Below are positions 1-64,000 of a stretch of DNA of 64,000 nt, piece by piece. Origin of the DNA: Eledone cirrhosa (Eukaryota); assembly GCA_964016885.1 (NCBI GenBank), contig OZ024740.1, positions 96,596,001-96,660,000 on the forward strand, in the 5' to 3' direction. The notes beneath the pieces were generated by a model. That model ran no database searches. It saw only the letters and a list, made by a program, of their open reading frames with translations, and was not told where the DNA came from. Position 1 is the first letter of the stretch, and every line of letters begins with the position of its first letter. Made by a program: the position numbers and the translations under genes.

Positions 1-22
1 AATAAACAACATAAGGCAATTA

Positions 23-82
23 TTCCATTTACCAGTGGTCTCTAAAAAGCAAAAAATGTTGCTTTCAATCATCAGAATGAAA
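23..82 (-). ncRNA. Hammerhead ribozyme, mirror copy, probably inactive
   Basis: Same fold on the - strand, but the conserved GAAA reads GAGA. Confidence 0.65.
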
Positions 83-175
83 AAATCCTGGTCTGTTTAT
101 TGATATTGATATTGGATTTTTAAAATAAAAGATTTCTGTTTCTAAAATCCAATATCAATAAACAGACCAGGACTT

Positions 176-235
176 TTTCATTCTGATGATTGAAAGCAAC
201 ATTCTTTGCTTTTAAGAAACCACTGGTAAATGGAA
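176..235 (+). ncRNA. Type I hammerhead ribozyme
   Basis: Stem I TTTCATT(176-182)/AATGGAA(229-235); core CTGATGA 183-189; stem II TTGAAAGCAA/TTGCTTTTAA; GAAA 216-219; stem III ACC-act-GGT; GUA triplet, predicted cut after 228. Confidence 0.85.
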
Positions 236-264
236 TAATTGCCTTATGTTTTTTATTACATAAC

Positions 265-349
<85 letters not shown>

Positions 350-453
350 GCATGTATGCGCATGTTTGCATTTTTCCGTGGGTATTTGTGCGTTTGTTCG
401 TGTGTGTGTGTGTCTCTGTGTGAGTGGTTTATGTGTGTATGTATGTGTGTGGG

Positions 454-540
<87 letters not shown>
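265..540. repeat. Compound (TA)n/(TG)n microsatellite
   Basis: Read directly; explains the YIYI/CVCV ORFs. Confidence 0.98.
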
Positions 541-1009
541 ATAATATCGAACTGAGAGGGAACTATGGGATTCAAAGTATGTGTAGGTGAGAGACACTGA
601 CATTAACTGCATAAAGTGTGGTTATATCCAAATGTTGTTCCATATAGCTATCTAATTCAGTTAGAAATTATTTTCTGATACTCATTAGATATATTAGGTA
701 AACACAGATAAGAAGATCCGCTTCTCGGTGCAACGATTGGCGACTTTTCTTCCATTATTAGACTTTCTATGCTATAATTTATAGCGATCGAATGTTTATC
801 CATTTAGTTCTGGCGTCTCTGTTTCGAACATGGTATATAATAGTATCCCATGATTAATATCGTTCTGTATGATTGTTTCAATGTATCAACATATCAAATA
901 TTTACGACTAATATATTATGATAAAGAGATACGATATAAACATTAAGCTGATTCTTAGCATTTCACACACAACACATTTTATAATCTTGTCAGGGCAGCT
1001 TATGTATGC

Positions 1010-1069
<60 letters not shown>

Positions 1070-1091
1070 TAATATTATTATTATTAATATT

Positions 1092-1385
1092 TTGTTGGAG
1101 TCACAGTCATTGATGTTATTTAACTGGAAAATGTGTTCAAATTAACAAACTTCAGACATATAGGACGTTTCGAAGGTCCTTGCTGTTGCCAGCAAGTATG
1201 CCTTTTGGAGTGTTCCAAAAGTGGGGCTGGATTAATGTTCTTTAACAATCCTTTAAAAAATTGAGATTGTACCTAGCACTCCCATGACATTCGGGACGAC
1301 CTTGATCGCATGAGAGTCCCAAACCGTTTAAATTCCCACTTTAAATCCTGGTGTTGATTAGTGTTCTCCTTGTCCTTTTCTTTGT
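1092..1385 (-). mobile_element. Diverged 3' fragment of an R4/Dong-clade LINE (D2-related)
   Basis: gagtcacagtcattgatgttatttaactggaaa...ccagcaagtatgccttttggagtgttccaaaa resembles the D2 3' end at 33041-33330. Confidence 0.75.
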
Positions 1386-3067
1386 TTTTATTATAATAAT
1401 TATTATTTTCTTTCCTATTTTTTAAGGACATATTGATATTGGCTCTAGAGTCTTTGATGTTTGTAAGTTGTTCTCAATTGCTAGTTGTGTAAAATATTAT
1501 ATGTTACCTATTGATTCGTTCACATATACGTTCATCGCTCTTTCAGAAGGACATTGCATAATACTTGGGTCGAAGGCCTAAATATTTGAACCTTCTACTA
1601 AAACTAATTATTTTGTCAAAAATTATGGACGGAATATGCACCCCAACGTTTCATCTGTTGTCACGAGGCAGCGGTTCAAAAGCTGGCACTACTCTGACCA
1701 CCATTATGAACGGTGCGACTATTACCAACACTAACAACAACATTAACCAAAATATCTCCCATGTAGCAACTGCTAACAAAATAGATTTTCAACCTTTGCT
1801 AACATTTACATATGTCAACGCCGACAAGAACAACAAGGCAAATGGCAACCACAATAAATTGAACAACAATAGGATCAACAGCGTCGTATGACCTAACGTC
1901 TATTTTACAAGAGCTGGAAATAAAAAGGAAGTGATCACGGTCACCCATGAGGAAATGGTTGAAGCCAGAAAAACGGTAAAACTATATGGACACAGGATGG
2001 GCCTCACTCCTCCATCAAGCATCATGGAACTCTGACGGCTATGTATGGTATCATAAAGTTCAATTAGCGTAAAGACACGTTGGTTAGAATGGGCCTCGGA
2101 GACCCAGGTACAAAATGTTTTTGGAGCCATGTCAATCATAGGAGAAGATATAGAACGGAGCCCACATCAATCATAGGAGAATATATAGAACGGTGGACAA
2201 TTTTGGCCACCACACAGGAAGACAAAGAACGCACCATAACATCACAAAGGACAGATGAAATCTTCCTTGTTCCAAGCTACAGCGGCCAACGTCTCGTAAG
2301 TGTTCAAGACACGTAAGATCCAACCGCTATAGCCATTCTTCAGCTGATTGTTGCTGCCCTCATCGATGTTGAAGATGACACTAGAATTCTAGAAATAATC
2401 AAAATCAAACATGAAACAATGTTCGGATCTGGATTGGAGCTCCTGTTCCAAATCCACCGGAAAATTGTCTGACAAATCCCAGATATCATAGATCCTGCAG
2501 CGGGAAACTATCTCACCCTGACAGTCGATGTTGCAAAACCAAGGTGTCATAGATTAGGGGATAAATCCCATGAAAAGGCCTTCTGCTCTCGGCAATTGAC
2601 GCAAAACGTAAGGCCACATCTTCTGCCTTCGCCACTTCACTTACTGGATCGACCAACAACAACAGAAACGGCAAGAGCACCACAAAAAGAAGCCATCACA
2701 CCAGAAGCAACTCGGGAACCACCACCATCCACCACTCATCAAGCAACACATATACCTATGGAGGATATGTCATTCCCCGACCTCGTACAACTAGAGAATG
2801 GATTGTGATGAAGAGGAGGTTTGGAAAAAAAGAACTCCCTCCCTTTACCCTAAAAAGTCCGAAACAAAGACATATACAAAAAAGGTTAAGACATCAACGC
2901 CACCACTACCACACGCACCAGAGCACTATTAACCGCCCCATCAGCAACCCCTACACCAACACCACCATCACCACAATATACACCAAAAAACAAGCCAAGC
3001 AGGAACAAACCCACATGCACAATCACAATAAAACGATTAATCTACAACGCACTATACACGGCTTTAT

Positions 3068-5810
3068 TAGAGTGTGCCATAAAAATCAAGGTCACAATAC
3101 TAACGCTCCCTGTGTATTTTCCCATTATAAATGCCCCAATTGATAACATTAAACATATTTAGTATAAAATAAATTATTTTGAATCTTGCCTATAATGATA
3201 GTGGAAAGTGAGATTATGTTGCAGGAAATCATGAAAATGTGAAACCAATTATGACTATACAATAATTGTTTATTTTATTAATCCATTATATTTACTAAAC
3301 CAGCTTTGAATATAAAGGCGTACAAGGAAGAAACAAGATCAGTTAAGTTAACTCCAGTCATATTTTTTCCAGAGTTTCTTTTTTGAAATCCGAGACCTTG
3401 CGATGATGAGCTTCGACTACTTGAAGAACACATTGCTTCTCCTCCTCATTCTTGAGGATGGCAACAAAATCAGTTATCAACTTGACTGCTCTCTACACCA
3501 GATCGTTGACTGCCTTGATATTGAGAACAACAGCACAGGCAATTTGATATGACGCTTGTGAAGACGAATTTACAGGTGACAGCTGAAGCCAAATTATCAA
3601 CGAGACCAAGGAGATCGAACAGAAACCTTGATTTATTCCCAACTAGATGAGGCAGCTTCGTGGACGACTTCAACTCGGGAAATACTGGAGCACCACGGTC
3701 GAAAGGCCCATACGTTTTCGTTTTTACAAGATGTTGGGCTATTTGTTTCTTCTCGGACACTTGGACCCGATTTGAAAAAAGTGCTAGCGGAATGGCTTCC
3801 TCCGTCAGGTACCAAAGATGCCTGCTCAGAGCCGTAGTGGCTGCCTGCGAGAGATCTATGTCAACCTTACTGTACTGTGTCAACTCCACGTAGAATTGTT
3901 AGCCAGTATCGCACCTAGAACAGCGCATTGAACATACAGATCCGGCGCAACTTTTCCATTTTAGTTTGAACGTAATTGAGTCGCTCACCAATTTCATACA
4001 TCTTTGCACAATAGATGTTTGTGGACATCCACCGAGCGTTATGATGTGCACCAGGCAGCATCCATTGAATTCCACGAGGAGGCGTGACACCAAGCATGAT
4101 CAACATCAACTCGGCACATTCTCGGTAGTCGTCCCGTGGAAGAGAACTAATTTTCCCATCGTCAGATGTCAGCAAATCTTGGAGGAACCTGATGTTCACA
4201 GAACACAAACTCTTGAGTCTCCGGTCGACAATTTTCAATGCTTTCAAGTCGGTCTTGTCCGTGAGTGACACCCAATCGTTTTTGAACTCCTTGATATCTG
4301 GGGTGCCTGGTCTGGACATTGCTCCGAATAGTTGTTGCCACACTGCACACAAGATACGCTCCATGACATGGTGCCGACAAGCAATATAAAACACATTTTT
4401 GTTGAGCATCTCTTCTAGTTTCACGCAGAAACCATTTTTCTATCCAGAATTCAAGGCAGTTGTGTCGAAGACCAATCCCACGACAGACCCATCAACATTC
4501 CAATCTTTAACAAGATCAAATGATGCTTTGGCTTGGGTGGTTCCAGTGCCATCAGGAATTATGAGAACACCGAGATGTTTACCTTTTCTGAAATCCGGAA
4601 TTCCAGCAACTAGCACACATAGCCTCTCGTGGTCACCAGGAATTATTTTGCCATCCCAATGCAAGGTAACACAGTCTGGTACAGCCACTTCCTCCTTTAT
4701 GGGTTCAGCCCCCAAAATTCTGATCTTCTTAGGTGCACGTCTGCTACTATTCTTGGAGAGAGTTTTGGCGTCTATATCAGTCCCACCCTAGAAATAATCG
4801 ATGCCATAAATGGTGTTCTCTGGCCCAGTGTCAGGTTTAAACCATCAGCAGTTAGAGAAATTGTTGGACTTTGAAATGGATTCTTTGGGAGTTCCAGCTG
4901 GATTTTTCGTTTCTTGTCTGACATGGAGCTGTCTCTGGGTGGGTTTGAGGTCTGAAATTCAGGATCCTGTTCATCTTCATTGTCATCATTGGTTCAACTT
5001 GAGTCACTCAGTTCATTACGTGGAAGTTGTGCTGCTACAGATCCTGACAAACGCTTTCTATGGTTACCTAGCTCTCGACGAGCCACAGAAACATGATCAT
5101 GCTTAAACTTTGAAGATACCTTTTTCTGGTAACCCTTGTTTTCAGCACCCAGAGATACTTTTTTTTGGCATCGCAGGGCTTCGAGAAATGTAGCGTCTTC
5201 CATTTTCTGTTCATTATTACGGAGACGGTATTTCAACATTTTATTTTCTGCATCAGCTTATGCAATGTAGAAATACGAATCGAATTCAGAAATAAATAGT
5301 GCTTCCTTTTCTTTGTTTGACTTAGAAACTTTGTTGTTTTTGTAAATTTCTGTATTCACTGTACATGTTCATAATTTTCAGTTTCACTCTGTCTTTTCGT
5401 TGAGTCGCCACACCAGCTTTTCCCCACTGACTAAATACTTCCATCACAAGCCTATCCGCAATAGCACCATTGAAGCCCACATGCTTTTCGTGTTTTATAG
5501 GACCATCTTTTAGGTAGAAGAAATATCTTAGAAAATCCCCCTTTCATGGTATTTTGTTTCGTGAAAAGGATGTAACATATTGCCCCAGGTGCCATATTTC
5601 TCGATCATCACAACGGAACGAGTAGCTGAAACTAGGCCACTGGTTTCCGCCATTATTCTGCCAATTTGCAACATTAGGCAAAACTTAAATTAGTCTGAAA
5701 TAATCAAAATTACATTATACATTTATAAAATACAAAATGGCATGAGAAAATGCATAGGGAATTAAGAAAACACCAGTTTTGTGTAAAATGTGTAATTCTG
5801 GAACACCCTA
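3068..5810 (-). mobile_element. hAT-superfamily DNA transposon (hATm-like), complete ends
   Basis: TIRs TAGAGTGTGCCA (3068) / TGGAACACCCTA (5799-5810). Perfect 8-bp TSD GGCTTTAT at 3060-3067 and 5811-5818. Confidence 0.9.
3370..5640 (-). pseudogene. Fragmented hAT-type transposase
   Basis: Motifs TLHWDGK, GLVFDTTALNSG, ACRHHVME (C2H), PGAHHNARWM and RHLWYLTEE are spread over ORFs 4440-4715, 3915-4424 and 3470-3889, with stops and frameshifts. Ends approximate. Confidence 0.85.
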
Positions 5811-5939
5811 GGCTTTATACATGAAGAACAAACAATGACTGCACTATATTCAGCATAATACAAGCATCACAGGGATAAAAACTACATAACACCACACAGA
5901 TTACCAATTGTTCTATTTCTTTTTTAATTTATCATTCTA

Positions 5940-5978
5940 TTTCCTGATGAAGGACTAGCATCCGAAACCTTAAGATTC
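5940..5978 (+). ncRNA. Degenerate minimal hammerhead motif (Penelope-type)
   Basis: CTGATGA-A-GGA-ctagca-TCC-GAAAC-cttaag. Core and stem II are intact; stems I and III are not convincingly paired. Confidence 0.45.
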
Positions 5979-6049
5979 TTTATCAAGCGGCAAAGTAATA
6001 TGTTTCTTGCTTGAACTGTGCCATTTACTTTATAATTTCTGTTGCATTT

Positions 6050-6142
6050 TGCATATATAGGTATTTATACACACACACACATATATATATATATATATTT
6101 ATATGTGTGTGTGCGTGTGTGTGTCTGTGTGTGTGTGTGTTT
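6050..6142. repeat. (TA)n/(CA)n/(TG)n microsatellite
   Basis: Read directly. Confidence 0.9.
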
Positions 6143-6709
6143 GTATAAAGAATGCGTGCATTGTGATTATATATATCTATACATCTTTTTTTATGTTCAC
6201 ACGCTAATATTATATACCACGCATATTATACACACAAATACAGACACAGAAACAGAGTATATATGTGGCATACATATATTTGTGAATTACCTTATTGATT
6301 GAGTAATACAAATTATACAATTATGTAAAAAAAAAACTTAATAAATATAAATATAAATATAAGAACATAAATTATTACTTTAATGAACATAAATTAGGCT
6401 TCAAACGAAGACCATCAAATAGAAAAAGTGAAAACATAAATCTAACATTCATAAGACAGACATTGTTAAATAAATAGAGTTGTAAATGACATTGTTAAAC
6501 TAACATGTTAGGATCATTTATATATAAACAGTATCCTTTCAGTTGATGCAGATTAACAACTAACTCTTCATATGTTTAAACGTAAGTGTGGAAATGCCTA
6601 TGGTATATATGCATGTGTGTAATACTAGATTTCACACATAAAATGTTATCATTGCAATGGGGAGATTTCATAATCCTATACCTTACCTTTTCCCAAATTT
6701 TCTTTATAA

Positions 6710-6719
6710 TCTCTCTCTC

Positions 6720-6750
<31 letters not shown>
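6710..6750. repeat. (TC)n microsatellite
   Basis: Read directly. Confidence 0.95.
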
Positions 6751-6755
<5 letters not shown>

Positions 6756-6759
6756 ACAG

Positions 6760-7600
6760 TCATGGCCTGCATTTGTTTTTCTGCTGATTTGGGGATTACC
6801 GTGTAGCTTCAGCGCACAGATTCCTGCATATTCAAGCACCAGATGTGGTGTGTAGTAATAAAACATATGGGGTCCGGGCGGAATATTTCGTGTTCCTACA
6901 AAACATCGTTTATAATACTGAAAAAACACATTGTGTGCGCTCTGATATACAGACTTGTATTGAATAAATGCAGGTTCTGTAAACTCATGGAACGAGTGGA
7001 AATTCAGTGACCTAAGATAAATTTAATTTGTCTGATTCGATACATTCATGTTTAATTCTCCTTAAGTAGCTGATTTGTCTGTGATCGTAAGTTGAATGTT
7101 ATATATTTTCTTATATTAATTCAATTTCTATGTATTATGCATTTCTGATTGTTTTTACATTAACTGAGTTGAGATCTACTAGCGCGATCTTCAAATTGTT
7201 TAAATATAACCACCATTGTGTGATTAATTCTATTGACCTCCTCGTTAGGAGGTTAAGTGATGCAGGGGTTGTCTTGGACTGCTTACTCGTCAAGTTCAAA
7301 CCTATTCTATATTAAGATCTAACCTCCCTTGAAAATTTGCTCCACCTGTCCTGGTTGCGTTTGTTTTTTTCCCGGTGACTTGGGGAATAACACTTAGATT
7401 CCGCGCATTGAGTCCTGCATATGCACACTCCAGGTATGGAGTGTAGTAATGAAACAACATAGCTCGGAGCAAAAATTATTGTGTTCCCACACATCATCGT
7501 TTTTACAACCAGCCAACACTTTGTGTGCACTCTGATATACAATAAAGACAGATTCCACAAATTCATGGAGCGATTGGAGATTCTTAGAGCTAAGACCTTC
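6760..7600. repeat. Old diverged direct duplication (~6760-7020 vs ~7345-7600)
   Basis: gtgtagtaataaaaca...gtgttcc...catcgttt...ttgtgtgcgctctgatataca recurs about 590 bp downstream with substitutions. Confidence 0.7.
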
Positions 7601-8149
7601 AATTTCTCTGGTTCCCTGTAGCTTATTCATGGTTCAGTAACGAATTATTAAAAATCACATATGCTGGAAATCCTAAAACTCTTATGTGAGCCATGAACAT
7701 TGCTTACAACATTCCTAGCGAGAGTTATATATATGTTTATTATATATAATCATATCGTCTATTATTCCATATACACGTCTATATTAAATAACACTGACAG
7801 CACTACGGCTAATAAATCCTGAATAGAAACTATTGTTTATTCATGTGTTTACCTTGAATATGCAAACGACCCCGATGCTGGATACAACTTCTGAAAACAT
7901 AGTATATGACCTTCTCACACTATTATAAAGATGGTTTTGATATGGTCACAAACGACCCCTGATAACCACACTGTCATCCCACATCACCGACATCAACCAC
8001 GCCCTCTGCATGTTTGGATCTTTCATATTCTAATCTGGCCAATTACACCGTCTCTTCATCCTCGATCGTAGGTCCCTATATACAGTCATCGCCCATCCCG
8101 AATGATTTTGGCTCTCCAACGTTTTCTCCACCTTCGCTCATCGTCTCAA

Positions 8150-8950
8150 CCCACAACATGTACCCTATCCACCTTGCTGAGCAGCTTCTTACTTTCAACT
8201 GTTTCTCTTTCTCGGGAGAGATATACCTCGAGAAGATGGATATGTCCATGGACACCAGAATGGGCAGCAGCTACCCAAACGTATTCGTCGGTGGTGTTAA
8301 GGCACATAAACTTTTCCCAATAAACCAATAAATCAGCCCCTTCCCTGGGCTATACAGACGTTATATTGACGACTGCATCGATACCACCTAACTCACTCGA
8401 GTACATCTCAAATCTTTTCTCTCGCTCTGTTGTTTCTTCCATTCCACTCTTTGCTTCACCAACTCCATCTCCACAACTTCCCTACACTTCCTGAATATCT
8501 CTGTTTCTCTCGACCACTCCAATCTCACCAGTTTCACATTTGCCTTTTTAAACCTACCGACTCCCACAATTACCTCGGCTTCATCTCATTCCATCGCACA
8601 CACCACAAACATTCAATTTTCTACTCCCAGTTCTCCATCCCCGCCAACTTTGCAGTAGAACCCATGACATTAAGACTCAGGCACATTACACGACTAGACT
8701 TTAATCCCGGCGAGAATATTCGCTACCATGATATAGTTCGCCATCATCCCTGCCAGTGGAGCCGAACGCACATATGCCCATACACCACGCCATCACAACA
8801 CACCTACAGGTTACTTTTTAAGTTTACACTTTTAGCTAGTCACTCCAAAGCGCAATCCTCCGCCAGTCCCGTTGCCTGTCCCATCTTACCACCACCACCT
8901 TTCCTATATTTTAAACGGGCAGACAATATTAAGAAACTGCTCGGTGGTAG
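8150..8950 (+). pseudogene. Penelope-like element reverse transcriptase remnant
   Basis: FSFSGEIYL..MSMDTRMGSSYPNVFVG (decayed Q..G.AMG motif), LYRRYIDDC at ~8350-8376, FKPTDSHNYL...H..HHKHSIFYSQF, then LYFKRADNIKKLL. The order and motifs are typical of Penelope/GIY-YIG PLE ORFs. Confidence 0.85.
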
Positions 8951-9580
8951 TTCCTTCACACATTCCAATTCCTTTCGTGGATCCATATTCGTTTCCAACT
9001 CCGCTGCCATATTTGCAACCTCATTAACCACACCACCACCACACCCATCGGACCTAACGAAGGGCTTTATTCATGTTTGGGACTCCTTTTATACACAAAC
9101 CCACACTGAAATACTCACAAACACTTCCTTACCACCTACAAGAAAATACTCTACGATACAATACTTATTAATAAATGAATACGTAGAAACACACAATTGA
9201 CACGCACACACACACACATATACAAATGCACACATACAAACACAAGCACACACACATATAGCATATAGACACGTTTCACGTTTTTGCCTTTATGAATGTA
9301 ACTGACTTTCTCTGATTTTCGGTCTTTAAAATATATATTCTGGCGATGGGCGGTGTGTGTTGAAATCTATTTTCTCGACCTTTCATCTAAGCGTGAACCT
9401 AATAACATTAATCGTTTTTTATAATATATATATTTCTATATCTATATGTATGTGTCTGTGTGTTTGTGTGTTTTTGTGTGTGTGTGTGCCTGTGTGTCTT
9501 TCTGTTTCTATATGCTATTTGTATTTCGTGAATATATACAAAGGTCTCAAGACGAGTTATAATATATACAATTAATTTAC

Positions 9581-9836
9581 AATACAAAGAATACCAAGAA
9601 CTCATAATTAATTTGCCGAACATTTCAATGACTATATTTAGCCATCTCATCGGATCTTGATTAAGACGAAAATGATTGCTTCCGGATCATTTTCAACAAA
9701 TAGATTTCAACACACACCGCCCATCGAAGAAGAAAATGATCCGGTAGCAACCATTTTCGTCATAATCAAAATCCAATGATATGGCTGAATATTGCCATTG
9801 TAACGCGCGTCCTATTAATTATAAGTTATTTGTATT
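9581..9836. repeat. Diverged fold-back repeat with a decayed hammerhead in each arm
   Basis: 9581-9694 is the reverse complement of 9732-9836. The + arm reads CCAATGA-TATGGC-loop-GCCATT-GTAAC-GCGC-GTC; the - arm reads CCGATGA-GATGGC-loop-GTCATT-GAAAT. Confidence 0.7.
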
Positions 9837-10131
9837 ATATGTAGAGTAGACTGATTATATACATGCATACACACACACACACATATATATGTATATATAT
9901 ATATATAAATATATACGTGTGTGTGTGTGTGTGTGTAGTTGTGTGTATGTATGTATGTATGTATGCATGTATATATATATATATATATATAGGATCTAGC
10001 TGATGAAACGGCCGGAGCCCAGCCGTCGGGGTCCTGACTATTTTGCTATTACCCACTCTACTACCCTAAGTATCATGTACTCCAGTGTGCTATAGTCCAC
10101 CTGGCTTCTTACCGCACTTTCTTTGAATCTT

Positions 10132-10168
<37 letters not shown>

Positions 10169-10409
10169 AATGTATATATAGTGTATTTTGCAATACACTG
10201 TATGCTTAATTAAAAGCATTTCGAAGACCTTATGTATTGTTTTAGAGTAGTGACAGTCTCACTTACTTTAAATTTTCAGCAAACATTCATATATATATCG
10301 CTATTTCAGAGCGCCAATTCTAATTTTCAATTTCTGCTTGACCGGCAACTGCTCTGTATAATCAGTTCCTCATTATTACTAGAAATTATATAAGCATCAA
10401 ACATTCATG

Positions 10410-10504
10410 ATTTTCAGCAAACCGGTGGAGTACTTGGATTTGATAAGTACCAATCAGTACGAAACATAGCTCTGTCAGCTTTATCTCCCCTGTTTGCTGA
10501 AAAT
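10410..10504 (+). ncRNA. Extended type I hammerhead ribozyme, U3-A8 core (monomer 1)
   Basis: Core TTGATAA 10440-10446; stem II GTAC-caatca-GTAC; GAAA 10461-10464; stem III ACA-tagctc-TGT; GUC, cut after 10476. Distal stem I ATTTTCAGCAAAC/GTTTGCTGAAAAT and GGAG/CTCC. One mismatch in proximal stem I. Confidence 0.8.
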
Positions 10505-10730
10505 TTAAAGTAAGTGAGACTGTCACTACTCTAAAGCAATAGCATAAGGTCTTCGAAATGCCTTTAATTAAGCATACAGTGTATTGCAAAATACACTATA
10601 TATACATTCATATATATATAGCTATTTCAGCGCGACAATTCTAATTTTCAATTTCAGCTTGACCGGCAACCGCTCTGTATAATCAGTTCCTGATTATTAC
10701 TAGAAATTCTATAAGCATCAAACATTCATA

Positions 10731-10825
10731 ATTTTCAGCAAACTGGTGGAGTACTTGGCTTTGATAAGTACCAAACACTATGAAACATAGCTCTGTCAGC
10801 TTTATCTCCCCTCTTTGCTGAAAAT
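10731..10825 (+). ncRNA. Extended type I hammerhead ribozyme, U3-A8 core (monomer 2)
   Basis: GGCT-TTGATAA(10761-10767)-GTAC-caaaca-CTAT-GAAAC-atagctct-GTC-AGCT, cut after 10797. Stem I is intact; stem II is weakened. Confidence 0.7.
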
Positions 10826-10966
10826 TTAAAGTAAGTGACACTGTCACTACTCTAAAACAATAGCATAAGGTCTTCGAAATGCCTTTAATTAAGCATACAG
10901 TGTATTGCAAAATACACTATATATACATTCTTATATATATAGCTATTTCAGAGCGCCAATTATAAT

Positions 10967-11992
10967 ATTCTCGCGTGTGCTTTCATAACCTGCAAGAGTC
11001 TGCCGACAGAAGAACAAAAATCCGTTGAGAAAGCTCTGCCTTGTTCGGTCTCTATACCAAAAGCTTATTTTTATAAGCAGACAGTATTATTGATTTAGGC
11101 GTTGCAGAAACCCACTTTCGAAGCATTCCATCTTCCAATGAATTGTCCGGGTAAATATTTCAATCATATCTCATTTTGTTTGACCCATTTTAGCTTGTTC
11201 GCTTTTTTGGCTATGGTGGTTAATGGCTTCTTAACCATCCTCTCAGCGTGTATGACCTTTTTAATTTATGTTTATAGCTCTGGTATCTTCTTCAGTTCCA
11301 TCGAGCGCTTGTCAGCACAATATGGAAGTTGCGTTTCACTAATTTCTACCCGCCGAAATGCGATTCTCGCTAAATTATATTTGTATTAATCTCCCAAGTC
11401 AAGCGATTAACCAGTTAATTTTATTTGACTTTTTAGTTATTCTATTGACTGATTGATCGCTTAAGTTTATTTTAAAACGACTCGGTAGAGAGCTTAATTC
11501 GTTTTGTGCGGTTTTTGCAAATGTTTGCAATAACTACACATGCTGAATTCACTGGCCAAAATAAGGGTTTTCTCCCCTTAGATTCTCGCATGTGCTTTCA
11601 TAACCTGCAAGAGCCTGCCGACAGAAGAACAAAAATCCGTTGAGAAAGCGATGCCTTGTTCGGGCTCTATACCAAAAGCTTATTTTTATAAGCAGACAGT
11701 ATTATTGATTTAGGCGTTGCAGAAACCCACTTTCGGAGCATTCCATCTTCCAATGAAGGGTCTGGGTAAATATTTCAATCATATCTCATTTTGTTTGACC
11801 CGTTTTAGCTTGTTCGCTTTTTTGGCTATGGTGGTTAAGGGCTTCTTAACCATCGTCTCAGCGTGTATGACCTTTTTAATTTATGTTTATAGCTCTGGTA
11901 TCTTCTTCAGTTCCACCGAGCGCTTGTCAGCACAATATGGAAGTTGCGTTTCGCTAATTTCTACACGCCTAAATGCGAATCTCGCTAAATTA

Positions 11993-12000
<8 letters not shown>
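10967..12000. repeat. Direct duplication, ~420-bp copies at a 615-bp period
   Basis: 10967-11385 and 11582-12000 are nearly identical (paired ORFs MQKPTF... at 11102 and 11717). The second copy ends in (TA)n. Confidence 0.92.
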
Positions 12001-12054
<54 letters not shown>

Positions 12055-12081
12055 TATTTATACATATATATCGATATATTG

Positions 12082-12146
<65 letters not shown>

Positions 12147-12158
12147 TGTGTGTGTGTG
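11997..12158. repeat. (TA)n/(TG)n microsatellite
   Basis: Read directly. Confidence 0.97.
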
Positions 12159-13590
12159 ATACGTTTAACATCCATTGCACTACTTAAGTTTTCATAGAAT
12201 AGTGATGACAGCCACTATAGTCGCTACCGGATGGTGGTGAATGTTTGAAGGAGCGGAAAATACTTGGGATTAATTCATCAGGTGTTGATCTCATTTAGAA
12301 ATCTGATGTAGAACGGTGCCATAAACACAACACAATCTAACCCATTTCATAATTAAAGCGACTATTGATTGACACTTTTATCAGAAACGACTATTGGAGG
12401 TGCCTACATATATGGATGGAATGATACCCATGTTTTTGCGGAATAAAATTCTCCCAAATGTATATACGTAAGTGTAAACGATATATGTTTATATAGTGTT
12501 GATGCTATTCGGGTTATAAAACTTCGATGTTAGTTCCGAATGAAACATCTTTAAATATAAAACATATGGATGAACGACTTCGAAAAAAATTAAGCATGTC
12601 AAATCTTCGGCATAACAGATGGAATTAAAAAAAAAAAAAAAAAAAAAATAGAATATAACATTAATTCGTAAATTTGATATGTCAAGGAAATATGAAAATA
12701 AGCATATGATAGGGGAATATAAATGAACAGTGGAAAGAATCGAAAATATATATGACATAGAATTAAACGCTCAGGAAAAAACATGAAAACGACAGTTTAG
12801 ATGATATATGTTAAATAAGGTTAGAAATATGTGAATCACTTATAAATAACAATGATATATATTTACAAAATATTAAATGTGCCGTGTCAAGAAGAGTATA
12901 CATAAATAGATAACTGTTCTCCTGAATCAGCCAAGTAAGATACATTTTGTTCATCAGCGCATAATCCTCACCGACATCCAGAATAACAAATTCACAATTC
13001 TGTGCAACTAGACCACGAAGTGATAGCATTAAAATAGCAAATATCAAATGATTGATGATAAATGACAGGAAGTATGTTATTTACAACAATTCCCACTATT
13101 CTAGAGCCACAGGCATATAAGTATGGTGTACAGAGTAAATAAATAAAACTAAATATGCTAAAGAAATACAAATGAAAATTCTCTTGTAAAATGTGGCAAG
13201 AATAATATCAAATGCATGAAATATGCGAGATAAACAAATCTGTAAATAAGTTTAAGGGGTGATTCTACGTGGTGCATCATGGAGATCTACGTAATAAGGA
13301 TGAATAATTAAACGTTACTTCGTGTGTGGAAATGATAAATGATACAGAATAGATTATAAATATTGAATGATATGGTGAAACAACTAGTCATTATACGAAA
13401 GCTTAAGGATCAAGTTAATGTGAATACAAATAAGGTAACCACAGCTTATTTAAAAATAGAAAAAATGTAGTAATACTGTAAGAATGGTGCGTAAGAATTA
13501 ATCGATATGTCTCGCAATGGTTTGAATACCGACGTTAATATTGAAATTGTTACCCAGAGAGTAACAAGCGGGGGTGTAAATAATATATAA

Positions 13591-13788
13591 ATAATTGTTT
13601 CTACTTTTGGCACAAGCCCAGCAATTACCCAGTACATTAAGGTACTTTATTTTATAGACCCCATAAGGATGAAAGGCAAAGTTAATCTCGGCGGGATATG
13701 AACTCAGAATGGCAAGGGCCGTAATTCTATGCGTCAAAGCATGGCGTTCGAACCTCTACAGATACTGCCAATCTACTGCCAATCCACC
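13591..13788 (-). mobile_element. tRNA-derived SINE (Nin/Deu-type core)
   Basis: Reverse complement of the copy at 14206; the A box, B box and gcctttcatcctt..ggggtc.ataaa core are recognisable. Confidence 0.88.
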
Positions 13789-14205
13789 AATCAATATAAT
13801 GTAAATAAATGAATGAAAATACATTATATATGTATCAAATAGTGTATAAAAAATAAACTAATAGAGAAAGGTGTACAGAAATTGTAAAGACTCATACATA
13901 TTGGCAATGCAGGTATATAGAAGCGTGCTTAATAATTGAATGAATCATCATAATGATGCTGATGATGATGATGGTAAGTAATTATGACTTTTTCTCGCAC
14001 AAGCGTAATTTGAAGGGTATACTAGGATAAGAAAAACAAATATTCATAGATTAAGAAAGGCTGACATGATAGATGAAACTAAATGCTTCACACATGCAAC
14101 CCCAAATGGTGTCAGAGGATTACAATGTAACCGTAGTCTGGGATAAGCCAATGCACACATATATGGAGATGAAGGCCATCGAAACTGATATTATTGCTAA
14201 AAGAA

Positions 14206-14392
14206 GGGCGGTGGATTGGCAGTATCGGTAGAGGGTCTGATGCCATGCTTTGACGCATAGAGTTATGGCCATTTCCATTCTGAGTTCAAATCCCGCCGAG
14301 GTCAACTTTGCCTTTCATCCTTACGGGGTCGATAAAATAAAGTACCAGTAATGTACTGGATAATTGCTGGCCTCGTGCCAAAGGTAGAAACA
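14206..14392 (+). mobile_element. tRNA-derived SINE, full length, 16-bp TSD
   Basis: A box TGGCAGTATCGG, B box GAGTTCAAATCC, core GCCTTTCATCCTTACGGGGTCGATAAAATAAAGTACC. TSD ATTATTGCTAAAAGAA at 14190-14205 and 14393-14408. Confidence 0.92.
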
Positions 14393-15029
14393 ATTATTGC
14401 TAAAAGAAAAAAAAGTAACAATCTTCTAATTAATATATCAATCTTAACAGATGAAAATATAAGATCCATCCATAGTAATGGAGAAACTATCCAAATATAA
14501 AGATCTGGAAATATAAATAACCCTAATGTGAATGAAAAAAACAGAAACAATACCTATAATCATAGGTGTTCTTCGAATGATAAAAATCATCAAACTAATA
14601 CAAAACTAAAATCCCAAGAAACACAAATATATACTGAATACAAAAAACGACACTATTACGAAGTGTACAATAGAAACAACGCCACAAAAAGCACATTTCA
14701 AAGCGCATATATCTGTGTTCGTTAATGCACTGACGGCGTGCAATAAAAACAAGACCAATAATGATAAAAACAAAAACAATGAGAATAACAATAATTATTA
14801 TTATTATTATTATTGGTTGGTGAAGCCACGCTTCTTATCGCCTCCAGTCTTTTTCAACGTTTTACCTCTTCTTCAACCGTTCTAAACCTTTTATTCAAGT
14901 TTTAAATTTGATAAAAGTTTAGAAGAAGTGACCCACCTAATACAGGGGTTCACTAGTAAATAATACCGCACCCCTTTACGGTGTGTCGTATTCGTATGTG
15001 TGTGAAAATATTTTTTGAAAAATTTCAAC

Positions 15030-17068
15030 ATGGATAACACAAAAAAGAGAGAGCACTGTCAGACACACAGAGAGAGGGAGACTTTATCAGCATGTCAACA
15101 AGACAGCGTTCCTGCGGAGGTAAATATAAACGGAAATATTACAAAGGAAAAAAAAGATTGTTACAGATTTAAAATTAACAAATATTTCTAACACAAACAA
15201 CACCAACAATAACACCAACAACATTACCAACAACAACACCAAAAATAATAGCGGTAAAGTCGAGAACGACAATAACAAAAATAACAGCGGTAAGGTCGAG
15301 AACGACAATAACAAAAGTAACAGCGGTAAGTTCGAGAACGACAATAACAATGACAATAACAACAGCCACAACAACAATAATAGTAGGAACACTATCAACA
15401 AAAACAACAATAATAACAACAGCCACAATAACAGTAACAGCAGCAACAGTATCAACGAAAACAACACCAACAACTGTACCAGCGAAAAGAACAACAATGA
15501 CACCGATACCTGTAATAGCGACCTCAGCACCACCAGTAAGACCAGTAGCGGCAGCGATAGTGGTGCTGCTGAAAAAGGGACCACTTCTTTTGCAGGTGTC
15601 GTCCGAAATATCGAGACAGTGTTAGTCACAGAGGAGATGGCAGTCGCAAGGGCCATGGTGACAAGAAGCGCAAATAGAGTTCCCTGAAACCTCCACCCGA
15701 TTTTTTCAAGGACCAGCAGCTACGAACGGTGAATTACCGCACCGTAAGCAAAATCTCACATCGAGTGGAGAGAGCGACGGAGGCTCAAATCCAGAAGGCC
15801 TTGGGGTGCGTCTGGGCACGCAAAACCCACATCACCCGAGGCAGAAAGTACGCCACAGTAGACGTACTTTCGCCACCACCGAGGAAGCAAAGTCTCATTT
15901 TTGGAAACCCTAAATAATGAGGAGTTAGTCCTGGTGCCCTCCTACTGCGGGCAGAAAATTGTGAGGGTGAAAGTGACCCAGGTCCCACCCGACGTGCCCA
16001 TACCTTGGCTGGCCGCGTCTGCCCTGGCTGGAATTGAGAACAGGGCGACCATGCTGCAAGTAGAAAAAATAGGGAGAGAGAACTGGTCAGGTATAGGCAT
16101 GCACATGCTTATACAAACTGACCAGGAATGTATCGAGGCTATACCCGATATCATAGACTTTGAGGAAGGACTCCAACTCCCTATAAGTGTAGAAGGAATA
16201 CGGCCAAAATGTTATATCTGTGGGTCGAAAGGTCACCTCAGGGCCTTTATCCCGCAGAATACACCGAAGAGGGCCCCTCTCCTTCCAATACCTGGTCCGC
16301 TGCTACCAAGAGCAGGACAGGCAACAAACGAAGAAGCCCCTTCCACGATGAGTAGGAGGGCAACGTCCGTAGCACCCGTACCAAGGCCACGGATGACTAA
16401 AGCAACATCATCAGTAGCGGCAACACCAATAGCTACATTTGAAATAGCTACACCAGCAACAACATGGCCAAAGAGGGCTCCACTACCCCCACAACAACCG
16501 TGGAGCACATAACCCTCCCAGACGCCACAGAATCAGACATGGAGTTTGAGGCGGGGGTGACGAGGCAAACAGTCTGCCACAAAAAACAAAAAAAGAAAAA
16601 AAAACCCTTAGATTGACCCTCCAAAAACGAAGGCATACAAATAGTGGTAACGGCAGCAAGGAAACTTGCAGCAACACCAGCACAAACACCAACAACGCAA
16701 ACACAACAAGAAAAACACACCAAACAGCAACAAGAAGAAAACGGCAACAAAACCACCCCTCCCCCCAAAAAGTACACAGCCATAAACATAGCAAAAAAAG
16801 AACTCATAAAATATATAAAGCAGCACACAGACATCACGGAAAAACGTTACTACACCCCACCAACACCAAGAATTCTCCCGAAAAACATAAGCTTCATCGA
16901 AATCTTATTAGAACAATACAAACCTTTAAAACAAAAATTCCCCAACGCAGTTCGAGACTTCAGAGTCACGGTTACCAAGAGGATATACACTGACATCCTC
17001 TTGGAAACACCCATGACCAGCAAAAGAGACGGTTCTACTGCCCTTCACCACATGTACAAGGTAAGTGA
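15030..17068 (+). pseudogene. Family A ORF1 (Asn-rich N-terminus, central domain, CCHC knuckle, Pro/Thr-rich linker)
   Basis: RVERATEAQIQKALG, LVPSYCGQKIVRV, CYICGSKGHLRAF; several frameshifts. Confidence 0.85.
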
Positions 17069-17100
17069 CTCTTTCTCATTTGCCCCGTTTCTCATCCAAC

Positions 17101-20100
17101 ATGGCTGTACTCAGAATAGGCAGTATAAATGCACGTGGCCTGAGGTCATCTTGGAAGCAGGGTCACCTGCTCAATTACCTCAGGTCACTAAACATAGATG
17201 TGGTGGCCATCAGAGAAACCAGAATCTCCGAGGCACGAGCCTCGTACCGATCTTCGGCGGCTACGTGTATACGCATCTCCCAGCTGTCCAGGGTCGGGGG
17301 GAGGGGTTACCGTCCATTTTCGGAGAGGCTTGGATCTCTCGATACAGGCCATCTTCCTGGACCCAGAAGGTAAGTCGGTGGTGCTGGACGTGACCGGCAG
17401 CGAAGGTAATGCTTTCAGGCTAGTAGCCGTCATCGCCCCAACAGGGGCATGACGGCCAGATTTCTTCAGACGTCTAGAGACCTTTCTTGGAACGTCCCGC
17501 TCTCTAGTGTTAGTGGGCGACTGGAACGGTATCTAGGATGCACGCTGGGATCGTGTGGGGCTAGTGGATAGGGGAGAAGGGTGCAAGAGCCTCACCAACC
17601 TGCTCAGACGTTTTGAACTGTCTGACAGGTATCGACTGGATCACCCTAATGTGCCAATGTGGACATGGACAAATCGCATCGGGTCATCCAGATCGTATCT
17701 AGATAGGGTATTCTGCAGGGAACTAGATAAGGCTAGTATCAGTTGTTCACAATTTAAAATAGTCGACTACAAAGACCACAAATTTGTGATCTGTGAGATC
17801 GACATAGACAGACTTCATAGACAAGGACCTGGTAACTGGAGGCTGAACGCGTCTTTGCCGGCGCGCAAGGCCTACAGAGACCGGATTAGCGTATGAGTTA
17901 AGCGGGCGTTGACGGGAGCGGTCGTCAACAACAGGTGGTGGTTCGCCCTGAAAAGTGCAATTAAAGTAGAGTCGATTAGGTTTAGCAAAGGATTAGTGAA
18001 AGAGGAACATAGAGTAGAGGGAGAGCTAGTCAGAAAGCCAGAAGAGGCGTTTAGGACAGGCATCGCAACCGACGTGCTTGCGGCGAGATTGGCACTCGAC
18101 CAATTCTTCAACGCAAAACACGAAGGCTACGTTGTCAGAGCTAGAGCACGTGCTCTGAAACACGAGGGGACAAAAGCCGTCCAATGGGCCCGGGTGGCAG
18201 AGGCGCGACGTGGCAATAAAGCAACAATTCGGTCTCTGTCTGACCAAAACGGGTGCGTGGTGCTCGAACCCGAGCGGATGTGTGAAGCTTTTCAGCAGCA
18301 CTTTTCTGAACTGTTCGGGAGCGGCGGCGGCCCGGATAGAGACATGGACTTCAGTCCATACCTCGACGGACTGCCTCGGCCCTCGACGAACGCAGCACAG
18401 TGTTGCGAAAAGCCAATAACAGCCGGTGGAATACGGGAAGCGATGGTTAACTGCACAAGAGGTAAATCGCCAGGTTTAGATGGTCTGCCATACGAGTTTT
18501 ATGCATTTATGCCAGACTTGTTCGGTGACCTCTTGGCAGACGTCTACTGCAACTGGCAGCAGAACGGGAGCATTCCCAGTTTTGTGAGCCAGGGAGCAGT
18601 GGCGCTGCTGAGAAAAGACCCGAACAAGGGGGATGTCATTGATCATTTCAGGCCCATAACTCTGCTTAACGCAGAGTTCAAGATTTTGGCCAAGGTGTTA
18701 GCAACGAGGTTGGCGCTTGTCGTCAAAGGTCTGGTGGGAGAGGCGCAGACATGCGCCATCCCGGACAGATGCATACACGACAACATCCATATCATGCGAT
18801 ACATCATAGATAGGGTGGTTAAGGAACCTGGAAAGGGTGGGGCCTTGATCAACGGGTGGGGCCTTGATCAATCCAAAGCATTCGATAGGGTCGACCATCG
18901 GTAGCTGGCGGCGGTCCTCGAGGCAGCCGGTTTCGGGCCCGTTTTCAGGCGTTGGATCGCAGCAATGTACAGTGACATCTGCTCAGTTGTGAGGGTGAAC
19001 GGTCACCTGTCGCAACCGTTCAGCATCATGTGCTCAGTCCGCCAGGGTTGTCCCCTCTCGTCCCTCTTGTATGTATTGGCTCTCGAGCCGTTACTGCACG
19101 AATGAGGGGCGATGAGGGGCGTACCACGCGAACTAGGATGCGGGAAATCCGAGTCGGCTTACGCTGACAACGTCACCGTGGTGGTCTCGAGCACCAGACA
19201 CGGCCAGATGCTCGGCACCGCTGTCACGGAATACGAAACTGTGACAGGAGCAAAGATATAAACTAGGAAAAGTCGGTGGGCTTGCAGCTAGGCACCTGGA
19301 GAGGCAAATCCATGCCGTCCGACAGCGTCGTGGAGGCATTGGACGGACGGACCGGTTAAATTGCTCGGGGTCTGGTTCGGACCTGACCTCCAGATGGAGA
19401 AAAACTGGAACGAGGTCACAAGCAGGGTGGCCTCCTTCACCCAGAAATGGGCTGAGAGGAAGCTGTCCCTGAAAGGCCGGGCGGAAGTGGCGAATGCGTA
19501 TATCGCATCCGTCATCTGCTACAGCCTCACCGACGTTCCTTGCTCCAGACCAACTCTCACCAAAATGGAGCGCCTCCTCTTCCGCTTTTTGTGGAAGGGA
19601 CGCGCTTCCATGGTCAGACGATCCATCTGCTGTCAACACCCGTTGCGTGGAGGACTGGGCATGCCATGGCTGATGATGCGCAAACATGCGCTGATGCTGC
19701 GACATCTCTGGTGCTTCCTTGATGGTGAACGGGTGTGGTCGCCGTTCGCCAGGCACATTTTCCCACAGCTCGTCTCCTTGACGGAGCTGCAGTCCTGGGT
19801 CAGAAAAATACCGAGGGATAGCGCTTGGAAACTGGAATGTCTCCAGGCGCTCACTGCCCTCTCCCAGTAGGGCACCAGTATCGGTGGAACATCCACCTCG
19901 GCGTTCTATAGAGGACTAGTGGAGGGGAAGAGCGACGACGTTCTCGGAGAGATCCTGGGCGTCGAAGATCAGCTGCTTGCTCTCTTCCGGAGAAATTTCA
20001 GCCCGGGGCCTATGGATAACCCCCAAAAATCCCTTGCCTGGCAGTGCTGCCGGGGAGCGCTGCCGGTTCGAGATAAGCTCTACAGGCACGGAAGCGCCGT

Positions 20101-20527
20101 CAGCCGAGCCTGTCCGAGATGCGCGCATAGCGACGAAACCGTTGTGCACGCACTCGTTCAGTGCCCGAGCATTGCTGACTTGTGGAGCTATGTCGAACAG
20201 TTGCTGTCTCGTGTGGGACTGATCCGGTTGTCGACTGAGTCCATTGTGCAGATGGACTCGCCGGCTTCCTTTGAGGAGGAAGGGCAGGCGATTTTCACCT
20301 GCCTGGTGGCCATGGCGAAAGAGATTGTGTGGTGGACAAGGTTAAAAGGATTAAAGACAAACACTTTCCTCTTCGGCGAATCCCAGATTAACTTTTTCAA
20401 GTTTCATTTGAAGAGGAAAATCAGGGTGGAGAGGCAAGTGTTGCTTTCTAGCAAGTTTGTTGAAAGGTGGGTAAATGTAGCGAGAATGGTCCGAGTGAAC
20501 GGAACCACTCTGAATATACGTCTGTAG
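17101..20527 (+). pseudogene. Family A ORF2: APE endonuclease, RT, C-terminal Cys motif
   Basis: IGSINARGL, LVGDWN, YLDRVF, SPGLDGLP, FRPITLLNAEFKILAK, DQSKAFDRVDH, RQGCPLS, YADN, CPRC..ETVVHALVQC; interrupted by stops. Confidence 0.93.
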
Positions 20528-20863
20528 TTTGAGAGATGGACACATTGAGAGAGGGCGCTTGCCCTGGTAGTCACGGTGGCCGTGGTTTTTTGAGTAGTTT
20601 TCGCCACCAGTAACCCTCGGAGGTTTCCTCTCTATTGGGGAATTTTTCATTGTTTCAATTATCATTATTATTGTTTATATATACATATGTTTTATGTCTT
20701 TGTTCTTTTGTTATATAAATAATAAAAATATTTACACGCACAAAACCCACATCGTACCGTTCTGTTCCGTCTGATGTTTTTCTTGATGTCACCCCTTGTT
20801 GCCAATAAAGAAATCATTATTATTATTGTTGTTATTATTATTATTATTATTAGTATTGTTGTA

Positions 20864-21050
20864 GGGCTGTGGATTGGCAGTATTGGTAGAGGGTCGGACG
20901 TCCTGCTTTGACGCATACAGTTACGGCCTTAGCCATTCTGAGTTCAAATCCCGCCGAGGTTAACTTTGCCTTTCATCCTTACGTGGTCGATGAAATAAAG
21001 TACCAGTAATGCACTGGGTAATTGCTGGCCTTGTGCTTAACGTAGAAACA
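20864..21050 (+). mobile_element. tRNA-derived SINE in the (ATT)n tail of LINE A1
   Basis: Same A/B boxes and core; ends AGAAACA(ATT)n. Confidence 0.9.
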
Positions 21051-21410
21051 ATTATTATTATTGTTGTTGTTGATGTTGTTGTTGTCATTGGTGGTGGTGG
21101 TGGTGGTGATATCTGAAGTATTCGTCACGCATAACCTTGTTTCGTAAGTTTTGTTGAATTTCACTTGTTTGTATCACGTTCTTTGATATATTAAATAAGG
21201 GAACACAATGCCCTACGAAAAGGTGAATGCTTAATATTTGAAATTTATATGATATATAATATATAATATAATATTTGAATTTTATAAAAAATTGAGGCAC
21301 ACACACGCTCTTCATCCACTTGAGAAATCAACGAAAGCGAAACACTACACGAATAAATCAAGCTACTTTTTCTCAAAAATAGCTTGAAATCATTATTATT
21401 TCTAGCATTA

Positions 21411-21625
21411 GAGCGGTTGATTGGCAGAGTCACTAGAGCGTCGGACCGAATGCTTCATGGCATAGAATCACGACACTTTAGGTTCTAATTTCAAACCCCG
21501 CTAAGATTAGCTTTTCCTTTCATCCTTACAGGGTCGATAAAATAAATTACCTGCATGCACTGGAGTCGATTTAATCGACCCACCTCCTTTAAATTGCTTG
21601 CCTTGTGCCTGTAGTAGAAATAATT
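21411..21625 (+). mobile_element. Older SINE subfamily copy
   Basis: ttggcagagtc...cctttcatccttacagggtcgataaaataaa...ccttgtgcctgtagtagaaa, with an extra gtcgatttaatcgac segment. Confidence 0.8.
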
Positions 21626-23869
21626 ATTTTTAGCATTGAAAGAAGATTTAAAATGTCCCAGGCATAACCTACGATGCCACGTCTACGTTTCCATAAGGTG
21701 TTCTGAAAACAGTAATCAGGCAGTCAAGCATAATCTATTATTATGTTAATGGAAGATATAGAATTAGTTCTGCGGAATACGAAACCTTCAACATGCAAAC
21801 TTTTCTTTTTTTTCCCTGGTCATAGAATTTTAGTATGCTATTAGTGAATGCAAACCTTATCTACTTCACTATGAGTTTCATATTAGATGCTGTTTCAAAT
21901 GAAGTGGAATCGAACAAATGAAGTGGAATCGACGGCAAATGTTACGTATTTTTGATGAACAGAACAAACTACCCGGCAAAAGAACGTGTGACAGAGCGTT
22001 CTTTACATGCGTGTATGGTAACTCAATTTTCAGTGAATGTGTCAGACTATATATGTTTTGAGGTTTAAGTTTTACACAATGCGATGGATTTCCAAATAGT
22101 TTCTGTTTACCCAGTTCCTCTCAAAAACTTAGATCTACTAGCATTTTCTCAAGGTGCAACACCTTTCGATCGAACAAAGGACTTAATGGCTGCAAAGCGA
22201 TCTCCTTTACTATTTCACCTCGATGACTTCGCACGGGTTCTTAAACATGTAGAATGGAGAACGTCAGCAGAAAACCGAAATGATATGTATCCGTACGTAC
22301 ATTTCACTTTGGCATTAATATTATATTACTGAAGAACAAACTTGAATTGTGAATTGAAGTTTCACACTCCATATTAGAATAACGATAATGACCGTTATTT
22401 GATACTAATATTTGGATGGCTCCTAATATTTCAGGTGTAATTTAATATTATAGTGACAGAATAATTGACATGGTGGCCATGACATTATAACATTCGCTTA
22501 AATGGTATACAGTTTTTTTTTTATTTTCTCCATATCGTTGCATAGTTTAAGTCACAACACGGGAGTATCATCTAGAATGTCATTTAACCATTTCACGAAT
22601 AAATGCATATCTAATATACACTAATCAAATGAATTAATATTGTAGATGAATTATTCTAAATATGTCATAATGTCAAGTTTATAAATCTATATCTCAAAAC
22701 GAAAAGATATTTAATAAACCAGATTATTCTTATGTTTCATTTTATTCATTTTACTATTTTATTCACAACGGCAAGTTTGCAATTTTAAAATGTTTGTTTT
22801 GTTACACGATCAGTTTGTCCTAGTTTTCAAAGCGTTGCATACACGTTCTAGCTCTATGCATTTTTAGTTAATATTTCATTTGAATCTCATTCGCTGTTTA
22901 TCCTGTTGGGTTCGATAAAGAAAGAACTAAATGCGTACCAGTGCAATGATCTTTCCCTGTTTCTCTGCATTTATCACTTGCTCTGTGTTTTTTCTCTCCT
23001 TATTTCTTTAGTTGTGGTCATTTTCGAGGTTCCGCTTGGTCAATCGATGGATCATTGTGAGGGTATAATATCCTCCTTTCGTCTGTAAGGGGAAACTAAA
23101 ATAAAATCCTTAGAGTAAACATTGGTACACACTATCAAATGATAAAATATTACGACAGACTGCTATATATTTAGTATTTGTGCTTGGTTTCGTTTCATGC
23201 TTAAAGTGCTCATAGTTTTCGCATATTATAATTGATGCTGTTATCCTTATTCAGAATAGTTATGGTGCTACAAGTTTAGGAGACCGATATTTTACTATAT
23301 GCAGTACTATAATTGCATTTCTGTATTAAATTATGCAAAAATCAGCATTTCAGGATGAGCATTTAAAATTCTATTCAAAAGTTGACTTAATTCGTAAGAC
23401 GTCGCCGTTAGATATATTTGGCAAGCCTTTAGTAACATTGAAACATAAGCAATCTTGTCATAATTTCATAGTATATTAAAAAGTATATTCAATGATCCAA
23501 GTCTCTATTCAGTGTCATTTCTAACTTTGGAGTATTTCACTATTACCATAAATGTCCCTTTATTGGGTTGACTGGAAGGGAGTGTTAATGCCTATATAAT
23601 TTCTAGAAGCTATGTGATTGAAGGTACTTCCGAGGATAATATTTGTCTTGAATAGTTGCAAAGTGACGACTGCCATTTAAATCGTTTCCGACACATATAA
23701 AACTAACTCTTCCCATTAATATAAACTACTAAAACTATATAAGACAGTTTTCTTTGTCTGCGTTTTGTTCACAATTTGAAAATCAATTTACTGTCTCTTT
23801 AATTTACAAATTAATACCTCGTGACGTTTTAATTGCTTCTCTCTTTTAGTTTTTATCTCATTATGTATT

Positions 23870-24050
23870 GTGGATTGGCAGTATCGGTAGAGAGTCGGAC
23901 GCCATGCTTTCCAGCATAGTTACGTCCCTTTTACGATCTGAGTTCAAATCCCGCCGAGGTTGACTTTGCCTTTCATTCTTACGGGGTCGATAAAATAAAG
24001 TACCAGTAATGCACTGGGTAATTGCTGGCCTTGTGCCTAAAGTAGAAACA
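23870..24050 (+). mobile_element. tRNA-derived SINE with 11-bp TSD
   Basis: TSD ATTATGTATTG at 23860-23870 and 24051-24061. Confidence 0.9.
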
Positions 24051-24811
24051 ATTATGTATTGCTTTACGTGTCTCATATTATTTCGGTAATTCCTTTATTT
24101 CACCTGCTTCAAACTTCTCTCAATCCCTTACTTCTTTAATGTACATTGATAATTAACAACCTATCTGTAGCTTCTGGGAGTATATGTGTGCTTGCTTAAC
24201 CTGCAAGTAATATTAGAAAATCTTCCTAAATTCATAAGCCACCGTCTTATAAAAAAGGGGCACATGTAATAACTTTGTCATAGAAACACTATTCATGAAA
24301 GCAATACAGGTTGACCATGACTGAAAAAACCTTTGATCATAGTTCTGTTTATTCGTGGGAATAAACGACAGCAACTGACTGAAATAGTTTTGCATTAAAG
24401 TAAAAAAAAAAAACCAATTGCTCTAAAACTTTTCAATAAATATATTGAATTCGATGTCCAAATCAGACCAGTTTGTTGTTGACTTGGAACTGCCACTAGC
24501 ACTCTAGTAGACATCGTTTGCATTATTTTCTTTCTTTCGGAAGGGGGGAAATACACACATAAATTGATTAATACAGGAAACTATAAAATCTATGTTTAGA
24601 GCTCGATTATAACAATAGAATATATCAACTAGTTCTGAAGAGCCATTGTTGTAGATTGTGGTTGTCCATCGTCCACCACTCAAGCATATCGGTATCAGGA
24701 CAAATTGATTTAACACTTAATATCAGACAAATAATATAAACATAAATTCACTAATATATATGTAAATGTATATGCCTACAGACAATATATATATGCACAA
24801 ACATCTACAGC

Positions 24812-24849
24812 TGGATACATATATAAATATATAAATAAATATATATATA

Positions 24850-24946
<97 letters not shown>
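24812..24946. repeat. (TA)n microsatellite
   Basis: Read directly. Confidence 0.97.
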
Positions 24947-25074
24947 TAGAAAGTGAGATTTTTTTTACAAAATGAAAAATAACGAGTGAAAGTATAAAGA
25001 AAATGAGATGAAATCGAAAATGCAACTGGAGTCTTATTTTTTTTTTTTTTTTAAATATATAGATTTATTTGGTT

Positions 25075-25112
25075 CCTTTACCGGTTTCGCAGTTCTTCTG
25101 CTTTTCAAAAGG
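25075..25112 (-). ncRNA. Minimal type I hammerhead ribozyme, identical mirror copy
   Basis: Exact reverse complement of 25183-25220. Confidence 0.82.
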
Positions 25113-25182
25113 TGAGTTGAGACGGAGGGTCTGTGGTTTTTCTCACATCTGAGAAAAACCACAGACCCTCCATCTCAACTCA

Positions 25183-25220
25183 CCTTTTGAAAAGCAGAAG
25201 AACTGCGAAACCGGTAAAGG
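25183..25220 (+). ncRNA. Minimal type I hammerhead ribozyme, U3-A8 core
   Basis: CCTT-TTGAAAA-GCAG-aagaa-CTGC-GAAA-C-cg-GT-A-AAGG. Stems I and II pair perfectly; stem III is the palindrome ACCGGT; cut predicted after 25216. Confidence 0.82.
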
Positions 25221-25308
25221 AACCAAATAAATATATATATTAAAAAAAAAAAATAAATTAAAAAAAAAAATAAGACTCCAGTTGCATTTCGATTTCATCT
25301 CTTTTCTT

Positions 25309-25343
<35 letters not shown>

Positions 25344-25379
25344 TGTAACATATCGAAATTCATATTTATCTATACACAA

Positions 25380-25561
25380 TAATTGTTTCTAATTTACGCA
25401 CAAGGACAGCAATCACCAGTGCATTACTGGTACTTTATTTGATCGACCCCGTAAGGATGAAAGGCAAAGTCAACCTCAGCGGGATTTGAACTCAGATCGG
25501 AAAGGGACGTAACTATGCTGGAAAGCATGGCGTCCGACCCTCTACCGATACTGCCAATCTA
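25380..25561 (-). mobile_element. tRNA-derived SINE
   Basis: Reverse complement of the 23870 copy. Confidence 0.9.
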
Positions 25562-25703
25562 TACGCAATAATGCGTGTAAGTGAACATGCAGACATATAG
25601 ATATACACACACACACAAACATACTCATGTATGCTGTTAGAATTTAAAAATATTTCCTACATATTGATGAGGTCTTATATCATGATTCGCTAAATTTAAA
25701 GTA

Positions 25704-25780
25704 CTTCTTCTTCAGCTTCTTCTTATCCTGCGCCACCTCTTCTTCTTCTTATTATTTTTATTCTTCTTCTTCTTCTTCTT

Positions 25781-25853
<73 letters not shown>
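25704..25853. repeat. (TTC)n/(TTA)n microsatellite; tail/target of the D1 LINE
   Basis: Read directly. Confidence 0.95.
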
Positions 25854-25854
<1 letters not shown>

Positions 25855-27736
25855 AGTTGCATTTATCTTGCTTTATGTTCATACGAGTTATCACCAAGTC
25901 ACAACCAGTGACCTCAAGAGACAACAAGGTCCGCCATGTTCAAGAAAGAACATACATATTCACACATGCATCTTTAGTGTTTAGACTTGTGATGTACTTA
26001 TATTGACAGAATCTTCCTTAGTATATGGGCAGTTCCCATTAGTACTATCTTTTGTATTTCACCTATACGCGGGTTTCCTGGGATTTGCGATAAGTAATCA
26101 TTAGACCCCTTAGGTATCATTCCCAGAGCGACTACAACCACTGGTATTGTTTTAGTTCTCAATTTCCACATTTTTCCAATTTCTATCTCCAGGTCCTTAT
26201 ACTTGCTCAATATTTCAAATGTTTTTATAGATACATTCTTGTCTATTGGAACAGACATATCAATTAGCAGGCATACCCTCTTTTTAAAGTCCTTCAATAT
26301 TATATCAGGTCTATTTGCATCTATTTTTCGGTCTGTTTGGATGCTAAAGTTCCACAAGATTGAGATGTGATCTTTTTCAAGTATGGAAGGTGGTTGATGC
26401 TCCCACCAATTCTTTTGATGGGGCAGGTCAAAATGCTTACACATTATCCAATGTATGTATTGTGCAGCTCTGTCATGCCTCTTTACGTATTCGGTTGGAG
26501 CTATAGGACTGCACATTGAAATTATATGGTCAATGGTCTCTGGTTGTTTTTTGCATACACGGCATAATGAGCTGCACGCATTTTTTATTATGTTGGCTTG
26601 GTAATTTTTTGTTGGCAGACACTGATCTTGTGCTGATATAATCAGTCCTTCAGTCTCCGATTTCAGTCCAGAGGATGCCAACCACTGATGGGCTAAAGTT
26701 TTGTCAACATCAGGATTGTTAGCTCGCTCTGGGTATTTTCCATACAGAGGCTTTTCTTGCCATTTCTTAGCCAGTTTCTGTAGCAGTTCTTTCTTTGCAG
26801 TTACTTTTACCTGCTTTGCTTTTTCTGTGTTTTCCATTTCAGCAGTAAATGGGACTTCTGAAATTTGTAGTCCATTACTGTATCGCTGTGCATCTTTTGT
26901 AATGGAATATGATCTTTTGGTGCTTTCGTGTTTCAATACGAGTTTGATCATCCAATCATGTGATTCCCTTAGATATGTGGATAATCCAATTGTTGCAGTT
27001 TTCAACGCAATGTCTAACTGGATTAACCCACGTCCTCCTTCTTTCCTAGGGAGATATATTCTATCTATGTCTGCCTTAGGGTGATGCATTCTGTGCATGG
27101 TTAAGAATTTTCGGATTTTTGTATCGAGCCTACGGATCTCTGTGCTTGACCAGTTGATGACATTGTAACTGTAGGTTACTACTGGTATGGCAAGCGTGTT
27201 TATGGCATCGATCCTATTCCTTACATTCAATTCCGTTCTTAAGATTGCTCTGACTCTGCGCTAACATTCCTTCCTTATCCTTTCCCTCATTGTCGAGTGC
27301 TTGATTCCGTCTCCTTCACAAACACCTAGATATTTGTAAGTTTTTTCTTGATCAAGCTCTCTTATCACGTTCCCCCGATCAAGATTAATGTCTGAACTCT
27401 TCAGCATCTTTCCTCTGGTGAACGTTGCTTTGGCGCATTTATCCAGTCCAAACTCCATTGTAATGTCATCACTGAACTGCTTCACAGTGGATAATAGCCC
27501 TTGCAATTGTTCATCATTTTTTGCAAATAGCTTCAGGTCATCCATGTAGAACAGGTGATTAATGGTTTTGTCATAGACTCTATATCCATGTTTTGTTTCA
27601 TAGAGCATTTTACTTAATGGTATAAGTGCGATGCTGAATAAAAGCGGTTTTAAAGAGTCACCCTGAAAAATTCCACAATTAATATTAACTTCTCCAGCTT
27701 CCAGTGATTTTGTTTCACTATTCAAAAGGAGTGGTC

Positions 27737-27737
<1 letters not shown>
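25854..27737 (-). mobile_element. R4/Dong-clade LINE family D1, 5'-truncated
   Basis: GIFQGDSL, HLFYMDDLKL, YKYLGV, RIYLPRKEGGRGL, CRVC..ETIDHIISMC, RHD, RPDIIL..LIDMSVP (RLE), C-terminal QKIVLMGTAHILRKIL. (TAA)n on both sides of the sense strand. Confidence 0.93.
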
Positions 27738-27775
<38 letters not shown>

Positions 27776-30700
27776 GGTTGGTGAAGCCACGCTTCTTATC
27801 GCCTCCAGTCTTTTTCAACGTTTTACCTCTTGTTCAACCGTTCTAAACCTTTTATTCAAGTTTTAAATTTGATAAAAGTTTAGAAGAAGTGACCCACCTA
27901 ATACAGGGGTTCACTAGTAAATGATACGGCACCCCTTTACGTATTCGTATTTGCGTAAAAATATATTTTGAAAAATTTCAATATGGATAACACAAAAAAG
28001 AGAGAGAGCGCTGTCAGACAACACAGAGAGAAGGAGACTTTATCAGCATGTCAACAAGACAGCGTTCCAGCGGAGGTAAATATAAACGAAAATATTACAA
28101 AGGAAAAAAAGATTGTTACAAATTTAAAATTAACAAATATTTCTAACACAAACAACACCAAAAATAACACCAACAACATTACCAACAACAACACCAAACA
28201 TAACAGCGGTAAAGTCGAGAACGACAATAACAAAAGGAACAGCGGTAAGTTCGAGAACGACAATAACAATGACAATAATAGTAGGAACACTATCAACAAA
28301 AACAACAATAATAACAACAGCCACAATAACAGTAACAGCAGCAACATTATCAACGAAAACAACACCAACAACTGTACCAGCGAAAAGAACAACAATGACA
28401 CCGATACCTGTAATAGCGACCTCAGCACCACCAGTAAGACCAGTAGCGGCAGCAATATTGGTGCTGCTGAAAAAGGGACCACTTCTTTTGCAGGTGTCGC
28501 CCGAAATATCGAAACAGTGTTAGTCACAGAGGAGGAGATGGCAGTCGCAAGGGCCATGGTGACAAGAAGCGCAAATAGAGTGTCCCTGAAACCTCCACCC
28601 GATTTTTTCAAGTACAAGCAGCTACGAACGGTGACTTACCGCACCGTAAGCAAAATCTCACATCGAGTGGAGAGAGCCACGGAGGCTCAAATCCAAAAGG
28701 CCTTGGGGCGCGTCTGGGCACGCAAAACCCACATCACCCGAGGCAGAAAGTACGCCACAGTAGAGATACGTTTCGCCACCCCCGAGGAAGCAAAGTCTCA
28801 TTCTTTGGAAACCCTAAAGAGTGTGGAGTTAGTCCTGGTGCCCTCCTACTGCGGGCACAAAATTGTGAGGGTCAAAGTGACCCAGGTCCCACCCGACGTG
28901 CCCATACCTTGGCGGCTGGCCGCGTCTGTCCTTGCTGGAATTGAGAACAGGGCAACCATGCTGTAAGTAGAACAAATAGGGAAAGAGAACTTGTCAGGTA
29001 TAGGCATGCAAATGCTTATACAAACTGACCAGGAATGTATCGAGTTTATCCCCGATATCATAGACTTTGAGGAAGGACTCCAACTCCCTATAAGTGTAGA
29101 AGGAAGACGGCCAAAATGTTATACCTGTGGGTCAAAAGGTCACCTCAGGGCCTTTTGCCCGCAGAAGACACCGAAGAGGGCCCCTCTACTTCCGATACCT
29201 GGTCCGCTGCTGCCAAGAGCAGGACAGGCAACAAACGAAGAAGCCCCTTCCACGGTGTGTAGGAGGGCAACGTCCGTAGCACCCGTACCAAGGCCACGGA
29301 TGACTAAAGCAGCATCATCAGGAGCGGCAACACCAATAGCTAAATTTGAAATAGCTACACCAGCAAGAACATTGCCGAAGAGGGCTCCACTACCACCACA
29401 AACAGCCGTGGTGCACATACCCCTCCCAGACGCCACAGAATCCGACATGGAGTTTGAGGTGGGACACAAAAAACAAAAAAAAACAAAAAAAACCTTAGAT
29501 TCACCCTCCAATAGCGAAGGCATACAAAGAGGGGTAAAGGCAGCAAGGAAACTTGCAGCAAAACCACCACGAACACCAACAACGCAAACACAACAAGACA
29601 CACACACAAAACAGCAACAAGAAGAAGACGGCAACAAAATCACACCTCCCCCCAAAAAGTAAACAGCCATGAACATAGCAAAAAAAGAACTCATAAAATA
29701 TATAAAGCAGCACACAGACATCACGGAAAAAAATTACTACACCCCACCAACACCAAGAACTCTACAGAAAAACATAAGCATCATCGAAATCTCATTAGAA
29801 CAATACAAACCTTTAAAACAAAAATTCCCCAACGCAGTTGGAGACTTCAGAGGGACGGTTACAAAGAGTATATACACTGACATCCTCTTGGAAACACCCA
29901 TGACCAGTGAAAGGGACGGTTCTACTGTCCCTTCACCACACGAACAAGGTAAGTGACCCTTTCTCATTTGGCCCGTTTCTCATCCAACATGGCTGTACTC
30001 AGAATAGGCAGTATAAATGCACGTGGCCTGGGGTCATCTTGGAAGCAGGGTCACCTGCTCAAACCTCAGGTCACTAAACATAGATGTGGTGGCCATCAGT
30101 GAAACCAGAATCTCCGAGGTACGGGCCTTCGCACCGATCTTCGGAGGCTACAATGTATATGCATCTCCCAGCCGTCCAGGATCGGGGGGGGGGGGGGGGG
30201 GGTGATGCCGTCCTTTTTCGGAGAGGCTTGGATCTCGCGATACGGGCCATCTTCCTGGACCCAGAAGGTAAGTCGGTGGTGCTGGACGTGACCGACAGCG
30301 AAGGCAATGCTTTCAGGCTAGTAGCCGTCTACGACCCAACAGGGGCAGGACGGCCAGATTTCAGCAGACGTCTAGAGACCTTTCTTGGAACGTCCCGCTC
30401 TTTAGTGTTAGTGGGCGACTGGAACGGTATCTTGGATGCACGCTGGGATCGTGTGGGGATAGTGGATAGGGGAGGAGGGTGAAAGAGCCTCACCAACCTG
30501 CTCAGACGTTTTAAACTGTCTGACAGGTATCGACTGGATCACACGAATGTGCCAATGTGGACATGGACAAATCGTATCGAGTCATCCAGATCGAATCTAG
30601 ATAGGGTATTCTGCAGGGTACTAGATAAGGCTAGTATAAATTGTCCACAATTTAAAATAGTCGACTACACAGACCACAAATTTGTGATCTGTGAGATCGA

Positions 30701-33009
30701 CATAGACAGACTTCATAGACAAGGGCCTGGTTACTGGAAGCTGAACGCGTCTTTCCCGGCGCGCAAGGACTACAGAGACCGGATTAGCGTATTAGTTAAG
30801 CGGGCGTTGACGGGAGCGGTCGTCAACAACAGGTGGTGGTTCGCCCTGAAAAGTGCAATTAAAGTAGAGTCGATTGGGTTTAGCAAAGGAGTAGTGATAG
30901 AGGAACATAGAGTAGATTGAGAGCTAGTCAAAGGTCTGGTGGGAGAGGCGCAGACATGCGCCATCCCGGACAGATGCATACACGACAACATCCACCTCAT
31001 GCGATACATCATAGAGAGGGTGGTTAAGGAACCTGGCAAGGGTGGGGCCCTGATCAACTTGGATCAATCCAAAGCATTCGATAGGGTCGACCATCGGTAC
31101 TTGGCGGCGGTCATCGAGGCAGCCGGTTTCGCACCCGTTTTCAGGCGTTGGATCGCAGCAATGTACAGCGACATATGTTCAGTTGTGAGGGTGAACGGTC
31201 ACATGTTGCAACCGTTCAGCATCATGCGCTCAGTCCGCCAGGGTTGTCCCGCCTCGTCCCTCTTGTACGTATTGGCTCTCGAGCCGTTACTGCACAAACG
31301 AGGGGCGATGAGGGACGCCCCCCGCGAACTAGCATGCGGGAAATCCGAGTCGGCCTACGCTGACGACGTCACCGTGGTGGTGTCGAGCACCCGACACGTC
31401 CAGATGCTCGGCACTGCTCTCACGGAATACGAAACGGTGACAGGAGCACAGATAAACCAGGAAAAGTCGGTGGGCTTGCAGCTAGGCACCTGGAGAGGCA
31501 AGTCCATGCCGTCCGACAGCGTCGTGGAGCGTTGGACGGACGGACCGGTTAAATTGCTTGGGGTCTGGTTCGGACCGGACCTCCTGATGGAGAAAAGCTG
31601 GAACGAGGTGACAAGCAGGGTGGCCACCCTCACCAGGAAATGGCTGAAGGAAGCTGTCCCTGAAAGGCCGTGCGGAAGTGGCGAATGTGTACATCGCATC
31701 CGTCATCTGCTACCGCCTCACCGTTGTCCCTTGTTCCAGCCTAACTCTCACCAAAATGGAGCGCCTCCTCTTCCGCTTTTTGTGGAAGGGACGCGCTCCC
31801 ATGGTCAGACGATCCATCTGGTGTCAACACCCGTGTCGTGGAGGACTGGGCATGCCATGGCTGATGATGCGCAAACATGCGCTGAGGCTGCGACATCTCT
31901 GGTGCTTCCTTGATGGTGAACGGGTGTGGTCGCCGTTCGCCAGGCACATTTTCCCACAGCTCGTCTCCTTGACGGAGCTGCAGTCCTGCGTCAGAAAAAG
32001 ACCGAGGGATAGCGCTTGGAAACTGGAATGTCTCCAGGCGCTCACTGCCCTCTCCCAGTTGGGCACCAGTATCGGTGGAACATTCACCTCGGCGTTCTAT
32101 AGAGGACTAGTGGAGGTGAAGAGCGACGACGTTCTCGGAGAGATCCTGGGCGTCGAAGAAGATCAGCTGCTTGCTCTCTTCCGGAGAAATTTCAGCCCGG
32201 GGCCTATGGATAACTCCCAAAAATCCCTGGCCTGGCAGTGCTACCGGGGAGCGCTGCCGGTTCGAGATAAGCTCTACAGGCACGGAAGCGCCGTCAGCCG
32301 AGCCTGTCCGAGATGCGCGCATAGCGACGAAACCGTTGTGCACGCACTCGTTCAGTGCCCGAACATTGCTGACTTGTGGAGCTATGTCGAACAGTTGCGG
32401 TCACGTGTAGTACTGATCCGGTTGTCGACTGAGTCCATTGTGCAGATGGTCTCGCCGTCTTCCTTTGAGGAGGAAGGGAAGGCGGTTTTCATCTGCCTGG
32501 TGGCCATGGCGAAAGAGATCGTGTGGTGGACAAGGTTAAAAGGATTAAAAACTAACACTTTCCTCTTCGGAGAATCCCTGATTAACTTTTTCAAGTTTCA
32601 TTTGAAGAGGAAAATCAGGGTGGAGAGGCAAGTGCTGCTTTCTAGCAAGTTTGTTGAAAGGTGGGTGAATGTAGCGAAAATGGTCCGAGTGAACGGGACC
32701 ACTCTGAATATACGTCTATAGTTTGAGAGATGGACACATTGAGAGAGGGCGCTTGCCCTGGTAGTCAAGGTGGCCGTGGTCTTTTGTGTGGTTTTCGCCA
32801 CGAGTAACCCTCGGAGGTCTCCCCCTCATTGGGGAATTTTTCATTGTTACAAATTTCATTTTATTGTTTATATATATATATGTTTTATATCTTTTTCTTT
32901 TCTTATATAAATAATAAAAATATTTACACGCACAAAACCAACATCGTACCGTCCTGTTCCGTCTGTGATGTTTTTCTTGATGTCAGCCCTTGTGGCCAAT
33001 AAAGAAATC
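27776..33009 (+). mobile_element. Tx1/L1-clade LINE family A, copy 2 (internal ~0.7-kb ORF2 deletion)
   Basis: Near-identical to 14815-20815 with the same 5' start after (TTA)n. ORF1 27983-29956; ORF2 29989-32721 with YADD; deletion junction at 30927-30930. Confidence 0.93.
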
Positions 33010-33040
33010 ATTATTATTATTATTATTATCATTGTTATTA

Positions 33041-36000
33041 CTCTTTGAGTCTCAGTCATTGATGTTAGTTAACTGGAAAGTTTGTTGAAATGAATATCAA
33101 GCCACTACCTGCAGCCTCAGATATTCAGGACTTATCCAAGGGTTCTTGCTGTTCCCAGCAAGCATGCCTTTTGAAGCGTTCCAAAAAGCGTGAAGGGGCC
33201 AATTTTTTTAACCATCCCTGGAAACCTTTTGAGATAGTCCCTAGTTCGCCTATTGACAATCGGGACCACTTTGACTTCATGGCAGTTACAAATCCTTTTT
33301 ACCTCCCACTTTAAGTCCTGGTATCGGTTAATTTTCTCCCTCTCCTTCTCTTGCACTCTCGTGTCGAATGGGCAGGCCACATCCACAATCAGGCACGATT
33401 TCTTTCTTCATCCAAAACCACCAGGTCAGGTCTATTGTGTTCCAGTTTCTTGTCCGTCTGTATCCTAAAATCCCACAGCTCCTTCATCTGATCGTTTTCT
33501 ATCACCACCTCTGGCTTATACTCATACCACTTCTCAGAATGTAGTAAATTGTTTACTTTGCATAGGTGCCAGTGGATCACCCTGCCCATCACATCATGTC
33601 TCCAGCCCTTATAGTGACTCTGGGCTAGGTGTTTACACTCGGATACAATGTGATCCACAGTCTCCTCTCTATCTCTCCACAGATCCTGCGCAGTGGGCTA
33701 GCCTCCTCCTTGTAAATATGGTGTTTCAACCACTTCGTTTTGAGGGCCTGCTCCTGCGCGGCCATTAACATTTCTTCTGTAGCATTTTTAAGGTCTCCTC
33801 TTCTCAACCAGTTCCATGTCTGTGGATCACTAAATTCAGTTTTCTCAAAGAAGGTACTATGAAGGGATTTTTCCTGAAGGCTGCTCTTTCTCCTTGATGT
33901 TATTTCCTCGTTGGACATCCCCTGGCCTATTGTCCCCTCCTTCAGTACAGTTCTGAGCATTGGCTCCTTACTATCAGTCACGTACTTGTGTAGGTTGTTT
34001 TTCTCCATCTGAACACAGTTCTCTATGCTGATAAGACCTCTTCCACCCTCAGATCTCCTTAGGTAGAGTCTATCGACATCACTCCTCTTGTGGAACATGT
34101 TGTAGATAGTCAATAGCTTCCTAGTCTTCCAATCCATTTTTTTTTGTTCAGCAACATTCCATCTCTGAATTCCCGGACTGTACCTAATAATAGACACAGC
34201 TCGGGAATTTACTGCGCTTATGGCATTTCTGCTGTTCAGATGTGACTTCAATACGCTCCTTACTCTCCGAATGTATTCAGTTCTTAACAATTCCTTTATT
34301 TTTTTGTTCTTTATGCCATCAGCCTCCAGAACGCCCAAATACTTGTATCCTTCCTCAGAGTCAATTTCCTTTATCATCTCACCTGTTGGTATCTGGATTC
34401 CGTTACTTCTGATCAACGACCCCTCCTCATCACAATGACTCCACACTTACTAATACTAAACTGCATACATATATCACTGCTGAAGATACGGACAGTGTCA
34501 ACAAGCACATGCAACTCCTTCTCACTCTTCCCGAAGAGCTTAAGATCGTCCATGAAGAGGAGGTGATTGATGGTAAGCCCTCCCTTTCCCAACCTGTATC
34601 CTGCTCTCACTTTTCGCAGTACACTGGTCAGGGGCATCAGGGCAAGGACAAACAACAGAGGGGACAGGCTATCTCCCTGGAAGATACCTCTCTTGATCTT
34701 CACGCTTCCCAAGGATTCTCCAGTTGATGTCAACTCTGTTTCCCAGGACCTCATACTCTTGCCCAACAACTGTCTGATGTTATCTGCCATCCTGAAGATC
34801 TCCAGGCTTTTGGTGATCCAAGAATGAGGCACCATGTCAAATGCCTTTCTGTAGTCTATCCATCCCATGTCAAGATCAGTGTGTCTCCTCCTGCAATTCC
34901 CCATTACCATCTTATCAATAAGTAACTGATCCTTTGTACCACGTGACTTCTTTCGGCATCCTTTCTGTTCGTTCGGTAACAAGTTGTTTGTGTGGAAGTG
35001 ATGGTAGATTTCCTCAGACATAATGCTTGTCAACAGTTTCCACATTACAGACAGACATGTGATAGGTCTATAGTTGGTACTATCATTACCCTTGATTCGG
35101 TCTTTCATTATCAGAACTGTGGTACCTTTTGTCAACCACTCTGCTACATCACCTGACATCAAGCAGTCATTGAACATGGTTGTCAGTTTCGGGTGGAGGG
35201 ATGTTATGTTTTTAATCCAATACCCCTGCACACCATCTGGGCCAGGTGATTTCCAGTTGGTTAGTTTTTTGGCCTGCCCCTTAAGAGTTTCAACTGTGAT
35301 ACTCAAATCAGTTTGTTGGTGTGCCTGCTCACCTATCGCCCTCTGTACTGTCTCAATCCACACTGCCTGGTCATTATGTCTAACATCCTGCTCTCATATT
35401 CCTCTACAGAATGTTTTAGTTTGTTCCGCCTCAGGGATCAAGTCGTTGCCTCTTTCTTTCCCCTCAAGCTGTCCAAACAGCATCTTCTGGTTGTTGTCGA
35501 ACATGCGGTTCTGTTTATACTGACTGACTCTGTTCTCGTATCGCCTGATTTTTGTACTCTTTGCTACGATGCGTTGCTTCAGTTCCAATATGATAATATT
35601 TAGCTTTTTCCTCCTAGTTTTGTACTTTATTTCCAGTCTATTTTTAGTGTCTATATTTTTTAGTGTCCCATTCAGTCGTGACTCAAGCTTTCCAATGTCA
35701 TTTCTCATTTCCCTGATTTGACCACTCAGTCGTTTCTTCCACCAAGGCTCTGCTCTTTCTTGTCTGTTGTTTCCTCTCGCTTTTATACCAAGTAGTTTCC
35801 TCACCGTATTTGCTGTTGCTTTGAGGATATTGTTGCACTGGTGAAGGCTCCTCGCCTCAAAGTATGGGATGACTTTGTTTACCTTAGCTGTTGTTTCTTT
35901 TAACTTTTTCCTGTCTACAAATCTTAGGTTCATAGGTCTCCCACTATCATTGTTCAATTCATCTACCACTAAATTTAGGATGTCAATCGAATCTTTTCCT

Positions 36001-36663
36001 AGCCCGTCAGCATTCACCTCCTCAGTCGCCGTATCTCTGTTCCAGGTATTATTTATCTCAGTATTCAGATCATTGTCTGCTTCGGGTGGTTCCTCCGTTC
36101 TCTCAACCTCTTCACCTTCATTTCCCACTGGCTCGTTTGCCTGGCATACTCCACCCTCCATCTGCAAGCTAATCTCTCTGCTCAGTCCCTCCAGTTCCAG
36201 ATCGCTTATCCACCCATTAGTTCTTATTACCCGAGCCTGCCCGGCCAATGTTTGTTCATCTAATTTAAATAGACCAATCTCGTTCCAGATGTTATGCATC
36301 CGTCTCCTATAGCCCCTCTCCTTGGTGTTACTTTTCAGGTAACATTGCATAACAGTTCTATTCAATTCTTTCGTCCAGTTGGTTCTGATCCCTTTCCTTC
36401 TTCTTCTTCCTCCGACACCAGCAGTATCTGGTTGACAGCCAGGTCCCTGCTGCTGAGCCAGGGAGCACCTGTTGGGTGAGAGTCTGTCACATGACGTTCT
36501 AGTCTCCATTTCACCGTTATTCGAACAGTTTAGGTTCGATATTTAAACACTCTTATCGAGGATTGGCGAATGTATGGTTACATAACCATCTGTGGATTCA
36601 CCATCTCCGGTGGCTGCGTCGCTCCACTCGGCTCGTGTGTGGCATTATCACCACTCTGTAGAC
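33041..36663 (-). mobile_element. R4/Dong-clade LINE family D2, apparently full length; single ORF 36509 to ~33120 with frameshifts
   Basis: N-terminal WTKELN..VMQCY...GYRRRMHNIW, PWWKKRL, NWKSPGPDGVQGYWIK, YRPITCL, IDYRKAFDMVPHSW, GIFQGDSLSPLLF, LFMDDLKL, RPDLVV, DVACPFD. The 5' end is inferred. Confidence 0.92.
36557..36663 (-). ncRNA. Possible degenerate HDV-like ribozyme in the D2 5' UTR
   Basis: On the - strand: GG-TGAAT..ATGGTTA-tg-TAACCAT..ATTCG (P4), then CCAA (J4/2), then TCCTCG pairing with upstream CGAG(T)GGA (P2). P3/L3 and P1 are imperfect. Confidence 0.4.
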
Positions 36664-37591
36664 GAACACAAATAAACAAACAAACAAACAGGCAGAAAAA
36701 ACCCAAAAAATGAATAAGCATAAGTTTATTTGTAATGTAGTTTTCGAATGTCTGACTTAGTTTTTCCCTTCTCTTCTCTGTCCGTCCGCTTGTTTCTCTC
36801 TTCATTCTTATTTTCTTTACGTTTTTTTGTTTTTGTTTTTTGTTTTTTCTTTTGAGTATATCTATATATTTTGATGCCTTCCTCTTTTTTAGTAGGAATT
36901 CTATAATGTGGTGGCAGTGCTGTGCTAGCAGCAACTAGCAGGCAGCAATGGGAGAGAATAGCGGCGGTAGCGATACTGAGGCAGTGGTGGTGGTGATGTG
37001 ATCGTATTACTGTAGTGATGGTGTTGTAGCGGTGGTAGTAATGAAGGAGTGGTGGCGGCGGTGATGGGATAGTGGTAGTAATGATGGATGGGCGGCGGCG
37101 GCGGTGACTGTAGTGATGGCTTTGTCGTTACTGATGTCCGTTCGGTGAATCTATGGGGTTAGTCGCGTACATGTGTTGACATGAATTCTCTTAATGTTGG
37201 AATTAAACATTTTGTTAAAATTTGGGACAATAATAATAGTATTTATTATTATCATTATTATGTTGAGATTGGTTGTGGTGTTGGTGAAGTTGCCGTTATC
37301 TGGCTGTTGTGTTTAGTGTACACAGAGAGGTGATGGGGTAGGTGGTGTATCTAGTTTCTGGTGTTGGTGAGATTGGTGTTGTTTGGCTGTTCTATATAGT
37401 GTAGACAGTGGAGGGGGGTTGTTCTTCTTCCATTTATAGCCATTTTCTTTTTTGAATATACAATCTACAATACAAAGTTGAATATTTGAATATTTGAGCA
37501 TTATAACAATATATTTTGTGTCCGAGTTTTTTTGGGGGCTCAAGCCGGGTGCTTTACGTAACATTTGTACTAAGAGTTGTTATTCAAAACT

Positions 37592-37593
<2 letters not shown>

Positions 37594-37683
<90 letters not shown>
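37594..37683. repeat. (TTA)n microsatellite
   Basis: Read directly. Confidence 0.97.
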
Positions 37684-37684
<1 letters not shown>

Positions 37685-38432
37685 TTTGAGTCTCTATCAT
37701 TGATGTTAGTTAACTGGAACGTTTTTTGAAATTAATATCAAGCCACTACCCGCAGCCTCAGATATTCAGGACGTATCGGAGGTTTTTTGCTGTTCCCAGC
37801 AAGCATGCCTTTTGAAGCGTTCCAAAAAGCGTGAAGGGGCCAATTTTCTTTAACCACCCCTGGAAACTTTTTGAGATAGTACCTAGTGCGCCTATGACAA
37901 TCGGGACCACTTTGACTTCATGGCAGTTCCAAATCCTTTTTACCTCCCACTTTAAGTCCTGGTGTCATTTAATTTTCTCCCTCTCCTTCTCATGCACTCT
38001 CGTGTCGAATGGGCAGGCCACATCCACAACCAGGCACGATCTTTTTTCTTTGTCCAAAACCACCAGGTCAGATCTATTGTGTTCCAGTTTCTTGTCCGTC
38101 TGTATCCTAACATCCCAGAGCACCTTCACCTGATCGTTTTCTATCACCGACTGATAATACCTCTTCCACCCTCAGATCTCCTTAAGTGGAGTCTATCGAC
38201 ATCACTCCTCTTGTGGAACATGATGTAGATAGTAAATAGCTTCCTAGTCTACCTATCCATATCTTTTTGTTCAGCAAATTTCCATCTCAGAATTCCCGCA
38301 CTGTACCTAATAATATACACAGCTCGGGAATTTACTGCACTTATGGCATTCCTACTGTTCAGATGTGACTTTAATACGCTCCTTACTCTCCGAATGCATT
38401 CAGATCTTATCAATTCCTTTATTTTTTTGTTC
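37684..38432 (-). mobile_element. D2 LINE 3' fragment with internal deletion
   Basis: Matches 33041-33505, then jumps at ~38150 to sequence matching 34028-34310. Confidence 0.9.
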
Positions 38433-38485
38433 TTCTTCTTATTATTCTTCTTCTTTTTCTTCTTCTTCTTATTATTATTATTATT

Positions 38486-39682
38486 GGCGACCTACGTAGT
38501 ATATCGTATCATGGTGAGCTCCGGAAAGGTTTGTTATTTTCAGTTGTTTAAAATTGCCATTTATGGAAAATTTTTATTGTTAACTGTATATAAATGGACA
38601 TACATTGATTTCTGAAAAGGACACTCGAAAATATTGGGGCGTTGAGCCCATAATTTAAACTTTTATTAATTATCAAACAAACATCTTTCTTTGAAAAATC
38701 ATCGATATCTCAGAGTCACTCCTTCCTCACACTCTAACACCTCACACCGACACCACCATTGTAAATATTGCTACGTTTGCCAACACTGGAAATGTAAGCA
38801 GTACCAATATTTTAAATTTGTCTCAGGCAGACGTTCATTTCCCGCCATTACCAATGGCTGCAGGTGTTAAAGCCGCCACCACCACCACCACCGCGACATC
38901 CACCATCCCCACCACCACCACAGCGACAACAGAAACAAAAAACAAATTAACTCGTGATATCGAAATGAATTCAACCAAAATGAACTCTTCCACACCGAAC
39001 ACCACTGATGCCACCACCACCACAACAACTGAAACTAAAATTAACAATAGCAAAAATAACGATAACAACAACAGCAAGGGCGGTGGATTGACAGTATCGG
39101 TAGAGGGTCGGACGCCATGCTTTCCAGCATAGCTACGTCCCTTTACGATCTGAGTTCAAATCCCGCCGAGGTTGACTTTGCCTTTCATCCTTACGGGGTC
39201 GATAAAATAAAGTACCAGTAATGCACTGGGTAATTGCTGGCCTTGTGCCTAAAGTAGAAACAATTAAATTTGAACAACAACCAATTATTACACTACATTC
39301 AACACAACACCAGCATCACAGAAAAAAGACTACACAACAACCCAAATGTTCACACCACCTCCACACATACAAATCACTCGCATCACACAGAAAACGTACA
39401 CGACACTAAAACCAAAATACCCCCAAAGATATCGGAGACCTCCGACAAACACTCTGCAGTAGGATTTATAAGGACATCCTTCCGGAGGAGGCCACAAGCA
39501 GTGAAAATGATGAACAAACCATTCTTCCTCTACGAGAAGTAAGGTAAGTGGTCTTTCCCATCTTTTCCACTCCATTTCAACATGACCTCACTCAGAATGG
39601 GCAGCATAAATGCGCGTAGCTTGGGGTCGTCATGGAAGCAGGGCCACCTGCTCAACGACCTCAGGTCACTAAACATAGATGT
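38486..39682 (+). mobile_element. Tx1-like family B 5' fragment, interrupted by a SINE
   Basis: Starts GGCGACCTACGTAGTA after (TTA)n, as the copy at 41088 does; ends in early ORF2 (MTSLRMGSINAR). Confidence 0.88.
39078..39263 (+). mobile_element. tRNA-derived SINE at a deletion junction
   Basis: Full SINE with no TSD; its flanks correspond to B positions ~41697 and ~43001. Confidence 0.9.
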
Positions 39683-39689
39683 CCAAACA

Positions 39690-39944
39690 TTCTTTGTCCA
39701 AAACCACCATGTCAGGTCGATTGTGTTCCAGTTTCTTGTCCGTCTGTATCCTAAAATGCCACAGTACCTTCACCTGATCGTTTTCCATCACCGACTCTAG
39801 CTTATGCTCATACCACTTCTGAGAATGTGGAAATTTGTTTACTTTGCATAGGCGCCAGTGGATCACCCTGCCCATCACATCATGTCTCCAGTCCTTATAT
39901 TGAGTAAGGGCTAGGTGTTAACACTCGGAACGATGTGAGCCACA
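39690..39944 (-). mobile_element. D2 LINE internal fragment
   Basis: MMGRVIHWRLCK...RPDMVVLDK matches 33405-33660. Confidence 0.88.
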
Positions 39945-39975
<31 letters not shown>

Positions 39976-39985
39976 ATTATTATTA

Positions 39986-41044
39986 CAGTTGCATTTATCT
40001 TGCTTTATCTTCATACGAATTATCACCAAGTCACAACCAGTGACCTCAAGAGACAACAAGGTCCGCCATGTTCAGAAAGAACATAAATACTCACATATGC
40101 ACCTTTAGTGTTTAGACTTGTGATGTACTTATACTGACAGAATCTTCCTTAGTATATGGGCAATTCCCATTAGTACTATCTTTTGTATTTCTCCTATAGG
40201 CGGGTTTCCTGGGATTTGCGATAAGTAATCATTAGACCCCTTAGGTATCATTCCCAGAGCGCCTACAACCACTGGTATTGTTTTAGTTCTCAATTTCCAC
40301 ATTTTTCCAATTTCTATCTCCAGATCCTTATACTTGCTCAATATTTCAAATGTTTTTATAGATACATTCTTGTCTATCAATTAGCAGGCATACCCTCTTT
40401 TTAAAGTCCTTCAATATTATATCAGGTCTATTTGCATCTATTTTTCGGTCTGTTTGGATGCTAAAGTTCCACAAGATTGAGATGTGATCTTTTTCAAGTA
40501 TGGAAGGTGGTTGATGCTCCCACCAATTCTTTTGATGGGGCAGGTCAAAATGCTTACACATTATCCAATGTATGTATTGTGCAGCTCTGTCATGCCTCTT
40601 TACGTATTCGGTTGGAGCTATAGGACTGCACATTGAAATTATATGGTCAATGGTCTCTGGATGTTTTTTGCATACACGGCATAATGGGCTGCATCCATTT
40701 TTTATTATGTTGGCTTGGTAATTTTTTGTTGGCAGACACTGATCTCGTGCTGATATAATCAGTCCTTCAGTCTCCGATTTCAGTCCAGAGGATGCCAACC
40801 ACTGATGGGTTAAAGTTTTGTCAACATCAGGATTGTTAGCTCGCTCTGGGTATTTTCCATACAGAGGCTTTTCTTGCCATTTCTTAGCCCGTTTCTGTAG
40901 CAGTTCTTTCTTTGCAGTTACTTTACCTGCTTTGCTATTTCTGTGTTTTCCATTTCAGCAGTAAATGGGACTTCTGAAATGTGTAGTCCATTACTGTATA
41001 TTTGTGCATCTTTTGTAATGGAATATGATCTTTTGATGCTTTCG

Positions 41045-41047
<3 letters not shown>
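39986..41047 (-). mobile_element. D1 LINE 3' fragment
   Basis: Near-identical to 25854-26932; (TTA)n on both sides. Confidence 0.93.
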
Positions 41048-41087
<40 letters not shown>

Positions 41088-44000
41088 GGCGACCTACGTA
41101 GTAAATCGTATCATCGTGAGCTCCGCAAAGGTTTGTTATTTCCGTTTGTTAAAAATTGCCAATTATGGAACATTTTTATTGTTAACTATATATAATCGCA
41201 CATACATTGTTTTCCGAAAAGGACACCCAAAAAGATTGTGGACTTGTGCCCAAAATTTAAACTTTTTATGATTATCAAAACATTTCTTTGAAAAAAAAAT
41301 GGCTAATTCAGCTCTGCACCAAGCAGCTGAAAGCCTTCCTCACAAATTAACACCTCACACCGACACCACCATTGTAAATTTTACTACGTTTGCCAACACG
41401 AAAAAAAATATAAGTAGTAGCAATATTTTAAATGTGTCTCAGGCAGACATTCATTTCCCGCCATTACCAATGACTGCAGGTGCTAAAGCCGCCACCACCA
41501 CCACCACCGCGACAACCCCCACCCCCACCATCACCGCGATAACAGAAACAAAAGGAAAAAATAAATCAACTCGTGATGTCGAAATAATTTCAGCCAAAAT
41601 GGTCTCTTCCACTTCCACACCGAAAACCACTGACGTCACCACCACCACAACTGAAACTAAAATTAATAATAACAAAAATAACGATAGCAACAACAACAAC
41701 AATGACATTAAAATAACCACCCTGAGTTTTGCCAGAGTAGCAAAAGAGTTCGAAGCATTTACGGTAACTCAGGAGGATTTAGAAAATGGCAAACAAATGG
41801 TAAAGAAAGATGGGTACAGGGTCAGCCCCCCCCCCACACACACACCTAATAAAATGGAGCATCGGCGCCTATGCACTGTGTCGCATCGAACAATAAATGT
41901 AAAATCGCGCCGAGTGGAACAGGCATCCGAGTCCCAAATCCAAAAAGCTTTGGGACATGTGTGGGCAAGAAAAACGCACATCAGACGTGGGCAGAAGTAT
42001 GGAACCGTGGACGTGTTCTTTGAAACACCAGAGGAGGCTAGAGAACACTCCATGACCCCATTAAGAAGTGACAACTTCACACTCGTCCCAAGCTATTGTG
42101 GCCAGAGACTCGTAAAGATCAGGGTGACCCACGTTCCACCGGCCATCGAAATTCCCTGGTTAATAGCGGCCGTACTCGCCGGCATCGAAGCCAACACAAA
42201 GATAATAGCAATAGCAAAAGAAAAGCAGGAGAACTTGTCCGGATCTGGGATGGAGCTCCTGATCCAAGCGGACCAAAAAAGCATTGAGGAGATCCCACAG
42301 GTAATAGACCTCACTGACGGCAGCCACCTCACCGTAATTGTCGAGGGCAGAAGGCCTAGTTGTGTCGTCTGTGGTGAAGGAACCCACCTAACGGCTTTCT
42401 GCCCTCAGGCTAAAAGGTTGAGGCCACCTATCCTACCCACCCCAGTGACACAACCATCAACACCACCAGTAGCAGAGATGGCAGCAACAACAGAAGCAAC
42501 TGTAACAGCAACAACCCCAGCAATCGTAGCAAAACCAACACCACCACCACCAGCAAAACCAACACCACCACCACCCAACGCTTCAGAACTAGCACCAGCG
42601 CCTACAACATCCACCACGCCACAACCAAAGCTAACGCCTGTGGAGGATTTTCCACTCCCCGGCCTATCACAACTGGAGACAGATTGTGACGACGAGGAGT
42701 GGGAAACGGTATCAGGAAAAAAAAAAGAAACCAAAAAAGAAAAAATGCTCTTCCTTCCCCCTCCAAAAACAAAATACAGAGGGAAACAAATAAATTAACA
42801 AACAAAAAAGTTAGGACATATATGCCGCCATCCACACCAGCATCACCAACCCCATCAACCCAAACACCAACACCATCACCATCATTAACCCACACACCTA
42901 CATCACCTACACCACAAAAGTCACCAAAATGCGAAACAGAAACAAACCCACAACAAACGCAAACAAAACAAAACAACCAAAACGATACACACTACACAGC
43001 ATTAAATTTGAACAACAAGCAATTATTACACTACATCCAACACAACACCAGCATCACCGAAAAAGACTACACAACAACCCAAAAATTCACACCACCTCCA
43101 CACATACAAATCACTCGCATCACACAGAAAACGTACATGACACTAAAACAAAAATTCCCCAAAGACATCGGAGACTTCCGACAAGCACTCTCCAGGAGAA
43201 TTTATAAGAACATCCTGCTTGAGGAGGCCACAAGCAGTGAAAAGGATGGAAAACCGTCCTTCCTCTACGAGAAGTAAGGTAAGTGGTCTTTCCCATCTTT
43301 TCCACTCCTTTTCAACATGACCTCACTCAGAATAGGCAGCATAAATGCGCGTGGCTTGGGGTCGTCATGGAAGCAGGGCCACCTGCTAAACGACCTCATG
43401 TCACTAAACATAGATGTAGTGGCCATCAGCGAGACCACAATCTCCGAAGCACGGGCCTTCGCACCGATCTTCGGCGGCTACGATGTGTACGCATCTCCCA
43501 GCCGTCAGGGATCGGGGGAGGAGTTGCGGTGCTTTTTCGGAGAGGTTTGGATCTCGCCATACGGGCCATCTTCCTGGACCCAGAAGGTAAGTTGGTGGTG
43601 CTGGACGTGACCAGCGGAGACGGGCAAGCTTTCAGGTTAGTGGCCGTCTATGCCCCGACAGGAGCAGGGCGGCCTGATATCTTCCGGCGTCTGGATACCT
43701 TTCTTGGAACGTCCCGCTCTTTTGTGTTAGTGGGCGACTGGAACGGGATCTTAGATGCACGCTGGGATTGTGTGGGATTAGTGGATAGGGAAGGAGGGTG
43801 CAAGAGTCTCACCAACCTGCTCAGGCGTTTTGAACTGTCTGACAGGTACCGAATGGATTTCCCGAATGTACCAATGTGGACTTGGACAAATTGCATAGGG
43901 TCATCCAGATCATATCTAGATAGAGTATTTTGTAGGGAAATAGATAGGTCTAGCATAGGCTGTCCACAATTCAAGATAGTCAGCTACACGGACCACAAAT

Positions 44001-44747
44001 TCGTGATCTGTGTGCTTGACTTAGATAGGCTTCATAGACGAGGACCCGGCTACTGGAAGCTAAACGCGTCCTTACCAGCGCGCAAGGCCTACAGAGACCG
44101 GATTAGCGTACTAGTTAAGCGGTCGTTGACGGGGGCCATCGTCCTGCACGCACTCGTCCAGTGTCCGAGCATTGCTGACTTGTGGGTTTATGTCGAACAC
44201 TGCTGCCATGTGTAGGACGGATCCAGCTATCAGCTGAGTCCATCGTGAGTATTGCCCCGCCCTCTTCCTTTAGCCGGAAAGGGCAGGCAGTTTTTATCTG
44301 TCTGGTGGCCATGGCGAAAGAGATAGTATGGTGGACACGTTTGAAAGGGCTGAAGACGAGCACTTACCTCTTCGGTGATTCCCTGATTAACTTTTTAATA
44401 TTTCATTTGAAAAGGAAAATCAGGGTAGAGAGGGAAGTGCTCTCTTCCCAGCATTTTGTTGAAAGATGGGTGAGAGAAGCAAGTATGGCCCGAATGAATG
44501 GGCCTTCTCGGAGTATGTGTCTGTAAATTAAAGGTGGAAAACTGGGAGAGGGCACTGTGGTCTTTTAATGGGCTTTCTCCACAAATGTCCCTCGGAAGTC
44601 TCCCCCCTATTGGGGAATTTTTCTTTGTTATTTTATTTCAACTTCTGTTTTTTTTACACGCAAAAATGCCCATTTGTACCGTCCTGTATTGTCCTGTACT
44701 GTCCTTAATGTCTACTTTATGTAAACCCTTGTGGTTAATAAAGAAAA

Positions 44748-44748
<1 letters not shown>
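41088..44748 (+). mobile_element. Tx1-like family B element with the RT deleted
   Basis: ORF1 41299 to ~43280 (CVVCGEGTHLTAFC knuckle). The APE from 43317 joins the C-terminal HALVQC region at ~44141. Ends AATAAAGAAAAC(ATT)n. Confidence 0.92.
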
Positions 44749-44778
<30 letters not shown>

Positions 44779-45368
44779 GAATGCCATGGTTGACGGAGGC
44801 TCGGCTCTGTAAGTTATAGTAATTTTTAACCGCTATAACAATTGTAAATCGTTTAAAACTTGAACGAAATTGTAGATAAAAACACCCTCCTCCTCATGAG
44901 AGTGGTCTTTCTGCCCGTTATTTGGCCCTTCTGGGATAAATAACTGCTTATTGGGGTTTTGTGCCCAATATTCATTTTAAACTGTAAAAAAACATGTCTA
45001 CAAAAAATAATTTTCACAAGTCACTCCCACTCATCCCGTCTTCTTCTTCCTCAATCGTCACTATATCAGAGAGAAGATTGTCTCTCTCCCTCCCTTGTCT
45101 AAATGTGGCGTCGCCTTTTTCGCAAGCGACGCCATTAAAGAAAAAGAATAATATAGTTTCTGATAGCTTTCACCAAGAGCACGTGCATACTGTGGAAACA
45201 TTTTCCACGACGATGACAACGACGAAAAATGGGTGCGGTAAACACGGAAAGCCATTTCATTCGTCTGACGTCATGAAGAATAGCAGCAGCAGCCGTAAGA
45301 ACAGCAACAGCAGCAACTGTGAACAGGAAAACACTAGTAGCAGCCGCAACAACATCAGCGGCAGCATA

Positions 45369-45399
<31 letters not shown>

Positions 45400-48300
45400 A
45401 CAACAGCAGCAGCAGCAACAACAACAACAGCAACAGCGGCGGCGGCGGTCGTAGTACCAGCAGCAACAACAAAAGTAACAGCAGCTCTGACGGCAACAAC
45501 AACAACAACAATAAATGAGGAATTACAGGAAGCAAAGAAGATGATGGCGAAAACCGGACACCGAGCAATCTGCAAGGCCGCCGAACAATTTTTCGAAACC
45601 CAACAGCACTGTACGGTCACGTACCGTACAGTAAGCACAAAATGACGTAGGGTAGAAACAGCCACAGAGGCACAAATACAAAAAAGCCTTAGGGTCTGTG
45701 TGGCAGCAGAAAACGCATATCACCCGAGACAAAAGCTTAATCCTTAGTGACCCTAAAGAGGGAGGAAATGGTGTTGGTGCCCTCCTACTGCGGGCAAAAA
45801 ATTTTGAGGGTCAAACTGACCCACGCCCGCCCTCCACCCCAGGATAGCGCCTTCTTGGCTGGCAGCGTCTGTCCTCGTCAGAATCGAGAACAAAACAATT
45901 GTACAGAAAACAATTGTACAGAAAAATGTACGAGAATATAGGGTCGGTACCTCCATTCAGATGTTAATCCAAACCAACAAGGAGTGCACCGAAGCTATCC
46001 CGGATGTGATAGACTTCGATAACGGCACTCAACTGCCCATAAGTGTTGAGGGCAAACACCTGAAATGCTTTCGCTGTGGGTCGAAGACTCACCCCAGGGC
46101 CTTGTGCAATGAGAAGACTCTGAGAAAGGAGGACCCCCCCCCCTCCTTCCGAAACCGGCTCCACTGCTACCAGCAACAGGACAAGCGGCAAGCACGAAGG
46201 ATATGTCCGTGGCACCCATACGCACGCCACGGAAATCAAGAACAGCAGCAGCAGTGGGAGTATTAACAACAACAACAGTAATACCAACTGCAGCTGTATC
46301 AGAGACTCCACTGCAACCATCACCAACAAGAACAAGTGAAAGAGTGGAGCTCGTACCACTCCCCGACCTCACAGAATCGGACATGGCGTGTGAGGTGGGA
46401 GAGGGATGGAAAAATGTCCCAAGAAGGCAGAAACTCAGAAGCAGCGCATCGTCGCCTTCGAAAAGGGTAAAGGCTACTGCAAAGAGACTTACAGCAGCAG
46501 CACCACCAACACTATCGCCACCCATTTTAGCACCACCATCACCACCGACGGCAACCCCACTGCCAACAACAACAACACCTTCAACACCACCATCACAAGT
46601 ACCAACATCGTAAACACAACAACAAAACACACACACCCAGCAACAACGACAAGATAATAGCAGAACCACACCACACCCCCAGAAAAACAAATGCACGGCA
46701 ATAAATACACACAACAAGAAACTAATGACTTACATAATTGAACACAGACATTTCACAGCACGACTACATAATACCAGCATCAATCAAAACACCAATGAAC
46801 ATGAGACTGGTAAGAATAGCACAGAAACAATACACAAACATTAAAACGAAATTCCATACGCAGTTGGTGATTTCAGAGACATAGGAGGGACACTCAGCCG
46901 GAGTTATATTCGAATATACTCACCGAAGAGCTGTCGACCAGCCGATGGACGATTCAACGGCCCCTTCACCAAACGATCAAGTGAAAAAGGATGGAGATAC
47001 CATCCTTCCTCTACGAGAAGTAAGGTTAGTTGTCCCTCCCATCTTTTCCACTCCATTTCAACACGACCTCACTCAGAATAGGCAGCATAAATGCCCGTCG
47101 CTTGGGGCCGTCATGGAAGCAGGGCCACTTGCTCAACAAACTCATACCACTAAACATAGATGTAGTGGCCATCAGCAAGACCAGAATCTCTGAAGCACGA
47201 GCCTTCGCACCGATCTTCGGCGGCTACGAAGTGTACGCATATCTCAGCCGTCCTGGATCGGGGGGGGGGGGGAGTTGCTGGGCTTTTTCGGAGATGTTTG
47301 GATCTCGCCATACGGGCCATCTTCCTGGACCCAGAAGGTAAGTTGGTTGTGCTGGACGTGACCAGAGAAGGGCAAGCTTTCAGGCTAGTGGCTATCTATG
47401 CCCCGGCAGGAGCAGGGCGGTCTGATGTCTTCCGGAGTCTGGAGACCTTTCTAGGAAGGTCCTACTCTTTAGTGTTAGGGGGCGACTGGAACGGGATCTT
47501 AGATGCACGCTGGTACTGTTTGGGATTAGCGGATAGAGGAGGAGGGTGCAAGAGCCTCACCAACCTGCTCAGGCGTTTTGAACTGTCTGACAGGTACCGA
47601 TTGGATTTCCCGAATGTTCCAATGTGGACTTGGACAAACCGTATTGGGTCATCCAGATCATATCTAGATAGAGTATTTTGTAGGGAAATAGATAGGTCTA
47701 TCATAGGCTGTCCACAATTCAAGATAGTCAGCTACACGGACTACAGATTCGTGATCTGTTTGCTTGACTTAGATAGGCTTCATAGATGAGGACCCGGCTA
47801 CGGGAAGCTAAACGCGTCCTTACCAGCGCCCAAAGCCTTACAGAGACCGGGTTATCGAAGGGTTAAGCGGCGTTGACGAGGGCCATCGTCAACAACAATT
47901 GGAAGTTTGCTCTGAAAAGCGCGATTAGAATAGAGCCCATTAGGTTTAGTAAGGCTTTAGCTATAGAGAAATATAGAGCAGAGGGAGAATTAGTTAGAAA
48001 TTAGACGAGGCGATTAGCAAAGCCATCGCGACCGACGTACTTGCGGCGAGATTGGCCCTTGACCAATTCCTCAATGCAAAGCACGAAGGCTGCGTTGTCA
48101 GAGCTAGGTTGCGTGCTCTCAAACAAGAGGGGACGAAAACCGTTCAATGGGCCCGAGTGGCGGAGGCGCGTCGTGGTAACAAAGCCACGATCCGGACTTT
48201 GGTGGACCACTACGGGCGCATGCTACTCGATCCCGGGCAAATGTGTGAAGCTTTTCAGCGACACTTCGCTCAGTTGTTCGGGGGCAGCGGCGGGCCGGAT

Positions 48301-50732
48301 CAAGGGATGGACTTTAGTGTCTACCTCGACGGACTGCTGCGGCTCTCGGCCACTGACGCGGAGTGTTGCGAAAAGCCGGTTACAGCCGCTGAAGTACGGG
48401 AGGAAATGACTGGCCGCACAATGGGTAAATGGCCTGGTTTTGGATGGTATGCCCTATGAGCTTTACGTACAGATGCCAAACTTGTTAGGAGGCCTCTTCG
48501 TGGACCCCCACTGCAACTGGCAACTAAACGGGAGAATTCCCAGCTCTGTGAGCCGAGGAGCGGTGGCGCTGCTGAGAAAGGATCCGAACAATGGAGATAA
48601 CATAGATAAGTTCAGGCCCATAACTCTACTAAAGACAAAGTTCAAGATGTTGGACAAGGTGCTAGCAAAGAGGTTGGCGCTTGTCGTTGGTGGTCTGGTG
48701 GGAGAGGCGCAGACACGCGCCGTTCCCGACAGATCCATCCACGACAACCTCCACATCATGCGATACATCGTAGAGAGGGTAGCTAGGGAACCTGGCACGG
48801 GCGGGTCCTTGATCTATTTAGATCAGTCGAAAGCTTTCGATAGGGTCGACCACCGTTACATAGCGCCAGTCCTGAAGGCGGCTGGTTTTAGGCCCGTCTT
48901 CAGAGGCTGGATCGCTGCCATGCACAGCGACATCTGCTCTGTTGTGAGAGTGAACGGTCACCTTTCAGAATTGTTCAACATCATGCACTCGGTCTGCCAA
49001 GGATGTCCCCTCTCGTCCCTCTTGTACGTATTGAATCTCGAGCCATTACTGCACAAACTGGAGACGTTGAGGCGCGTCCCGCGCGTACTAGGATGCGGAA
49101 GATCTGTGTCAGCATATGCGGACGATGTCACCGTAGTGGTGTCGAACGCCAAACATATCGAGGCGATCAGCACTACACTAAGAGAATACGAAGCGGTAAC
49201 AGGAGCAATGATCAACGAGGAAAGGTCAGTGGGCCTACAGCTCGGCACATGGAGAGGAAGGCCCTTGCCGTCCAACAGCGTCGTCTAACGCTAGACGGAC
49301 GAACTGGTTAAATTGCTAGGTGTCTGATTCGGTACGGACCTCCAGACGGACAAAAACTGGGACGAGTTGACGAGCAGGGTGGCTTCTCTCACCCAGAAAT
49401 GGGCGGAGAGGGAGATATCCCTGAAAGGTCGAGCGGAGGTGGCTAACGCGTACATCGCGTCCGTCATCTACTATCACCTGACCGTCGTACCTTGTCCTAA
49501 GCGACGCCTGACTGCGCTGGAGCCTTTGCTCTTTCGCTTTTTGTGGAATGGACGCGCTCCAATGGTCAGGCGGTCCATCTGCTGTCAGCATCCGCTACGT
49601 GGAGTGCTGGGCATGGCGTGGCTGATGATGCGTAGACACGCGCTCAGGCTACGACATCTCCACCTCTTCCTCGACGGTGATCAGGTGTGGTCGCCGTTTC
49701 CTAGACGCGTCTTTCCCCAGTTCGTCTCCTTGACGGAGCTGCAGTCCTGGGTCAAGCGAAGACCGAGAGGGAGCGCTTGCAGACTAGAATGTCTTCAGGC
49801 GCTCACAGCCCTCGACAAATTTGCAATGTGATCGGCGGAAACTCCACCTCGGCTTTCTGTAGAGGATTAGTGGAGGGGAAAATCGACGACGTACTTGGGG
49901 AAACTCTAGGCGTCGACGAAAATCTACTAGCCAATCTCTTCGGAAGAACTTTCAGGCCGGGGCCTATGAACAACTTCCAGAAAACCCTGGCCTGGGAGTT
50001 TTACCGAGGAGCTTTGCCAGTTCGGGATACACTCTACAGGCATGGAGGTGCCGTCAGCCGGGCATGCCCGAGATGCGCGCTGGGCGACGAAACCGGCCTG
50101 CATGCACTCGTCCAATGTCCGAGCATTGCTGGCTTGTGGGTTTATGTCGAACACCTGCTGTCGCGTTTAGGACGGATCCGGCTATCATCTGAGTCCATCG
50201 TGAGGATTGCCCCGCCCTTCTCCTTTAGCCGGGAAGGGCAGGCAGTTTTTATCTGTCTGGTGGCCATGGCGAAAGAGATAGTATGGTTGACACGTTTGAA
50301 AGGGCTGAAGACGAGCACTTACCTCTTCGGTGTAGCCCTGATTAACTTTTTAATATTTCATTTGAAAAGGAAAATCAGGGTGGAGAGGGAAGTACTCTCT
50401 TCCCAGCATTTTGTTGAAAGATGGGTGAGAGAAGCAAGAATGGCCCGAATGAATGGGCCTACTCTGAGTATGTGTCTGTAAATTAAAGGTGCAAAATTGG
50501 GAAGGGCACTTGCCCTGGTGGTCAGGCTCACTGTGGCCTTGTAATGGGCTTTCTCCACAAATGTCCCTCGGAAGTCTCCCCCTATTGGGGTATTTTTTCA
50601 TTGTTTTTTTTTTGTCACATCCTCTGTTTTTCTTTTTTTACACGCAGAAATGCCCATTTGTACCCTCATGTATTGTCCTGTACTGTCCTTAATGTCTACT
50701 TTATGAAAACCCTTGTGGTTAATAAAGAAACC
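44779..50732 (+). mobile_element. Tx1-like family C copy 1 (full length, decayed)
   Basis: Starts GAATGCCATGGTTGACGG after (TTA)n. ORF1 from 44994; ORF2 ~47063-50481 with FRPITLL, DQSKAFDRVDH, QGCPLS, YADD. Confidence 0.93.
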
Positions 50733-50747
50733 ATTATTATTATTATT

Positions 50748-50809
50748 AATAAAATAAAGTACCAGTAATGCACTGGGTTATTGCTGGCCTTGTGCCTAAA
50801 GTAGAAACA

Positions 50810-50812
<3 letters not shown>
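50748..50812 (+). mobile_element. 5'-truncated SINE in the tail of LINE C1
   Basis: ataaaataaagtaccagtaatgcactggg...ccttgtgcctaaagtagaaaca(att)n. Confidence 0.88.
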
Positions 50813-50842
<30 letters not shown>

Positions 50843-50849
50843 GTTATTA

Positions 50850-51750
50850 CTCTTTGAGTCTCAGTCATTGATGTTAGTTAACTGGAGAGTTTGTTGAAAT
50901 GAATATCAAGCCACTACCTGCAGCCTCAGATAGTCAGGACATATCGGAGGGTTTTTGCTGTTCCCAGCAAGCATGCCTTTTGAAGCGTTCCAAAAAGCGT
51001 GAGGGGCCAATTTTCTTTAACCATCCCTGGAAACCTTTTGAGATAGTCCCTAGTGCGCCTATGACAATCGGGATCACTTTGACTTCATGGCAGGTCCAAA
51101 TCCTTTTTACATCCCAATTTAAGTCCTGGTATCAGTTAATTTTCTCCCTCTCCTTCTCTTGCACTCTCGTGTCGAATGGGCAGTCCACATCCACAGTCAG
51201 GCACGATCTTTTTTCCTTGTCCAAAACCACCTGGTGAGGTCTATTGTGTTCCAGTTTCTTGTCCGTCTGTATCCTAAAATCACACAGCACCTTCACCTGA
51301 TCGTTTTCTATCACCACCTCTGGCTTATACTCATACCACTTCTCAGAATGTGGTAAATTGTTTACTTTGCATATGTGCCAGTGGATCACCCTGCCCATCA
51401 CATCATGTCTCCAGCCCTTATAGTGAGTCTGGGCTAGGTGTTTACACTCGGATACATTGTGAGCCACAGTCTCCTCTCTCTCTCTCCACAGATCCTGCGC
51501 AGTGGGCTAGCCTCCTCCTTGTAAATATGGTGTTTCAACCACTTCGTTTTGAGGGCCTGCTCCTGCGCAGCCATTAACATTCCTTCTGTAGCCTTTTTAA
51601 GGTCTCCTCTGTTCAACCAGTTCCATGTCTGTGGATCTCTAAATTCAGTTTTCTCAAAGAAGGTACTATGAAGGGATTTTTCCTGAAGGCTGCTCTTTCT
51701 CCTTGATGTTATTTCCTCGTTGGACATCCCCTAGCCTATTGCCCCTTCCT
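50850..51750 (-). mobile_element. D2 LINE, 5'-truncated
   Basis: Near-identical to 33041-33940. Confidence 0.93.
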
Positions 51751-51778
51751 TATTATTATTATTATTATTATTATTATT

Positions 51779-54700
51779 GAATGCCATGGTTGACGGAGGC
51801 TCGGCTCTGTAAGGTATAGTAATTTTTAACCGTTAAAACAATTGTAAATTTTTTAAAACTTGAACCAAATTGTTGATAAAGACACCCTCCTCCTCGTGAG
51901 AGGGGTCTTTCTGTCCGTTATTTGGCCCTTCGGGGTTAAATAACCAGTTATTGGGGTTTTGTACCCAATATTCATTTTAAACATAAAACAACATGGCTAC
52001 GAAAAAGAAATTTCATATGTCACTCCCACTCATTCCGTCTTCTTCTTCCTCAATCATCACTACAGCAGAGAGAAGATTATCTCTCTCCCTCCCTTCTTTA
52101 AATGTGTCTCTCACCCTCCCTTCTCTTTCGCAAGTGACGAAAGAAAAGAAAAGTCTCGTGCAAAGCGTGCAAGGTTTCTCCACGACGACGACGACAGCGA
52201 CGAAACAGGTGTGCGGGAAATACGAAAACCCAGTTCATTCGTCTGACGTCAGGAATAATAGCAGTAGCAGCCGTAATAACAACAGCAACAGTGACAATGA
52301 AAACAACAGTAGCAGCCGCAACAGCATCACCAGCAGCATAAACAACAACAGCATTAGCAGCAGCAACACCAACAACAACCACAGCAACAGCGGCGGAGGC
52401 AGTAGTCGTAGTACCTGCAGCAACAACAAAAGTACCAGCAGCTCTGACGACAACAACAACAGCAGCAGCAGAGAAAAACCAATCTCATTTGCAGGTATTG
52501 CGAAAAACTTGGAAACAATCCTCATAACAAATGAGGAATTAGAGGAAGCGAAGAAGACGGTGACAAAGAATGGACACCGAGCAATCTGCAAGGCAGCGGA
52601 AACATTTTTCGAAACCCAAGAGCACTGTACGGTCACGTACCGTACAGTAAGTACAAAATCCCGTAGGGTGGAAAGAGCCACAGAGGCCCAAATACAAAAA
52701 GCCTTGGGGTCTGTGTGGCAGCGGAAAACGCACATCACCCGAGGCAAAAAATATGCCACCGTAGACGTACTTTTTGCCACACCCCAGGAGGCAAAGGCCC
52801 AATCAGTAGTGACCCTAAGGAGCGAGGAAATGGTGTTGGTGCCCTCCTACTGCGGGCAAAAAATTGTGAGGGTCAAACTGACCCACGTCCCTCCCGGAAT
52901 GGCCCCTTCTTGGCTGGCCGCGTCTGTCCTCGTCGGAATCGAGGACAAAACAACTGTACTGCAAGTACAGAAAAAAGTAAGAGACGATTGGGTAGGCACC
53001 TCCATTGAGATGCTAATCCAAACCAACCAGGAGTGCATCGAAGCTATCCCGGATGTGATTGACTTCGATAACGGCACTCAACTGCCCATAAGTGTTGAGG
53101 GCAAACGCCCGAAATGCTTTCGCTGTGGATCGAAGACTCACCTCAGGGCCTTCTGCAACGAGAAGACCCTGAGAAAGGAGAAAACCCCCTCCTTCCGAAT
53201 CCGGCTCCACGGCTACCAGCAACAGGACAAGCGGCAACCAGGAACGATAGGTCCGTGGCACCCATACCCACTCCACGGAAATCAAAAACAGCAGCAGCAG
53301 TGGAAATATTAACAACAACAACAGCAATACCAAATGCAGCTGCAACAGAGACTCCAGTGCAAACATCACCAACAACAACAAGTGAAAGAGTGGAGCTGGT
53401 ACCCCTCCCCGACCTCACAGAATCAGACATGGAGTGTGAGGTGGGAGAGGGATGGCAAAAGGTCGTAAGAAGGCACAAACGCAGAAGCAGCGCATCGTCG
53501 CCTTTGAAAAGGGAGGAAAGAAATGAGAAAAGGGTAAAGTCTACTGCAAAGAGACCCACAGCAGCAACACCACCAACACCATCACCACCCACACTAGCAC
53601 CACCATCACCACCGGCGACAACCCCACCGCCAACAACACCTTCAACACCACCACCACAAGCACCAACATCGCAAACACAACAACAAAACACACACACACA
53701 GCAACAACGACAAGAAAATAGCAGAACCACACACCACCCCCAGAAAAACAAATGCACGGCAATAAATACACACAACAAGAAACTAATGACTTACATAATT
53801 GAACACACAGACATTTCACAACAGGACTACATAATACCAGCACCAATCAAAACGCCAACTAACATAAGGCTGCTAAAAATAGCACAGAAACAATACACAA
53901 ACATTAAAACGAAATTCCCCAACGCAGTTGGTGATTTCAGGGACCTAGGAGGAACCATCAATCGAAGAGTATATTCAGACATTCTCTTAGAAGAGCCGAC
54001 GACCAGCCGAAGGGACGATTCAACGGTCCCTTCACCAGACGACCAAGTGAAAAGGGATGTAAAAACCATCCCTCCTCTACTAAAAGTACGGTAAGTGGTC
54101 TTTCCCATCTTTTCCACTCTATTTTAAACATGACCTCACTCAGAATAGGCAGCATACATGCGCGTGGCTTGGGGTCGTCATGGAAGCAGGGTCACCTGCT
54201 CAACGACCTCAGGTCACTAAACATAGATGTAGTGTCCATCAGCGAGACCAGCATCTCCGAAGCACGGGCCTTCGCACCGATCTTCGGCGGCTACGATGTG
54301 TACGCATCTCCCAGCCGTCCTGGATCGGTGGAGGAGTTGCTGTGCTTTTTCGGAGAGGTTTGGATCTCGCCATACGGGCCATCTTCCTGGATCCAGAGGG
54401 TAAGCTGGTGGTGCTGGACGTGACCAGCGGAGACGGGCAAGCTTTCAGGCTAGTGGCCGTCTATGCCCCGACAGGAGCAGGGCGGCCTGATTTCTTCCGG
54501 CGTCTGGAGACCTTTCTTGGAACGTCCCGCTCTTTAGTGTTAGTGGGCGACTGGAACGGGATCTTAGATGCACGCTGGGACTGTGTGGGATTAGCGGATA
54601 GGGGTGGAGGGTGCAAGAGACTCACCAACCTGCTCAGGCGTTTTGAACTGTCTGACAGGTACCGATTGGATTTCCCGAATGTGCCAATGTGGACCTGAAC

Positions 54701-55853
54701 AAACCGCATAGGGTCATCCAGATCATATCTAGATAGAGTATTTTGTAGGGAAATAGATAGGTCTAGCATAGGCTGTCCACAATTCAAGATAGTCAGCTAC
54801 ACAGACCACAAATTCGTGATCTGTGTGCTTGACTTAGATAGGCTTCATAGACGAGGACCCGGCTACTGGAAGCTAAACGCGTCCTTACCAGCGCGCAAGG
54901 CCTACAGAGACCGGATTAGCGAACTAGTTAAGCGGGCGTTGACGGGGGCCATCGTCAACAACAAGTGGTGGTTTGCTCTGAAAAGAGCGATTAGAATAGA
55001 ATCGATTAGGTTTAGTAAGGCTTGAGCAATAGAGAATAATAGAACAGAGGGAGAACTAGTTAGAAAATTAGGGGCCTATGGACAACTTCCAGAAATCTCT
55101 GGCCTGGCAGTGCTACCGAGGAGCCTTGCCAGTTCGGGATAAACTCTACAGGCATGGAGGTGCCGTCAGCCGGGCATGTCCGAGATGCGCGCAGGGCGAC
55201 GAAACCGTCCTGCACGCACTCGTCCAGTGTCCGAAAATTGCTGACTTGTGGGTTTATGTCGAACACCTGCTGTCGCGTTTAGGACGGATCCGGCTATCAT
55301 CTGAGTCCATCGTGAGGATTGCCCCGCCCTCCCCCTTTAGCCGGGAAGGGCAGGCAGTTTATATCTGTCTGGTGGCCATGGCGAAAGAGATAGTATGGTG
55401 GACACGTTTGAAAGGGCTGAAGACGAGCACTTACCTCTTCGGTGATGCTCTGATTGACTTTTTCAAATTTCATTTGAAAAGGAAAATCAGAGTAGAGAGG
55501 GAAGTGCTCTCTTCCCAGCATTTTGTTGAAAGATGGGTGAAAGAAGCAAGAATGGCCCGAGTGAATGGGCCTACTCTGAGTATATATCTGTAAATAAAAG
55601 GTGGAAAACTGGGAGAGGGCACTTGCCTTGGTGGTCAGGGTCATTGTGGCTTTTTACTGGGCTTTCTCCACAAATGTCCCTCCGAAGTCTCCCCCCTATT
55701 GGGGAATCTTTCATTGTTATTTTCATTGTTATTTTTGTTACATCCTCTGTTTTTGTTTTTTTACACGCAGAAATGCCCATTTGTACCGTCCTGCATTGTC
55801 CTGCACTGTCCTTAATGTCTACTTTATGTAAACCCTTGTGGTTAATAAAGAAA

Positions 55854-55855
<2 letters not shown>
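51779..55855 (+). mobile_element. Tx1-like family C copy 2 with the RT deleted
   Basis: ORF1 51993-54094 in two frames (CFRCGSKTHLRAFC). The APE from 54130 jumps at ~55070 to GPMDNFQKSLAW. Ends AATAAAGAAATC(ATT)n. Confidence 0.93.
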
Positions 55856-55885
<30 letters not shown>

Positions 55886-55929
55886 TTATTATTATTATTA
55901 TTATTATATGTGTATATTTGCTGCGCAAT

Positions 55930-56410
55930 TTTTTCTCTATATATTTATAATTGGATAATTACTTGATCGATTTTTTCTCATTTCATGGGATAAATACATC
56001 CGGTAGAAGTCAAATTTTGTTCGTTTCCTTTTATTATGATATCCGAATTGTTGTCCATGATTCTTCTGTCTCTGGGTTTTAACGTATGCCAGTGTTAAGG
56101 TTTCTCTGTCACATTTGTTATTATGTAAATTCAAATGTTTATGGATATATGTAGTTCTGTCTGCGTCTGAGCTGCCAGTAATAATCGGTTTAATTGCTTT
56201 TTCGCTATTAACACAAATTCTGCAGTTACTTACTGTGTTCTGTTTCATTATATATGTTATGTTGTTTCTGATGGAACAGCTTTGATCTTGTGCTGCAAAT
56301 AAGACTGCTTCAGCCTCAGCCTTTTGTTTAGTGTTTCTTAAGCAGCGCTAGGATTTTTCTTTGTCCACTATTTTTTTATCAAGTTTCAAGTTATTGACCA
56401 CGAATTTATA
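55930..56410 (-). mobile_element. Old R4/Dong-clade remnant
   Basis: The - strand encodes EAVLFAAQDQS and NCRICVNSEK, matching ETEGLIISAQDQ and CRVC of D1. Confidence 0.65.
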
Positions 56411-56429
56411 TTTTGTCACTGATATCAGT

Positions 56430-56632
56430 AGTAGCATTATTGGTGAAGCGTTCGACAAGATTGTTTGTGGCATAGTGTTACGTGCCTTTACATTCAGAAT
56501 TCAAATCCCACCGAGGTTAGTTTTGACTTTCATCCGTACGATCTCCATAAAATAAAATACCAGTAACGCACTGGGGCCCACTTAATCGAATTTCCCTTAA
56601 TTTGCTGGTCTTGTGCCTATAGTAGAAATCAT
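56430..56632 (+). mobile_element. Degenerate SINE
   Basis: gaattcaaatcccaccgaggttag...ctttcatcc...tcttgtgcctatagtagaaatcatta. Confidence 0.75.
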
Positions 56633-58559
56633 TACTGAAATGTTACCTAATTATCAGCTATCTCTATGAATATATATGTACATATTAACTAAAATATGAA
56701 AGCAGACCTTTCATGAAATTTATGCAATTCAATGGAATCATTTCAGAATCGAATTGTTTGGGTTTAGAAATTTAAGTTAATTCTCTAGAAAATGTTCACC
56801 AAATAATTAACGCACCTAATGCGTTCAAACATCTCGGCATTTAATTGTTTTACAATACTTTCTAATGTTTGTCCCCATCAAACATCATCATATATTCTTT
56901 GAAGAAAATTTCACCACATTTTCTTGTATAGAACTTCTTATTAATATTTGCTTCCATTGTTGTGTTTGAAAAGATTGCAACATTTTGTAAATATTATATT
57001 TCATTGTTCTCCGTTTACTTTAAACGCATTGTCGTGAAAATGAATGGTGATTATTCGCCGTTTTCGATAATTATAACATGATTTCATGCTTCTTTATATT
57101 TCATTTATTTACATTTTCTGGCTATAATTTTTGTTCAATCTAACCATATGCAGATAACCTTTTGAGTATTATAAAAACATAAATAATGTTTTACATGTAT
57201 TCATTATGAAAGACCTATAACAAGGACCTCAAAACAAAAATCAATTTTCACATTTCTTTAGATTAATTCTACCAGGTTATTAGAATACATTTAGTAGCTT
57301 CTAAGAATGCCTAAATTTCCTTTACATTTGTATGTTTTTGAAAAGAAAAATTTAGAGAGAGTATGCAGAAATGCAAACATTTATGGAAGCAAGTTGTTTG
57401 CTTTCCAGGGAGACAACAAAATAAAACTGGAGAAATATTTCCTTAATTTTTCTTGACGAAATGGTATTCATTATATAAATCATCACTCAGAAAAGAACCT
57501 GGGACAGTTATAGCAGATCTGCCTATTTAACTTAGCAATATTGGCAATCATAAAGATTATTGGAATTGTCATTATTTGAGCAAGATCAAATGAGATTGTA
57601 TCTATAATTTTTAACACCGAGATGTCAACATGACACATGTCCGGCTACTTACACTACAATAGGCTAACTATAGGAAGAGTTATACGTTAAGTAATTATAT
57701 TTACAGGCGATGCGCCGGTTAAATCAACAACTAGAACAACAACAGCAACAAATGACAATACCAATGGCTACGAGAGCGCCGACGAAAACGGGAACGGTGA
57801 CAACAAAAACATAACAACTACAACACCAATATCGACCACAACCACACTATGACTTCAACTACTGCTTCAACATATTAGTAGCAGTCGTTGCAGCATAAGT
57901 TATAGTAGTAGCAGCAAGATTGCTTTACACAATGGTAACATTTGTAGTAGTAATGGTGCCTGAATGTTCGAGGATAATTGTCGCAAGCGTCATTGGAAAT
58001 ACATACAACCGGATACCTTATTACTTTAACTGATTTGGCCAGAAGTGGATGTAGCTGCTATGGGAGGAAATAATCGATAAGACAATAATACCGAAGCAAT
58101 AAAGCCTAAAACAAGAAGTCTTAAAATAATAACCAATAGAATAATCTGTAAATATTTTAAGGATAAATGAAAAACAGGGTGTAAGTGTAAATTATGGAGT
58201 TCATTGCGTAGTGTATTCAAGTGATTAAAGTATTCCGCATATATCTAATTACTGGCGGAGACATTCTGTGTGAAATATATAGCCGAGAATACGGAACATT
58301 TAGGGTGTTGGCATCTCATTATGATTTCCGATTTCGCGTTTGATCAGTTCCACGGTTGCAGACAGGTGGGGGCAATACAGTTTTGGGCTTGCAAGGTACA
58401 GGGGCGCGATATTAAAAATGTTCCACCTCATACTAATCGTTGTGTGTGCGTCATTGAATCACCTATTCAAGTCTGCCAGCCTCATACAGGAACGTTGTTC
58501 TTGCCATTTGATGAATTAATGTGGATGTAGTTGCGGACCTCTGATGTTGTAGATGTAGC

Positions 58560-58900
58560 TGTAATATAAAAGTTCTTTGATTCATGTGTATCAAACAAAC
58601 ATTTATATTAGATTTATTTAGCCAAACATTTGTTTTGCAGGAAGATTCGCTCTTGGTATTGCAGTTACAGAGATGGTACTTCGTGCCCTCTGTTGGTTGG
58701 GGGTAGCTTTGTCCGAGACATCTATGGCTGGTTGCTGTCTGGCCTTAGGGATGTTGGACAGTTCCTTATTTTTGAGTTGATCACCATTTATGGAGATATC
58801 CTCAGTAAGCAGTTTTGCTGGTTGAAACACCTGTTGCAATAGTGCATGGCTTGGTGTCTCGTCCAATGCTTTAAAGAAGATGCCCGGTGTCTTGGTCACA
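58560..58900 (-). mobile_element. Possible very old RTE-like LINE remnant
   Basis: Frameshifted traces of the RTE C-terminal pattern (F.Q..L..I, ARQ..W.G, P.KQMFG) in a GC-richer block; weak. Confidence 0.3.
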
Positions 58901-61337
58901 ACGTGTCTTTAATATACCGCAGTGAATCTGGTCACGAGCTGTAGTAAATAATCACTAATAATACGAGCAGTATTATTAACAAACGCGCTGACATCGATAA
59001 TGTTGTAATTACGTGAGTTGCTGTGGAGGTCAGGTCACCGACACTTCTATCCGCACCGTAATTCTCAGCCCTCTGGATCCGCCTACGATTACACCACGTT
59101 GAACTGTGCCATGGTGATTCAGAGCATAGTAGGGTTACTGTCGACATATAGGCAAAATGTATCGTTAGGTGTGCTATTCCTTATTTCATGTCTAAGATTG
59201 AACGTAACTAGCTGGGCACTCACGTTGTTACAGCAACCGTTTTGACTAGTAGTTGATGCACAGTTTAGGACCCACCCTGTTAGTTCTTGTGTGTGCCTAC
59301 AGTTGAAGGGTGCTCACAGCACTTTTATTCCCCATCCCTCATGTAACGAATCTCCTGCGAATACCTTCCTTTAGCTATGCCGCTTTAAAATATTCGGTAT
59401 GTTAGTTGAGAATGTCCCCATAGTGGACAATGTGGATACAATGTTGGAAACACTTTTAACTATGCATTTAAGGACGACCCGATGGTGGTTTGACTATCTC
59501 TTCACGTAATTGAGATACCCAATCGACTTTTGAAGAGTTGAATACAAGCCGGTATACAGCGCGAGGTTCAGTTTGGGGAAAGTAATTGTCTGTGTATTGC
59601 TGTCGAATGTTAATGTCAGTCTGCGGTACCTAAAAAACTATCTAAGTCGTTACTGTATCATATCTAGTAACCGGAATGTAAAAAGGGCGTCGTCGCTGTA
59701 CAATTCGCCCCTAATTCCTGGGGTTTCCTAAAAAAGCGTATGCAGGAGGTAAAACCCCACTAAGTTTGTGACATACATCGTGATGCTTGGGCCCAATGCA
59801 ATATCAAAGCTGTCAGGTCTATACTTACGCTCCAAAATGTGCTATTATAAAGTCGACCTCCACACTCGTGAGGTTACATTTACTCATAGCTGCGATTAGC
59901 GTCTTATTCATTAGTATAGTTGCGATAGAATGCGTAGTATTTGGGTGAACCGGGCGTCTAGTTACATATCAAGGAGGAAGAACCAAAGAATTACTCACTT
60001 GGTGGACATATATGCGTGTGCGTTTGTGTGAACGGGTTAGAGGGGGGGGGGTGAGAGAGCATGTGTGTGCACGTATGGCGATATGTCCGTTTACAGCCCC
60101 TCTCTCTCTCTTCTAATGTGTTCGAATGAACTCAAGGAAAATGGAAAGATATATAAAAATGAAGGGTATCCTAAATGATATACTGAAATATTTAATTCTG
60201 TCCTATTGCATTGTGCGATTTAACCAATCGAGTTCACATTTATGTTTCATTCTGCCATGCATTTTAATAGTACTACTAATTACATATGATCCTACGTTAC
60301 TATATAACGTTTTGTTCTATTGTAAGAATGGATTATTATTTGTTAAGAATGAATTACCTGCTCAAAATATCAGTGGTATATGATATTAAACATAAGCAGC
60401 AATTTGATGCGCGAAAGAGAAAGACACCAAAGTATTAGCTTAGCTCACTAAAAATATTCATATTCAACAAACGTCTACAACAATACTGCTGCAACATGAT
60501 TTACAGACAGTAGAATTGCTATTTTCTGCCATGTCATTTTACGTATAATATCGACGACGTTCCAGAAGCGATTGTATATCATTCCTTTGATATCAATTAA
60601 AATGGAATGATGGACATCTTTCTTATATACATTACTATTTTTAAAGCAACTGCCAATTCAGTATAATTACTTGACTTTTCAGCTCGCATTTACATAACCT
60701 CCAATCATTCTATATTGCTAATATATATTGTCAGCCATATTATGTGTCATCTCTTTCTCCACATGTATGCTAAATTTACGTTAAATCTTATCGTTGTCAT
60801 TCACAAAGATAGGTAGACGTTCATATATATATATATATATATTCATCGTAAAATATACTTTCAAAAGTCGAAACTGAGTGAGCAACGCTATGGAGAGGAT
60901 ACATGCTATATTTATGTTTCAGAATATTTTTTGTAAGGAGTGATATTGAACACGTCGATGCACCATATCTGCTTTACAATTTAAATCTTAAATAATTATA
61001 ATTATTCTCTGAATGTGCTAAAATAAAGGCAAAAATGTATTTGAATGGGACACGATTCGACAGCAAATATTGCTGTGCCCCTTTTCCAATCAAGCTAAAC
61101 TTTGTCGGAAACAATTTGTAATATTACTATGTACGCTAATTTGTTGAAACAAATGTTTATTATTTATGGTTCTACTTTTATCGTTGGTCATTGTAGTCGT
61201 CACATATATATATCGTTTCTACATTTGTATTTACAACTAAATTTAGGTTCCACCTTCACTTTAATTACATTGCAATGGAGAAAGGTGAAGTTAGACATTA
61301 CATCGATTTACTAACTCCCTTATTAGCTGACCTCTAA

Positions 61338-61540
61338 TAATGGTTTCTGATTTAGGCACAAGGTCAACAATTTGGGGAGAGGGGAGAGTCGATTAAAATT
61401 ACCCCAGTGCGTGAATGGTACTTTATTTTATCGACCCCGTAAATATGAAAGTAAAGCTAACCTCGGCGAGATTTGAATTCAGATTTGAATTCAGTACGAA
61501 CATGGCCATAATTCTATACATGCCAATACACCGCCCTCGG
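61338..61540 (-). mobile_element. Degenerate SINE
   Basis: tttctgatttaggcacaagg...ggtactttattttatcgaccccgtaaatatgaaag...ctcggcgagatttgaattc. A more decayed + strand core follows at ~61620-61690. Confidence 0.8.
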
Positions 61541-64000
61541 CTGACCTCTAATAATAATAACAAATACATTGCCCTATCATGCCATTTAAGGGGATATATA
61601 TGTTGGATGAACTCTCTGTATTTAAATTCCGCCAAAATCATCTTTGCCATTCATCCTTTCGATGTGATAGAAATAGTGCCAGACCAGTAATGGGTCAATC
61701 TATCCTCTCTACCCCTTTCTCTCTGCCTCTCTCTCACATCCTAACATTCTCTGGGGAGGGGATAAATTCTTTTAGGTGTAAATGTTCCAAAAACGCTATG
61801 CCAATACGGCCTCCCTACGACCCAATCAGGAGTTACTAGATAATATCATACCATATGTCGGCTAAACTAACATTATGCATACTGCACTTTAGAAGAGGGG
61901 TGGTCAAGTATTTTATTTATTGTATTATAAGCCTCCTCCAATCATGCTTAACCGACTTTTAAAAACTAAGGACGTACAATGGCATATAATAAATTCACTT
62001 GCAAGCCCGAGATACAGCAAAATTAACAAGTGTCTTCTTAACCTATTCTCTAACATTTGACCATCCATATTTCTTCAATTTACAGTTAGAGAATACAAGA
62101 TTTATTGCGAAGCGTGTAAATGAGTTTTAAGATTATTGATGCTGTACAATACAATGCCTGAGCCTATTACGTTCTAGTGTCTTACTACAACTCATGTTAC
62201 ATGACGTACTACAAATCTGTTAATGATATTGATGTATGTATTCTATGTAAATGAAGTTGTTGATCTATATTCTAAGAAAAGATCAATCTACTATCCCCCT
62301 TCATAATCTATTCACGCGTAATTTTACTTTTATGTATAAACCTATATACCCAAGATACGATCTTATCCAGACACTGCATTATTCCTGTTATGTGGAGAGC
62401 TTCAACAGCTGTTCAGGCTTCATCCTACCTTCGTATATTTACATCTTTTCGAGTTTTTATTCAGCTAATAACATTTGAACACTTTGCAATTCTGGAGATA
62501 CCCTGTCGATACCTTCTATAAAAATAACAATGTCGATGTTAGGAACAGGCCTTTCCTTCTTCATATAGTACTCCATAATTAGCTTTTAATATTAGCCAAT
62601 TGAAAATCCATAAGGACAAAACAACTTTATGTCTGTGGCGTCAGGGCAGATGGTGGTGTTAATGGTAGTATTTTGATTGTATTAGTTTAAGATAGTAATA
62701 TCAATTTCAATGATATACTGTTGTTGTGGCTTGTAATGATGTTATTCGTTGTTGTGAGGTGATGATGCTGCTAATGATGCAATATGCTGGAGCTGGTACT
62801 TGTATTGGTGGGGGTGTTGGAGGTGATACAGAACAATGCGTACACTCACACATCCAAACAGAGAAACACTCGTGTGTACTCGTATTCTTATTAATACTCT
62901 TATGTATTTACGACTAATGCTAATAGCGTTTCACCTAAGGTCTGCTTTACTTTACATTCAATTGGATTGAAAAATATCTTCTTTATCATATTTTTTTAAG
63001 GGACAGAAAACCTTGATGAATATGTAAAGTGGGTAAAACTATTCTCTATAAAGTTGGTGTTGACATAATCTTTCCTACTTTCAGGAATGGAACACAAAGT
63101 CGACCGCCACAGAAATTGAAACATATATTTGTTTCTTTACAGAATAGGCCAAACTAGGAGAGTAATAGATCATACAGTTTATTCAATTTATTTTCTAAGG
63201 ACCTTTGTGAACGATGTATATGTTAGACAGATACAAGATGTTATTATATTCTATACAAAGACAATTTTGATACGCCTTTGACAAATGTTTTGGTATTTTG
63301 CTTCGAAATCCTAATGTCCTGTTTTTCATTCCACTACATGTAATCTTCAACAAATGTCATATACACTAGCCTAGAAATGACCCAAGAGTTGTGCGTATTA
63401 AATGCTAAACGAAAAGTGCGTGGAGGCATCTGGAGCGACTGTATTTGTCATTCAATACGTCAACATTGTTGCACATTATGTAGCGCTTAATCTACCGGTG
63501 ATATACGCTAGGCTAATATATGCTTGTGGAACGCTCAATCACATTCAAATTGATTTTCCCAGCAGGTTGCTATGTTAAATGAACAAATAGAAGACATCTT
63601 AGAAACTGATGGAAATCTGTTCATGCTGGAATCCGTCTAGATTTCTTGTGTTCTCACTCCTTTCACTGCAGATTTCCTCCACAAAGTCGGAAAGGTAATA
63701 GCCTCCACTAATGAATGAGCCCTATAAAGCGGGTTGGATCTTACAGCGGGTTTAACAGGCTATTCCCTGTGGCAATGCCTCCACGCCTTCGTTTGCTAGA
63801 CAGCCGAATCATCGCTCGGACTGGGGTGTAGCGTCTACCCCTACCCCTCGCCTGTTCTTTTGTTGCTTCTTCTCTTCGTTTTTCCCGTTTTCCTTTCTTT
63901 TAGGGATTCCATTGATGGTTTGTTTAATCTCTGATTTATTCTCATTATTCGTTGAGGATGAACATATTCCCTTCAATAAAATACTCAGAAATAGCTTGGT

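What the first reader, a model, noticed from the sequence alone, without database searches (positions are those of the whole stretch)
10165..10965. 321-nt tandem monomers each bounded by a hammerhead ribozyme: candidate cephalopod retrozyme/circRNA unit
Seen: a 321-bp period with a type I hammerhead at the same position in each monomer (predicted cuts after 10476 and 10797). Stem I is long with an internal loop, and the stem III loop is near-palindromic (ACAtAGCTcTGT). There is also an 8-bp GCAA-tetraloop hairpin at 10578-10597 and an inverted partial monomer on the 5' side. Known: metazoan non-LTR retrozymes are tandem hammerhead repeats of a few hundred nt that are processed to circular RNAs, and Penelope pseudo-LTRs carry hammerheads in tandem-plus-inverted layouts. 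Inference: a read-through transcript would self-excise a 321-nt monomer that could circularise and be retrotransposed by a PLE RT. The two copies have complementary defects (stem I in copy 1, stem II in copy 2), so the consensus looks fully paired.
Basis: partly seen in the sequence, partly recalled or inferred. Interest (0 to 1): 0.82.

Follow-up and report, generated by a model that had tools for sequence, protein, structure and literature searches.

The report
Worn octopod retrozyme, swapped-core hammerhead
This is a worn copy of an abundant 321-base non-coding repeat, likely from an octopus-group genome, that carries a predicted self-cutting hammerhead RNA whose stems are conserved across the family; it is likely a "retrozyme" pasted in by Penelope-type jumping-gene enzymes, a known kind of element, and neither cutting nor RNA circles have been shown.

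Summary
Observation confirmed. 10283-10970 holds 2.14 head-to-tail 321-bp units (16 of 321 bases differ), each full unit with a type I hammerhead (predicted cuts after 10476, 10797), plus an inverted arm at 10157-10285 beside a (TA)n tract. The core is the U3-A8 variant; Rfam misses it. Public reads show a high-copy family with no variant at 5% or more in 12 core positions and four compensatory pairs at matched frequencies in stems II and III. The family majority restores the pairs broken here and makes stem III a perfect 12-nt palindrome, which suggests dimeric cleavage. This locus has lesions in both ribozymes that a dimer would not rescue, so it is probably a weak source of circles. Best reading: an old insertion of a non-LTR retrozyme mobilised by Penelope-like machinery. 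Cleavage, expression and circles are untested, and without a genome a coding Penelope parent cannot be excluded. Known kind; my searches found no cephalopod report, but this scan has noted many such octopus elements before, including a 316-nt U3-A8 monomer in this genome.

The parts
10137..10156 (.). (TA)n tract forming the left flank, the likely target site
   Evidence: TRF 10137-10180
10157..10285 (-). Inverted arm: reverse complement of monomer positions +15 to +144 counted from the cut site; no hammerhead core; 3-nt overlap with the start of the direct array
10283..10603 (+). Unit 1 of the direct array (starts at monomer position +128)
10604..10924 (+). Unit 2 of the direct array
10925..10970 (+). 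Partial unit 3 (46 nt), ending at +173 against a different repeat
10411..10503 (+). Hammerhead 1, type I: U3-A8 core 10440-10446, stem II 10447-10460 intact, GAAA 10461-10464, stem III 10464-10475, predicted cut after 10476; A.G mismatch at 10438/10478
   Evidence: family variants
10732..10824 (+). Hammerhead 2: core 10761-10767, predicted cut after 10797; proximal stem I intact, stem II with G.U (10768/10781) and C.C (10771/10778)
   Evidence: family variants
10477..10797 (+). Predicted 321-nt cut-to-cut monomer; folded as a circle -65.7 kcal/mol, 55% paired, z -3.5, 0 of 200 shuffles as stable
   Evidence: prediction only
10578..10597 (+). 8-bp GCAA-loop hairpin, repeated at 10899-10918 and inverted at 10180-10199; role unknown

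Best explanation
This is one worn insertion of a high-copy, non-coding 321-nt repeat with a conserved hammerhead motif, likely a non-LTR retrozyme that was likely copied into a TA tract by a borrowed Penelope-type reverse transcriptase. Shown: the tandem-plus-inverted layout, the motif, a large family with an invariant U3-A8 core and compensatory changes in stems II and III, and lesions in both ribozymes here. Inferred: intact family members cut multimeric transcripts at GUC, probably as double hammerheads paired through the palindromic stem III; monomers are likely ligated to circles as shown for coral, mussel and axolotl retrozymes; a Penelope-like protein primed both target strands, the right arm running 688 nt (2.14 turns of a circle, or along an uncut multimer) and the left arm 130 nt, the two joining at a 3-nt overlap. 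This copy has since drifted about 2.5% per unit and probably cuts poorly.
For: Family size: 511 of 17,142,217 contigs (X1), 1153 of 12,785,554 reads (X9) and 1045 of 12,647,150 reads (X10) lie on the 116-nt ribozyme stretch. No variant at 5% or more at 12 of 12 conserved core positions against 23 of 81 other positions (Fisher p 0.026). Matched compensatory frequencies in X9: 10448C/10459G 24.5/25.3%, 10450T/10457A 13.8/13.6%, 10467A/10472T 8.9/9.6%, 10468G/10471C 13.5/11.1%; X10 gives the same pattern, on both strands. Loose-end consensuses show the changed stem II and the alternative palindrome on the same reads (69 in X9, 51 in X10). Majority letters restore pairing: 10438 C in 91-99%, 10423 A in 94-99.7%, 10467 G in 80-83%; 10778 G and 10781 C in over 97% of X1 depth. 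The 10468/10471 pair closes only a 2-nt loop in a monomer, so its covariation fits a dimer; the double hammerhead is 7 kcal/mol below two monomers. No ORF of 120 aa or more overlaps the array. Family sequence covers all bins of the unit and crosses the +173/+174 junction in contigs of X1 and X4 and one read of X8. Three copies of the 46-nt overlap each carry private changes, with no closer pair, as expected if the array arose at once. Inverted 5'-truncated copies and microsatellite targets are Penelope-like features (PMC8557442, passages); a purified Penelope-like protein cuts and extends both strands of AT-rich DNA (PMC11167929). U3-A8 hammerheads occur in nature and were active in vitro (PMC3088659 section 8).
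Against: No cleavage, expression or circle data. Variant frequencies are per column, come largely from reduced-representation libraries and may reflect only two or three subfamilies, so few independent events; the 80% likeness cut-off also favours conserved reads. The uncompensated U at 10467 is itself carried by up to 10-16% of the family, 10427A (about 6%) breaks a stem I pair, and 4 contigs break the centre of the palindrome. The active folds lie 9-16 kcal/mol above the free minimum. Both direct units share C at +86 where the inverted arm has the family T, which does not fit one identical template for both arms. Only 1 of 9 predicted Xenopus retrozyme dimers cleaved in vitro (bioRxiv 2026.07.22.740005). 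No target-site duplication could be read, and no autonomous partner was identified.
Confidence: 0.65

Rival explanations
1. The unit is the pseudo-LTR or 3' end of a coding Penelope-like element, and this locus is a truncated, partly tandem insertion of it.
For: U3-A8 cores were described through the Cercyon Penelope elements of Schistosoma (PMC4209133). Tandem plus inverted layout is the Penelope norm. Retrozymes share sequence with pLTRs. X1 depth falls steadily 5'-ward from about +108 (822k to 20k), as 5' truncation from a fixed start would give, though contig depth is no copy number. No genome was held to look for an ORF.
Against: Units abut with no ORF between them; family reads cover the whole unit and cross the permuted junction; the ribozyme has a long stem I and a 4-bp stem III, unlike minimal pLTR hammerheads. 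The Penelope-type RT relic at about 7900-9200 lies outside the inverted arm and shares no significant DNA similarity with the unit (best E 0.45).
Confidence: 0.15
2. A non-coding Penelope passenger copied from linear multimeric transcripts; the hammerhead only trims ends and no circle takes part.
For: The inverted arm stops 14 nt short of the cut site, close to where a cleaved linear RNA would begin. In the anole element, uncut RNA was the dominant substrate in vitro and no reads began at the cut site (PMC11167929). The +86 difference between arms is compatible with heterogeneous linear templates.
Against: A linear template needs two uncut internal ribozymes. The stop at +15 lies inside the strong distal stem I and may be a stall. 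Circles were found in all three animal retrozymes tested (PMC7229834).
Confidence: 0.12
3. A 1.14-unit insertion was later doubled by local tandem duplication or homogenised by gene conversion, so the array says nothing about rolling-circle copying.
For: The two direct units share derived letters at +86, 10395/10716 and non-A at 10423/10744, and the inverted arm lacks the first.
Against: The units differ at 16 of 321 sites and the three 46-nt overlaps are about equally distant, so any duplication is nearly as old as the insertion; only one site separates the arms.
Confidence: 0.07
4. The hammerhead is a chance motif in a satellite.
For: No Rfam hit; not the minimum-energy fold; 12 of 5000 shuffles pass the relaxed descriptor.
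Against: Invariant core and four matched compensatory pairs across the family.
Confidence: 0.01

Closest known systems
Metazoan non-LTR retrozymes (Cervera and de la Pena 2020, PMC7229834; parts 2-4 of 6 read, supplement not readable)
   Same: Tandem non-coding units of 170-400 nt, GC under 50% (34% here), one type I hammerhead per unit, self-paired monomer, high copy number; mussel units are 350-390 bp.
   Different: U3-A8 core, a long two-part stem I and a 12-nt palindromic stem III; inverted 5' arm; no cephalopod in the parts I read; cleavage and circles shown there, untested here.
Non-LTR retrozymes as Penelope pLTR derivatives (Li, Clavereau, Pollet, bioRxiv 10.64898/2026.07.22.740005; parts 1-3 of 5 read)
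   Same: Dimer of units with a hammerhead in each; proposed Penelope dependence.
   Different: 35 genomes sampled (31 vertebrates, 3 insects, 1 anthozoan), no mollusc; homology to a pLTR could not be tested here.
U3-A8 minimal hammerheads of Schistosoma Cercyon Penelope elements (PMC4209133; parts 1-2 of 4 read) and natural U3-A8 cores (PMC3088659; passages and section 8)
   Same: Same core covariation; palindromic helix III thought to serve dimer folding.
   Different: Those in PMC4209133 are minimal motifs with long helix II, short helix I and mostly single copies; this one has canonical 4-bp stem II, extended stem I and sits in tandem units.
Penelope-like element insertions (PMC8557442, 12 of 22 passages; PMC11167929, parts 1-2 of 4)
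   Same: Partial tandem with an adjacent inverted 5'-truncated copy, AT-rich or (TA)n target, no readable duplication.
   Different: No RT or endonuclease ORF in this insertion.

Membership tests
Metazoan non-LTR retrozyme | Head-to-tail units of about 150-450 bp, GC under 50% | tested here: met
   321 bp, 2.14 copies, 34% GC
Metazoan non-LTR retrozyme | One type I hammerhead per unit | tested here: met
   Both full units; family core invariant, stems covary
Metazoan non-LTR retrozyme | No protein-coding region | tested here: met
   No ORF of 120 aa or more over the array; many stops in all six frames. Holds for this locus only.
Metazoan non-LTR retrozyme | Many dispersed genomic copies | tested here: met
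   511 contigs in X1, over 1000 reads each in X9 and X10 with many subfamily variants; no copy count possible
Metazoan non-LTR retrozyme | Self-paired monomer | tested here: met
   Circular fold z -3.5, 0 of 200 shuffles, but only 55% paired
Metazoan non-LTR retrozyme | Self-cleavage | not testable with these tools
   Needs in vitro transcription
Metazoan non-LTR retrozyme | Expressed as linear and circular monomers | not testable with these tools
   No raw RNA reads were offered
Metazoan non-LTR retrozyme | Target-site duplication, when present, longer than 4 bp | tested here: inconclusive
   Left flank (TA)n, right flank another repeat
Type I hammerhead | Core with 3-8 Watson-Crick pair, GAAA, NUH and G10.1-C11.1 | tested here: met
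   U3-A8, GAAA, GUC in both; G-C in copy 1 and the family, G.U in copy 2
Type I hammerhead | Rfam model match | tested here: not met
   No hammerhead family among 23 matches at E up to 1
Type I hammerhead | Loop 1-loop 2 tertiary contacts | not tested
   Both loops exist and vary in the family; contacts not modelled
Autonomous Penelope-like element | RT plus GIY-YIG ORF between pLTRs | tested here: not met
   None inside the insertion; other copies not testable without the genome
Autonomous Penelope-like element | Partial tandem with inverted 5'-truncated copy, microsatellite target | tested here: met

The most novel reading that the evidence does not exclude
An octopod retrozyme family whose full-size U3-A8 hammerhead is selected to cut as a dimer even though its stem III could fold alone, with loop-position covariation as the evolutionary record of that, and whose insertions are built from two separate RNA templates primed from both target strands by a Penelope-like protein. 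That would give a natural system to test how Penelope machinery copies RNA circles, a step proposed but not shown in the papers I read.
Probability: 0.2. Interest if true: 0.6.

Novelty: new member of a known kind. Interest (0 to 1): 0.36.

Why it matters
If confirmed it extends ribozyme-made RNA circles to cephalopods and adds insertion footprints (inverted arm, TA target, more-than-unit copy) to the proposed retrozyme-Penelope partnership. It also shows that U3-A8 hammerheads escape Rfam, so counts of animal retrozymes are likely too low. The locus itself is a decayed passenger with no sign of host function, and similar octopus elements recur in this scan.

Tried and rejected
No whole genome held, so no copy count, phasing or partner search. 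No RNA holder listed; this is no evidence on expression. Read-end pile-ups in RAD runs (10505, 10650, 10705, 10887/10890, 11376) first looked like element ends but all coincide with AATT sites, so I rejected them as likely library cuts. A stem-agnostic motif scan of JGI metagenomes gave 3 loci, none similar to the window and none with the stems: chance. Window self-search found no further copy of the unit. The upstream RT relic gave no Pfam hit and no hit in one word-indexed search, but phmmer found 44 relatives, 6 of 8 checked matching RVT_1 at E under 0.01; rejected as part of this insertion. Functional complementation of the two copies in a dimer rejected. Literature: 'hammerhead ribozyme'+'octopus' 5 papers, 4 listed; 'cephalopod'+'Penelope'+'ribozyme' 4 papers, 3 listed, none about a cephalopod retrozyme by title or abstract start; one search was uninformative (4,922 papers, none of 10 listed had 'retrozyme'); PMC7761336 has no 'cephalopod'. 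The supplement of PMC7229834 was too large to read and the preprint's supplements are closed; either may list cephalopods.

Full report
Observation. The direct array runs 10283-10970: two full 321-bp units and 46 nt of a third, with 16 of 321 differences between full units. Directly upstream, 10157-10285 is the reverse complement of monomer positions +15 to +144 counted from the predicted cut; it starts in a (TA)n tract and overlaps the array start (+128) by 3 nt. Each full unit carries a type I hammerhead: long stem I with an internal loop, core UUGAUAA, 4-bp stem II, GAAA, stem III, GUC. Rfam found no hammerhead and the motif is not the minimum-energy fold. A relaxed descriptor hits 12 of 5000 shuffled monomers and 0.33 times per shuffled window, so the local match is unlikely by chance but not decisive.

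Family evidence. No genome was held, so I laid public runs on the stretch. On the 116-nt ribozyme region lay 511 of 17.1 million contigs of X1, 1153 of 12.8 million reads of X9, 1045 of 12.6 million reads of X10 and 7 of 762,587 contigs of X5. The variant table was complete at the 5% level. None of 12 core positions varies, against 23 of 81 others (p 0.026), so U3-A8 is the family state. Four base pairs change on both sides at matched frequency in both read sets and on both strands: two in stem II, two in stem III. Loose ends show one subfamily with both stems changed on the same reads, stem II GCAU/AUGC and palindrome ACAAGGCCUUGU. The majority has G at 10467, giving the perfect palindrome ACAGAGCUCUGU. 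Most other stem variants are wobble-compatible. Against this: the window's U at 10467 is uncompensated and shared by up to 10-16% of the family, 10427A breaks a pair in about 6%, 4 contigs break the palindrome centre, the counts are per column, and they may stand for only two or three subfamilies. The majority letters restore the pairs broken in each copy, which confirms that those lesions are decay.

How it likely works. Established for coral, mussel and axolotl: tandem type I hammerhead repeats are transcribed, cut to monomers and ligated to circles, and Penelope-like elements are the proposed mobilisers (PMC7229834). A 2026 preprint links such repeats to Penelope pLTRs but saw cleavage in only 1 of 9 dimers. 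U3-A8 cores are natural and were active in vitro and occur in Schistosoma Penelope elements. Inferred here: the family cleaves at GUC, probably as a double hammerhead, since the 10468/10471 pair cannot close a monomer loop yet covaries, and the dimer fold is 7 kcal/mol better than two monomers. The insertion looks Penelope-made: inverted 5'-truncated arm and TA target, with a protein known to cut and extend both strands. The right arm is 2.14 units long, which a circle explains simply; an uncut linear multimer would too, and uncut RNA was the main substrate for the anole element. One site (+86) separates the inverted arm from both direct units: two templates, a reversion or later conversion could each explain it. 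I began with single-template twin priming and now hold it less firmly.

This locus. Copy 1 has an A.G next to the cut-site pair; copy 2 has lost two of four Watson-Crick stem II pairs, including G10.1-C11.1. In the dimer each lesion stays with its own enzyme half, and releasing a monomer needs both cuts. I put circle production from this locus at about 15%, circles from the family at about 60% (judgement, not computed).

Neighbours. A decayed RT at about 7900-9200 has relatives with RVT_1 matches; its motifs look Penelope-type from recall. It lies outside the insertion and shows no DNA similarity to the unit. 10967-12001 is a separate repeat of period 615 that is tandem at other loci as well. 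The host is likely an octopod; I have no direct species label.

Novelty. The kind is known and each feature has a precedent. My searches found no cephalopod retrozyme in print, with unread supplements as a gap. Earlier notes of this scan describe many octopus hammerhead repeats, one a 316-nt U3-A8 monomer in the same genome; they are unchecked and are not used as support. Verdict: real, well supported at the structural level, a new member of a known kind; interest 0.36.

Noticed in passing
run X5 on window 10411-10508: One 126-nt contig holds 398 of about 420 depth and carries a variant set (10426G, 10427A, 10435G, 10460T, deletion at 10480) that is about 1% of depth in X1. The library kind is not on record, so this is unexplained and no evidence of expression.
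   Followed up: no
10967-12001: A second repeat, period 615, 1.7 copies, 18 of 420 differences, ending at (TA)n; joints 11580 to 10969 show it tandem elsewhere. It has a UUGAGAA half-core at 11025 and no canonical hammerhead by my descriptor.
   Followed up: partly
9991-10135: Short element between TA tracts with CUGAUGA at 9999, a 5-bp stem and a further stem enclosing it, but no GAAA in canonical position; possibly a broken or re-ordered hammerhead of the kind in earlier notes.
   Followed up: partly
10657-10692: A conserved block shared with a diverged sister family: 1499 X8 reads and contigs of organisms B and C continue with a different sequence. Candidate recognition motif.
   Followed up: no
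7900-9200 (+): Heavily decayed reverse transcriptase, Penelope-type by recalled motifs, with a possible remnant of a hammerhead half-core near 9053.
   Followed up: partly
183-228 (+): Only hit of the strict hammerhead descriptor, inside the 1-257 foldback; stems rely on G.U and A-U pairs, likely chance.
   Followed up: no
9562-9864; 24993-25312; 1-257: Self-inverted elements of 250-330 bp, MITE-like.
   Followed up: no
14791-55885: Several nested, decayed LINE copies in direct repeat, up to 3.4 kb at 78-96% identity, and a 190-bp dispersed repeat with at least 6 copies.
   Followed up: no
3470-4791 (-): Broken ORFs that look like a DNA transposase remnant by recall; no Pfam hit for 3915-4436.
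   Followed up: partly
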